Source: Hemiscyllium ocellatum (lineage: Eukaryota). Taken from it: 64,000 nucleotides of DNA. Position 1 is the first letter of the stretch. Each line of letters begins with the position of its first letter. The notes below the pieces were generated by a model that saw only the letters and a list, made by a program, of their open reading frames with translations, was not told the DNA's origin and searched no databases. Positions 1-64,000 of this stretch are shown here, one piece after another. The DNA lies in NCBI RefSeq assembly GCF_020745735.1, contig NC_083418.1:25809776-25873775 (forward strand), read 5' to 3'. The position numbers and the translations under genes are program-made.

Positions 1-157
1 GTGTCACTTGCTGGAAATGCATTTATACAGACTTTAAGTCAGAAAAGAATTGGGCTCAACCATGCTACTATTCATGGTCAAATAGCTCTTTGAACAAAGA
101 CAGTGAATTTTAGTCTTGAGAAATTGCCCATTTTCAGAAGACAATCTATCCTTTTAA

Positions 158-602
158 AAGTTAAAAATCACACAACACCAGGTTATAGTCGAACAGGTTT
201 AATTGGAAGCACAACAGCTTTCGGAGCACTGCTCCTTCATCAGGTGGTTGTGGAGGACACAATTGTAAGACACAGAATTTATAGCAAAAGTTTAGTGTGA
301 TGTAACTGAAATTATACATTGAAAACTACCTTGATTGTTTGTGGAGTCTTTCATCTGTTAGAATGACCATGATAGCTTCACTTCTTTTATATGTAAATCA
401 AAAACTTTTTTTAAAAAGTTACATTCTCAAATTAACTGTAACAATTGGTGTCAGCCAGATAATATGTTGAAGGTGTTAGCCCCCTGTGTTCCCTGTCTGT
501 GCCATAAGCTAATGTTTCCAAATAAACCTGTTGGACTATAACCTGGTGTTGTGTGATTTTTAACTTTGTACACCCCTGTCCAACACTGGCATCTCCAAAT
601 CA
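158..602. mobile_element. PLE-derived fold-back element, family B
   Basis: Inverted arms (158-212 versus about 512-567) plus a one-sided tail; 11-bp TSD TATCCTTTTAA at 147-157 and 603-613; HHR motif at 216-246 (-). Confidence 0.8.
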
Positions 603-2224
603 TATCCTTTTAATGCTATCCCAATAAATTATGTCTTTCCTAGATTACTTTCTCAATCAGGTGTGCACACATACACATTAAATGTATGTTCAAAGTTTCT
701 CAATATTAAGAAAAATTATGAGTAGAAACAAAAAAAAAATCAATAAATACAACTACAACTTAAACTCAACTTAAAGTTTACAATGGCAGTTGCACAAATG
801 CAACTGTTTAACAAGGGAATAAAACAAATGACCCAATATTATTTGTCAAAACAGCGGCAATATTGAATTTATTCCAGCTTCAACATCAGTCTCAAAACAA
901 ATGAACAGTGGAAATTAATTAACCTTTCTCAGGTTTAGAAATGCCTGATAGCAAAATGTTTTGTTGAAAGCATGTTTTTTTTTTGTATAAATAAGTTAAT
1001 AGATTCCTCAACAGTTTCTTTGAAGATTCATTTGGGTTCACTGTGAGAATTTCCACCAGCCTCGAACAGTTCAATGTTTACACTGGGGTTAATTTTAATA
1101 AGCAGTTTGAGACTGCAAGGTCAGGACATTTCCTTGTTCCACACAGTCGCCCTTTTGCTGACTTTGATGGATTACACTATGTATTTCTAAGTGAATCCTT
1201 AGTAATAGATTCCAATATTTTCTGATGGTTGATGTGGTCTGTGACTCTCATTTCCTCTCTCCATCCTGGCTTTCTTGAAGGATGATATTACGCTTAAAGA
1301 CATCCAAACTGCTGGCACTGCTCTAAGCAGTTCTGGAAATTCATAACTGGTGCATTTTAAAGCCTGAGTGTTATTTACTGCTCTGTTGAAGACTGCCATA
1401 TTTGTCCACTTGAGCACACAGAGGGTCTGAGCGTGTGCAATAGACATTGCAGAGAAAACAGCAAGAAAAATGGATTGGACTGCAGCAGTAACACTTGAGT
1501 ATCTGCCCTTATCAAGAACTTTACAGCTAGATGTAGATATTCAGGTTTTTAGGATTTGTGGGTTTTTAGGACTTGAAGACTCTTCCAAGTTTTTCTCTGA
1601 GCTGATACAAGAATAAAAGAAACAGGAGCAGGACCGGGGTGGGGGCATTTGACATCCATAACCATTGACTGTCTTGTAGATGAAGAATTCGTCTCAAATA
1701 TAATCAATGATCCAGTCTCCACTCTACTCTGGGTACAGAATTCTAACATTCACAGCCTTCCGGTGGAAGAAATTTCTCCTCATCCCTGCCTTTAGTGAAA
1801 TGTATTTTAGTTTGAAACTCATTTCTGCCCCCAAATTAATTATTTTAAGCACCTCACTCTTATTGGCCCCTTTTATTGACCTATTTCTGGTACATAAATA
1901 ATTGTTCAATGCAACAGATGATATAAAAGAAAAAGCAAGCTCATAAAATGATAGATCTTCACACCCCTCATCGATTTTTTGTTTTCCCTTCTTCTTCTCC
2001 TTCAAATGTACTGTATATCATTCAGGGTAAGTGGATTCCTTTGTCTGGTGGCTTTGCTCTTTGGCAGATGCAGGAGTACAAATGAATTGAGTCAACCCAA
2101 AGTTTACATTCCCATCTGTATCCCTAACATAGTCAACCATGGATCACAAACCCCTACCTCTGTGTGCTTACATGTGCCATCTTAAGGTGCAAGCTTGCAT
2201 TTTATCTACTAATGCTGCAACCTG

Positions 2225-3146
2225 TTAGCATATCAATGTGGTATGCAACAAGTCAGCCACCGACATTCCCACCACCTCCAAAAAGACTCCACCACCAGGG
2301 ATATATTTCCCTCCCCACCCCTTTCCGCATTCCGCAAAGACCGTTCCCTCCGTGACGACCTGGTCAGGTCCACGCCCCTCTACAACCCACCCTCCCACCC
2401 TGGCACCTTCCCCTGCCACTGCAGGAACTGTAAAACCTGCGCCCACACCTCCTCCTTCACTTCTATCCAAGGCCCTAAAGGAGCCTTCCACATCCAAAGT
2501 TTTACCTGCATATCCACTAATATCATTTATTCTATCCGTTGCTCCCGATGTGGTCTCCTCTACATTGGGGAGACTGGGCGCCTCCTTGCAGAGCGCTTTA
2601 GAGAACATCTCTGGGACACCCACACCAATCAACCACACCGCCCCATGGCCCAACATTTCAATTTCCCCTCCCACTCTGCCGAGGACATGGAGGTCCTGGG
2701 CCTCCTTCACCACCACTCCCTCACCACCAGACGCCTGGAAGAAGAACGCCTCATCTTCCGCTTCGGAACACTTCAACCCCAGGGCATCAATGTGGACTTC
2801 AGCAGTTTCCTCATTTCTCCTTCCCCCACCTCACCCTAGTTCCAAACTTCCAGCTCAGTACTGTCCCCATGACTTGTCCGGACTTGTCCTACCTGCCTAT
2901 CTCCTTTTCCACCTATCCACTCCATCCTCTCCTCCCTGACCTATCACCTTCATCCCCTCCCCCACTCACCTATTGTACTCTATGCTACTTTCTCCCCACT
3001 CCCACCCTCCCCTAGCTTATCTCTCCACGCTTCAGGCTCTCTGCCTTTATTCCTGATGAAGGGCTTTTGCCCGAAACGTCGATTTCATTGCTCCTTGGAT
3101 GCTGCCTGAACTGCTGTGCTCTTCCAGCACCACTAATCCAGAATCT
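2225..3146 (+). mobile_element. Penelope-like element (Neptune-type) 3' fragment, family A, with GIY-YIG endonuclease ORF
   Basis: ORF 2243-2839 has a Cys-rich CHCRNCKTC linker, IIYSIRCSRCGLLYIGETGR (GIY-YIG), RFREH, QHFN and the terminal GINVDF. A pyrimidine-rich pseudo-LTR with an HHR motif follows. Confidence 0.9.
3049..3084 (+). ncRNA. Minimal type I hammerhead ribozyme motif (family A)
   Basis: attc CTGATGA a GGGC-tttt-GCCC GAAA cg TC^ gatt: complete catalytic core, stem II, palindromic ACGT at stem III and a GUC cleavage triplet. Confidence 0.8.
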
Positions 3147-3799
3147 CTATTATAGTGTCCATTTACAATTGCAAACAGCAGTTGAATCAATAGAAACCAA
3201 ACAAAGCATTTGCATTTGATTTAGGAGGTATCGACAATGCTTAAAACTAAGTAAAAAAGCCATTTTGTGATAAATAAAACCTTTTCTGGTGTTCCTTTTA
3301 TACTCTGGAGCAACAAATTTGCTTGTCTGAATCCAAGGAGATGCACTCAATTTTGCATGGAGTAGTTTTATAGCACTTTGCTTCGGTTACCAACTCAAGT
3401 TTGTATGATTCAAGAGAGGCCTGGGTGGGGCTTGTGTTTGATTTATTGCACACATAATTCTACATGTCCCAACAGTGCTAGCTCAGTCTGAGTTTAGACA
3501 CAATTACTATATTACATTACAAAAGATCACTAAGTTCATAACCCTAGCTTAAAATGTCTCGGCTGTAAGAACTTGTACAGACATGTTTTGAAACATAGAC
3601 AGGAGCAAGCTGCTAGCGTTCAGCAGAGACTGTTACATTAATTGAGGACAAGTGAATGCAATATAAAATAATCACAACCCAAGCACCAGCATTGGGAACC
3701 TCTGTTTTTCAGTTTTGCAGCAAACAAATAGTAAAAAAGGATTAAAGTCTTTTCATTTGAAGGCTTTCAGCATTTGGAACAAGATGGATGAATTGATAG

Positions 3800-4840
3800 C
3801 AAAATGAAAATAAAAAAAATGTGACATGAAACCCGTTACAGAGACTGTTGCAAGGTGACCAAGATTGGGGCTTCAGTATTGGATATTTCAGAAGGACAGG
3901 TGGAAAATGAAAAGGAGGTGGTGTAGCTCAGTTAATAAAGGATTAGATTCAGTGTGGTTGTGAAAAGTGATCTTGCTTCACAAAATTGAAGATGCAGATA
4001 CAGTTTAGATGGAAATAAGGAATAGCAAAAGGAAGTCACTGGTGGGAGTATTTATAGGCTCCCAAACATAAACTACACAGGCAGGATATTACATTAAGAA
4101 ATAGAGGGGACTTACAAGAAAACTGCTACAATACCATGACGGACTTCAAACTTGTCTCTGACTGGAAACATCAAATTGCCAAAGGTAGCCCAGAGGATGA
4201 GTTAAAAATATATTTTTGACATAAAATGTATTATTCTAAGAAGGTAACTGGTTATTTTGAATCTAGTTATGCAGGAGATTGAAATAAAATAAAAACCTCA
4301 GTGTAAAAGGATCCTACTGGCAAAAATGATTGTAGAATTTAGTTTAGCGGTGAGAATAGTGGGTCCTCATGTATCAGACTTAATTAAATACATTAATAAA
4401 ACAGAGTTGGCTCAAATGTACTTGGCAAATGAGTTCAAAGGGAAGATGGTAGAGAAATACTGGCAGACATTTAATGAGATATTTCATAAATTCTTAACAA
4501 AGTTACACCAGTAAGGAAGACGACTCGTAGAACCTTTATACAAGATTGAAGGAAAAGGCATATAATGCTACGAAGATTAGTGGTAGGTCGGAAGATTTTT
4601 AACAATTGCAGAAAGCAGAAAAGGATAAATTGAAAAACAAACAGGGAGGGATTGGGAAATGAGAGAAAATTGGTAAAAAAAAATAAAAATAGAAAGTAAA
4701 AGCCACTGCAAGTATAAAGGAAGAATAGTTAAAGAAAATGTTGGACCCTCAGAGGATGGGACTGGCATCTTAATAATGGGGAAAGAGGAAATGGTATGGA
4801 CTTGGAACATATATTTTATGACTGTCTGTCTCCACTGTAG
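3800..4840 (+). mobile_element. Old CR1 LINE ORF2 fragment
   Basis: Degenerate similarity to the 12860-14400 copy. Confidence 0.6.
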
Positions 4841-5889
4841 AAAGTTAAAAATCACACATCAGGTTATAGTCCAACAGGCTGATTTAGAAGTATTAGCTTT
4901 CAGAGGGGAACTCGTGGGACAGGATCATAAGACACAGAATTTATAGCAAAAGATCACAGTATCATGCAATTAAAATGTTATATTGGACAAACCTAGATTG
5001 CTGTTAAGTCTTTCATCTTTTAGAATGGTTGCAGGTTTAATTTCATTAATATGTAAATCCCAGAACTTCTTTTCAGTCATGTTCTCCAGATAACTTAAGT
5101 TTTTATAAAAAAAGGTGACGTCTGAGTTCAGTCAATGCATTAAAGAGGTTAGAGTCTGTCTGTATCCCAATCTTAAGTCAGACTGTTTCTATTTCCAAAG
5201 TAGGAATTTATAAAAATGTTATATGGATTCACTGCCTGCAGGTCGTGTGCTTTTTGAGCAAAAATAGAATGTATCTGCAGATCAATTCTGCAAATCCAAA
5301 TATTAATACATTGTGCCCTCACTTCCTTAACATCTGATGGCAAAAAATTTGCTTCAGTTTCCACAATTTCCGCTCAGCTGCTAACAATCATTGCACAATT
5401 TCCTTTTCCCTCCCTACGGCATTTTCATATTTGAATTCAGCCATCATAACAATAGCTTAGTTCACCTCTTCAAAGCCAGAGCAGATGAGAGAAATGTGTT
5501 CAAAGCAGATAAACAGCTTACCAATCAAATGTTATGGAATTTAAGAGGAATCTTTCAGGGCTTCCATGCCGAATAGATTCTCATTTAGTGTGCCTGTTTG
5601 GAGCAGGTTTGTTTAGGAGGAAAGCTGTTAAAATTCCCAAAGCCAATATGCAAGAATGGATCAAAGTATCTGCTCCATAACTGGGCTTTTGAGGTTACTT
5701 GAGTGCACAAAGCCTAGCTTAGAGTAAAATGCTGGTCTCAAAGTCTGACAGCCAGTTTACTGTGCTCTGGACACCATTGCAAGCTGTTCCACTCACTCTT
5801 CCTCCCTCTTTGTCAATAGCACCAGTCAGTTCTGAAGAGTCACATCACAAATCAAAACATCCACTTTCTCTCTCCACACTTAGAAAATC

Positions 5890-6250
5890 ACCGAGGGGTA
5901 TGGATAGGGTAAATAGGCAAGGCCCTTTCCTTGAGGTAGGGGAGTCCAGAACTAGAGGGCATAGGTTTAGGATGACAGAGGAAAGATTTAAAAGGGACCT
6001 AAGGGGCAATGTTTTCACACAGAGGATGCTACATGTATGGAATAAGCTGCCAGAGGAAGTGGTGGAGGCTGGTACCATTACAACATCTAAAAGGTATCTG
6101 GATGGGTATATGAATAAGAAGGGTTGAGAGGGATATGGGCCAAGTGCCAGCAAATGGGACTTGATAAATTAATTTAAGATATCTGGTCAGCATCGGCAAG
6201 TTGAACCAAAGGGTCTGTTTCCATTCTGTACAAGTCTAGGCCGCTATGAT
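5890..6250 (+). mobile_element. CR1 LINE 3' fragment
   Basis: SRTRGHRF...FTQRMLHVWNKLPEEVVEA C-terminal CR1 motif and tail. Confidence 0.85.
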
Positions 6251-7104
6251 CTGCTGAGATTCAATAGCACTTTATTTCAGATTATTGTGCCAATATAGCA
6301 GTGTGCTGTATATATAACTTGACATGTTAGCTGCTGTAAAGAAGTGCTCATTAAATTAGGAATGCAATACGAATAGGAGACTTTGTAATTAGTAATGAAA
6401 GTACTATCTAACTTAGCTAGGTCAAGTAATCCAGGTGCTCTGTTGCCCCCAGGATGCAATAGCAGGGAAATTTCAGAAAGACTGCAAGGGAATAGACACT
6501 GCAACTAAACACAGGCAATGATGTAGGAGTTAATAAAACAGGAAAGCAGCAGAATCATTCTGACATTATTCTCTCTCTCTGGATGTGGGACTATTGATGA
6601 GAAATCTTCTGGTTACACTGAAGACAACAGCTGAAAAGACAACCATGGGCATAATGGATAAATCAGAGTGTGTCTCACCATTTAAACTTGTCAGAAACAA
6701 ACAAATCTGTAATACCAAGTAAAGGATTGTAAAAACTGAGGTCAATAGAAGAATAACAATTTCATCAAGATGATTACCAGGCTGAAGGAACATAAGGGTG
6801 TCAATTAGGAAATTAAAGTTGACGAGTCACAAGAGGGGATAGACATAAAGAAATAAAGATTTGAGTTGAACAAAAAAGGCAACTATCCTATATAAAAAAA
6901 AAGATTTAAAGCCTGTATTGCAATGCAGTGTGGGCAAAGTACAAGCAATTGAGTCACTGGAAGATATAAATTTAATGGCATAATAGAAATGTCACCACAA
7001 ACTGGCCAGGAGTCGAAAACAAAACAATCAGATTTTTTTTAAAAAAGGGACAGTGTAAGAGAAAAGAAGAGGAGCAGTAATGATGTTGTGGAAGAGAAAA
7101 ATAT

Positions 7105-7430
7105 AGATTAGGTTCCCTACAGTGTGGATCAGGCCATTTGATCCAAAAGGTCCACACTGCCCTCTGAAGTAATCCACCCAGACCCATTCCCCTATCCTAT
7201 ATTTACACCTGACTAATGCATCTAACACTATGGTTAATTTAACATGGCCAATTTACCTGCCCTGCACAGCTTTGGATTGTGGGAGGAAACTGGAACACCC
7301 AGAAGAAACCCACACAGACGTGGGGAGAACGTGCAAACTCCACACAGACAGCCGCCCGAGACGGGAATCTAACCTGGGTCCTTGGCACTGTGAGGCAGCA
7401 GTACTAATCACTGAGCCACTGTGCCACCCA
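7105..7430 (-). mobile_element. tRNA-derived SINE (HE1-type elasmobranch SINE)
   Basis: Pol III A/B-box head (GGCACAGTGGCTCAGTG...GGTTAGATTCC), conserved core and CR1-like 3' tail. Confidence 0.8.
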
Positions 7431-7615
7431 GATATAGGCAGAGAGCACCAACATTCCAAACGCATAGGATATAATTCACAGAAGTCACAAAAGGTCACAG
7501 GTTAAAAAAAGGAATGGATACATTTGTGCAGTTCTACTACAGATTCTCTTCCATTTACATTTCATGGTTGGGTAAGTCAGTAAAAGGATTAGGGAGGCGA
7601 GAAAGAATACCCAAG

Positions 7616-7821
7616 ATCAGAGTAGTGCTGGAAAAGCACAGCAGATCAGGCAGCATCTGAGGAGCTAGGCAAAAGCCCTTCATCAGAAACTGTTGATGAA
7701 GGGCTTTTGCCCGAAACGTCAGTTTTCCTGTTCCTTGGATGCTGCCTGATCTGCTGTGCTTTTCCAGCACTACTCTAATCTTGACTCTCATCTTCAGCAT
7801 CTGCAGTACCCACTTTCACCA
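7616..7821. mobile_element. PLE-derived fold-back element, family A
   Basis: Palindromic body with a one-sided tail; perfect 16-bp TSD AGAAAGAATACCCAAG at 7600-7615 and 7822-7837. Confidence 0.85.
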
Positions 7822-8812
7822 AGAAAGAATACCCAAGCGGGGATGGGACATGAATGCAGATTAGAGAATCAAATTCTTAGAAATGAATGCAAGTAATAAA
7901 TATATATATATATGGTATTGCTAATCTAATTACGAATTGAAATAGTTACGTTCGGAATTAAAATGTGTGAAGGATTCAGTAATGTTGATAGTTGTATTTT
8001 AGCATTCTACTGAAAATTGATAAGTGCTGGAAAATTGGAGTGTGACCAATACAATATCAAATTCTCAAAAAGACAGAGCTAACTTGCAAAATGACATGCC
8101 AATTACTCAACATAAATATAAAATAATAAAATTGCAGATGCTGGAGATCTGAAACAAAAACAAAAATTGCTGTTGAAACTCAACAAATCTGGGAGCATCT
8201 GTAGGAAGAAAGCAGAGTTGAAGTTTTGAGTCCAGTACTTTACCCTCTCGTAAAAAGAGAGTCACTGGACTCAAAATGCTAGGGAGTCACTCCAGCAAGT
8301 TCAGTTTTAGTCCACATCAATAGTCAGAGAAATTATGGATGCTTAAACTTGAAGATGAAATTCTTCAATTTCAAACTGGACAATATGATTGGAAACAGCC
8401 ACATATCTCCGAATGGAAACTCAATATTCGATAGATCTAGAGGAGTTGTTTGGAAGGTACAGATACAAGAGAAATGCTGTGGATGTGATGTACATGAACA
8501 AAAGATATTTCAGGGGATTACAGGAAAGCATTTTAGAATTAATTAAGAATTTGTAAGAAGATTAGCAACCTGGATTAAAGCAAAAGAAACATCCTGTGGA
8601 TGCTAAAAATATGAAGTGAAAACAGAAAATGTTGAAAATACTCAGTAGATCGACAGAATTGATGTTCTGAGTCAGACATGTCTCTTCAAGAGAAATTAGA
8701 TCCAACTCAAAACGTTAACGCTTTTAATCAAGTTGAGAGAGAAACAAGCTTGTTAGAAGTGAGGAAGGGGAAAGTAGCCATCAGAAGCAGTTCCCAAGTG
8801 GTTGTTATTAAT

Positions 8813-9055
8813 AATTTGGAGATGCCAGTGTTGGACTGGGGTGTACAAAGTTAAAAAAGAAAAATCACACAACATCAGGTTATAGACCACCAGGTTTAAT
8901 TGGAAGCACTGGCTTTCAGATTAAATTTGAAGATGAAATTTCAAAACTGGACAATATGAATAAATCAACCACCTGATGAAGGAGCAGTGATCCGATTAGT
9001 TAGTGCTTCCAATTCAACCTGCTGGACTATAACCTGGTGTTGTGTGAATTTTGAC
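8813..9055. mobile_element. PLE-derived fold-back element, family B
   Basis: Inverted arms; 12-bp TSD GTTG(T/C)TATTAAT at 8801-8812 and 9056-9067; the loop holds foreign sequence. Confidence 0.8.
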
Positions 9056-10922
9056 GTTGCTATTAATGGTATTATAAATGTATTAAGGCTAAAAGATACA
9101 AAAAGGTGAAGGGCACTGATTACATGTACTCAAGGCACTTAATCAAAGAGAAACTCACATAATATTCAATCCAATTTAGTGGACTACATTTCATTTAAAG
9201 CGGTTTTTGTTTTGACACACGTGTAAAGTCACATTCTGTCAATAAATCTAGTAAAGTAAATGATTGACAGCTGGTTTCATATTTCACCATTTGGCTTTAA
9301 AATAAATTAACAGCTGAAGTGTTCTTTTCCCCAGAAAAAAAGTCCATTACCTCTGTCACTCTCTCAGGGTAATGGATCTGCTGCAGAGCACACAGTCACA
9401 ATGTATCTGCTGCTGAGGCACAAGTATAATCACAAGAACTTAACATCTCAACAGCTGCATGCAACCTGAAGACTAATTCCAGAAAACCACACTGAAGTCA
9501 CACCAACACAACCTCATCAACAATATTAAACTAAACCAATGACTTCCTGACTGCGATTGGAGTTGTGTCACTGTTATTTTACTGTACAACTTTGTGGTTG
9601 CAAAGTCCCACGGAAACTTAGCTAATACTGTTCATCAAAAAGCATTGCACCTACAGCATGTTCCAAAATATGTGTCTGTGTGTCTGATGGGCAGCACGTG
9701 AATCTGACCCCTCCAGAAACATTCTCTGATGTGTATGGTCAATACGAGAGAAGTCACTCACTCACCTCAAATAGAATGGAGGGAAAGTAGGAGAAGTTGC
9801 TTCTCCAATCACAGGTTGTTCCTCTCCCATATTTGCTGCCAGGATGGGAGCTAGAGGTTGGGGACAGGAAGAGACCGAGAGCTGCCATAGATGTGCATTC
9901 AGCTAACCAAGGGACTAGAAAAATCACTGAGTTGTTAATGAATTACTTCCCAACAAATGTGAAATCTCTTCCATAATACTGCATGTATTCAACAGTCACT
10001 ATACATGACAAATCACATCAGTGAATTCTACTGTAACCAACACTGTGCTAATTGTTAAATTTAAATCAGAAACTGACACCCGAGATGCAGTAAAAAAAAA
10101 GTGTTGTAACTACCTGGTTAAAGTATTTCAATGTTGTGAATACGCAATTGAAAAGCATTAGCTGTGACTTCACTCAAATGGATGGCGTATTTAGGGAGAT
10201 GGTTTTTCTCTTTGTAGAAGTCTGTATCTAGTTATTTTGAATAAAAAGAGACTTCTGCTGCTAACTTACACCGGTTGTCTTGTGCCAACTTAAATATTGT
10301 CACATGTAGAAATCAATGCTTTCCTTGTGTGGTGTGGTTTCAAATTTAATGGACAATTGATATTTGAGGATAGAAGACTTTTTTAAAAAAAAATCTGCTT
10401 CTGAGAGAATCCAAAATGTCCCACACTTCAACACAAACAAAATAAATAAATGCTACAATGTGACTGCATCACCCAGTAAAGGATTTCATTGAAAAAAGTA
10501 GCTCCTGGAAGCCAAATGTAAGCTACACAAATAAATATGTAGATACATTTTGTGGCTTAGTACTTTAAAAAAAATCCTTACTGGTTCAAATCATTTAAAA
10601 AATTCATTTCATCAGACCTCTGACACATTTCTTTTTAATCCTTTCAGTTTCTGAATCTAGCTTTAACCCAATCTAAACAGTATCCACTTGCAACAGCACA
10701 CTCTCATATCTATTGGAAATTATCACACTTTGATATAAATACAAACCATTGTTAAAGATCTCTAAGTGACACAGAACTTTTCGGAGCTCAATAAATGTTT
10801 CAGGTTTGATCTAGTCCATGAAAGGGTATAAGTGTCTTATTATATTTTAGCCAGTAAATGGGGGAAAACATTTTTGGGGAAAAACAGAATTTCAGTCAAT
10901 GCAGAAACAACTTAAAACACAG

Positions 10923-11155
10923 CAACAAAAGCAGAAATTGCTGGAAAAACTCAGAAGATCTGGCAGCATCTGTACAGAGTTAATGTTTCAGGTCCAATGA
11001 CTCTTCCTTAAATCTCCATTCTGAGGAAGGGTCATTGGATTCAAAATGTTAACTCTGATGTCTTTCCACAGATGCTGCTAGACCTGCAGAGCTTTTCCAG
11101 CAATTTCTGTTTGTTACTGACTTCCAGCATCCACAGTTTTGTTTTGGTTTTTACC
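10923..11155. mobile_element. Older PLE-derived fold-back element related to family A
   Basis: Inverted arms (AAATTGCTGGAAAA...CAGCATCTGT versus ACAGATGCTG...TTTTCCAGCAATTT), a degenerate CTGAGGA core, and a flanking AAACACAG duplication. Confidence 0.7.
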
Positions 11156-13838
11156 TCAAACACAGTACCTAATTATTAGGAACACAAGACCAGTAGCCAC
11201 AAGTATGAAATAAGGCATTAAATATTTGTGTGTCTATTCATCAGTTGGCATTACATTTTTTTTTAAGCACATGATGGTTTACTGCCTCAGAACCAATTAC
11301 AGTCCTCTTCCTTTCACTCACAGATGGGCTGCTCTATGGGACACTTGGCCTCTTTTCATAGTCTGATCCATTTTGACACATGATTAAGCTGGAACTTAGT
11401 AGTATTGCAGTTTCTTCTTGTGCTCTTCAGAAGTTACCAGATGGTAGAACTCAGAGTTCCCATCAGAAAGAGCAAGTTCTTAGAAGAAAGCTGAATGATT
11501 ATGATGCCTCCTCCTACTTATGGGCAAAGACCTCTTTACACTAACCTTGGCAGATATCTATTTTAATTCCCTGTAAACGATCATGATGTTTTTGATGTCC
11601 CAAAGCATTTTACAGCCAAATACTTCTGAAGGGTAATTACTGCTAGTTGGTCATCAGTAACAACAATTTGCATGGAGCAAAATCTAAAAGACAGCAAAGA
11701 GATACCTAACCAGAACTTTTGCTTTTGGTTATGTTAGTTGACCAGGAAGAATTCCGTAACTTACTTTAGGGAATCCTTTAGATCCACCCCAAGGGGCAAC
11801 AGAATAAGTTATTTGAAAGGCTCAGTAGCAATGTCTTAGCATCACACTGGAATGAACAAATTATGTATTCTAGTCTTAGAATGGTGTTGAGGACAGTGTG
11901 CTACCCTTGAGCCTAGTTGTCATAAAGCAATTGGTTTGGAGCATGAATTACAAGGCACTTGCTCTTATCTATCTCACTGGTGGTATTGAATGAATGAGCA
12001 GAAAGATCATTTAAAGTTATATCTAATCGCTGCAGATTTCCTCATTAGTAGCACACTCCTATATCTACGAACTTATACAAAACAACACAAAGGTGAAACC
12101 TTCTGCAATGCTATCCTGAATGCTGCTTGTTTTTTCCACGCTTAATATTTAGCAACATCTTCAGTATTCAGTACCACACTTCTTTGTACTGCAATTCTTA
12201 GAAGTACCGAAAATTCCACTAAACCTTGGCCCTCGACCAACCAGTATAGTATCTAGTGACTACACATTTCAACAAGTGGCATAGGCGCAACAGTAAATCA
12301 GATATTCTGAGCTGTTTACTGCACGTTATCTGCTCAATCGTCTCTTTAAAGAAAATGTATTCCTCCCCCTCCCTCATCCACCCCCTTCTGACCGAGGTTG
12401 CAAAACTACAGACACAGGTCACAGGGCATGGCCATGCTTTGGAGCACATTATGTTCCTTGCTGCCTTTAGGTTGTACCCACTGAGTGGCAAACTGCCCAA
12501 ATTCCAGAACCAGTGGGTCAATCAGTGGAATTGCAGGGTATTAATCCATCAACAGATTAATACATGTGATCTCATCAACATGAACTTGCGGTATGAACTT
12601 TAGCTGTGCTGTGTCATCCAATGTCAATACAGTGCATCAGATCTCATTCCAATCACTTACATTCATACACTTATTGAAAACAGGATGATAGTCGGCCTTC
12701 CAAGATCAATTGGTTTGGCCACCTATGCTTCTAGGTTTATATCTGCAAAATGGCTACTATCTTTACAAGCCTCCAACTAGCTTGATTCTAATAATAACCG
12801 ACTGTGAAACTGTCGTCCAGCACGGATACACTCCCCTTGGTCTCTATTTTTAAACGCAGACATGGACAGATTAATGTTCCCGAATACAAAGGATAGAAAG
12901 GATAGCAACAGAAGAGGGGGAGTGGTGTATTTGATAAGGGATAGCATGACTGCTGTACTTAGGGAGGATATTCCTGGGAATACATCCAGGGAAGTTATTT
13001 GGGTGGAACTGAGAAATAAGAAAAAGATGATCACCTTATTGGGATTGTATTATAGACTCCCTAATAGTCAGTGGGAAATTGAGAAACAAATTTGTAAGGA
13101 GATTTCAGTTATATGAAAGAATATTAGAGAGTGGTTATGGTAGGGGATTTTTAACATTCCAAACGTAGACTGGGACTTCCATAGTGTCAAGAGTTTAGAT
13201 GGATAGGAATTTGTTAAAACAGTACAAGAAAAGTTTGATTCAGTATGTGGATGTACCTACTAGAGAAGGTGCAAACCTTGACCTACACTTGAGAAATAAG
13301 GCAGGGCAGGTGACTGAGGTGTCAATGGGGGAGCATTTTGGGACCAGTGACCATAATTCTATTAGTTTTAAAATAGTGATGGAAAAGGATAGACCAGATC
13401 TAATTGTTGAAGCTCTAAATTAGATGAAGGCAAATTTTGACGGTATTAGGCAAGAACTTTCAAAAGCTGATTGGGGGCAGATGTTAACAGGTAAAGGGCT
13501 GGCTGGAAAATGGGAAGCCTTCAGAAATGAGAAAACACGAGTCCAGAGACAGTATATTTCTGTTAGGATGAAAGGAAAGGCTGGTAGGTGTAGGGGAAGC
13601 TGGATGACTAGAGAAATTGAGGTGCCAATTAAGAAAAAAGAAGCATATGTCAGGTATAGACAGGAGAGATCAAATGAATCCTTAGTAGAGTATAAAGGCA
13701 GTAGGAGAGAAATCAGGAGGGCAATAAGGGAACATGAGATAGTTTTGGCAAATGGCGTTAAGGAGAATCCAAAGAGATTTTATAAGTGCATTAAGGACAA
13801 AAGGGTAACTAGGGAGAGAATAGGGACCCTCAAAGATC

Positions 13839-14190
13839 TTCCGCCTGGGAACCCTCCAACCACAAGGGATGAACTCATTTCTCCAGTTTCCTCATTTCCC
13901 CTCCCCCCACCTTGTCCCAACCCTCAAACTCCGCACCGCCTTCCTAACCTGCAATCTTCTTCCTGACCTCTCCGCCCCCACCCCACTCCGGCCTATCACC
14001 CTCACCTTGACCTCCTTCCACCTATCACATCTCCATCGCCCCTCCCCCAAGTCCCTCCTCCCTACCTTTTATCTTAGCCTGCTGGACACACTTTCCTCAT
14101 TCCTGATGAAGGGCTTATGCCCGAAATGTCGAATTTCCTATTCCTTGGATGCTGCCTGACCTGCTGCGCTTTTCCAGCAACACATTTTCA
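13839..14190 (+). mobile_element. PLE family A 3' fragment inserted into a CR1 LINE
   Basis: End of the endonuclease ORF plus pseudo-LTR and HHR; flanked by duplicated CCTCAAAGATC of the host LINE. Confidence 0.8.
14099..14134 (+). ncRNA. Minimal hammerhead ribozyme motif (family A)
   Basis: ATTC CTGATGA a GGGC-ttat-GCCC GAAA tg TC^ GAAT. Stem I ATTC/GAAT is perfect; there is one CpG-decay change in the stem III loop. Confidence 0.7.
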
Positions 14191-16649
14191 GACCTCAAAG
14201 ATCAGCAAGGTAGCCTTTGTATAGAATGGCAGTAAATGAGGAAGATACTAAATGAGCATTTTATATCAGTGTTTACTGTGGAGAAGGACATGGAAGTTAT
14301 AGAATGTAGGGAAATAGGTGGCGATATCTTGAAAAATGCCCATATTACAGAGGAGAAAGTGCTGAATGTCTTGAAACACAAAAGTGGATAAACCCCCAGG
14401 ACCTGATCAGGTGTACCCTAGAACTCTGGGAAGCTAGGGAGGTATTTGCTGGGCCCTTTGCAGAGATATTTGTGTCATTGATAATTACAGGTGAGGTTCC
14501 GAAAGACTGGAGGTTGGCTAATTATGGATAGTCAACATGGCTTGGAAAATCATGTCTCACAAACTTGATTGAGTTTTTTGAAGAAGTAACAAAGAGGATT
14601 GATGAGGGCAGAGTAGTGGATGTGATCTATATGACCTTCTGTAAGGCATCGGACATGGCTCCCCATGGGAGACCAGTGAGCAAGGTTAGATCTCATGGAA
14701 TACAGGGAGAACTTGCCATTTGGATACAGAACTGGCTCAAAGGTAGAAGACAAAGGGTGTTGGTGGAGGGTTGCTTTTCAGACTGGAGGCCTGAGACCTG
14801 TGGTGTGCCACAAGGATTGGTGCTAGGTCCACTACTTTTCATCATTTACATAAATGATTTGGATGTGAACATAGCAGGCATGGTTAGTAAGTTTGCAGAT
14901 AACACCAAAATTGGAGGTGTAGTGGACAGCGAAGAGGGTTACCTCAGAGTCTTGATCCAATGGGCCAATGGGCTGAGGAGTGGCAGATGGAGTTTAATTT
15001 AGATAAATGTGAGGTGCTGCATTTTTGGAAAGCAAATCTTAGCAGGATTTATACATTTAATGGTAAGGTCCTAGGGAGTGTTGCTGAACAAAGAAACCTT
15101 GAAGTGCAGGTTCATTGAAAGTAGTCGAAGGTAGATAGGATAGTGAAGGCAGCGTTTTCCTTCACTGGTCAGATTATTGAGTATAGGAGGTGGGAGGTCA
15201 TGTTGTGGCTGTACAGGACATTGGTTAGGCCACTTTTGGAATATTGCATGCAGTTCTGGTCTCCTTCCTATTGGGAAGATGTTGTGAAACTTGAAAGGGT
15301 TCAGAAAAGATTTACAAGGATGTTGCCAGGGTTGGAGGATTAGAGCTATAGGAGAGGCTGAAACGTTTGGGGTTAGTTTCCCTAGAACATCAGAGGCTAA
15401 GGAGTGACCTCAGACGTTTATAAAATCATGAGCAGCATGTATAGGAAAAATAGACTTGTTTCCCTGGGGTGTACGAGTCCAGAGCTAGAGGACATAGGTT
15501 TAAGGTTAGAGGGGAAAGATATAAAAAAGGGACCCAAGTGACAACATTTTTACACAATAAAAGGTGGTACGTGTATGGAATGAGCTGCCAGAGGAAGTGG
15601 TGGAGGCTGGTACAATTACAACATTTAAAAGGCATCTGGATGTGTATATGAATAGGAAAGGTTGAGAGGAAAATGGGCCAAATGCTGACAAATGGGATTA
15701 AATTAGGTTAGGATGTCTGGTTGGCATGCACAAGTTGGACCAAAGGGTCTGTTTCCATGTTGTACATCTCTATGACTTTATGTATACCAACACAACGTAG
15801 ATCTGTAAGTCATTTAGCATTGGCCTATAAATGGATCTCTTCAGAAAATAATTTGCTGCTTTTTTGTTTGTCTGTTGGACTAGTGGATAAAGTACAAAAT
15901 TCACTGGTTGATGCAATGTACAGGGACTGAATATTTCCCCAGGTTTGTAAAATTACTGGGAAGCTCGGAATCACGAGGGCACTGTGAACAGTAGACAATT
16001 TATCCAGTTCTTTCCAGAAACATGCATGAACAATGGTCACTTAAAAATGTTTTGTTAAACAAAAAACAAAGGCTGATTTGACATGGATTTGAGAAATCTA
16101 GCATCACCTAAAACATCCATCCTCTCATGTTTATGCTACAAAATGCATTTGTCTGAAGATGAATAACAATTCTTTGATGCATTTTCTCTTGGATTATAGA
16201 AAATGGACTTGACAGAATAAATGGCAAGAGCTAGGTCAGAATTGCTGAGTCACCAAAGTCAAACTGAAAATGTCAAAGCATCTACAATTAGTTTCTAAAA
16301 GTCAGCACACACTGAACCAGGCCATGCAACACATGGGAACGGGAGGGAGGGAGGAATTAAATATTTTGAAAGCAATCAATCAAACCTAGAGAAAGCAAGT
16401 GATTGCATGATGCCTGCTAGTTTCATGGCATGCCATTACTCAGGTTGGCAGTTTACTTGTAGTCACATCTGTAATGCTGCATGGATGCATTATGATGCCC
16501 ATAGGATAAACAGCCAAGTACAACCATAGAGATCCCCTCACTACAAAACTAAATGAGCAAATGAAATGATTACATTTCAGTGCCTGTTTAATCCCTCTTC
16601 CCTAAGCTGATAGTACTATGGTCCACTACATTAGAAATAGCAACTATAT

Positions 16650-16868
16650 TAGCCGATTCTGCTGTAACGCACGTTTCCTCAGCCCAAATTGGCTGTAACA
16701 CGATTGAAGAATTCAGACCATTATTTGTAGAACACAAACTTTCCTTACCTGTACTGGCTATAACGCAATCCCGGCCCCTTTATTTAAACGGCACTGCTAA
16801 TACGCGATTTTCTTACAGTGCATGATTGCAGAGGAACGGAACTCGCGCGTTGTATCAGAACTGACTGT
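16650..16868. mobile_element. Probable Tc1/mariner-Tigger-type MITE
   Basis: Imperfect terminal inverted repeats (TAGCCGATTCTGCTGTAACGC versus GCGTTGTATCAGAACTGACTG) and internal repeats of TAACGCGATT-like motifs. Confidence 0.5.
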
Positions 16869-16939
16869 CATTCAAAAAGAGCGCAAAGCAGCAAACTTCA
16901 TTGATTGCAGTATGCTTAGTGAAATGGGAGGAGAGGGAC

Positions 16940-18226
16940 AGGAGATGAGGTTTAGGGAGAAAATTCCACATCCAGGCCTTGACATGCAGAAGCGTAACCA
17001 CTAACTGTGGCTGAAAGATGGTTGAAAGAAGAAGTCCAGAATTCAATAATCGCAAGTACCAATGAACTGGAATTGGATGGTACAGTTGTTTTGAAAATCA
17101 GAATGAGAAAAAGTTTACTCAATCTGATCAGAGGTTTACTCTGAAAAATGCCCCAATGCACTTTGCATGCCCTGTGCTCTGTGAGCCTTTCCCTTTTTAC
17201 AGAGCAGTTATTCAACAACAATCCATTTCTAGCAGAAAGTGAGGATTGCAGATGCTGGAGATCAGAGTTGAGGGTATGGTGTTGGAAAAGCACAGTAGTT
17301 CAGGAAACATCCGTGGAGCAGGAAGATCAACGTTGAGTATAAGCCCTTCATCAGGAATCAGGCTTGTGGGCTGGGAGCCTGAAATAAATTGGGTGGGGTG
17401 GGGGGAGGGGGGGGGGGGGTTGCGGGGTGATGGATGTGGTAAGAGGATGGGGGAGGAAGAGGTAAGGTAGCTGAGAATGCGATAGATAGATGACGGTGGG
17501 GAAGATGATGATGGGTGGGAGAGGAGGGCGGAGCAGATAGGTGGGAAAGGTGCCGAGTTGGAGGCTTGGGACTGGGATAATGTGGGGGAGGGGAAATGAG
17601 GAAACTGGAACCTTGCAATCACACAGGATCAATGTGGATTTCATTTCCCCTCCCCGCAAATTACCCCAATACCATGCCTCCAACTAGGCATGCCCGCCTG
17701 ACCCGTCTATCCCCTTCCCCATCTATCCCATCCACCCTCCTCTCCAACCTATCACCTTCTCCACCGCCTTCATCTACCTTCTTCCCAGCCAGTCCCCCTC
17801 CTATTTATCTCTCAGCTCCACCCCACCCCCGTCCCCTGTGCCCCACAAGTCTCATTTCTGATGTAGGGCTTATGCCCGAAACATTGTTTCTCCTGTTCCT
17901 CGGATGCTGCCTGATCTGCTGTGCTTTTCCAGTACCACACTCTCAACAACAACCCTTTTCTATATTGCAGCTCAATTCTCCAAAACATCCAAAAGGAGCT
18001 CCACAAAAAAAAGTGATTATCAAACACATTTTGAGACTGAATCACACAATGAAATTCAGACAAGTGAGTCAAAGAGTAGGTTGTAAACTGCCTCTTGAAG
18101 ACATGGTGAGAGTTGTGAAGGAGATGAGGTTTAGGGAGAAAATTCCACATCCAGGCCTTGACATGCAGAAGCGTAACCACTAACTGTGGCTGAAAGATGG
18201 TTGAAAGAAGAAGTCCAGAATTCAAT
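16940..18226 (+). repeat. 108-bp exact direct duplication (16940-17047 = 18119-18226)
   Basis: Base-by-base identity by eye; copies are offset by 1179 bp. Confidence 0.9.
17232..17942. mobile_element. PLE family A inverted pseudo-LTR pair
   Basis: Two oppositely oriented pseudo-LTRs; 20-bp TSD with 2 mismatches at 17212-17231 and 17943-17962. Confidence 0.8.
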
Positions 18227-18244
18227 TGCATACAGGAGTGTTGG

Positions 18245-18682
18245 AAGTTGAGGGATGACTTTATAAATCATGAGGGGCATGGATAGGGTGAATAGTTAAG
18301 GTCTTTTCCCCGGGGTAGGGGAGTCCAAAACTATAGGACATAAGTTTAAAGTGACAGTGGAAAGATTTAAAAGGGAACAGAGATGTAACCTTTTCAGGCA
18401 AAAGAGAGTACTGTAGATGCTGGAGATTAGAGTCAAGAGTGTGGTGCTGGAAACTTTTCATGCAGGGGGTGATGAGTGTATGGAATGAGCTGCCAGAGGA
18501 AGTGGTGGAGGCCAGTACAATTGCAACATTTAAAAAGAATCTGGATGGGTATATGAATAGGAAGTGTTTAGAGGAATATGAACCAAATGCTGGCAAATGG
18601 GACTGGATCAGTTTTGGATATCTGGTCGGCGTGCACAGGTTGGACCGAAGAGTGTGTTTCCGTGCTGTATGACTCTATGATG
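18245..18682 (+). mobile_element. CR1 LINE 3' fragment with a 54-nt PLE tail insertion
   Basis: VWNELPEEVVEA motif and CR1 tail. Confidence 0.85.
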
Positions 18683-19651
18683 AGGTCCAGGCTTGCAAAC
18701 TATATTTTTTACGAATAAGGGTCATTCTAAACAACATCATGACTGAATCAAATGAAACCGCGCTTCAATACACATTTTAGACTGTGGTACAAATCTCAAA
18801 ATACACCTTTGTGCCTGTAAGAAGTACTGCCCATGTTTGGTTTCAGAGTGAGAATACAATCATGTAGTTAGCAGATACCTGTGAGATCAAAGGATCAAAC
18901 TACACAACAAATTTTACAGGTAGCCATTCAAAACTGAAAAATATAGGTGCCGCCTAAAACCATAAGCTTGCAAATGTTGTATTTGAACAGAAAAGTAAAG
19001 CTACAAGGCATTCAGACAAGAGCACCTAGTCCCAGATCTACATTTGAATCAGAAAGCAAACTAGTAAAGCTAAAGAAGTGATAATACAGGATTATCTGAT
19101 CCTGTTTGGGATTTGTCTGAAGTCCTGATCATGACGAGTGTCAGTATTCATTCTATTCACGTCACGCCACCTGGAATGACTGTGAATATCAATGACATTG
19201 TGACTGTAATGCTCAAGACTTCTGTGTCAGAGCTAGCCACACACTTCATGCAAAAAAATTATCAATACAACTGGGCCTTTTGCATCAGCCCAATAATGCC
19301 TTGGGTATGTCCAATCTAATCCAGTAAATTACTACGCGGTGTTGTTTTAACAATATCTCAAAATCCCTACTCAACACCATTGTGAGAGCACCATATTCAG
19401 GGAGCTAGATATTTCTCACTCAAAACCCATTCACTTACACAGAGTCAAAATTATTAACGCAACAAATGCATCCTTTTCAAGGACTCCTGTTTCAAATGCA
19501 AAACAACTGTGTTTCACTATTCCACCATTTCATATCAGTAGCACAGCCTCTGCTACTTTTTCCTTATAGTAAATTCCCTTCACTGACCTACATTAGTTTC
19601 GATAGCTTCAAAAATGACTTCAAAGCACATCATTTGGACAAATGATAAAGG

Positions 19652-19868
19652 TGTAGTGATTGTAACAAGGTCAGCCTGCTGGACATCATGAAATAGGAGC
19701 TCCCTCATATTGGGGCTGTTAACCTGGTTAATTCAGGCTGATGGATGAACAGGGATGTGTCAGAAATACTGACACTGACAGCTAATTCTGAAGAGACAGT
19801 ACGAAAGTCAAGGATTGTTCAGATGTAAATAAAGGGTGACTTGGTGAAGGGATACCCGAGTTATTTCA
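19652..19868 (+). mobile_element. Probable solo LTR
   Basis: TG...CA ends, AATAAA near the 3' end, flanks AAAGG/AGAGG (5 bp, 1 mismatch). Confidence 0.45.
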
Positions 19869-21149
19869 AGAGGCGCATTCAAGAAATTTCCCACAGGTCT
19901 AGTTTCCCCAATGAGAAGCTTTTGGGGAGCGGAAATGAAAATGTTCTACTTAAAATGTGTTTTCTTGTCATGAGACCTAAAAATCGCCAGCTCATGATTC
20001 AGCTGGCCACTAGCTGACAATGCACAAGTTGCAAAATGTTATTTAATCTACATTTTTATTTAGCTGAATATGCTGAAATCCATCTGATATAAATGTTTTG
20101 ACTATTAAAAATTGTAGGAGTAGCTAAATCGTACTGAATACTTATGATAAGGGAAAAGTTATAATATGGCCTTGTTAGAGTTCTGTAAACAGATTAACAG
20201 TCTCTCAATTTCCTCTACACAGCAAAGGTCCACTAATTTTGAACCAGACTAAAAATGTTGCCATACTAAGAAATTCCTTATTATATGTCTGGAAAACAGC
20301 TTAACAGGATTTCTACATGCTGCAAATTTAAATCCATGAATCCAAGCAAACTGATTTCCTCAAAAACATTCATTCACTGTTGAATCCATGGCTTTGTACC
20401 CTGCAAATGATTACACTTCACCATTTTAAAAACAGACCGAAGGTGCTGTATAAATAGGCTTTCCTTTAGCAATACAATGGGTAATGAACATGCTGCCACA
20501 CTATAATTATACAGTACCCTAACGATCAAAGGTTTGTTAAAAACACTGAACAAGTGGAGAACTGAAAGCATTCACAAAAGTCGAAAAGGAGAAGGTTGAG
20601 TAATATTTTTCCAAAACAGGATGAAGGACAATTCAACTGTGGACTAAGTTATCAGTCAAGGTCAATATAAAGTGTCAAGAGTCAACTGACAGTTCAACAG
20701 AGAGATGCAGAGCTCATGTGGCAGAGTGGTAATGTCACTACCTCCTGGCCAGAAGGTTCAGATCCCACCTGCCCAAATATGTCTCATAACAAGTCTGAAC
20801 AGGTTGATTAAAATATATAAATAGAGAAGAAATGGGGGATATTGTGATGCAAAGTGATCGTATTCGCCAGTATTAATGAGGAGACCATGTAATCTGGTCC
20901 ACCATATCACACCTTATCATCATTTACCCACACATTTAATTTTATAAGGAATATGAATCACTTTGCTTAAAAGCCGCTGAACTTGTCTTGAACTGTTAAA
21001 AAGACCCAGCAACTACAGCCTTTTGCAAATCTCCATTGTTTGTGTAAATTGCTGCCTGATTACACTCCTGAATGGTCTAGCTTATATTTTTAAGATTATG
21101 TCCCCTTGTTAAGGATTCTACCATAGGAAATGGATTTCTTTGGCATTTC

Positions 21150-21786
21150 TGTGGTCACAAACACAAGATCATATGGAAACTAAAGAGCATGAAAGCATGG
21201 GAAGGGTTAAAACATGAAAACCACTGGCAACCTGTGATCTGTGGAAGGCAGGATGGGGTAAGAACACCAATTAGCAGAGTAAGGTTAAGGCTGAAAGGTC
21301 ACTATGGCGAGATGAGATAACAGTTAGTAAAGGTAGTCTCCCTGTTAAGTGTCATTATGACAAAATTGGGACCATAAACATTTGGGACATGACATTAAAT
21401 ATCTAATTAATAGTTAGTAGATTCAGCTTGAAACAGGAGACGATTGTAATAGATGGAATAGCTAAATATCTAGTCTGGAATGGAAAATCACTGTAGCAGA
21501 GATGATAATAAATATCTAACTGTGACATTATAAATAACATTAAGTAGAATGTATAACTGAAGAGATAATGGGAACTAACATCACTGGTTTATTGTGTAGC
21601 TAGAGTAAAGTACTTTGATTAATATAGTTGGACATGCTGATAAGCTAACAGAAACATGATATAAAAAATATAAAGAACCACGGACATGGACATTTGAGAA
21701 TCTGCTTTCTCCGTGCCACAGTTTTTTGTTTGCAAATAAAAGACCTACTTCTTGAAGAACTCTGCGTCTCCTGATGACTCTCTACA
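21150..21786 (+). mobile_element. Probable solo LTR
   Basis: TG...CA ends, AATAAA about 45 nt from the 3' end, flanks ATTTC/TTTTC. Confidence 0.45.
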
Positions 21787-22357
21787 TTTTCTTCACCATA
21801 ATCAGCCTCAGAACAAAAGGAGTTAACCATTTAGGATTACAATTTTGAAAATGTCTTAATTCCAATACCATTTTCTTTGAACTTCTCAGTTTGAGAACAC
21901 TATGAACGTTCAGTTGTTGAGCAACATCAAAACAGAAAATAATAAAACGTTTTGGCTAGAATAGTGCAGCAAGTTAGATTTCTGGTGGAAGATATGGTCT
22001 AGTTGAATAGTGGAGAAAATTGTTAGGAGCAAATAGCCTATTCCTGTCTGTAGTCCTTATGACCTCCGTATGACCCTTGAATCCCTTAACATTGTAAAGA
22101 CTTATTTTTTATTCATTTATGGCCTATGAATGTCACTGGCTGGACCAGCATTTATCACCCATTCCTAATCACCCTTGAGAAGGTGGTGGATTAGATCACC
22201 ACTCAGTCTTCAAGTCACATTAATGCAACCTCTTAATAATTTAAACCTTTATGCCATACCATTTTGCTTGTGCACTTACACTCTATTCCTAAAATCATGA
22301 CATCCTTCCTGATGTAGTTTGCCAAAATTGAATACTGCAAGGAGACCTGCCTCCTTG

Positions 22358-22502
22358 CTGAAAATGTGTTGCTGGAAAAGCGCAGCAGGTCAGGCAGCAT
22401 CCAAGGAGCAGGAGAATCGACGTTGCCTGACCTGCTGCGCTTTTCCAATAACACATTTTCAGCTCTGATCACCAGCATCTGCAGTCCTCACTTTCTCCTA
22501 GC
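22358..22502. mobile_element. PLE-derived fold-back element, family A (short)
   Basis: Hairpin plus tail; perfect 15-bp TSD AGACCTGCCTCCTTG at 22343-22357 and 22503-22517. Confidence 0.85.
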
Positions 22503-22556
22503 AGACCTGCCTCCTTGGTCCACCTAAGGCTACTAACAACGGAATCAGAGAACCTA

Positions 22557-23026
22557 GTTGTGATTTCAGAAGATTTGTCACTCAGGTAGAGGTTCAGATT
22601 GTAACTTTGCTCGCTGAGCTGCTAGGTTTGTTCTCAGACACCAGGTTAGGTAACATCATCAGTGAGCCTCCGATGAAGCACTGATGTTCTGTTCCACTTT
22701 CTGTATATGTAAGGATACACATAGACAAAGAAGGTCACCACTTCAACTGGGACACACATCCACCCTAGGGCAGGTTAAACAGAGATAAGGACAGGAATTT
22801 CTAGAGGTATGGCATCCCAACCGGAACTCCATCAATAAACGCATCGATTTGGACCCCATTGACCAACCTCCTAGAAAAAGATCCGGAAATGATATCACCC
22901 ATCTTAACAGACCAAGACTCAGAAATAGAAAGCAGGACAGAACACCAGCGCTTCCCTGATGTTACCTAGCATGGTGTCAAAACACCCGAGAACAAACCTA
23001 CCAGTTCAGTGAGCAAACTCACAACT
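22557..23026. mobile_element. PLE fold-back element, family C (Poseidon-type)
   Basis: Inverted pseudo-LTRs around a fragment of the endonuclease 3' end; homologous to 33134-34055; degenerate CTGATGA-TGTTACC HHR. Confidence 0.7.
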
Positions 23027-23823
23027 AGAGAACTTATTTTCCCTTTTTATTCCAACCCCCTTGAATAACCATAAATCAACACTGTCACAATAAATCATTT
23101 ATGAACTACCATGAAAAGAGATGTACATTTAAACAAGACAAAACATGCAAAAAACACTGCAGCCATGATGCTATCAATGACTGTTGATCATTCCTGGCTC
23201 AAACAACAGCTACTACGACAAATCCAGAACTTGAGAATATCTGTTTCCCACTAGCTGACCAGTCATTACATCTTGCCTATTAGTTGTACTATTAAGCTAA
23301 TTGATTAACAACATTTCTCTGCACTGTGACAGGACTTCAGCCTTTTAATTTTGCACTTCTGCAGATCTACCTCAATAATAACACTGGCTATATATAATGA
23401 GACCATAAATCATGTATACGCTGCAAAACTAGACTTGATACAGTGTAAGAAATCTGTAACTCAGTCAAGATGTATGTGAATTCAGGGCAATTGGACTCAG
23501 GCAACACACAGATCCAAGATCTCGCTGAATGCCCCAACAAGTCACTGACTGGCCCGTTTCTATGTAAACTATAAGGACAAACCTCAGCCTGATTAAGGAA
23601 GTCACGAAGACATTAAAGTTTCCTTATAACTTCACAGCCGTCATTCTATACATTTCAACAATTTGTTAAGGGTAAACATTACTTATCATAATCACGTTTA
23701 CATTAATAGACCGAAATGGTCCCAATACACAAAGGGCAGTTAGAAAAATATCTCAGTGTCAAAGAACTCTCCAAAACACCTCCTTCAACAACACAATGTT
23801 TAATTTTGTCTACCCCAATGCCT

Positions 23824-24100
23824 CGGCACGGTGGCTCAGTGGTTAGCACTGCGCCAGGGACCGAAGTTCGATTCCAGGCTCGGGTGACTGTGTGGAGTTT
23901 GTACATTCTCCCACAGCCCAAAGATGTGCAGGTTAGAGGTGAACTGGCCAAGCTCAACCGCCTATAGTGTTCAGGGATGTGTGGGCTTGGCGCATTGTAG
24001 ACTGACAGGGGAATAGGTCTGGGTGGGTTACACTTCGGAGGGTCGGTGTGGACTTGTTGGGCCGAAGGGCCTGTTTCTACACTATAGGGATTCTAATTCT
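23824..24100 (+). mobile_element. tRNA-derived SINE (HE1-type)
   Basis: GGCACGGTGGCTCAGTGGTTAGCACTG...GTTCGATTCC head; tail TTGGGCCGAAGGGCCTGTTTC...GGGATTCTA. Confidence 0.85.
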
Positions 24101-24316
24101 TTTTTTTAAAAAAAAAGCAAGATGGACAGAGCGGATCATCCGGCCATTTCTGCAGCCGGTGGTTGTGGGATCTTACTGTGCGCTGATTGTTTGCTGGAGA
24201 TGACAGCTGCCTCCGCTTCAAAAGGAGCGTCGCAAGTGACCCGTCTTGATGAAAGGCGCTACCTTCAGCAGGTGTTGTTGTTGCATTGCTTTCCTCCCTG
24301 GTCCGAACAGCTTCCT

Positions 24317-24436
24317 TGTTAGAGTGGTGCTGGAAAAGCTCGGCAGGTCAGGCAGAATCCGAGGAGTTGCTGTGCTTTTCCAGCACCACTCTAACCTAGA
24401 ATCTGGTTTCCAGCGTCTGCAGTCCTTGTTTTTTAA
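24317..24436. mobile_element. PLE-derived fold-back element, family A (short)
   Basis: Hairpin plus tail; perfect 14-bp TSD CCGAACAGCTTCCT at 24303-24316 and 24437-24450. Confidence 0.85.
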
Positions 24437-24556
24437 CCGAACAGCTTCCTCCCTACGGGGCTCTGGCTCTCGGGGATGAGAGCGTCGTTGTGTCTTCGGG
24501 CTGATTTTCCTTTTGCTGGGTTTGATTTGGGGGGTGGGAAGGAAGCGAGGACTTAC

Positions 24557-24749
24557 CGAGACAGGCTCCGCTGACCAGCGCACAGGCGGTCAGCGCTCCG
24601 GCCGACGCGCCGTAGATGTTGCTGGCGTTGTGGACCAGCTGGGGAGCGTGTTCACACAGGCAGCTGGCCACCCCGATGTGGTAAATGCCCAGGAAGCCGC
24701 AGCCGGCGAACGAGATGCTCCAGGAGGCCGAGTCTTCCGCAGGCAGCAT
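24557..24749 (-). CDS. PNPLA2: Patatin-like phospholipase domain-containing protein 2 (adipose triglyceride lipase), first coding exon
   Basis: Translates [65 protein letters not shown], with the patatin glycine-rich GCGFLG and nucleophile GASAG motifs. It ends at a phase-1 donor G|GTAAGT (24556-24551), the same junction as in vertebrate PNPLA2. Adjacency to RPLP2 and PIDD1 favours PNPLA2 over PNPLA3. Later exons were not found in the window. Confidence 0.93.
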
Positions 24750-25030
24750 CTCCCTCAAAATAAAACAACAGCGTACACCTTTTCCCTCCCCCCTCCCAGC
24801 GAGACTGGGAACCACTGCGCTTCACATTTTCCAGCTGCTCCCCTCCTTCCTTGTCTTTCCTGTTTTCTTCTGGTCTCTCTCCCCGCTTCCAATCAGCTCC
24901 ACCGTACACCCGGACCGACAGCCGCTTCTCCACCAATCACTGCCCGCACCCCGGCAACGCCTCTCAGTCAACAACAACTTGCATTTACATAGCGCTTGGA
25001 GCGTAACATGCTGATCGTATACGTCACATC
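24750..25030 (-). promoter_or_regulatory. PNPLA2 5' UTR / CpG-rich proximal promoter
   Basis: CpG-rich stretch upstream of the ATG, with CCAAT boxes at 24889-24893 and 24933-24937 and a CRE half-site ACGTCA at 25021-25026. Confidence 0.6.
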
Positions 25031-25361
25031 GCAGCAGTACTACAGAATATTATTTTGCTTTATTCATTCACGGGATAAGGGTGTCACTGGCCAGGGCAGC
25101 ATTTATTGCCCATCCTTAATTGGCCAGCGTCAACCACATTGCTGTGGGTCTGGAGTCACATGTAAAGCAGAGCAGCTAAGAACAGCAGTTTCCTTCCCCC
25201 TTCCCCCGGACATTAGTCAACCAAATAGGTGTTTCTGACAGTCCACAATGGTCATTATTAGACTCTTAATCCCTGATATTTATTGAATTCAAATTCCACA
25301 ATCTGCCTCAGCAAGATTTAAGCCCATCCACAAGACATTACTTGCATTTCTGGATTAACAA

Positions 25362-25738
25362 CTGAAAATATGTTTTCAGATTTCTCCAGTTTCCTCATTT
25401 CCCCTCCCCCCACCTTGTCTCAGTCCCAACCCTCGAACTCAGCACCACCTTCCTAACATGCAATCTTCTTCCTGACCTCTCCGCCCCCACCACCCCCTCC
25501 GGCATATCACCCTCACCTTAACCTCCTTCCACCTATCGCATTTCCAATGCTCCTCCCCCAAGTCCCTCCTCCCTACCTTTTATCTTAGCCTGCTTGGCAC
25601 ACCTTCCACATTCCTGAAGAAGGGCTCATGCCCGAAACGTCAATTCACCTGCTCCTTGGATGCTGCCTGACTTGCTGTGCTTTTCCAGCAACACATTTTC
25701 AGCTCTGATCTCCAGCATCTGCAGTCCTCACTTTCTCC
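25362..25738 (+). mobile_element. PLE family A pseudo-LTR insertion
   Basis: Pseudo-LTR, HHR and tail; flanked by duplicated TTTCTGGATTAACA. Confidence 0.8.
25610..25645 (+). ncRNA. Minimal hammerhead ribozyme motif (family A)
   Basis: CTGAAGA a GGGC-tcat-GCCC GAAA cg TC: core intact, first stem I pair broken. Confidence 0.55.
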
Positions 25739-26718
25739 TTTCTGGATTAACAGTCAAATAATACCATTAGGCCATCTCCTCTCACACATTCAGGGGTATT
25801 ATAAAGCAGAATTAATATCTAAACGGGGGAGTCGGATGTTTATCATCTTTAAGTGTGTCTGGACAAAGCAACTGAACAGAAAAACAAAATGGCAAGGAAC
25901 GAGCAGATTTTTCTTGTGTGGATCTAACAAGCCAAGTGAACTCCTTGTGTGCTGTGACTATTCTATGGCCAAAAGTATGGGTAGACTTTAAGGTTGAAAG
26001 GGGAAAGTGGGGAGGAGGTATATTCCAGAGTTTAGGGTGCAGGAGTCCAAGATAGGAACAGATTAAAACCAGAAGTGGTCAAGAGCTTAAAATTAATGTA
26101 CAGATAGCTCCCAAAGCAATCAATAAAGTTATTGCGAAGTCCTGATTTCATCTGTGCAGGTCATAGCATACTTTTGTCCAACCCGTTTAATGCGAAACTT
26201 AACATCTAATACATGGTTCATTTTTAAATTGCCATTCCTTCCTTGGTCTGTCATACACACATTTCCTCCCGTGAAGGTGCTGACATTGAGAGAAGTACAG
26301 TTGCGTCCAAAAGGTTAGTTCCACAGTTCATAACATCATTCCAGCTGCTCAATGTTAATGCCAGTTGCAAAGTAAGCGATGACTCAGGTATTGCAGTTGG
26401 ACTGACAGCAAGTTAAGTGTTCAACCACCATTCCCACCACACTGACAACAACTTCCAGAAGCCACATGTGTGCAGAAGTCTAGAAGATATAAAACTATGC
26501 ATCTCCCCTGCGTGCAATCAATTAGGAATCTATGAATTCCCTCCCACCTATGTGTGCAAATAAAGTATTGGCAAACCTGCGAGTTGTAACTACCCAACAA
26601 CCATTTGAGAATACTAGATGGGACAATTCTGGAACCTTGTACATCTCCTGCCCTGGACTTTCACTATTCCTCCATTCAGTCCAGTCATTCCCTCTCTGCA
26701 CTCTGTTTTTCTCCTCAT

Positions 26719-27047
26719 TAGATTAGATGATTAGATTCCCTACAGTATAGAAACAAGCCCTGCAACCCAACAAATCCACACCCTCCCTCCAAAGAGTAAC
26801 CCACCCAGACCATTCAACTACCCTACATTTACTCCTGACTAATGCACCTAACCTAAACATCCCTGAACACTATGGGCAATTTAGCACAGCTAATTCACCT
26901 GACCTACACATTTTTGAATTGTGGGAGGAAACCAGTGCACCCAGAGGAAATCCATGCAGGCACAGGGACAATGTGCAAACTCCACACAATCGCCCATGGT
27001 GGGAATTGAACCTGGGTCCCTGGTGCTGTGAGCCACCGTGCCACCCA
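26719..27047 (-). mobile_element. tRNA-derived SINE (HE1-type)
   Basis: Reverse-complement copy of the same family. Confidence 0.8.
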
Positions 27048-29059
27048 AAGAGCATTCGAAACTCTTCTTATTGAAGCTTTTATGCTATCACCTTCCTCTG
27101 GCTGAATGTCAAGACACACTGTAAGACACTTATCTTAAATGTCATACCCCAGTGTGTTTTTACTGTCAAGGTTAGGCAGAATTTAACATTTTGTGCATGC
27201 TTTGAAGTTAACAATTGTATTACAATATATCAAAATACTAATATGAGCTTGTTGGTTTTTGCTACTGAGAATTTTATCATCTCGGCAAATTAGGTAGGTA
27301 TGGGAAATAATCAACACTGTGTAATATCACTCGTTTTGAAAAATTGCCTTAGTACTTGCCCATATTTGAGAAAATATGGTAGCTGGACTTCTAAATATTT
27401 TTCAAGTGACTGTATCAACATTTATCAGGCATTTCAGATGGTTCCATGGTCTTGACCCTCTCCATCCCAAATGTCCCCGAAAGCAGTGGTGAATTACTGC
27501 AATTCAGGTACTTTTAGACACACCCACACACACTACTGTTTAGGAGTTTCAGGGTTCTTTTCAAGCAACACTGAAGGAATTACATGATTTTTCTACTTCA
27601 GGATGGGGAATAGCTTGCAAGTGAACTTTCAAGTAGTAGCATTCCCATTTATTGGAGGCCCTTGTTCTTCTGGATGGCACTGGCAATTGGTTTGCAAAGT
27701 TTTATAGAAGGAATCTTAGGGAACCTGCTCTGCATCTTGACCTCTTGTCCATCAGTGGTAGAGTGAGTGAATGGTACTATGTTATTCCCCTGCGCCTAAG
27801 CAATATCAACAATACTTGATGTTATTAAAACTGGCCAGTGACTCAAAAGCTACTTGACTTTCATCTCCCACAGCTTTTTTTTAGCTAGGTGACCCATAAC
27901 TCTGGCTTAACACTATTCCATTCGGTTATAAACACAACAAAGAAAACCAAAGTTTCAACACTGCATTGCAAGATTCAAATAGCATGCCAAATTTACACAA
28001 GACAAATCTTCCAAAATACATGACCAACAGAAAATAAGGGAAAAATAATATAACTGAGATCAAGAGAGCAAAGTAATTACCTACCAGTCTGCAAAATATA
28101 CATTGAGGGACAAACCCTCAAAAACTTTCACATTGAAAGCAAGCTCTTCCCATGAATCTAAAAGCACAAACTTGACTCCATGAACTGTGATGTATGTTTG
28201 TAATACATTAATGCCATTTCGGAACTTAGATTCAAAAATTGAACGGAGAGAGATTTTAGTTTGAGAGGATGGCTTCTTAACAAGGATCAGAATGTGGTTT
28301 GGACCAGTGAACTTAAGTCAGCTTTTCAAACAAAGCATGGATTCAAGATAAATGATTTGAAGAGCCATCTGGAAGGTTAATTGAAATATTCTCAAAATTG
28401 AACTTGCAGGAAAAGAGATGACACGGGGCCACTCAGAAGTCAGAAGAATACACCACCAAAAAAAAGGGCAGGCTTTTGTGGAAGTCCTCAGGCTGGAATA
28501 TAATCTTCTGTTTTTTTTAAGCATTCTTCAAACTCTCAAACATAGCTTTCAAAGGTTTAGAGGGAAACAAATTTGGACTGCATACATGTCTCAAGTACAG
28601 ACAGAGGAAAGCATACATGCTGAAAATACTGAAAGTCACCAAAAGGGAACACATTTAACCTCATTGATTAGATATGAAATTAAAGAATGTACAATTGTTA
28701 TTTGACTGGACTGTGTCTGTGAAAGATTGAATTATTTTTGCAGCTGAAGATCTTTTTAAAACTATCAAATGCAGAGTTTTATAGCATTTTCACAGGTAAT
28801 GCACATTTGTTAAAGAATGCATAGAGTAGTTGTAAAACTAACAACTGAACCACAGCAACCAAATTTCAGGCCCAGTTTCACGCTGGAATCTTAATTGATG
28901 GTAATACAGTACAGGACAAGTGAGGTACCGTCACTTTCAGAAGACCTGACACAATGGTGTTAGCACTACTGCTCCACAGAAGTATCCAGCCAGACCAACT
29001 GAATTCTATCTCACTCAGGCATACAACCCAACTACTGTATAGCTATACAATGTACACCA

Positions 29060-31000
29060 TAAGACATAGGAGCAGAAATTAGGTCATTTAGCCCGTTCTG
29101 TCATTCAACCATGGCTGATAAGCTTCTCAACCCCATTTTTCCTGTGACCTTTGATCCACTTGATACTCAAGAGCATATCTAACTCAGTCTTTATTATATC
29201 CAATGACCTGGTCTCCACAGCCTTTTGTGGCAATGAATTACATAGATTCACCACTGACTGAAGTAGTTTCTTCTTCTCTGTTCTGAAAGGTAAACAGCCT
29301 TTACTCTAAGGCTGGGTCTTTTGCATCCTGGTCTCTCTTGGGGGAGGGGAGGGCCGCCTTCCTAACCTGCAATCTTCTTCCTGACCTCTCCGCCCCCACT
29401 CTGGCCTATCACCCTCACCTTGACCTCCTTCCATCTGTCGCATTTCCAACACCCCTCCCCCAAGTCCCTCCTCCCTTTTATCTTAGCTTGCTGGACACAC
29501 TTTCCTCATTCCTGAAGAAGGGCTCATGCCTGAAACGGCGATTCTCCTGCTCTTTGGATGCTGCCTGACCTGCTGTGTTTTTCCAGCAACACATTTTCCA
29601 GCCTTCATCAGGAATCCCTCTTTAAAAACCGAATAAGGGTTTTTGCCCAGAACCCAAATTTTGCCCAATTTTTCTGCTCCTCAGATACTGCCTGACCTGC
29701 TGTGCTTTTCCAGTACCACTCTAATCTCGACGTTTAAACAGGTGTCATGTTAGTGATTTTCCAGTCATTGAGGACCCTCCCTGATTCTAACAATTCCGAA
29801 AAGATCACCAGTATCTCTGAGAACTCTGAGGTGGAGCCCATCTGGTTCAGGTGATTTATTCAACTTCAGCCCATTCAGTTTTTCTAGCACCTTCTCCTTG
29901 GGGCTAGCCACCAGACTCAGCTCTGCCCCCAACAGGCCTTCCACAGTGAAGACTGATGTAGTTATTCAATTCCTCAGTCATTTCCTTGTTCCTCACTCCT
30001 ATCTTGTGCCATTTTCCAACAGCCCAACATCCTCCTTTGACCGTTTCATGTCTAACAAAACTCTTAAATTGTCCACTATATCACTGGTTACATGCTCATA
30101 TTTAAATCTTCTTCCTTTGTTGCCCACTTTTGGTCTTTGCAAGCTTCCCGGCCCTGATTTCCCACTGCCCTTCACCACATTATATGCTTTTATGCAATCC
30201 CTGACTTCCCTAGTCAGCCATGGTTGACTCATCCTCCCTATACCATGGTTTTTTTTCCTCACGAGGAAGCTCTCTGGAGCGATTCCCAAAATCTCCTGCC
30301 TTTCCAACTTGGCTCCTCTCCTAGTCAAATCTACCCAGTTCCTCCCCCCTACCCACCTCTGTAGCTGACTTTATTCACCTGAAATATCTTCACCTCCAAT
30401 TCTATCCTCTCCCTCAAATTGCAGAACAAATTCAATATGATCATTGCCCCCTAAAGCGCTCTCATAAGGTTAGCCTCACACCACAACACTAATTTCAATA
30501 TTGCTTGTTCCATGGTGGGCTCCACCACAAGCTGCTCCAAGAAGCCATCTTGTAGACTTTCCAATTCCTTTCCTCACAACCCAGAGCCCAGCTGATTTTC
30601 CCAGTCCACCTGCATATTGAAATCCCCCATGATGACTGCAACTTTGCCTTACCTATCTCCTGGCATATCTTGCACGCCAGCTCCTGACTATGGGTTGTAA
30701 AGCTGTATTTAATGCCCATGTATAGTTTTTTTTAAAAAATCTTTACAATTCCTCAATTCTGCACCATCTGACCATAGCTCTTAATAAGGCAACCCCATTC
30801 CCTTTGTTCACCAGCCTCTTTCTACTAAGTTTATTTCCCTTTAATATTCAGCTCCCAATCCTGATCCCCTTGCAGCCACATGTGTGATGCCCATCACATC
30901 ATACTGCCAATTTCAATTTGTGTCACAAGCTCATTTACCTTAGCGCTTATACTGCATGCATTCATATAGAATGCCTTTAGTTTGGTACAAATGGTTCCTC
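29060..31000 (-). mobile_element. Old CR1 LINE fragments
   Basis: Degenerate ORF2 pieces (QPWLTREVRDCIK) and a 3' tail near 29060. Confidence 0.65.
29338..29732 (+). mobile_element. PLE family A pseudo-LTR fragments nested in an old CR1
   Basis: Same pseudo-LTR sequence as 13839-14190, followed by a second partial copy. Confidence 0.7.
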
Positions 31001-31674
31001 TTTGTTATTTAAGAGTGTAATTGGAAGTTTTGATTGTTAGCCTTTTCCATACATGTCCTATTTGTGTATGCTGGAGATTTTAATAACCTCAAGTTCTGCA
31101 CTCCCATTTCCTTCTCTAAATCCTATACCTCCTGCAGGATTGGGGCAGACACTTGTGAACTCCTCACAAATTCACCATCTATCAGTCTTTTCTTTGAGAA
31201 CAGTTCCATTGTACAAAATAAAAATCACTATTCAGTGATTCATCACTTTGTAAGATCACAAATGCATAAATACACCCAAGCCCATCATCACTATTTAAAA
31301 GTGAAAAGTACATCCCTACTTTCTTTCAGCCCAATTCAATTCTTTTATTTTGCACCATTTCAAACTTAGATTGTTAAAAAGTAACACTGCTTGGGCTAGC
31401 TGAATTAATTTTCACAATGCCACCTCTTATCAGCAGCACTGCACTTATGTACAACATCTGTTCATTAAGATCAAGGACTCCAAGCAACATTCACATTTCT
31501 TGTTCCATCAGGTAGTCAAGGCAGATATAGAAGGTAGGGAAATCTTTAAAAGGCAGTAACCTATATGTACTTCAGATTAATAGGTCACTGAGAACCTGGT
31601 GGGAGGGGTTTGAATTTGCACTTCAACTAATATCTCCAAAGCCAGGTTCTCTCTGTTAGGACGATTCAAAATAT

Positions 31675-32038
31675 NNNNNNNNNNNNNNNNNNNNNNNNNN
31701 NNNNNNNNNNNNNNNNNNNNNNNNNNNNNNNNNNNNNNNNNNNNNNNNNNNNNNNNNNNNNNNNNNNNNNNNNNNNNNNNNNNNNNNNNNNNNNNNNNNN
31801 NNNNNNNNNNNNNNNNNNNNNNNNNNNNNNNNNNNNNNNNNNNNNNNNNNNNNNNNNNNNNNNNNNNNNNNNNNNNNNNNNNNNNNNNNNNNNNNNNNNN
31901 NNNNNNNNNNNNNNNNNNNNNNNNNNNNNNNNNNNNNNNNNNNNNNNNNNNNNNNNNNNNNNNNNNNNNNNNNNNNNNNNNNNNNNNNNNNNNNNNNNNN
32001 NNNNNNNNNNNNNNNNNNNNNNNNNNNNNNNNNNNNNN
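31675..32038. other. Assembly gap
   Basis: 364 N bases. Confidence 1.
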
Positions 32039-32739
32039 TTACAGCTCACTGGAGAAAGCACCTTCTGTCTATTGTTTTGTCTAGCTTTTTAGCCCCTCGC
32101 ATCCCAGTGCTACATTCTTATTTGGTAAAACTCAGAATTTTCATGTGTGATTGGGTCTCACCTGATAACGTTCTATTACCTCAGTTTGAGCTACGTGTAT
32201 CTAGACACGGCTCTAATGTCCTGTTATCTCTCACCCTCCCTGGGGCCTCTTCAGGCTATGCCATCAGCTTTTCAGTCTGTTCTTAGTGTAACATAATGGC
32301 TTACTGTTGTCTAGTGAAGCTAACAAGTTCCAGACTTGTTAATACTACCTTACGTGAGCACTACTAACAATAAAGTTTCTTACACTGCCTAACCTTAATA
32401 ATGGATCCCAACACTCTCCCTCCCAAATATCAGTATTAAGTGGCAGCCACTTGAGTGAATAGTGAAGCTGAAGCCAACTACAGTACCTTTTTGTGCTGTC
32501 CAGCCACAACAAGCTTGACTGAATAGAAATTAATCCCAATACATTCAATGGGTTAGTATAAGAATTGTAAGGTCAAAGATGATGGTGAAAATATAGCTAT
32601 GCTTTACATGCATTGTCTAAAACTAGAAGCATTAAGATCCTTCCTCTAACTTGGAAGAGGAGAGAAGAAAGGGGACAAAGGGAACAGCTTTTTTGGACAG
32701 CCAACATTCCCCCAAAACAAATCAACATTCAATTTTTGC

Positions 32740-32816
32740 TTTATTGCTCACTCGCTGGTTTGCACACAACCCATTTTAAATACCAACAACCATCCATTAG
32801 GACACAAGAGTTTATT
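32740..32816 (-). terminator. RPLP2 polyadenylation signals
   Basis: Minus-strand AATAAA at 32816-32811 (16 nt after the stop) followed by GT-rich sequence, and a second AATAAA at 32745-32740. Confidence 0.7.
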
Positions 32817-32832
32817 TTAAAAAGTTTAGAAT

Positions 32833-32909
32833 CTAGTCAAAGAGACCAAAGCCCATGTCATCATCTGATTCTTCAGATTCTTCTTTCTTCTCTTCTTTCT
32901 TTTCTTCAG
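32833..32909 (-). CDS. RPLP2: 60S acidic ribosomal protein P2, exon 5 (last coding exon)
   Basis: CAG| acceptor, then (A)EEKKEEKKEESEESDDDMGFGLFD-TAG, the invariant P-protein C-terminus. Confidence 0.98.
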
Positions 32910-33133
32910 CTGATTAAAACAAAATTAGACAGTTAAAACCAATCCATTCATTTCAACATGATCTTAAGTCAGTGAGGATTCAAATCAGCATAAACCCATA
33001 AAAGAAAATCAAGCCTCTGTTCAATCATTTTTTTGAATATGTTGAAACTATTCAGGTCAGCTGAGCCTTTGCTGGGCCAACTGATGTGTTGCAGGGGTAT
33101 GTTACTAAGGACAGTCATGGTGATATCTTAAAT

Positions 33134-34055
33134 GGCTGTGATGTTTAAGATGATTTGCAGCTCAGTTTGAGGCTCAGGTTGTAAGTTTGCTCACTGAGCT
33201 GCTAGGTTGGTTGTCAGGCATCTCATCACCACGCTAGGTAACATTTGTGAGCCTCCGGTGAAGTGCTGGTGTTCTGTCCTGCTTTCTATTTACACGGCTT
33301 GGCTTGTTAAGGTGGGTGATATCATTTCTGGTTCTTTTTCTCAAAAGGTTGTTAAATTGGGTCACAACACACTGCAGCACCCAGGAACTACGAGCAGAAA
33401 ATACCTATACACTATATTCAAGAACCGGTACCCAATAAACAATCTACTGATTCTTGAACAACAAACCCAAACAAAATGACAACATGCTCAGAGACACAAT
33501 CCACACCATATAAATATCTTACATGATTACCAGGCTACTCAGACCCCATGGCATCATGGTAGCCCACAAACCCACCAACACACTGAAGCAGTTACTCATG
33601 AACCTAAAGGTGCCTGTGCCAACAACCAGAAAAGTGAACATAATTTACAAAATACCCTGCAAGGACTGCAACAAACTACAATCAGAGACAGGCAGGAAAC
33701 TAGCCGCCAGGACACAAACACCAACTCACCAAGAGACATGACCTACTACCACTAGTATCCATAAGGATAGACAAAGACCACCACTTCAACTGGGACAACA
33801 CATCCATCTAGAACAGCCTAAACAGAGACATGCGCGGGAATTCCTAGAGACCCGGCATTCAAACCGGAACTCCATCAACAAACAGTGATTTGGACCCCAT
33901 TTACCAACCTCTGAGAAAAAGAACAGGAAATGATATCATCCACCGTAACAGACCAAGACACAGAAACAGAAAGCAGAACAGAACACCAGTGCTTCACCAG
34001 AGGCTCACTGATGATGTTACAAATCTTCCAGCTCAGTGGGCCAACTCACAACTTG
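33134..34055 (+). mobile_element. Penelope-like element (Poseidon-type), family C, in RPLP2 intron 4
   Basis: Degenerate ORF RLLRPHGIMVAHKPTNTLKQLL...NIIYKIPCKDC...ETGRKLAAR (PLE linker and GIY-YIG), an inverted pseudo-LTR on the left, and a 9-bp duplication ATCTTAAAT (33125-33133, 34056-34064). Confidence 0.8.
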
Positions 34056-34262
34056 ATCTTAAATAATTATTCTGAAGTGCCTCCAATTTCTATCTGTAAC
34101 ACTGGGTGTAACGAACAATTTAACACCTCTGCTTTATGATACTCAGCTTTGTGAAGCGAGCAAATGTATCAAATGCTGCACTTTAGTACTGGATCAGACA
34201 CAAAAGTCACAATTTAAACCAGAAGTTAATACTATCCAAATAATGAGACATTGAGCACTTAC

Positions 34263-34349
34263 CAACAGCTGCTGCAGCTGGAGCAGCACCACCTGTAGCA
34301 CCAGCAGCGGCGACCCCACCAGCTGGGACACTTGCAAGTTTAGCATTGC
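34263..34349 (-). CDS. RPLP2: 60S acidic ribosomal protein P2, exon 4
   Basis: TAG|...|GTAAGT boundaries, 87 nt, (G)NAKLASVPAGGVAAAGATGGAAPAAAAV alanine-rich hinge. Phases match the flanking exons. Confidence 0.97.
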
Positions 34350-34611
34350 CTAGATAGAAAATTCGTTAGTCAGAGTAACACTACATTATACTTTCCCCAT
34401 CTCTACCACAGATTCCAAAATCCACATTTCCACAGGCATGCAAAGATAAGCTTGTCCCACAACCCACCACAGAATGAGGCATCAAGAGAAAGAGATTTGG
34501 GGAAAAAAAAAACTATTTTAAAAATCATTTGGGAGTGGGGAGGGTTGTGCGACGGCTACTTTCTCTGGACAGACGGGAATAGAAAATTTAGTTTTGTTGC
34601 CGTGACAACTT

Positions 34612-34817
34612 TGAGTAAAAAGTGAGGTCTGCAGATGCTGGAGATCAGAGCTGAAAAGTGTTGCTGGTTAAACGCAGCAGGTCAGGCAGCATCCAAGGTA
34701 CAGGAAATTCACGTTTCGGGCAAAAGCTGATGATGAAGGGCTTTTGCCTGAAACGTCAAATTTCCTGTTCCTTGGATGTTGCCTGACCTACTGCGCTTTA
34801 ACCAGCACCACATTTTC
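34612..34817. mobile_element. PLE-derived fold-back element, family A, in RPLP2 intron 3
   Basis: Palindrome plus tail; 14-bp TSD TGC(C/T)GTGACAACTT at 34598-34611 and 34818-34831. Confidence 0.8.
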
Positions 34818-37800
34818 TGCTGTGACAACTTCCACTGCTTTTCAGGTATGTGGTTGGGGAGCAATAATAGAATTGACCTATACTCCCAGAGTCAACAAGA
34901 ACAAAAGGAAGCACAATATAGAGGAACCTAGATTACCTGAATATCGGACTATCCAAAGGAGATTGAGGTCCCGATAGAAGCATTACATCAAGAGTTGTTT
35001 TGACCCAGATTGCGTATTTTGCTTACAGTGATTAAAAACTATCTTGGCTCATTGTTCTCAGCAGCATTTCAGTCTTGGAAATGGCTGACCTCCTGCCCAC
35101 TATTCCACCCCCCACCTTCCATGGAGTTCTACACAGGGGTGACCCCTAAACCTCCCCTTTCCCCAGATAATCTCTCCAACATTGCCCTGTACAGGGCAGA
35201 GGTGGAACTTGTCAAAAAGTTGCAGTAAAAATGTTGCGCCTGTGTGCGCGCACACGCTCTAATTGGAGACTTACCCCACAAAGGCAGCAACAGTCTTACA
35301 GTTGGTGCCCACTCCGGCTGCTCCAATGTGGAGGGGGGGCTGACAGGTGTTGGGGGCAGTGGGGCCAGGGTCTCGCACTCGGTGTGCTGCAGTCTCCTCT
35401 CCTGAACAGGGAGTTGACTTAACAGAAAACTCCGAGACCCAGAGGAGAGGCATTGAATCGATTAACAAATAATCAATTATCTGAAATAAATTGCTCCCAC
35501 CCATCTCAATCAGATAATCGAGGTTCCTCTGTACTGTGAAACAAGGCTTTGGCACCACAGAGGCAAGGAAGACTTTTTCTACTGGCTGATATTTCAAGAT
35601 AACCATAGCCATTAGACAAGGCATTACCCACGGAGGACTGAGACGAGGAGAAATCTTTCAGCCCAGAGACCACAAATGTTGTGAATCCTCAATTCCAGAC
35701 AGCTGTGGATGCTCAGTGGATGGGTATATTCACGACAGCGGAAAAGCAAATGGAAGCCACAATACTCAATAATATAGCTCGCATGATGTGCTGACTCCTG
35801 TTCTTATTTGGAGAGTTCTTACTTTTGGCATAACATTAAAATGTTCATGGAAAGTGGTTGTTCCTGTTTAGTTTTAAATCAAACAAACATCACCCATCAC
35901 TGAACTCCATTATGGATTGCTTCCATTTGTAGCACCTATTTTACAGGTAAAGAATTTGAATATCCCATCAGATTTCCATTAATCCCTTTGCACATGTCAT
36001 CCCAAATACCCTGTCTCATACTTTAGCTATACACTGAAACTTGAGTCCAAAAGATTAAAATAACATCTGTCCTCACATTAAACATCATTTAAGCCTTGGT
36101 ATAGTAATAGCATACTTGCTTCTGAGACAGGACGTGAACATTATTCGCTTGACAGTCAACACAGCACCAAACGTGATGCATTTTGAAAGATAGATTAAAC
36201 CAGGCTACAGTCTCCCCCTCAGGTAGAAAAAAATCCCAAGTATTTCACCAACAGCCATCTTTCTAATACCAGAGAAAACAGATCACCAGATCATCCTCAA
36301 TTTGAGAGAAGCTTATTACATGCAAACTAACGATACTACATTACAGTGATGCAGTGGATTGGGTGTGAAGAGTTTAGCCATGTCAGAGGGTGTGAAAAGC
36401 ACTTTCTGATTGAATAAGTTAAGAGACAATTATATATGACTAGTGCTTATTACAATGATATCCAAGGGAAAAACAATTGAGTGTTAGGTGTAGGGTTGCA
36501 CACAACAGGAGAGTCAGCAAAAACAACAGATGCACAAACAAATATCCCCCAAAAGCAAAACTCCACAGTTAATGAAACCTAATCAAAGAACATCACGATT
36601 GAAAGAAAGGGAAAACAGGTCCAAAAATCATACAAACCTGATCAAATAATATGCCCTAGTGACATTGGCTCAGGATGTCAAAAGAACCCTCCAGCTCTGA
36701 CTACTGCTATAGGATCTGTGCCCATCTGAGGGGACTGATGCAGCATTACTTAACACCTTTTGATTGATGCAGAACATCCACAAGTACTGAAGTTTCAGCT
36801 TAGATAGTATGCTTAAAGCTTGGGACTTAATCTGCACTGGAATCAAGAAAACAGCACATAACCAAGGCTGACTATTATCTCAAATTCTCAGTTGAGGTTT
36901 AAGCGGAAGTATCTCAAACACTACCTTCAACTATAAAAACATTTGTTTGTTAAAAAAAACTGAACATCTAAAGAGCAACACCTGCTCTAGTCTGAAAACT
37001 TTAAAACCTACATTTAGCTTTGAACGCCTAATTCCAGCATATCTTCAATCCCATAGACTTGTTGCAAAATTCAACACCTATGAGGTGCATCATCAAATGA
37101 GTTTTAACTTTCTCCCCATACAAAATATTCTGACCAAGGTCCATCATGTCACAGCAATCAGGCAGAATCAAATTTCAGTTCCTCTGACAAACCCACATCC
37201 ATAGGTCACACCAGATAGATGGTGCAATTATGGTAACAATTGCAACCTCTCTTCCTGGGTGATGAGATCCAGCTCTTTGCCAATTGACAATAAAAATCTA
37301 AATCTAACCAAGACCTTGGTGACTTCCATTTCTTCATCACCTCTGGATATGCCAACAACAAACTGACCTAGCAATGAACACAAACATTTGACAATACTAC
37401 TCCAAAAATCAGCTCAGCTTGCTACGTTCACTTTAACTTGCACAATGCACATTCTCGTCATAGCCATGGAATCAGCCTTACAAACCACACCTTGTGCTTC
37501 CTTCCAGATTTCTAGCTTTTAAGTATGCTGACCATTGTACACACCCTGACAAAATGATCAGAAATACGAACAAAACACTGCACACCCACTCAGATTGTTG
37601 AGTGTTTTATGCACACAGAATTCTCATGAATTAAAGCTTTTAGAGTCATACAACAGGTAACTCGTCCATGCTGACCATGCATCTTAAACTGAACTTGTCC
37701 ATGTGCCCACGTTTGGCCCATAACCATCTAAACCTTTCCTATCCATATACCCATCCATATGTCTTATAAATCTTGCAATTGTATGCACCTTTCCATTTCC

Positions 37801-38763
37801 TCTGGCAGCTCCCTCCATGCATGCACCACCCAGTTGCCCCTCAGGTGCCTTTTAAATTTTTCCCCTCTGAATCCCTGGAATGAAACCTGAACTGGCAATC
37901 TTCTGAATTAACAGGAGTTCCACCAAGCCCTGGCACCGTGAAGTCCGAGAGAACAATAGCAACAGTTTGCATTAATGGAGCAGCTTTAACACAGTAAAGC
38001 ATTCCATGGTGTTTAAGTTATGAGACAAAACTCGATATCCAATCATGAAGAAAATATCAGGGTAGCTTTTAAAGAAGCAGCCTAAAGAACAGAGAGGTAG
38101 AGGTCGAAAAACAAATTTCAGATTTATGGCCCTGGCAGCTGTAAACTTAGTTATCAATGGTGGAATGGTGAAACTTGAAGATGCTAGAATTGGAGTAACA
38201 ACGATCTTGGAGGATGTTTTGGCTAGAGGCGGCTGAAGTTAGACACAGGACCCCTTCTTATGCCCAAAATGTTGAATTTTCCTGCTCCTCTGATGCTGCC
38301 TGACCTGCTGTGCTTTTCCAGCACCACACTCTTGACTAGCATCTACAGTACTCACTATCACCTGAAGTCAGGGGTGACTGAGGTCACAGAGGTACTTGAA
38401 AACGAGGCATAGAATTTTAATTTTGAATGTTTCCAAAATGAAAGCCAATGGAGATTGAAAACCAGAGCAAGTGACTGGAGAAATGAATTGGATGCAAGTT
38501 AGGAAAAACAAAAAAAAGAGTATCATATTGAACATGTTTAGCAGTATGTGGAGAAAAGAACAGAGTAAATGCTTCAAATAAGAGTCATCCTGAAATGTTA
38601 ATTTTACTCTAACCTTAATTGACTTACAGTAGGGAAAGAATGAACCCCTTGGTTCATTAATGTCAAGATTACATCTACACTTTCACTGGTGACACAAAGA
38701 TTTAATTATATTCTGTTTTACACCTTGGCAATCTTAGCGGTATATGCATTTGCTCAGCAACAT

Positions 38764-39097
38764 ACAGTGGCATGGTGACTCAGTGGTCAGTACTGCTGCC
38801 TCACAGCACCAGGGACCCACGTCCGATTTCAGCCCTGGGTAACCATCCGTGTGGGATTTGCACATTCTCTCACAGAGTCTGAATGGGTTTGCGCTGGGCG
38901 CTCTGGTTTCCACCCACAATCCAAAGATGTGCAAGTTAGGTGAATTGGCCATACCAAATTGCCTATAGTGTTCGGAGATGCAGGGGGTTATGTGCATTAG
39001 TCAGGGGTAAATGTAGAGTAATAGGGTAGGGGTGGGTTTGACTTCAGAGGGTCGGTGTGGACTTGTTGGGCCGACTGTAGCGATTCTATGGGATTCT
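38764..39097 (+). mobile_element. tRNA-derived SINE (HE1-type) in RPLP2 intron 3
   Basis: Same head, core and tail as the other copies. Confidence 0.8.
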
Positions 39098-39323
39098 GAA
39101 AATCTCAGACTCCACCACACCAATGATAAATGAATCTACTTTGGCAAGATCTACACATTTAAAACACATTTGGATAAGTACTTGTACAGGAAAGGTTTGA
39201 AGGGAAATGGGCCAGCAGTAGGCAGGTGGGACTAGTTTACTTTGGGATTATGTTATGCATAGATTGGTTGGACTGTAGGATCTGTTTCCTCGGTGTATGA
39301 TTATGTTAAACAAGGTTACTTAC

Positions 39324-39372
39324 CAGCAGCGATGACATCATCCACGTTCTTGCCTTTCAGCTCACTGATAAC
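39324..39372 (-). CDS. RPLP2: 60S acidic ribosomal protein P2, exon 3
   Basis: 49-nt exon CAG|VISELKGKNVDDVIAA-G|GTAAGT. Confidence 0.97.
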
Positions 39373-39457
39373 CTGAAATTCATTTATAATATGATCACCA
39401 CCAGAAGAGTGAAAATTCAGCCAATCACAGCATGCTCAAACCCAGAGAAACTAATAC

Positions 39458-39580
39458 CTTATTCAGCCGTTCATCATCAGCTTCAATACCAACACTGTCT
39501 AAAATCTTCTTAATGTCCTTTGAAGATGGTGAGGTATTGCCACCCAATACAGCAAGGAGATAAGCTGCGACGTAACGCAT
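39458..39580 (-). CDS. RPLP2: 60S acidic ribosomal protein P2, exon 2 (start codon)
   Basis: Acceptor TTTTTTTAG|A then ATG; MRYVAAYLLAVLGGNTSPSSKDIKKILDSVGIEADDERLNK; donor |GTATTA. The four coding exons sum to 336 nt (111 aa plus stop). Confidence 0.98.
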
Positions 39581-40839
39581 TCTAAAAAAAGGAAAGAATT
39601 TAGCTTCAGTTATCCTTGTATAGAAAAATTGCAAAACATTTGATTGCTATTCTGCAGAAGGCACAAACTCTTGATTTCTTACAGCATTGTAGTTTCCACA
39701 GTAGCTTTCTAAAACAAACTTTTTATCTATTTGTTAATCAATTTCTCTAATCCCTGGTCCAGATGGCGTTACAACTCCATGGCAATTAGTTGCCTTTAGC
39801 ATTAACAAGACCACAGTGGACCCATACACATTTCCAGAAACGGGCATTGTCACAAAGCTCCACAATACACAAACAGCTAGTGGAACCTGAGGCATCATGT
39901 TTCTTTTCAGGCTAGTCTGTATTCTACAATCCTTGCCCAATGTCACTTTAGCTGACTGGTCCATTACATTAAATCCAAAACCACATTAAAGCATCATGAG
40001 AGAATTCTACCGGCTAGGCAAGTGACTTGGCAGCATTGGTTACCACTGCTGCCAAGAATTTGGCATCTCAACCAGTGTGAAAGGTCATAAAAGTAGGACA
40101 GATGGGTGAAATTTTCCCATTTAGATGCCAAAACACTGAAGGGTGCTCAAACGGTTTCCTCCTTCAGTCTGTATTTGTTTACTCTGAACATCAGGTGAAG
40201 TTATGCTGCTTATCAAACTGCCATCACTATGAGCAAAAAGTGAATGCAGGTCAATTACTGCTCGAACCTAGGAAATCTATCCAATAAATCATGGCTACAA
40301 AACAGACAATAATCAGGAATTTTGTTTGGCTGGGGTGGGTAAGAGAAAACTGACGAAGGAGCAGCATTCCAAAGGCTGGTACTGCCAAATAAACGTGCTG
40401 GACCACAACCGGGTGTTATGCGGTTTTTAACTTTATCAAACGCAGTCCAACACCTCTTTATCAAGGTAGATTAGAATTGTGGAACAATTGAGGTGGGGGA
40501 ACCAAGTATAATAAGCCTAATAAACACTTTCACATCGTGCATGCGGACGTGTTAAATGGTTCTCTAGCAGGGATTTTATAAGGTGCGCATTTTGTTGTAA
40601 ATTGCGTGACTTGCTTCATTATTGGTTACCCCGCAGCTCCTTTGACATCAGGTCCTGAAAGCCCCTGCAAAAATCAGGCACTTGCAAAACCAAATTTCTT
40701 GAAGCGCTTAAGAAATTGTGGGGTTGGACAGCAGCTTTTGCAACTTGCAGAACGTTTTGCAATACTTTTAAGCGCTCCTGAATGGATGTTTACTTCACTG
40801 GAGCGAACATATACAAAAACGTGAAAGAGATTCGTGCGC

Positions 40840-41360
40840 AAGGGCGGTAAGTATCGAAAAGGTGCTTTTGCAGGGCCAGCTCCTGGAGCAGACCCCGTGG
40901 CCCGCGCGCCATGGAACGCAGGCGCTGCTTACATTCCAAAAAGGAACGCGGCGGCGGCGCCGGCACAATCGAGCAGGCCCAAGGGCACGTGGAGACCGCG
41001 CGGCCTCCACTTCCGGCTGATCCCCGTTCCCTTCGGGTACGCGGCGGCCCTCCGCCGACAAGGCCTCGGCAGTGGAGGGATGAGGCTACCGCCGGGGCCA
41101 CCGGTCTGAACTGACGAAAAGGACCGGGGGGAAATTGCGGTGAACTCACCTGACGGGCCGGCTGAGGCAGTCGGGAGCGGAGCAGGAGCAGGCCTGGCCT
41201 CGGGTCTCTCCTCACACACTGGGCGTCGGACGCTAAAAGAACGAGCCTCGTCCTGACGCTCAGACATAAAGGACATGCGCCGGCACGCCCCAATATCATT
41301 GGACACGCCCGAGCCAATAGAAACAGCCGCTTGAATAACCCTTCATCCCATTGGTCACAA
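40840..41360 (-). promoter_or_regulatory. RPLP2 CpG-island promoter
   Basis: High CpG density; four CCAAT/ATTGG boxes at about 41300-41355. In intron 1 there are an ETS/GABP site CACTTCCGG (41008-41016), an E-box CACGTG (40986-40991) and a YY1-like CGCCATGG (40907-40914), typical of ribosomal-protein genes. Confidence 0.8.
41150..41239 (-). other. RPLP2: RPLP2 non-coding exon 1 with 5'TOP/TCT initiator
   Basis: Minus strand begins with the pyrimidine tract TTCTTTT (TCT initiator, C at about 41239) and ends at CAG|GTGAGT (donor 41149-41144), inside a CpG island. Confidence 0.8.
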
Positions 41361-41579
41361 GTTCTCGTCAGCTTTGTCAGGATGCAGAGTGGGTAAGACA
41401 GAGCAACGAGCTCTTGGAATCGTTTATTGTAGCAATAAAGGCTGCAGCAAGATACTGTAAACATGTATTTGGTATCTCTCTGTATGATTGACAACAGAGG
41501 GATACTTTTTGATTTGCCTGTCAGTGCAAATGGGAAATTCAGAAACTGCGGCCACAAGTAATATTCTTATAGCCCTGGT

Positions 41580-41955
41580 TAAAAATCACAACAACAGGTT
41601 ATAGTCCAGTAGGTTTACTTAGAAGCACTAGCTTTCAGACCGCTGCTCCTTCATCCCTATTAGTTTTGCATGGCTGGATGAAGAACTGGTTGTCAAAGGT
41701 GAAAACGTGTTCAAGGATGAAGCGGATAAGTTGTAGGATGGTGCTCAGAGGTTGGCAGTTGTTGCGATACAGTCATCATGTGGGATGACGATGTAGAGTG
41801 CTGAAACGTGCATTGATGAAGAATGTACTCGGTTTGACTGGTCCTTCGCTCTGAAAGCTCGTGTTCCAAATACACCTGTTGGACTATAACCTGCTATTGT
41901 GATTTTTTAAAAAAAACTTTGACTACCCCAGTCCAACACTGGCTCCTCCACATCA
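41580..41955. mobile_element. PLE-derived fold-back element, family B, with RT fragment in loop
   Basis: Inverted arms; 12-bp TSD TATAGCC(C/A)TGGT at 41568-41579 and 41956-41967. Confidence 0.8.
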
Positions 41956-42414
41956 TATAGCCATGGTGTCCCTGACAGTCACACATCCCATCGTATGTGG
42001 AGGCTCTGTGCAAACAAAGATATCATACACCAATACTTAACACAAAAATACATGAACGTGAGTATTTTTACCAGGAAAACTCTATTTAGGATTGGAAGGA
42101 AATCTGTAAAAGATGCAATTTGGCCATTATCTTAAGCTTACTTTCATTGTTTATGACCTGCTGTGAAGATTGTCTCAAGAGAAAGATTGAGAGCCACACG
42201 GTCTTCCAACACCTCAACTTTGCATGGAGGTTTTACCTACTGAACAAAAGGTTACATCTTGAACAATATGCCTTCCTTGAAATTAAACAGCTAACCTCAT
42301 CAATACTCTTGTTTTGCTGAGACATGGTTAGATTTGTGAAATGAAATTTCTGTTATTACAATAGTAGACATTGTAGTTTACAACTTTCATTGTGACAGAA
42401 AGTAACAAAATTTA

Positions 42415-42858
42415 AGTTTACAAGGATGTTGCCAGGGTTGGAGGATTTGAGCTATAGCGAAAGGCTTAAGGGGCTGGGGCTGTTTTCCCTGGAGTGTCGA
42501 GGCTGAGGGGTGACCTTATAGAGGTTTACAAAATTGAGGGATATGGATAGGGTAAATAGGCAAAGTCTTTTCCCTGGTGTCAGGGAGTCCAGAACTAGAG
42601 GGCATAGGTTTAGGGTGAGAGGGGAAAGGTATAAAAGAGACCTACGGGGCAACCTTTTCACACAGAGTGGTACGTGTATGGAATGAGCTGCCAGAAGTAG
42701 TGGTCGAGGCTGGTACAATTGCAACATTTAAGAGGGGTATATGAATAGGAAGGGTTTGGAAGGAAAATGGGCCAGGTGCTGGCAGGTGGGATTAGATTGG
42801 GTTGGGATATCTGGTCAGTGTGGACGTGTTTCCATGCTATACATCTCTATGACTCTAA
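42415..42858 (+). mobile_element. CR1 LINE 3' fragment
   Basis: Near copy of 15305-15780. Confidence 0.85.
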
Positions 42859-43800
42859 GTACCCCAAGTGCTGGCATGCATGGGTGTTCTGCATGGAGCT
42901 AATCACAGCCAGAACCATCCTGTCACCATGCCATGAATGCATTTGTTTTAGGAAAAAACAACAAAAGAGTTTTCAGAATTACTGTGGAAATATTCAAAAT
43001 TTTGCGTTTGCCAACTTTGGGAGTTCAGTGCTCAGAAGTTCAATGTGATGTAAAAGGAAACACTAAGTTTAAACATATACATTACACTCACCAAAGTAAC
43101 AAGGTGGGAAATCAGTTCACTTCTCCATCCTCCAAGTCCATAGCACCTGGAGTATTTCCTTGTGCAGGAGTCTGATGTGAGAATTGTGAACTACTCCTGC
43201 CAGTCCAACTGTTAAACCTGAAACTATAGGTTTTCAATGGTCAGTAGCAAGTCTGACCCACATTTTTGCCTGGTATCTTAATCTAACCATGACTCCACAC
43301 GTTGTGCTGCAGAGTACAATTGATAATAAATGCCTCTAGCTTCCCTCCGGCCAAAGCCGGCATGTGCTATCAACTACAGTTGGTCTGCCTTTACAATTCA
43401 TCTGCCGCTCCACAGAAGCAATGACAAATGGTTTACTCGGGTCCCGACAAGGTTAGGTACCATGTGACCTCCTGCACGTTCACTTAAGCAGTTTATTTAC
43501 ATAAAGACACAGTATCTTAACACTAGGTGAATAGGCACTGGTAATCCATGGCATTTTCAAGTTAGACAAATTTTAAGAATCAAGCAAATTTTATCTGCAT
43601 TTTAAAAACATTTTCCTGCAGATTTTCGACAAAATTACAAACACCAAATAATAGCTTGTTTTGTAATATTGTAGCCAGTCAGCTGGATTGACAAGAAAGA
43701 ATGTTGTGAGCAATTTATTGTTTAGTGATATAATGAGATGATTCAACTTCATATTGCTCACTATGATGATGAGCTCAATTAAAATGAAAATTAAAAAGAA

Positions 43801-44433
43801 AAAGGCCTACTTCTTTAAACTTCAATTCAAGTTTACAGAAACTAAAAGGCAAGTGTTCTGCCATTTCACCAGTATAGTTTCAACAGGCAGTTAGCTGCTG
43901 CATTAAATACGGTAGTAGTGTGGGATATCAAATGATAGCTTATCACTACAGAGGGCAAATAGTCCATAAACCTACTCAAGTAATGATGAACAGGTGCCGG
44001 TGGTGGACAAAGTTTAAAAATCAGAGTCTAGATTAGAGTGGTGCTGGAAAAACACAACAGGTCAGGCAGCATCCAAGGAGCAGGAAAATCAATGTTTCGG
44101 CAAAAGCCCTTCATCAGGAATGCCTGAAACGTTGATTTTCCTGCTTCTCGGATGCTGCCTGACCTGCTGTGCTTTTCCAGCACCACTCTAATCTAGACTC
44201 TGATTTTTAAACTTTGTCCACCCAAGTCCAACACTGGCACCTGTTCATCATTACTTGAGTAGGTTTATGGACTATTTGCCCTCGGTAGTGATAAGCTATC
44301 ATTTGATATCCCACACTACTACTGTATTTAATGCAGCAGCTAACTGCCTGTTGAAACTATACTGGTGAAATGGCAGAACACTTGCCTTTTAGTTTCTGTA
44401 AACTTGAACTGAAGTTTAAAGAAGTAGGCCTTT
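43801..44433. repeat. 633-bp near-perfect palindrome
   Basis: Arm 43801-44102 is the reverse complement of 44121-44433 (about 9 substitutions, one 10-nt and one 1-nt indel by eye), with an 18-nt spacer. Confidence 0.95.
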
Positions 44434-44718
44434 CCAGCTTTTCCAGCACCACTCTAATCTAGACTCTGATCTCCAGCATTTGCAGTGCTCACTTTTGCAA
44501 AAGTTAAAAATCACAACACCAAGTTACAGTCCGAATGGTTTATTTGGAAGTACTAGCTTTTGGCGCACTGCTCATTTGGCAGGTAGCTGTGAAGCAGGAT
44601 TATGAATTTGGTGTTTTATGATCCTGCTTCACAGCTCCCTGATGAAGGAGCAGTGCTCCGAAAGTTAATACTTCCAAATAAATCTGTTGGAGTATAAGCT
44701 GGTGTTGTGATTTTTAAT
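43984..44718. mobile_element. Family B fold-back element hosting a nested family A insertion
   Basis: Outer TSD CCTAC(T/G)CAAGTAA at 43971-43983 and 44719-44731; inner duplication AAAGTT(T)AAAAATCA at 44009-44023 and 44500-44513. Confidence 0.8.
44636..44670 (+). ncRNA. Minimal hammerhead ribozyme motif (family B)
   Basis: CTGATGA a GGAGC-agt-GCTCC GAAA gt TA: core and stem II intact, stem I degenerate. A sister copy lies on the minus strand at 216-246. Confidence 0.55.
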
Positions 44719-45095
44719 CCTACGCAAGTAAGTTCTAGCCTTATTTTTAAAGGAAGAAAACTTGTTAGAAAGGATATATAATTGATGGATCAATATGACG
44801 ACGGGTGTTCAGGAAGTTAAAAAAATTGACTTGTTTACAGTCTAGGTTGACAACATCTCACAAAAAGACATGTCTCAAGGTAGACTCATTGAACTTGAAA
44901 CTAACTATTTCTCTCTCTCTCTTTCAGATGTTGCCAGACTTGCTGAGTTTCTCCAGCACACTTACACAACCAATTGCAAGTGTTGCATATGACATCTGGA
45001 GAGAAGGGCAGAGACATCATCTTTGAGCTATGGTTGCTGGTCTTGAAAACATGGCTTCATTTTCAAATATCAAAATGACTTGTCCATTTAGATAT

Positions 45096-45425
45096 GAGCT
45101 GAGAAATGTGTTGCTGGAAAAGTGCAGCAGGTCAGGCAGCATCCAAGGAGTGGGAGAATCAACGTTTCAGGCATCAGCCCTTCTTCAGGAATGAGGAGGG
45201 TGTGCCGAGCAGGCTAAGATGAAAGGTAGGGAGGAGGGACTTGGGGGAGGGGCATTGGGAATGCAATAGGTGGAAGGAGGTCAAGGTGAGGGTGATAGGC
45301 CAGAGAGGGGGTGGGGGCGGAGAGGTCCCGAAAAGTCGATTCTCCTGTTCCTTGGATGCTGCCTGACCTGCTGCGTTTTTCCAGCAACACATTTTTCAGC
45401 TCTGATCTCCAGCCCTCACTTTCTC
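45096..45425. mobile_element. PLE-derived fold-back element, family A
   Basis: Inverted arms around a partial pseudo-LTR; intact HHR core on the minus strand. Confidence 0.8.
45157..45192 (-). ncRNA. Minimal hammerhead ribozyme motif (family A)
   Basis: Reverse complement reads attc CTGAAGA a GGGC-tgat-GCCT GAAA cg TT^ gatt; core intact. Confidence 0.65.
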
Positions 45426-46169
45426 CCATTTAGGTCTGAACAAAGTTTGTTCTCTCCTCCATCCACCCTTCACCTCCCCCCCACCCCCCAAACAAACACA
45501 TACACATCTTGGGATACAGTTTGCAAGCCAAGGTTAGCTTTCAGATAGTCATTACACCCAGATTTGGAATATCTGGCAATGCAGGTTCCTGTGTTCAGCT
45601 GGCTATGGAGTACTGCCTTCACATCCACCAATTGTCCACAGAAACTGTGTGATTAATTCAGGAAAGCTTTATGCATGCTGTCAATGCCAGATACGCAGTA
45701 CTTTGCCAGAATCCCCATGTTGGGATTGGTAACTGATGTTACCAAATCCCAGAAAGCAAAGATTGAACATTCTAGTTGTTTAGTATGATTTATATAGGTA
45801 GTCCAAGGAGTGTGTCCATAAAGTAGTGATACAACAACCAATCACACTGATGAAGCTATACATTACCAAGTGCTAAATTACCATACATGTGTTCAATTTC
45901 TGCAAATTACTAGTAATTTTGTGTAACAAAAAAAGCCTTGAAAGATTGATTGTCCAATTTACAGCTTCAGAGATGCTAGAGTGATGAAATGGAGTCCTCT
46001 TACAATACACCTTAGTGAGTGGGTAGATGTAATGTCTTCTATGGTCTGGGACTCATGCTCACCATCACATAATTATTCCTCATCTTCCATTTGCTATGGC
46101 CCAAGATGTTGTGTTTTGAGTGAGTGCTGTCTACTGCTGGGACAGTTATGACATGCCTTTTAAAAGAAC

Positions 46170-46336
46170 GATTTGGAGATGCCGATGTTGGACTGAAGTG
46201 TACAAAGTTAAAAATCACACAATACCAGGTTATCGTCCAACAGGTTTAATTGGAAGCACACTATCTTTTGGTGCGTCACTCCGAAAGCTAGTGTGCCTCC
46301 AAATAAACCTGTTGGACTATAACCTGGTGTTGTGAT
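46170..46336. mobile_element. PLE-derived fold-back element, family B (short)
   Basis: Tail plus hairpin; 12-bp TSD TTTTAAAAGAAC at 46158-46169 and 46337-46348. Confidence 0.8.
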
Positions 46337-46699
46337 TTTTAAAAGAACACCGCCTGCTCCCCACAATGATGATTCTGCAGTAAATGACAGATGAATTAAT
46401 GTGGAACAGCCCTGGGCGTCACCCAATTAGAGTGGGTTTACACCTTATCACTGCCTTCATGGCAGCGTATGTAACTACAAATCCACGATTTACAGCTGGT
46501 GGCTGCGTGAACGTGAGGCAGGGCTGCAATTACTCTCATTCCTAATGGCTTTTATCAGTTGAGAATATTATGCCAGCATATTGCTAAGGCAAACTTGTTA
46601 CAAGTTTATTAATCAGTGAAACGCATATGCTAATGCTTATACTGCAACATGGAGTTCATTCGGCCCATAGTGTCCCTTCAGGCTAATACAAGCTATTCC

Positions 46700-47520
46700 G
46701 TTTAATCTACTCTTACAGCTGGTCATCCCTAACCCTGTCGCCAGTGCCGAACCCAAAGTGCACACGCAACCTACATAGCAATTCCAGAACGATCCGGTTT
46801 GGGTCTTTTGCTCGACGTACACAAATATAAAAGAAACAGATTTGCAAGAACTCTAGCTTGTTCAGGCGCCATTGGCTTAGGCAGTGGCGCGAGAACTTGT
46901 GTATCCTGGTCTGAAGGCTTGGTGCCTTACCATCTGTCAATCTGAGAGCGCTCAGGTGCAGTTCAAGGTAGAGAGAGTCCATTGCCTCAGACAGGGAAGC
47001 CCGATAATGAGAGGGTCGATGCTGGGGAGTCAGTGAAACCTTCAGTTCATCCACCCTGACCGGTGGAGAGAGCTCGGGAACAAAGGTGTGGAACGTTTGT
47101 AATGTCTTAACATTCTAGCGATGGAACGTCGGAAAGTTGCAACATTCTATCAACGGAACTTTGCAACATAGTAACTTCCATTTGTTGGGACACTGCCGTG
47201 AGGCGGGAAGAAATGAGTTCGCCGGCGCTTTCCAATAACTTGGTGAGACAGCAGTATAACCACATCCCGCAATCACCCGGACACTGCCATAACCCATCCG
47301 GAGCCGTTTCATTTTTGGAAGGCAAAACAAAACTTTCGACAAACCGCCCAGTTGCCACTGAGTCTTCCGCTCGATGTGAGTTTGTAAGCTGCTGTGCTGA
47401 CAAGTCATGGGGGGAAAAAATCTCCACTTTCTTTTCCTCTTCGCCACTTCTTGATCCGCAACTTTTAAATAGGCCAAACGCTTCGGTCTGTTTTCAAAGG
47501 AGTTCGCGATTGAAGTGTGC
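46700..47520 (+). promoter_or_regulatory. Probable PIDD1 promoter and non-coding first exon
   Basis: Repeat-free, CpG-enriched region divergent from RPLP2. E2F-like TGGCGCGAGAA (46885-46895) and GGCGGGAA (47202-47209), ATTGG at 46871-46875, and a candidate donor GAT|GTGAGT at 47376-47381. Assignment to PIDD1 is inferred from position. Confidence 0.55.
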
Positions 47521-49022
47521 ATTTTAAAGCAATTGTAGTAATCTGTGCTAAAGTGTGCATAACTATTTCAGTGGAGTGTGAAGTATTACTGACTTCCGGA
47601 ATGAAGACATTGAGAATTCTTTTTAGGGCTATTCTCCCCTGTTTAGAGTAAAGTAAGTTTTGTGGCGTTGGGGGCAGGGAATTAAAAGAAACTGGCTTAG
47701 TGTTAACTTGCATTAATATGGCGCCTTTAATGGAAACAATTCTTTCAGCTCTATGATAAAGCACGAGGAAAACACAAGAGATTACAGGGCGAAACGAAGC
47801 TCGGTTGAGGAGATTCTTTGTGACAATGAATGAACTTCCGCTTTTGTTGTGCGTAGGGACACTTCAAATTGACTATATTAATTGTAAAGTAATTAATGTA
47901 GAAAACGTAATTAAATAGGCAATAAGGTAACCAATTTTTACACTAATTGTTGATTTCGGCACCTTAATGTTCTTGGGTATTACTGGTGAACTTTCCATCT
48001 TTGCTAGCGTTGCTACCTGCTTTAAAAACTGACCTGACCTTCCGACCAGTATTCGTGCTGTCTATTTCTTTCTCGGTAATATCACCTAACTTCGTCCTTT
48101 CTTCGATTAATCTGTTGCTGAATCCCTCTTGTTTAACGTTTTTTTTAAAGAAACTGCAAATTTTGACTAATACCATAAACACCTGACTAGACTCAAGCTT
48201 GAGTTCAGTCAACACTCTGCTGCTATATTAATGCTGCATACGTATTAATATAAAGTTGTCAAAGTCCCAAAGGGCCACATTAGAGAGAAATGACTGGTGG
48301 CAACTTCATCTGAAGGTCGCCACACTTGAAACAAGGAGTGGTTGTCAAGGCAGGACCGTGAAGGTAATCTCAGCCACCGTGATAATGTGCTGTTGGCATC
48401 ATTCTGCATCACAGCCAGCTGACCAATCCCCTTGCCTGCAGTTGATTCTAATGAGAGAACAACCTAATGCCTTAACATATATCATGTCTCATAAACGCAT
48501 TATCCCTGCTATTAATCAACACATCATGCAAGTTGTATCTGAACTTTGTTGTGGACTCACTTTTATGATCTTTCCTCTCCCTATTTCCAAAATTTATTCC
48601 AGTCCCACAGGCCTCAACGATATCTGCACTCTGGTTTTGGCCTCTTGAATCTCCTGATTTTAATTATTCCACCAGTTTTCAGCTGCCAGATCCTAAGCTC
48701 TGGAATCTCTTCCTTTAAAGCTCCTTGCCTTTCTCCTTTAAGATGTTTCATAAAACCTACCTCTGTCAAGGAGCTTTAGGCCGTCTGCCCTAATATCACT
48801 TGTGTAGCTTGGGGTCAATGTTTGGTTTATAAAGTACCTGAGAAGTGCCTTGGTGTGTTTTATTACACAAACAGCACCATTATAAATACAAGTGGCTTCT
48901 GAAGTGGCAAATAGGAGCTTTGTTTTTACAAGTCATTGAAAAATTACCCTGATATTGAAGCAGTTCCTCAACGTTGCCCTGATGTACAAGCTCTTGATGA
49001 TGTGCTCAAGTTCTAATGTAAG

Positions 49023-49151
49023 TAGATTTGTAGCTCGGGTGCTCGTTGTTGTGGTTCTGTTCGCCGAGCACCCGAGTTACAAATCTTCTCACAAACTTTG
49101 AACACCTACGTGTGCAACAAAAACTCCCAGCTCGGCGAACAGAACCACAAC
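49023..49151. mobile_element. Small rearranged insertion related to PLE family C termini
   Basis: Two interleaved inverted repeats; perfect 14-bp TSD AGTTCTAATGTAAG at 49009-49022 and 49152-49165. Confidence 0.7.
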
Positions 49152-49174
49152 AGTTCTAATGTAAGGCATGTACC

Positions 49175-50024
49175 CTTGACAAAGAACAGTACAGGCCCTT
49201 CGGCCCTTGATATTGTGTTGATCTTTTATCCTACTCTAAGTTCAAACTTGCCATCGTACCCTTGGTTTTACTACCCTCCATGTGCCTATCCAAGGGTTGC
49301 TTCAATGTCCCTAATGTATCTGACTCTTCTACCACTGCTGGCAGTGCATTCCACCACTCTGTGAATAACCCACCTCTGACATCTCCCCTAAACCTTCCTC
49401 CAACCACCTTAAAATATGCCTCCTTGTAATAGCCATTTCTGTCCTGGCAAATAGTGTCTGACTATTCACTCTATCTATGTGTCTCATCATCTTATACACC
49501 TCTACCAAGTCGCCTCTCATCATTTTGTACACTGTTGTGAAACTTGAAAGGGTTCAGGACAGATTTACAAGCATGTTGCCAGGGTTGGAGGATTTGAGCT
49601 GTAGGGAGAGGCTGACTAGGCTGGGGCTGTTTTCCATGGAGTGCCGGATGCTGAGGGGTGACCTTATAGAGGTTTATAAAATCATGTGGGGCATGAATTG
49701 GATAAATAGACCAAGTCTTTTTCCTGGGGTGGGGAGTTCAGAACTAGAGGGCATTGCTTAGGGTGAGTGGGGAAAAATATACTAGGGGCAACTTTTTCAC
49801 ACAGAGGGTGGTACGTGTATGGAATGAACTGCCAGAGGAAGTGGTGGAGGCTGGTACAATTGCAACATTCAAAAGGCATCTTGATGAGTATATGAATAGG
49901 AAGGGTTTAGAGGATATGGTCCAATTGCTGGCAAATGGGACTAGATTATGTTGGGATATCTGGTCGGCATGGACGAGTTGGACCGAAGGGTCTATTTCCG
50001 TACATCACTGTGATTCTATGACTG
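49175..50024. mobile_element. Two abutting CR1 3' fragments in opposite orientation
   Basis: Minus-strand piece at about 49175-49525 and plus-strand piece at about 49533-50024 (KLERVQDRFTSMLPGL, VWNELPEEVVEA). Confidence 0.8.
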
Positions 50025-51984
50025 TATCAAGTCGTGCCTCATCCTTTGTTCCAAGACCTTCTACTTCAGATAATGTATCTTCAAGCTAACACTGAATAGT
50101 AATCTTTTTTTTAAAGCAACTAGGTTCCACACAGTAGGTCTGAAATAGCCAAAGGTTCTGCTACCACTGATGGGGAAATGAAAAACAGTTAGACCAAAAT
50201 CTGGATCTTAGCGAGAAATGATTTGAGGCTGAAACGGATGCAGAAGTACAAGAGGAGAATTTTTTTTTCAGTTGATGAAACGGGTAGTATTGTTGGTTAA
50301 CTAGGTCGAACTTAACTGTGATTAGGACAGGGTACGTGCACAGTATTTGCCACATTTTGGAGATTAGGTGATAATGTTGTGGTTGGGCTGACACCATTTA
50401 ACTGATGCCAGTTTCCTATCCCTACTCATCCCTTTTGTACCAGGGATATCCTGTTTGTCTGTACCTTAAATCTCTGCGATGCAGCCCTTTCACTTCCTTG
50501 AATGACCATGTTGTTTCTGCACTTTGTCTTTGAGAGTCTATACTAGGTTACAACTCTGCCTGCTAGTTAGTCTGCTGTGGTTCTGTTCTACAAAATCAGT
50601 TGGTTTACAGTAATGTCTGTTTCATAACTTGTAATATGTTTTACTATTCTCAATAAACTGACCTACAGATGTAGGGTCGAGAGTGTGGTGCTGGAAAAGC
50701 ACAACAGGTCAGGCAGCTTCTGAGGAGTAGGAGAATCGGCATTTGGGCATAAGCTCTTCATCAGAAATGAGGCTTGTGGGCTGGGGGGTGGTGGGGGTGC
50801 TGAGAGATGGATGGGGAAGTTGGGCGGAAGGTAGCTGAGAATGTGATAGGTAGATGAAGGTCTCAAACTCGGACAAGTCAAGAGGGCAGTGCCATCACCT
50901 TTCCCATCTAATCGCTCCACACTCTGTCTGGACCTATCACCTCCTCTTCCAAGGTGGAATATGACCGAAGATGTAGTCAGTCCCTGACAGGCAATTGATC
51001 ATTGGTCTATAACCATTAATATGACAGACCAGACCCCATCTTCTGCCACCTGTCTCTGCCTGTCTTTGATTAAATGTTCTTCCACTAAATATCTGCTTTG
51101 CGTTCTCTTGCTTTCTCCATTGAAAGGATGCCATATTGCAGGACCTTGAGTCTTCAGACTGCCAGCTTTTATTTTTGTGGAATTATGTGGGACATTTCTT
51201 GTTTAGTCTTCATTGGGTCTCCTCTCTTGCCTCTTTTTCCAATAGATTGTATTGTTTCTGCTTCATGGTCTTTCCCAAAACTAAAACTTGCATTAACTTT
51301 ACCTCCAAATTTTACCTTTTCCCTACTTCCATCCATCACTAATGCTTCTCACTCTTTTGTCCGTTTCTGCGACTTGGTGCTGACCAATATCCACCATTAG
51401 CCCATTTACACCAACTGTTAGCTTGATTATACTTCTTTCCCAAAACAGCTCTTACAGTAGCCCATCTTTTGATTAGACAATGATCATGGAGTGCAACAGT
51501 AGCAGATTATATCCGTGGCTCCAACTATTTTTAGATAATGGGATCTGCTCATAATTCTTTTGCTGCTATCTACAGTCTTTCTAGACCTATCTTTTATTAA
51601 GAAAGAACATCAAAGGACAAAATAGATAGAGGTTCAAAAAGTGAGTAATGAAATAAACTTGCAAAACGTATCAAAATTCCGAAGATAATTTTTACTATTA
51701 TCCTTGGAAAAGAGAATGGTCGGGAGCATCCTTGGAAATTGATAGGGTGCCATTGTCAATAAAACATGAAATGAAAGAAATGTGGAATAACAGAAATTAC
51801 ATATTCATTTTCCAGCTCTGACCAAGATTACAGATTTCAATCAGCTGTTGTTTCTTTCTCCACAGTTGCTTCCTGATCTGGTTGATATTTCCAATGTTTT
51901 ATGTTTCCAGTATCTTCAGGATTTTGTCTTTGCTAGTAGGGAGGATTTTGTTTTGAAATCCCTTTGTTACCCGATCCCTCATTT

Positions 51985-52392
51985 TCTAGACAGTCATCGA
52001 GTTGTACACCACGGAAACAGACCCTATAGCCCCACTCGTCCATGCTGATCAGATATCCTAAATTAATTTAGTCCCATTTGCGAGCACTTGGCCCGTATCC
52101 CCCTCAGCCTTTCCTATTCATGTCCCCATGCAGATGCCTTTTAAATGTTGCAATTGTACCAGCCTCTACCACTTCCTCTGGCAGCTCATTCCATACACGT
52201 ACCACCCACTGCATGAAAAAGTTGCCCCTTTTTAAATCTTTTCCCCCTCACCGTAAACCAAGGCCCCGTAGTTCTGGACTCCCCCATCCCAGGGAAAAGA
52301 CCTTGCCTATTTACCCTAACCATGCCCCTAATGATTTTATAAGCTTCTATAAGGTCACCCCCACCTGTCTTCCGACGCTCCAGTGAAAACAG
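51985..52392 (-). mobile_element. CR1 LINE 3' fragment
   Basis: Reverse complement of the CR1 3' end seen elsewhere in the window. Confidence 0.85.
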
Positions 52393-55300
52393 CGTCTTTG
52401 ATCTTTTCCAGCATGATTTCTGTACTTCTCCAGATCAGACCTCTTGCTTAACTCTGATTTTCATCCATCTGGTGCTACTGGATGAATCTAAAGGTGTCTT
52501 GGGCCTAAGCTCTGAATTCTCTCCCAAACCCTTTGACCTTACTTTCTGCCCTTAAAGTTCTGCCTAAAATCGATCTCTCAGGGCAACCAATTTCAAATAT
52601 AAACAGGAGGTTCTGGAGAAATTAAGCAAGTCTGATCCCATCTGTGGAGAGAGAAACAGCATTAATGTGGGTGATCTTTGGACAAACTGGTTTTAGTTTT
52701 GGCACTCATTTCAGTTCTGAAAGATAATTTTTCAGAAAACCCAATGTTACCGTTGATTCTCCCTGCATAGATGTTGCCACATCTACTGAGTTTCTATAGC
52801 AGCACTTTGTTTTTGTTTCAGATCCCTGGCTTCCACTTTGCTTCTAATCTCTCTGTATTTGGCTTATTTTCAAGTCCCCATAAAATGCTTTTGCCATTTT
52901 GACACATAGTACTATATACTGGAAATGAAAATTGTTGTAGAGTGGTGAGGAAGGTTGCAGAGGTGGATACAAGTGATTGTTCGTGGTCATGGATAGGAGG
53001 CAGGTTGTAAAGGTTTGAATGTGCCAAGATGGCTAATGCTGTAACTGTACCTGTACCTGAGAGTGGCTGGGAAGGGGAATGAAGCTGATGGCATGTGAAT
53101 GATGACTGAAGGCAGTGTCTTTGAACTGTTATTGAGCCAGAGAATGTTATAATCAGCGCAAGATTTTAAGTTGACTAATCAATGTGACAGAAGTGAAGCG
53201 ATGAGGGTCTCTGAGATGTGAAGGGATACAGCGAGTTCCATAAAAACATATCATTTACCAGCAGTGTTTTATTTGTGTTTGATAAACTGAATAGTGCAAT
53301 TGCAAATTTGTATTTTAAGTTTTTTGTTTTATTAATCACATTGAGGGATGTCAGTGCTGTGAAACAGAATATCTTCCATTTCACAGATTCACTTCCAGAT
53401 TTGAGCATTGCCTTTACTTCATTACCTTTGCACTATCAGACAGCTTGCCCATCCTCCCGCCCTGCATAATGGTAGCATTCTGTAACCTAAGTTTGAGGAA
53501 GTCTCCAGCCTTTTTTTCCAGTCCATAACCACTGGACTTCATTCTCCTCCTCAGTCAATTGCAGGTTGTACCAGAGTGCCTATATTTTAGCTGTGTTTTT
53601 GCCTCCTTAACCTCTTGTCAAAGGTCACTGACCTTCAGTAAAGCAACATAAGCTTTCACTCACAATTGGTTTTAAATCAAGGTCATAGAGTCATAGAGAT
53701 GTACAGTACAGAAACAGACCCTTCAGTCCAACTCGTCCATGCTGACCAGATATCCCAACTCCATCTAGTCCCATCTGCCAGCATCGTGTATGACCCATCT
53801 CCAGGGTGGGTGGGAATTGAACTCAGATTTTTGGGCTCAGACGTAGAGACACTACTGCCGCACCCCAAGACCCTAAGCTTGCCCTTGTGTATGGCCTTTA
53901 ATGTAAACAAGAGGACGATCTGCCAAAACCACACTAACAACTGTTCAGCATAATAAAACTGCAAGGGAAACTTCTTGAACAGAAAACAATTAATGAAGAA
54001 ATTAGTTTTGATTGAGAAAATAAGGGTTAGTTATTGAAACTCACCTCAATTAGGTGTTTAGATAGGGTTGACCATGAGAACCTTTTTCCACGTATGGAAT
54101 CAGATATTACGAGGGGGCATAGCTTTAAATTAAGGGATGGTAGGTATAGGACAGATGTTAGGGGTAGATTCTTTACTCAGCGAGTCGTGAGTTCATGGAA
54201 TGCCCTGCCAGTAACAGTGGTGGACTCTCCCTCTTTATGGGCATTTAAACGGGCATTGGATAGGCATATGGAGGGAAGTGGGCTAGTGTAGGTTAGGTGG
54301 GCTTGGATCGGCGCAACATCGAGGGCCGAAGGGCCTGTACTGCGCTGTATTTTTCTATGTTCAATTCTTTATGGAAAATGCACTGGATTAACTTAAAATT
54401 CATTGCAGTATTGGAGAGGGTTGATCAGGAGAATATAATAATGTTGTATATAAACTTTCCACAGCATTTCAGAAAGCATTGCATAATAGACTTGTCAACA
54501 AATTTACAAACTGTGACATTAACGGACTGAGGCAGCATGTCTATAAAACTTTTAAGTTACAGAAAGCAGTGTACATGCTTATTTTTCAAACTGGAGAGTG
54601 ATTTTTCAATGGTGCCCCTCAGGATTTCTATTATAATAACTGATTTTTTTTTTCATGTACATTCACGACCTGGACATGGATATACAGCGTATAATTTCAA
54701 AGGGTGGGAGGTTATAGGGGTCTGAGCAACATGGACTTTGGCAGAATTAGACAAGAAGGATGAGGATGAGGCCCATTTTGACATCACCTATGTTTTTAAC
54801 TGGTAGTGTGGTGAGAATTGTGAAGAAATTAATTATGGTCAGATCATTTAGGAGTGAAAATTTAAAGTAAGTAGTTATGCTAGAAGTTAGTGGAAGGTCT
54901 GACCACTGTGTTAAGTTCTGGAGTTGTTTTCTTTAAAGTAGTGAAGAATTGGGGTGATCGGATAGAGATGTTCAAAGTCATGAAAAACTCAGATCATTGA
55001 GGATGGTCAGGTCTGTGGGACAATGTGGAATAATTGAGTGAATGTAAGGACAATCTCATGGACAGGATGAGTTTGATTATCCATCTTAACATCTACTTAT
55101 GCTCTTTGGTTTCAGATTCTGTTTGATAATGTTCCTGTGAAGCATCTTGGGATCCCCTTGATGGATCTATGCAAATGTAAGTTCCTGTTATTACAGCTGT
55201 TGCTTGCTATTTTTGATTAATTATAATTTTTTTTTGCATTTGGTGGTTGAGGTTGACTAGGAGCTGGAATGATAAGTCCAAATTCAATGCATAAGATACT

Positions 55301-56494
55301 CTTACAGCCAGATGCCAGAGGGGATTTTCATCCTATTATATGTCAGCCTTGGTTCATGCCATCACTTTCCAAGGTACGTTCCCTCTCCAGAGACAGAACT
55401 GCAACGGTATTGATTGCCACTTGTCTGAAGTACTGAGTGAGTGTTATGGTATACAGGTGGACTACATTAAGAGCACTTTACCTGAATACAGATTTTTAAA
55501 AATAGTTGGTTTCAAGGTACATGTAGAAGGAAATTAGTGTTATCTTATTGCCATTTTGTAAACAATAATGCAGAATGGCCATGTTGAGGACCTGAATATC
55601 AAAGAATTTTTGATTTTAAGAAGGACAGGCAGACAGAAAAATGGGATGCAGTTGTGCTGGTAATAAAACTGATGGTGCTGGTTCTGGACTGGGGTGGACA
55701 ACATTAAAAATCACACAACACCAGGTCACAAGTCCAACAGGTTTATTTGGAAGTACAAGCTTTTGGAGTGCTGCTCCTTCGTTAGGTAGCTAACCTAGTG
55801 TTGGGTAATAAAGATGGGATTGGGATAAAGGCATATAACGTTATTACCATTTATGGATTTGGGCGTTTAGAACAAAAGCAGATACATTTCTAAGACATCA
55901 GGTTGGCATTTGGAAAAGTGACTAAATACAGAAATTTTTAAAAAGCCTATGATTTAGTCTATGCCTAGTCAGATACCTGTGTGATAAATGATGAAAGATT
56001 TCTACAGCTGAGTTTAAGACACACCGGCAATGATCAGAGGACACTGGTGGTTTAGTTCAAGTTCAGTTCATAGGAATCAGGCTTGTGTTTCATACGAGGA
56101 GAAGAATCGGGTTTTAGTTGAAGACAGCAGTCACACCCTGGCAGAAGTGTTTTAGTTTTGTCAAGTTTCCAGCTGTAAGAGTTTGCAGAGAAGTTTTCCA
56201 CTGATCAGAATTGAAAAGAGATTTTGGGGATCAGAACTGGAAGAACCTTTTAAAACTGTTTCAGCAGTCCCTGACGAAGACTTGAAAGAGTGGGTTAAGA
56301 AATTAAAGCTTTAAGATTTTTCTGGGATTGAGTATCTGAAAACATTATTGCTTGGAGGAAGGATATATTTGTGTTTTACTATTTATATTAATGTCTTTTT
56401 TTAAATTGACCTATGTATACATTTAAATAGCTTTACTTTTCTCCTTTTGTTAAATAAACTTGTGTGTAGTCTTACATTAGTAACCAGTTATAAA

Positions 56495-57760
56495 GGATGG
56501 GATAAAAGGACAGTTGGATAATAATGATCAGATTAGGTATAGTCAACATGGATTTGTGAATGGGAAATTATGTGTAGAGCTCATGGAATTTTTGTAAGGG
56601 TACTACCAACATAATTTATAAAGAGGAGTTGATGGATGAAATACAGTTAGATTTTCAAAAAGGTTTTGAAAATGTCCTGACAGGAGATTGGCTAGCAAAT
56701 GTGAAGTACATGGGAGAGGGATTATATTCTGGCATGGATTAAGAATTGGTTAACCGGCAGAAATCAAATGGTTCATTTTCCTTTTGGTTGGTTCGTAAGG
56801 TGCTACAAGGATCAGCACTTGTACCCCAGCTGTTAACAATCTGTGTCAATTATTTGGATGTGAGGACTAAACATAATATTTCCAGGTTTTCAGAAGACAC
56901 AAAGTTCATGTACTGTCAGGAAGATGCATAGTGGCTTCAAGAGAATTTGAAGAAACCGCTAATAGACAAGAAGATGCCAGATAGAATATGATGTTAAAAA
57001 AATCGTGAGTCATCCACTTTGGTAGGAAGAACAAATTTGCAGGGTATTCCCTCAGTGGTAAGAGGTTGGGAAATGTCGATGTACAAATGGACTTGGACGT
57101 TTTGGAATAAATCACTGAAGGCTAGGACGTGGTGCCACAAGGTGTTGGGAAGGCTAATGGAGTGTTGATCTTTATTACAAGAGGATACAGGAGTAGCAAG
57201 GTCTTGCTGCAATTGTTTGGAGCCTTCGTTATATTGCACATAGAGAGGTGTGCACAGATTTGGTCCCCTTGCCTTAGAAAGGAGATTGCTGTTGAGGGAA
57301 TTTATCATACAGTCACCAGACTTGTTCTTGTGATAGCAGGACTGTCCTATGAATAGATAGGAGAAACAGAGCCTGCATTCTTTTTGGTTTCAAAGATTCA
57401 GAAGTGACCTATTGAAACCTGCAAAATGTTTGAAGGGCTAGACAGGGTAGATGCGTGTGAGATGTTGGCTCTAATTGGGGACTAGAGAACCAAGAGACAC
57501 CATTTCTAAAGTGGAGATGCCACTTAGGACAGTAATGAGAAGAATTCTTTTTTAAATCCAGAGGATTGTGAATCTTTGAAAATCTGTCCTGCAGAGGACT
57601 ATGAAAGCTGAGCTATTTATGCTTAAAGTAAAATTTCTAAATGTAAAGGGTTGGGTGGAGCGGAAAAAGGCATTGAAGAGGATGATCAGCCATGATCAAA
57701 TTGCAGGGTGGAGCAGGCTCAGTAGACTGAATGATCTGCCACTCCTCCCTTTTTGTTATT
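56495..57760 (+). mobile_element. Old CR1 LINE RT/3' fragment
   Basis: Degenerate RT motifs (VLQGSALVPQL, RFSEDTK) and tail. Confidence 0.7.
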
Positions 57761-58777
57761 TATTCCTATTGGCACAAGTCAACACCTGTGACAGCTCCTT
57801 CCAAACAGTAAACTCCTACCACCGAGAAAGACAAGGACGTAGTTACTAAGAATACTAACCACACGCTACCTGCAAGTTTCCCTCCAAGCCACAGATCATG
57901 CTGAAATGGAGCTATATTCTTGTTCCTTCATTGTCATTGTCACAAAATTCTAGAACTACTCCTTTGACAGGGTGTGCCTACATCACATGGACTGCAGTGG
58001 TTCATGAATGCAGTTTTCACCAGCTTTTCAGAGGAATTTAGGGGTGTGTGCTAAATGCTGACCTAGCTAGCAATGCTCAACTCCCATGAGAGGATGAAAA
58101 AGTCTCCTGAGTGGCCTGTCCAATACATATCCCTTAGATAATAACTAAACCAGATGATCTGGCCGTTTATTTAATTGCAGCTTGGAGATCTTGCCTGTAT
58201 GCAATGTGGCTGCCAGATTTCCCAAATTGCTGCAATGGCTACATTTCACATGTCCTTTTTTATTTGAACCTGCTTTGTGCGAATCCAACATAAAAATAAA
58301 TTTCTCCTTGTCAGCACACACCGTGCCTTTTCATATACATCAGGTGAGTCACAGAGTCATACAGCAGAGAAACAGGCCCTTTGGCCCAACCAGTCCATGC
58401 CAATGTAGTTTCCTAAATTGAACTAGTCCCACTTGCCCATATCCCGCTTAACCTTTCCTATCAAAGTATCTGTCCAAATGTCTTTTTAATGCTGTAATTG
58501 TACCTACGAAGTGAAGTGAATTTTATTATTTCCTCACTGAATAACCTGTCCGCATCTCCCCATGAACAAGTTACTGGAAAGCTATGGACCGTCCTCCAGT
58601 GTGGATTAGCCCTTTCAATTTGGAGAACAAACTAGAGAACGTACGTAATATAATTTTTTTTGCCCTAGCTTGAAGTACCACAAATGTATTAATTTTCAGC
58701 TCTCTCGTTTTGCCAATTATTTAGGCTGCAGCCCATTCTCAAGGGAGAAATCTTGTGAAAAACACCTGATGTCTAAC

Positions 58778-58797
58778 CGACATGTTGGAACATGCAT
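58778..58797 (+). promoter_or_regulatory. Candidate p53 response element in PIDD1 5' UTR
   Basis: CGACATGTTG GAACATGCAT: two RRRCWWGYYY half-sites with zero spacer and both CATG cores intact (17/20 match), 26 nt upstream of the ATG. Confidence 0.7.
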
Positions 58798-58823
58798 CTC
58801 TCAAAGCTGAGCGATGGTAAAAG

Positions 58824-59067
58824 ATGGCTGAATCGATGCCTGGGGAAGCCGGCAATATTGGCAATGCAGATGTGCACTTGGCAGATAACCGATTGAATTT
58901 AGATGTATTCCCGAACAGCACCGTCCGATTTTCGGTATTGTACAAAACACGCAAAGCAGAGGTGCAACAGGTCGAGTTTCTGCGTCTAAACTGCAATGAA
59001 GAGCAAATTGATTCATCACTTGCCATCATTCCTGAACTAAGGCGACTGAAATCACTTGTACTTAAAG
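58824..59067 (+). CDS. PIDD1: p53-induced death domain protein 1, first coding exon
   Basis: MAESMPGEAG...LADNRLNLDVFP...QQVEFLRL...LKSLVLKG matches the PIDD1 N-terminus (human NRLSLDLYP...QVEFLRL...LRSLVLKG, recalled). It ends at donor G|GTAATA (59068); a candidate acceptor TTATTTAG| lies at 58724. Head-to-head with RPLP2, as in human. Confidence 0.9.
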
Positions 59068-59679
59068 GTAATATCAGTAGATTCAGTGAGATAGTTGTAC
59101 AAATACATGCCCATCACTCGCACTTCCCTTTCTGATTAATTATAAATAAGTAATTATTTTTAATTTTTTTGAAGTGGCATATTATGTGATTTTCTTCAAG
59201 TAATTATGTTTTTTTTAAACTGAAGTTAGACCCTAATTTGCTGCATGTTAGATATTTTTCATAGCTGAGTACCATATGAAATGTAGAAATCTGGGACCCT
59301 GAATTGCACCAAGCTTTTACGAATTTAAATTGTTTTTCCTTTTCAATTTGCAAAGTATTATTGCTCACATTGAGCCTTATATTTTGAACAGCGATTGAAT
59401 ATTTCAGAATTAATTTGAATAACTGAATCGTGAAATATTCTTGAGATTATTTAGAGTTGATGACCTGTTTGTATATGACGATGTAACTCCTATGGTTTCC
59501 TGTCACGCATGATAGAATTTGATTTGATTTGATATCTTTCAGTTTTAAAGGATGGGAGGGAACTTTGTGAAGCATTGTAGAAGCAAGCACCTTAGAACAT
59601 GTTTACTAACCTACTGGCTTTGTTGTTACAGTCCTCTGGATAGCTATCATTGTATTCCAGTATGCTCAGATTTAGAACA

Positions 59680-60618
59680 ATGTGGGGAGATGTGAGTTTA
59701 TGTACTTTGGCAGGAAGAACAGAGGAGTTGAATATTACTTAAATGAAGAAAGACTGTAGAAATCTGAGGAAGTGAAGGATTTGGGAGTTTTCATCCAGGA
59801 TTCACAAAGCAACTATAAGTTCAATGGGTAATAGGGAAAGCTAATGGAATCACATACAGAAATTGCTGGAAAAGCTCAGCAGGTCTGACAGCATATGTAG
59901 AAAGAAATCAGAGTTAACGTTTCAGGTGGGGTGTGTTTTTGTTACTGATTTCCAACATATGCAGTTCTTTCGCTTTTATTATGCAAATAAGACATTGGCC
60001 TTTTTATTTCGTAGGGAATGGAGTATAAAATTAGGGAGGATTTGTTCATCCCAGGCAACAGCTACAATACTGTGAACAGTGTTGGGTCACCTATCTAAGG
60101 AAATATATACTGGAAACTGAACTTTCTCTGCACTAGACTGGTACTAGGTGTGGGAAACAGTCTTATGTGGTGAGGTTGAGCCTGTACCCGTTGGAATATA
60201 GAAGAACAAAGCAACTTTATTTTTAAGCTAAGAGAGTCTCATGGGACTTGACAGGGTAGACGCAGAAAGTTTGGCTCATGTTGCCAGGATTGGAGCTACA
60301 GGGAGAGGTTGAACAGGCTGGGGATGTTTTCCTTGGAGCGTTGGAGGCTGAGGGGTGACCTCATAGAGGTTTATAAAATCATGAGGGGCATGGATAGAAT
60401 AAATAGATAAGGTCTTTTCCCTGGGATGGGAGAGTCCAGGGCATAGGTTTATGGTGAGAGGGGAAAGATATAAAAGGGACCTAAGGGCACTTTTTTCATG
60501 CAGAGGATGGTACATGTATGGAATGAGCTGCCAGAGAATGTGGTGGAGGCTGGTACAATAACAACATTTTAAAAGGCATTTGGATGGGTATATGAATAGG
60601 AAGGGTTTAGAGGGATAG
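59680..60618 (+). mobile_element. CR1 LINE fragments (old and young) in PIDD1 intron
   Basis: Degenerate RT C-terminal sequence, then a younger 3' piece at 60277-60618. Confidence 0.7.
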
Positions 60619-60639
60619 AACATTGATGTTGTGCCTACC

Positions 60640-63600
60640 TGTGGAATCAATCTATCCTACACTATTCCATTTTCATCCATATGTTTATTCAATGACCATT
60701 TAAATGCCCTTAAAGTTGGAGAGTCTACAACTGTTGCAGATAGGGCGTTCCAAGCCCCTACTACTCTGAGTAAAGAAGCTACCTCTGATATCACTCCTCA
60801 ATTTAAAGCGATGTCTCCTCATGCTAGCCATCACCATCTGAGGAAAAAGCTCTCACTGTCCACCCACTGTCTCACCCTCGATGATCTCATCTGTCTCAAT
60901 TAAGTCACCTCTCAACCTTCTCTCTAATGAAAACAGCCTCAGCCTTTCCTTGTAAGACCGTCCCTTCATACCAAGCAACATCCTAGGAAATCACCTCTGA
61001 ACCCTTTCCAATGCTTCCATATCATTGCTATAATGTGGTGACCAGAACTATACGCAGTACTCCCAAGTGCGGCCGCCCCAAAGTTTTGTACAGCTGCAGC
61101 ACGACCTCATGGTTCCCAAACTCAATCCCTCGACCAATAAAACCTAGCACACAGTATGCCTTTTTAACAAGCCTATCAACCTGGGTGGCAACTTTCAGGG
61201 ATCTATGTACATGGACACCAAGATCTCTCTGCTCATTTGCACTGCCAAGAATCTTACCATTAGTCCAGTACTCTTTATTACTGTTGCTCTTTCCAAAGTG
61301 AATCATCTCACACTTTTCCACATTAAACTCCATTTGCTACTTCTCAACCCAGCTCTGTAGCTATCTCTGACTCTCTGTAACCTGCAACATTCTTCGGCAA
61401 TATCCACAACTCCACTGACCTTAGTGTCACCCGCAAATTTTCTAATCCATCCTTCCACACCCTCATCCAGGTAATTTATAAACTGCCAAACAGCATTGGA
61501 CCCAAAACAGATCCTTGTGGTGCACCACTCGTAACTGAACTCTAGGGTGAATATTTCCCATTTCCCATCACCCACCACCCTGTCGTCTTCCAGCTAACCA
61601 ATTTCTGATCTAAATCACCCTCAATCCCATGCCTCTGTATTTTGTGCAATAACCCACCATGGGGAACCTTATCAAACCCCTTGCTGAAATCCATATACAC
61701 CACATCAACCCTCATCCACCTGTTTGGTCACCTCAAAGAACTCAATAAGGTTTGAGAGGCACGACCTGCCCTTCACAAAACTGTGTTGACTATCCCTAAT
61801 TTACTTACTCCTCTCCAGATGATTATAAATCCTATCTCTCGATACCTTTGCCAACATTTTGCCCACGACCGAAGTAAGGCTCACAGGTCTATAATTTCCA
61901 GTGTTGTCTCTACTCCCCTTCTCGAAGGAGGGAACAACGTTTGCTATCCTTCAGTCTTCTTGCACTATTCCTGTAGACAATGACGATGTAAAGATCAAAG
62001 CCAAAGGCTCTGCATTCTCCTCCCTAGCTTCCCAGAGAATCCTAGGATAAATCCCATCTGGCCCAGGGGTCATATCTATTATCACACTTTCCAGAATTGC
62101 TAACACCATCTCCTTGTGAACCTCAATCCCATCTAGTGTAGTAGCCTGTATCTCCGTATTCTCCTCAAAACAATGTCTTTTCCAGCGTGAACACTGAAAA
62201 ATATTCATTTAGTGCTTCTCCGCACACAATTTCCCACTACTGTCCTTGATTGGCCCTAATCTTACACTTGTCATTCTTTTGTTCCTGATATACCTATAGA
62301 AAGCTTTATGGTTTTCCTTGATCCTATATACCAATGACTTCTCATGTCCCCTCCTGGCTGTTCTTAGCTCTCTCTTTAGGTCTTTCCTGGCTAACTTGTA
62401 ACTCTCAAACACCCCAACTCAGCCTTCACGTCTCATCCTAATGTAAGTCGCCGCCTTCCTCTTGACAAGACTTCTTTCGTAAACCATGGCTCCGTTATTT
62501 GACCACTTCCTCCCTGCCTGACAGATACATACTTATCAAGGACATGCAGTAGCTGTTCCTTAAACAAGCTCCACATTCCAATTGTGCCCATTCCCTGCTG
62601 TTTTCTTCTCCATCCTAAACATCCTAATTCTTGCCTCATTGCATCATAATTACCTTTCTCCAGGCTATAACTCTTGCCCTGTGGTATACACCTATCCTTT
62701 TCCATAGCTAAGGTAAACATAGCCGAATTGTGGTCACTATCACCAAAGTGCTCACCTACCTCTAAATCTAACACCTGGCTGGTTTCATTACCCAGTACCA
62801 AATCTAATGTGGCCTCTCCCCTTGTTGGCCTGTCTACATACTGTGTCAGGAAACCCTCCTGCACACATTAGACAAAAACTGATACATCTAAAGTACTTGA
62901 ACTATAGTATTTCCAGTCAATATTTGGAAAGTTAAAGTCCCACATAACAACTACCCCGTTACTCTCGCTCCAGAATCCTCTTTGCTATCCTTTCCACAAC
63001 ATCTCTGGAACTAGTCAGAGGCATATAGAAAACTCGCAACAGGGTGATCCCTCCTTTCCTGTTTCTAACCTCAGCCCATGCTACCTCAGTTGACCGGTCC
63101 TCAAATGTCCTTTCTGCTACCATAATGTGTCCTTGATTAACAATGCAGACCTCCCCCTCTTTTACCATCTTCTCTTTTCCTACTGAATCATTTAAATCCT
63201 GGAATCTGCAATAACCATTTCTGTCCCTGCTCTATCCATGTATCCAAAAATGGCCACAACATTCGAAGTCCCAGGTACCAACCCATGCTGCAAGTTCACC
63301 CACCTCATTCTGGATACTCCTGGTGTTGAAGTAGACACATGTCAAACCACCTTTCTGCTTGTCGGTGCACTCTTGTGCCTTGAAACCATATTTCTGACCT
63401 CATTACTCTCAACCTCCTGGACACTGGAACTACAATTTGGGCTCCCATCCCCCTGCTGAATTAATTTAAACTCTCCCGAAGAGAATCTGCAAACTCCCTC
63501 CTCCAGGATATTAGAACCCCTCTGGTTCAGGTGAAGACCATCCTGTTTGTAGAGGTCCCACCTACCCCAGAAAGAGCCCCAATTATCCAGGTATCCAAAA

Positions 63601-64000
63601 CCCTCCCTCCTGCACCATCCCTGCAGCCACGTGTTCAACTCCCCTCTTTCTCTATTCCTTGCCTCAGCATGTGGCACGGGTAACAAACCAGAGGTAACAA
63701 CTCTGTTTGTTCTAGCTCCAAGCTTCCACCCTTGTTCCCTGAATTTCTGCCATAAATCCCCGTCTTTTTTTTAACCTGCGTCGTTGGTGCCTATGTGGAC
63801 CAAGACTTGGGGCTGTGCCCCCTCTCCCTCAAGGATCCCCAAAAACACGAACTGGAACATCATGAACCCTGGCACCTGGGAGGCAACACACCAACTGTGA
63901 GTTTCTCTCATTCCCACTGAGCCTTCTATCTGTCCCCATAACTATGGAGTCCCCAGTGACTAAAGCTCTGCTCCTCTCCCCGCTTCCCTTCTGAGCAACA
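60640..64000 (-). mobile_element. CR1-clade LINE, long degenerate copy with ORF1 and ORF2
   Basis: ORF1 SGNH-esterase fragments (VHIGTND near 63790; LYKQDGLHLN in 63342-63686), APE (EHFGDSDHN) and RT (PGPDGIYPRIL, KFAGDTKV) fragments. Confidence 0.92.

Follow-up and report, generated by a model that had tools for sequence, protein, structure and literature searches.

The window, i.e., the whole stretch of 64 kb that was analysed and to which all positions refer, carries the RPLP2 gene on its minus strand, with the start-codon exon near 39580 and the last coding exon near 32856. CpG islands are found at 40.5–41.5 kb, 47–48 kb, and 58.5–59 kb, the first of which is probably the RPLP2 promoter; the CpG-rich stretch at 47000–48000 (observed/expected 0.8–0.9) lies between RPLP2 and the PIDD1 side. 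The window also contains a stretch of N at 31675–32038. The structure studied here, a long palindrome, is located in CpG-poor DNA, 2.5–3 kb from the nearest CpG islands and ~14 kb from a further CpG-rich stretch that may be the PIDD1 5′ UTR.

The palindrome is an inverted repeat of 633 nt, with arms at 43801–44102 and 44121–44433. The repeat search returned two arm pairs, 43801–44008/44226–44433 (208 nt, 98% identity) and 44002–44098/44126–44222 (97 nt, 95%), and four further paired positions (ggca/tgcc) reduce the spacer between the arms to the 18 nt at 44103–44120. Then, the left half was globally aligned, base by base, to the reverse complement of the right half. The flank part (43801–44023 versus 44201–44433) showed four mismatches (43825, 43911, 43950, and 43999) and one 10-nt indel, while the part belonging to a repeat that we call family A (44024–44098 versus 44126–44200) showed five mismatches over 75 positions; the identity of the whole arms is ~97%, indels excluded. 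Folded as a single strand, the 633 nt form one hairpin of −350 kcal/mol, against −70 for shuffled sequences (z −58). The arms, their identity of roughly 96–97%, and an 18-nt spacer holding the complement of a hammerhead core had been described in the first-pass annotation, made from the sequence alone, and they were recovered here almost to the base. The same annotation considered cruciform extrusion or dsRNA formation plausible at this place, between the RPLP2 and PIDD1 promoters; such effects are hypothetical.

Read from left to right, the locus is a family A stub nested in the tail of a stub of a second repeat, family B. The original left arm begins with single-copy host DNA (43801–43983, + strand), recognised by its uniqueness in the window, its contig depth, and its contiguity with the outer flank in relatives. 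Its last 13 positions (43971–43983) are the left copy of the family B target-site duplication, which by direct reading matches the right copy (44719–44731) at 12/13 positions. It is followed by the family B stub tail (43984–44008, − strand), which carries a 10-nt deletion between 44001 and 44002, as seen by alignment to five other family B copies and to the right arm. The left copy of the family A target-site duplication (44009–44023) has one extra T and is otherwise equal to 44500–44513. Next come the tail-less inverted arm of family A (44024–44102, − strand), running from about unit 160 inward and bearing a decayed hammerhead core, as placed by the arm alignment and by mapping onto the natural copy 25550–25741, and the spacer, which reads as the complement of CUGAUGA and is the centroid loop of the fold.

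On the other side of the spacer, the proximal direct arm of family A (44121–44200, + strand; units 79–160 by unit mapping) mirrors the tail-less arm and lacks a tail. It leads into the inverted copy of 43801–44023 (44201–44433, − strand), identified by the repeat search and the alignments, which retains the 10 nt of family B. In addition, the T by which the left family A target-site copy is longer recurs in its mirror, 44201–44215, and is absent from the right copy. The inverted copy ends at the return junction, 44433/44434, where direct reading of the region 44431–44447 shows a cttt microhomology and a slip copy of 8–9 nt of the adjacent ttttccagc (junction feature 44431–44438, + strand). Beyond it lies a second, distal family A piece (44437–44498, + strand; units 130–185 by unit mapping), marked by a perfect 34-nt direct repeat (44171–44204 = 44437–44470, 100%) that makes up its first 34 nt; the only family A tail of the locus is on this 62-nt piece. 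The right copy of the family A target-site duplication (44500–44513) has the family B consensus state, as judged from direct reading and the family B alignment, and the body of the family B hairpin stub follows (44504–44718, + strand), with arms at 44504–44606 and 44615–44717 from the repeat search and an intact minimal hammerhead from 44639 found by descriptor match. Both duplications on which the nesting had been proposed are thus present, the outer one matching at 12/13 positions and the inner one differing by one T, and the alignment together with the tail piece 44437–44498 confirms that the insert consists of a family A hairpin, an inverted flank copy, and a second tail. The inverted copy of the flank exists as claimed and is templated by 43801–44023 (223 nt); its length had to be corrected, being 233 nt.

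Families A and B are short stubs of Penelope-like retroelements, with the insertion anatomy that is published for these elements. Penelope-like insertions comprise a pseudo-LTR, an inverted 5′-truncated copy, and a one-sided tail of 30–40 bp (PMC8557442, PMC3846280), and their palindromic junctions have been interpreted as self-primed (PMC3846280). A Penelope-like protein has been reported to cut both target strands, to extend them, and to begin reverse transcription at an internal site, which accounts for the tail (PMC11167929). Coherently, a normal insertion of family A or B in the window consists of a tail-less inverted copy beside a tail-bearing direct copy of the hammerhead-bearing 3′ unit, within one target-site duplication. 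The 3′ unit of family A is composed of a C-rich part, the hammerhead core, a conserved stem, and the terminal tail.

The Rfam hammerhead models gave no match at the locus or in the whole window, where only microRNA-like hairpin noise was returned; a published minimal descriptor was therefore used instead. Built on the features of the minimal hammerhead (PMC4209133), it requires CUGANGA, an extra base before helix II, the G10.1–C11.1 pair, GAAA, and a palindromic 15.1–16.1 tetrad. In its strict form, it gave four matches in the window and none in 200 shuffled sequences: three matches fall in copies of family A, and the fourth, from 44639, in the focal family B arm. Below E 0.01, the only Rfam match of the whole window was MIR1437 at 17528–17706, far under the gathering score; it is a hairpin artefact of the G-rich/C-rich centre of a long family A hairpin (17232–17948) and not a microRNA. 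This hairpin has its own target-site duplication of ~20 nt (17212–17232/17941–17961) and is bracketed by a perfect 108-bp direct repeat of single-copy DNA (16940–17047 and 18119–18226), for which a recent template switch, a segmental copy, and an assembly effect are all conceivable.

Autonomous Penelope-like elements encode a telomerase-like reverse transcriptase and a GIY-YIG endonuclease. A reverse-transcriptase fragment is present at 14565–14999 (+ strand; RVT_1, E 2.5e-8) and could be typed neither as Penelope-like nor as LINE. It lies ~380 bp downstream of a plus-oriented family A unit (14040–14200), where a Penelope-like ORF would sit. No GIY-YIG match was found among the window ORFs scanned, and no typed Penelope-like coding sequence was found in the window.

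Six other family A copies were compared to the focal one using the unit coordinates of the natural reference copy 25550–25741. All six are hairpins enclosed in one target-site duplication of 10–20 nt, with varying fold points; the tail-less arm starts at units 145–162 of 192, and the direct arm reaches units 179–192, always running on into the tail, which is found at one end only. In the focal copy, the end of the proximal direct arm, at unit 160, coincides exactly with the start of the tail-less arm; no tail follows, and the sequence goes on to mirror the target-site copy, the family B tail, and 183 nt of host DNA. Without 44121–44436, the insert would look like two ordinary asymmetric hairpins of the window, those at 22366 and 24319. 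This geometry supports the path expected of a + strand 3′ end that paired back on the tail-less arm and copied its own strand, and the return junction, with its cttt microhomology and slip, points to serial template switching. The reverse order of events, in which a palindrome existed first and family A inserted into its centre, was rejected: the central hairpin has neither a tail nor its own direct duplication, and such an order would not account for the distal tail piece. The first-pass annotation had attributed the palindrome to fold-back synthesis that ran past the junction into chromosomal DNA during Penelope-like integration. The geometry fits the fold-back part of this claim, the stop at unit 160 being followed by the mirror. 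The part that names integration as the agent is less firmly placed, because a later break or replication fold-back on an existing hairpin gives the same product, so that integration as the copier is something we infer.

The copied flank is not repetitive DNA on the evidence available from the window. BLAST of 43600–43983 against the 64-kb window found no second copy beyond its own inverted copy, while the same approach gave ~17 matches for family A and ~10 for family B; in the self-comparison of the whole window, only two low-copy local repeats emerged, one of them being the palindrome itself. Among the public-run contigs, the depth over 43813–43983 was at the level of single-copy flank in 4/4 runs from three shark species, against 10^5–10^7 for the family A and B parts, although contig depth is one mean per contig, inflated by repeat words, and was for this reason dropped as a test of copy number. 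The 183 bp of the arm outside the repeats are thus single-copy both in the window and in the contigs of three species, in line with the non-repeat nature assigned to them at first reading. Membership of 43801–43985 in a repeat consensus had then been named as the finding that would speak against the proposal; what was found is no other window copy and single-copy depth.

Between the three shark species, the same segment evolves slowly: at the rates measured outside it, ~10 changes would be expected in 43801–43983, and two were seen (P 0.003). A search for an RNA gene as the cause of this conservation gave no RNA family match and no unusual fold in 43801–43983. The segment may represent a conserved non-coding element, of which the palindrome holds a reversed duplicate.

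The public-run evidence consists of Logan contigs only, from organism A (likely the source species, represented by two separate studies) and from organisms B and C, which are about 4–5% diverged from the window in the outer flank. In organism A, a contig on 43300–44043 showed only two differences, 43911 G>A and 43950 A>C, which are exactly the right-arm letters, and a contig from the independent sample, on 43300–43910, showed no difference and stopped just before 43911. Both match the window with 0 differences over ~500–600 nt located outside the arm or at its edge; thus, the four substitutions and the indel within 223 nt are differences between copies, not alleles. On the polarity given by the relatives, the derived states of the left arm are those at 43911 and 43999 and its 10-nt loss, and those of the right arm are at 44409 and 44284. 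The extra 10 nt of the right arm also match five other family B copies of the window in the alignment, which indicates that the copy keeps the older state and that the original left arm lost the 10 nt later. The argument that these 10 nt speak for a real, aged event, already made at first reading, holds through this match.

The contigs also date the family A insertion. One organism C contig, placed from 43793 onward, crosses the family B tail, where the 10 nt are present, and the target-site copy, which has the extra T, and reaches 34 nt into the family A arm; hence the insertion is older than the split between A and C. In both relatives, the segment 43801–43983 continues directly into the orthologous outer flank. 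The contigs of organisms B and C stop in high-copy parts, and the right side of organism C is absent from the recovered contigs; within this set, the palindrome was not seen in either relative. Immediately beyond the palindrome, at 43788–43792, two organism C contigs end, each with 32–34 letters that are not on the window, and organism B shows a gap of 3 nt; an A-rich hotspot of indels or an insertion in organism C seems to be involved.

The reading that we tentatively prefer, at a confidence just short of even, is that the element's own reverse transcriptase copied the flank during the integration of the family A stub. The family A stub would have landed in the tail of the family B stub. During end joining, the + strand 3′ end at the left, i.e., that of the tail-less arm, would have primed on itself across the 18-nt loop and copied its own arm back to the outer end. 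Instead of switching to the other cDNA, synthesis would have continued across the target-site copy of 15 nt, the tail of family B, and then unique host DNA (183 bp), for an overrun copy of 233 nt in all. A jump at 3–4 nt of microhomology, with a slip of 8–9 nt, onto a short tail-bearing cDNA at the right end would then have closed the insertion, and separate changes, including the 10-nt loss in the left arm, would have accumulated in each arm afterwards.

A second hairpin of the window bears on this reading. In the family B hairpin at 8860–9052, 53 nt at the arm-to-arm junction (spacer 8921–8973) were copied, in direct orientation, from 578 bp upstream (source 8343–8403; score 55 versus a shuffled maximum of 33). 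Including the focal one, junction DNA templated by the host is present in 2/7 of the window hairpins with spacers of at least 25 nt, a proportion that, within one 64-kb window, leans toward integration. Copying at the time of integration is known from other retroelements: R2 snap-back junctions copy cDNA or, less often, nearby target DNA (PMC11371274), and L1 makes inverted duplications at its own target sites (PMC11702581).

Two explanations would dispose of the palindrome as a product of copying at this locus. It could be absent from the genome, arising from a fold-back chimeric long read or from a mix of haplotypes. Palindromes are a known problem for assemblers, and, among the contigs listed from the four runs, none crosses the distal junction 44433/44434 and none is placed on 44281–44382; contigs fitting both arms were placed on the left arm. 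A fold-back read, however, would not return to a family A tail, a target-site copy, and family B, as the assembled path does. Moreover, the arms differ at four sites plus 10 nt, with derived states in each arm relative to two other species. One organism A contig has the right-arm letters at 43911 and 43950, that of the independent sample stops exactly before 43911, and the absence of differences outside the arm assigns these letters to copies rather than alleles. From the order and letters of the arms, an assembly chimera thus seems very unlikely. Even more improbable is that the whole 633 bp are a single fold-back element with long terminal inverted repeats, or that 43801–43983 belongs to a repeat consensus. 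Short hairpin elements are indeed very abundant in the window, but this segment has no other window copy, has single-copy depth in three species, and continues into the orthologous outer flank in both relatives.

The explanation that competes most directly with copying at integration, and that we consider a substantial possibility, is that an ordinary family A hairpin (tail-less arm, 18-nt loop, direct arm with tail) inserted first and was folded back later. The inverted arms would have caused a break or a stalled fork near 44170, the 3′ strand would have folded back on the hairpin, and a host polymerase would have copied what remained of the left arm, followed by 223 nt of flank, before microhomology, with a short templated slip, rejoined the strand at the same position. 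The point of return (unit 130, 44437) coincides with a possible leaving point (44171), which makes the event a simple out-and-back detour. The distribution of the extra T also speaks against integration: the left target-site copy and its mirror have it, the right copy does not, and the simplest order that this allows is insertion, then T gain, then fold-back. The slip tttccagc beside its own template resembles templated end-joining inserts, and a templated slip at a junction is typical of host end-joining as well. Divergence gives a mixed signal. Fewer differences separate the flank arms (4/223) than the hairpin arms (5/75; Fisher p 0.048), and the neutral divergence between A and C outside the arm (22/425) predicts 11.5 differences (P of 4 or fewer, 0.01), in a comparison with an organism that already bears the insertion. 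On the other side, the arm DNA is slow-evolving between species, so its low divergence is no sign of youth: the flank-arm divergence is not below that between A and C at the same sites (1/152), and at the local rate it is at least as large, with the insertion common to organism C. The step in divergence within the direct arm was rejected as a dating signal because the distal original piece is equally without differences: the outer 32 nt of the original direct arm have 0 differences from the tail-less arm, and its inner part has 5/~41. Finally, two host-templated junctions among seven long-spacer hairpins in one window would be a high rate for rare later accidents. On the whole, copying at integration comes close to an even chance, later repair or replication is a serious possibility below that, and an artefact or another origin is improbable.

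If copying at integration is correct, a wider claim can be formulated, which we regard as possible but rather doubtful: that self-primed overrun during Penelope-like integration is a regular, so far undescribed source of host palindromes of hundreds of bases, which also duplicates conserved non-coding DNA in reverse. The insertion mechanism of Penelope-like elements is still poorly understood, and overrun products preserve the identity of the strand that folded back, its starting point, and the way in which both ends were joined. If such events recur, sharks and other Penelope-rich genomes would hold many long host-DNA palindromes, which are fragile and confuse assemblers. If the event was instead a later accident, millions of retroelement hairpins would be seeds of inverted duplications. 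Under both readings, the locus offers a clean and dated example, polarised by outgroups.

Among known systems, fold-back inverted duplications are seeded by short inverted repeats during break repair or replication template switching. The focal structure resembles them in being centred on a pre-existing inverted repeat, in being bounded, and in returning by microhomology; unlike them, its seed is a retroelement hairpin made at integration, and the event may not be separate from integration. A standard Penelope-like insertion (PMC8557442, PMC3846280) shares with the focal one the minimal hammerhead in the terminal unit, the inverted truncated copy beside a direct copy, the single target-site duplication, the tail at one end only, and the palindromic junction. 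The difference is that mirrored synthesis at the focal locus did not stop inside the element but covered a further 233 nt of target-site copy and host DNA, and no description of such an overrun was found in the Penelope-like element literature searched. In the snap-back 5′ junctions of R2 observed in transgene insertion experiments (PMC11371274), the 3′ end of the cDNA likewise primes DNA-templated synthesis before the 5′ junction is made. Those are fresh events in human cells, produced by a non-LTR element at rDNA, whereas the focal event took place at a Penelope-like stub of a shark and is old and probably fixed, with both the element's reverse transcriptase and a host polymerase as candidates for the copying. 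The twin priming, local inverted duplications, and foldbacks of L1 (PMC11702581) are similar in that both ends of the target break are extended, a self-annealed 3′ end gives inverted copies of the target, and the junctions carry microhomology and templated inserts. L1 is a retroelement of another class with another endonuclease, and its foldbacks are usually large and chromosome-destabilising, whereas the focal copy is a contained one of 233 nt that rejoined its own locus. The focal structure is, in these terms, a variant of the known Penelope-like anatomy combined with the snap-back and target-site inverted duplication of other retroelements.
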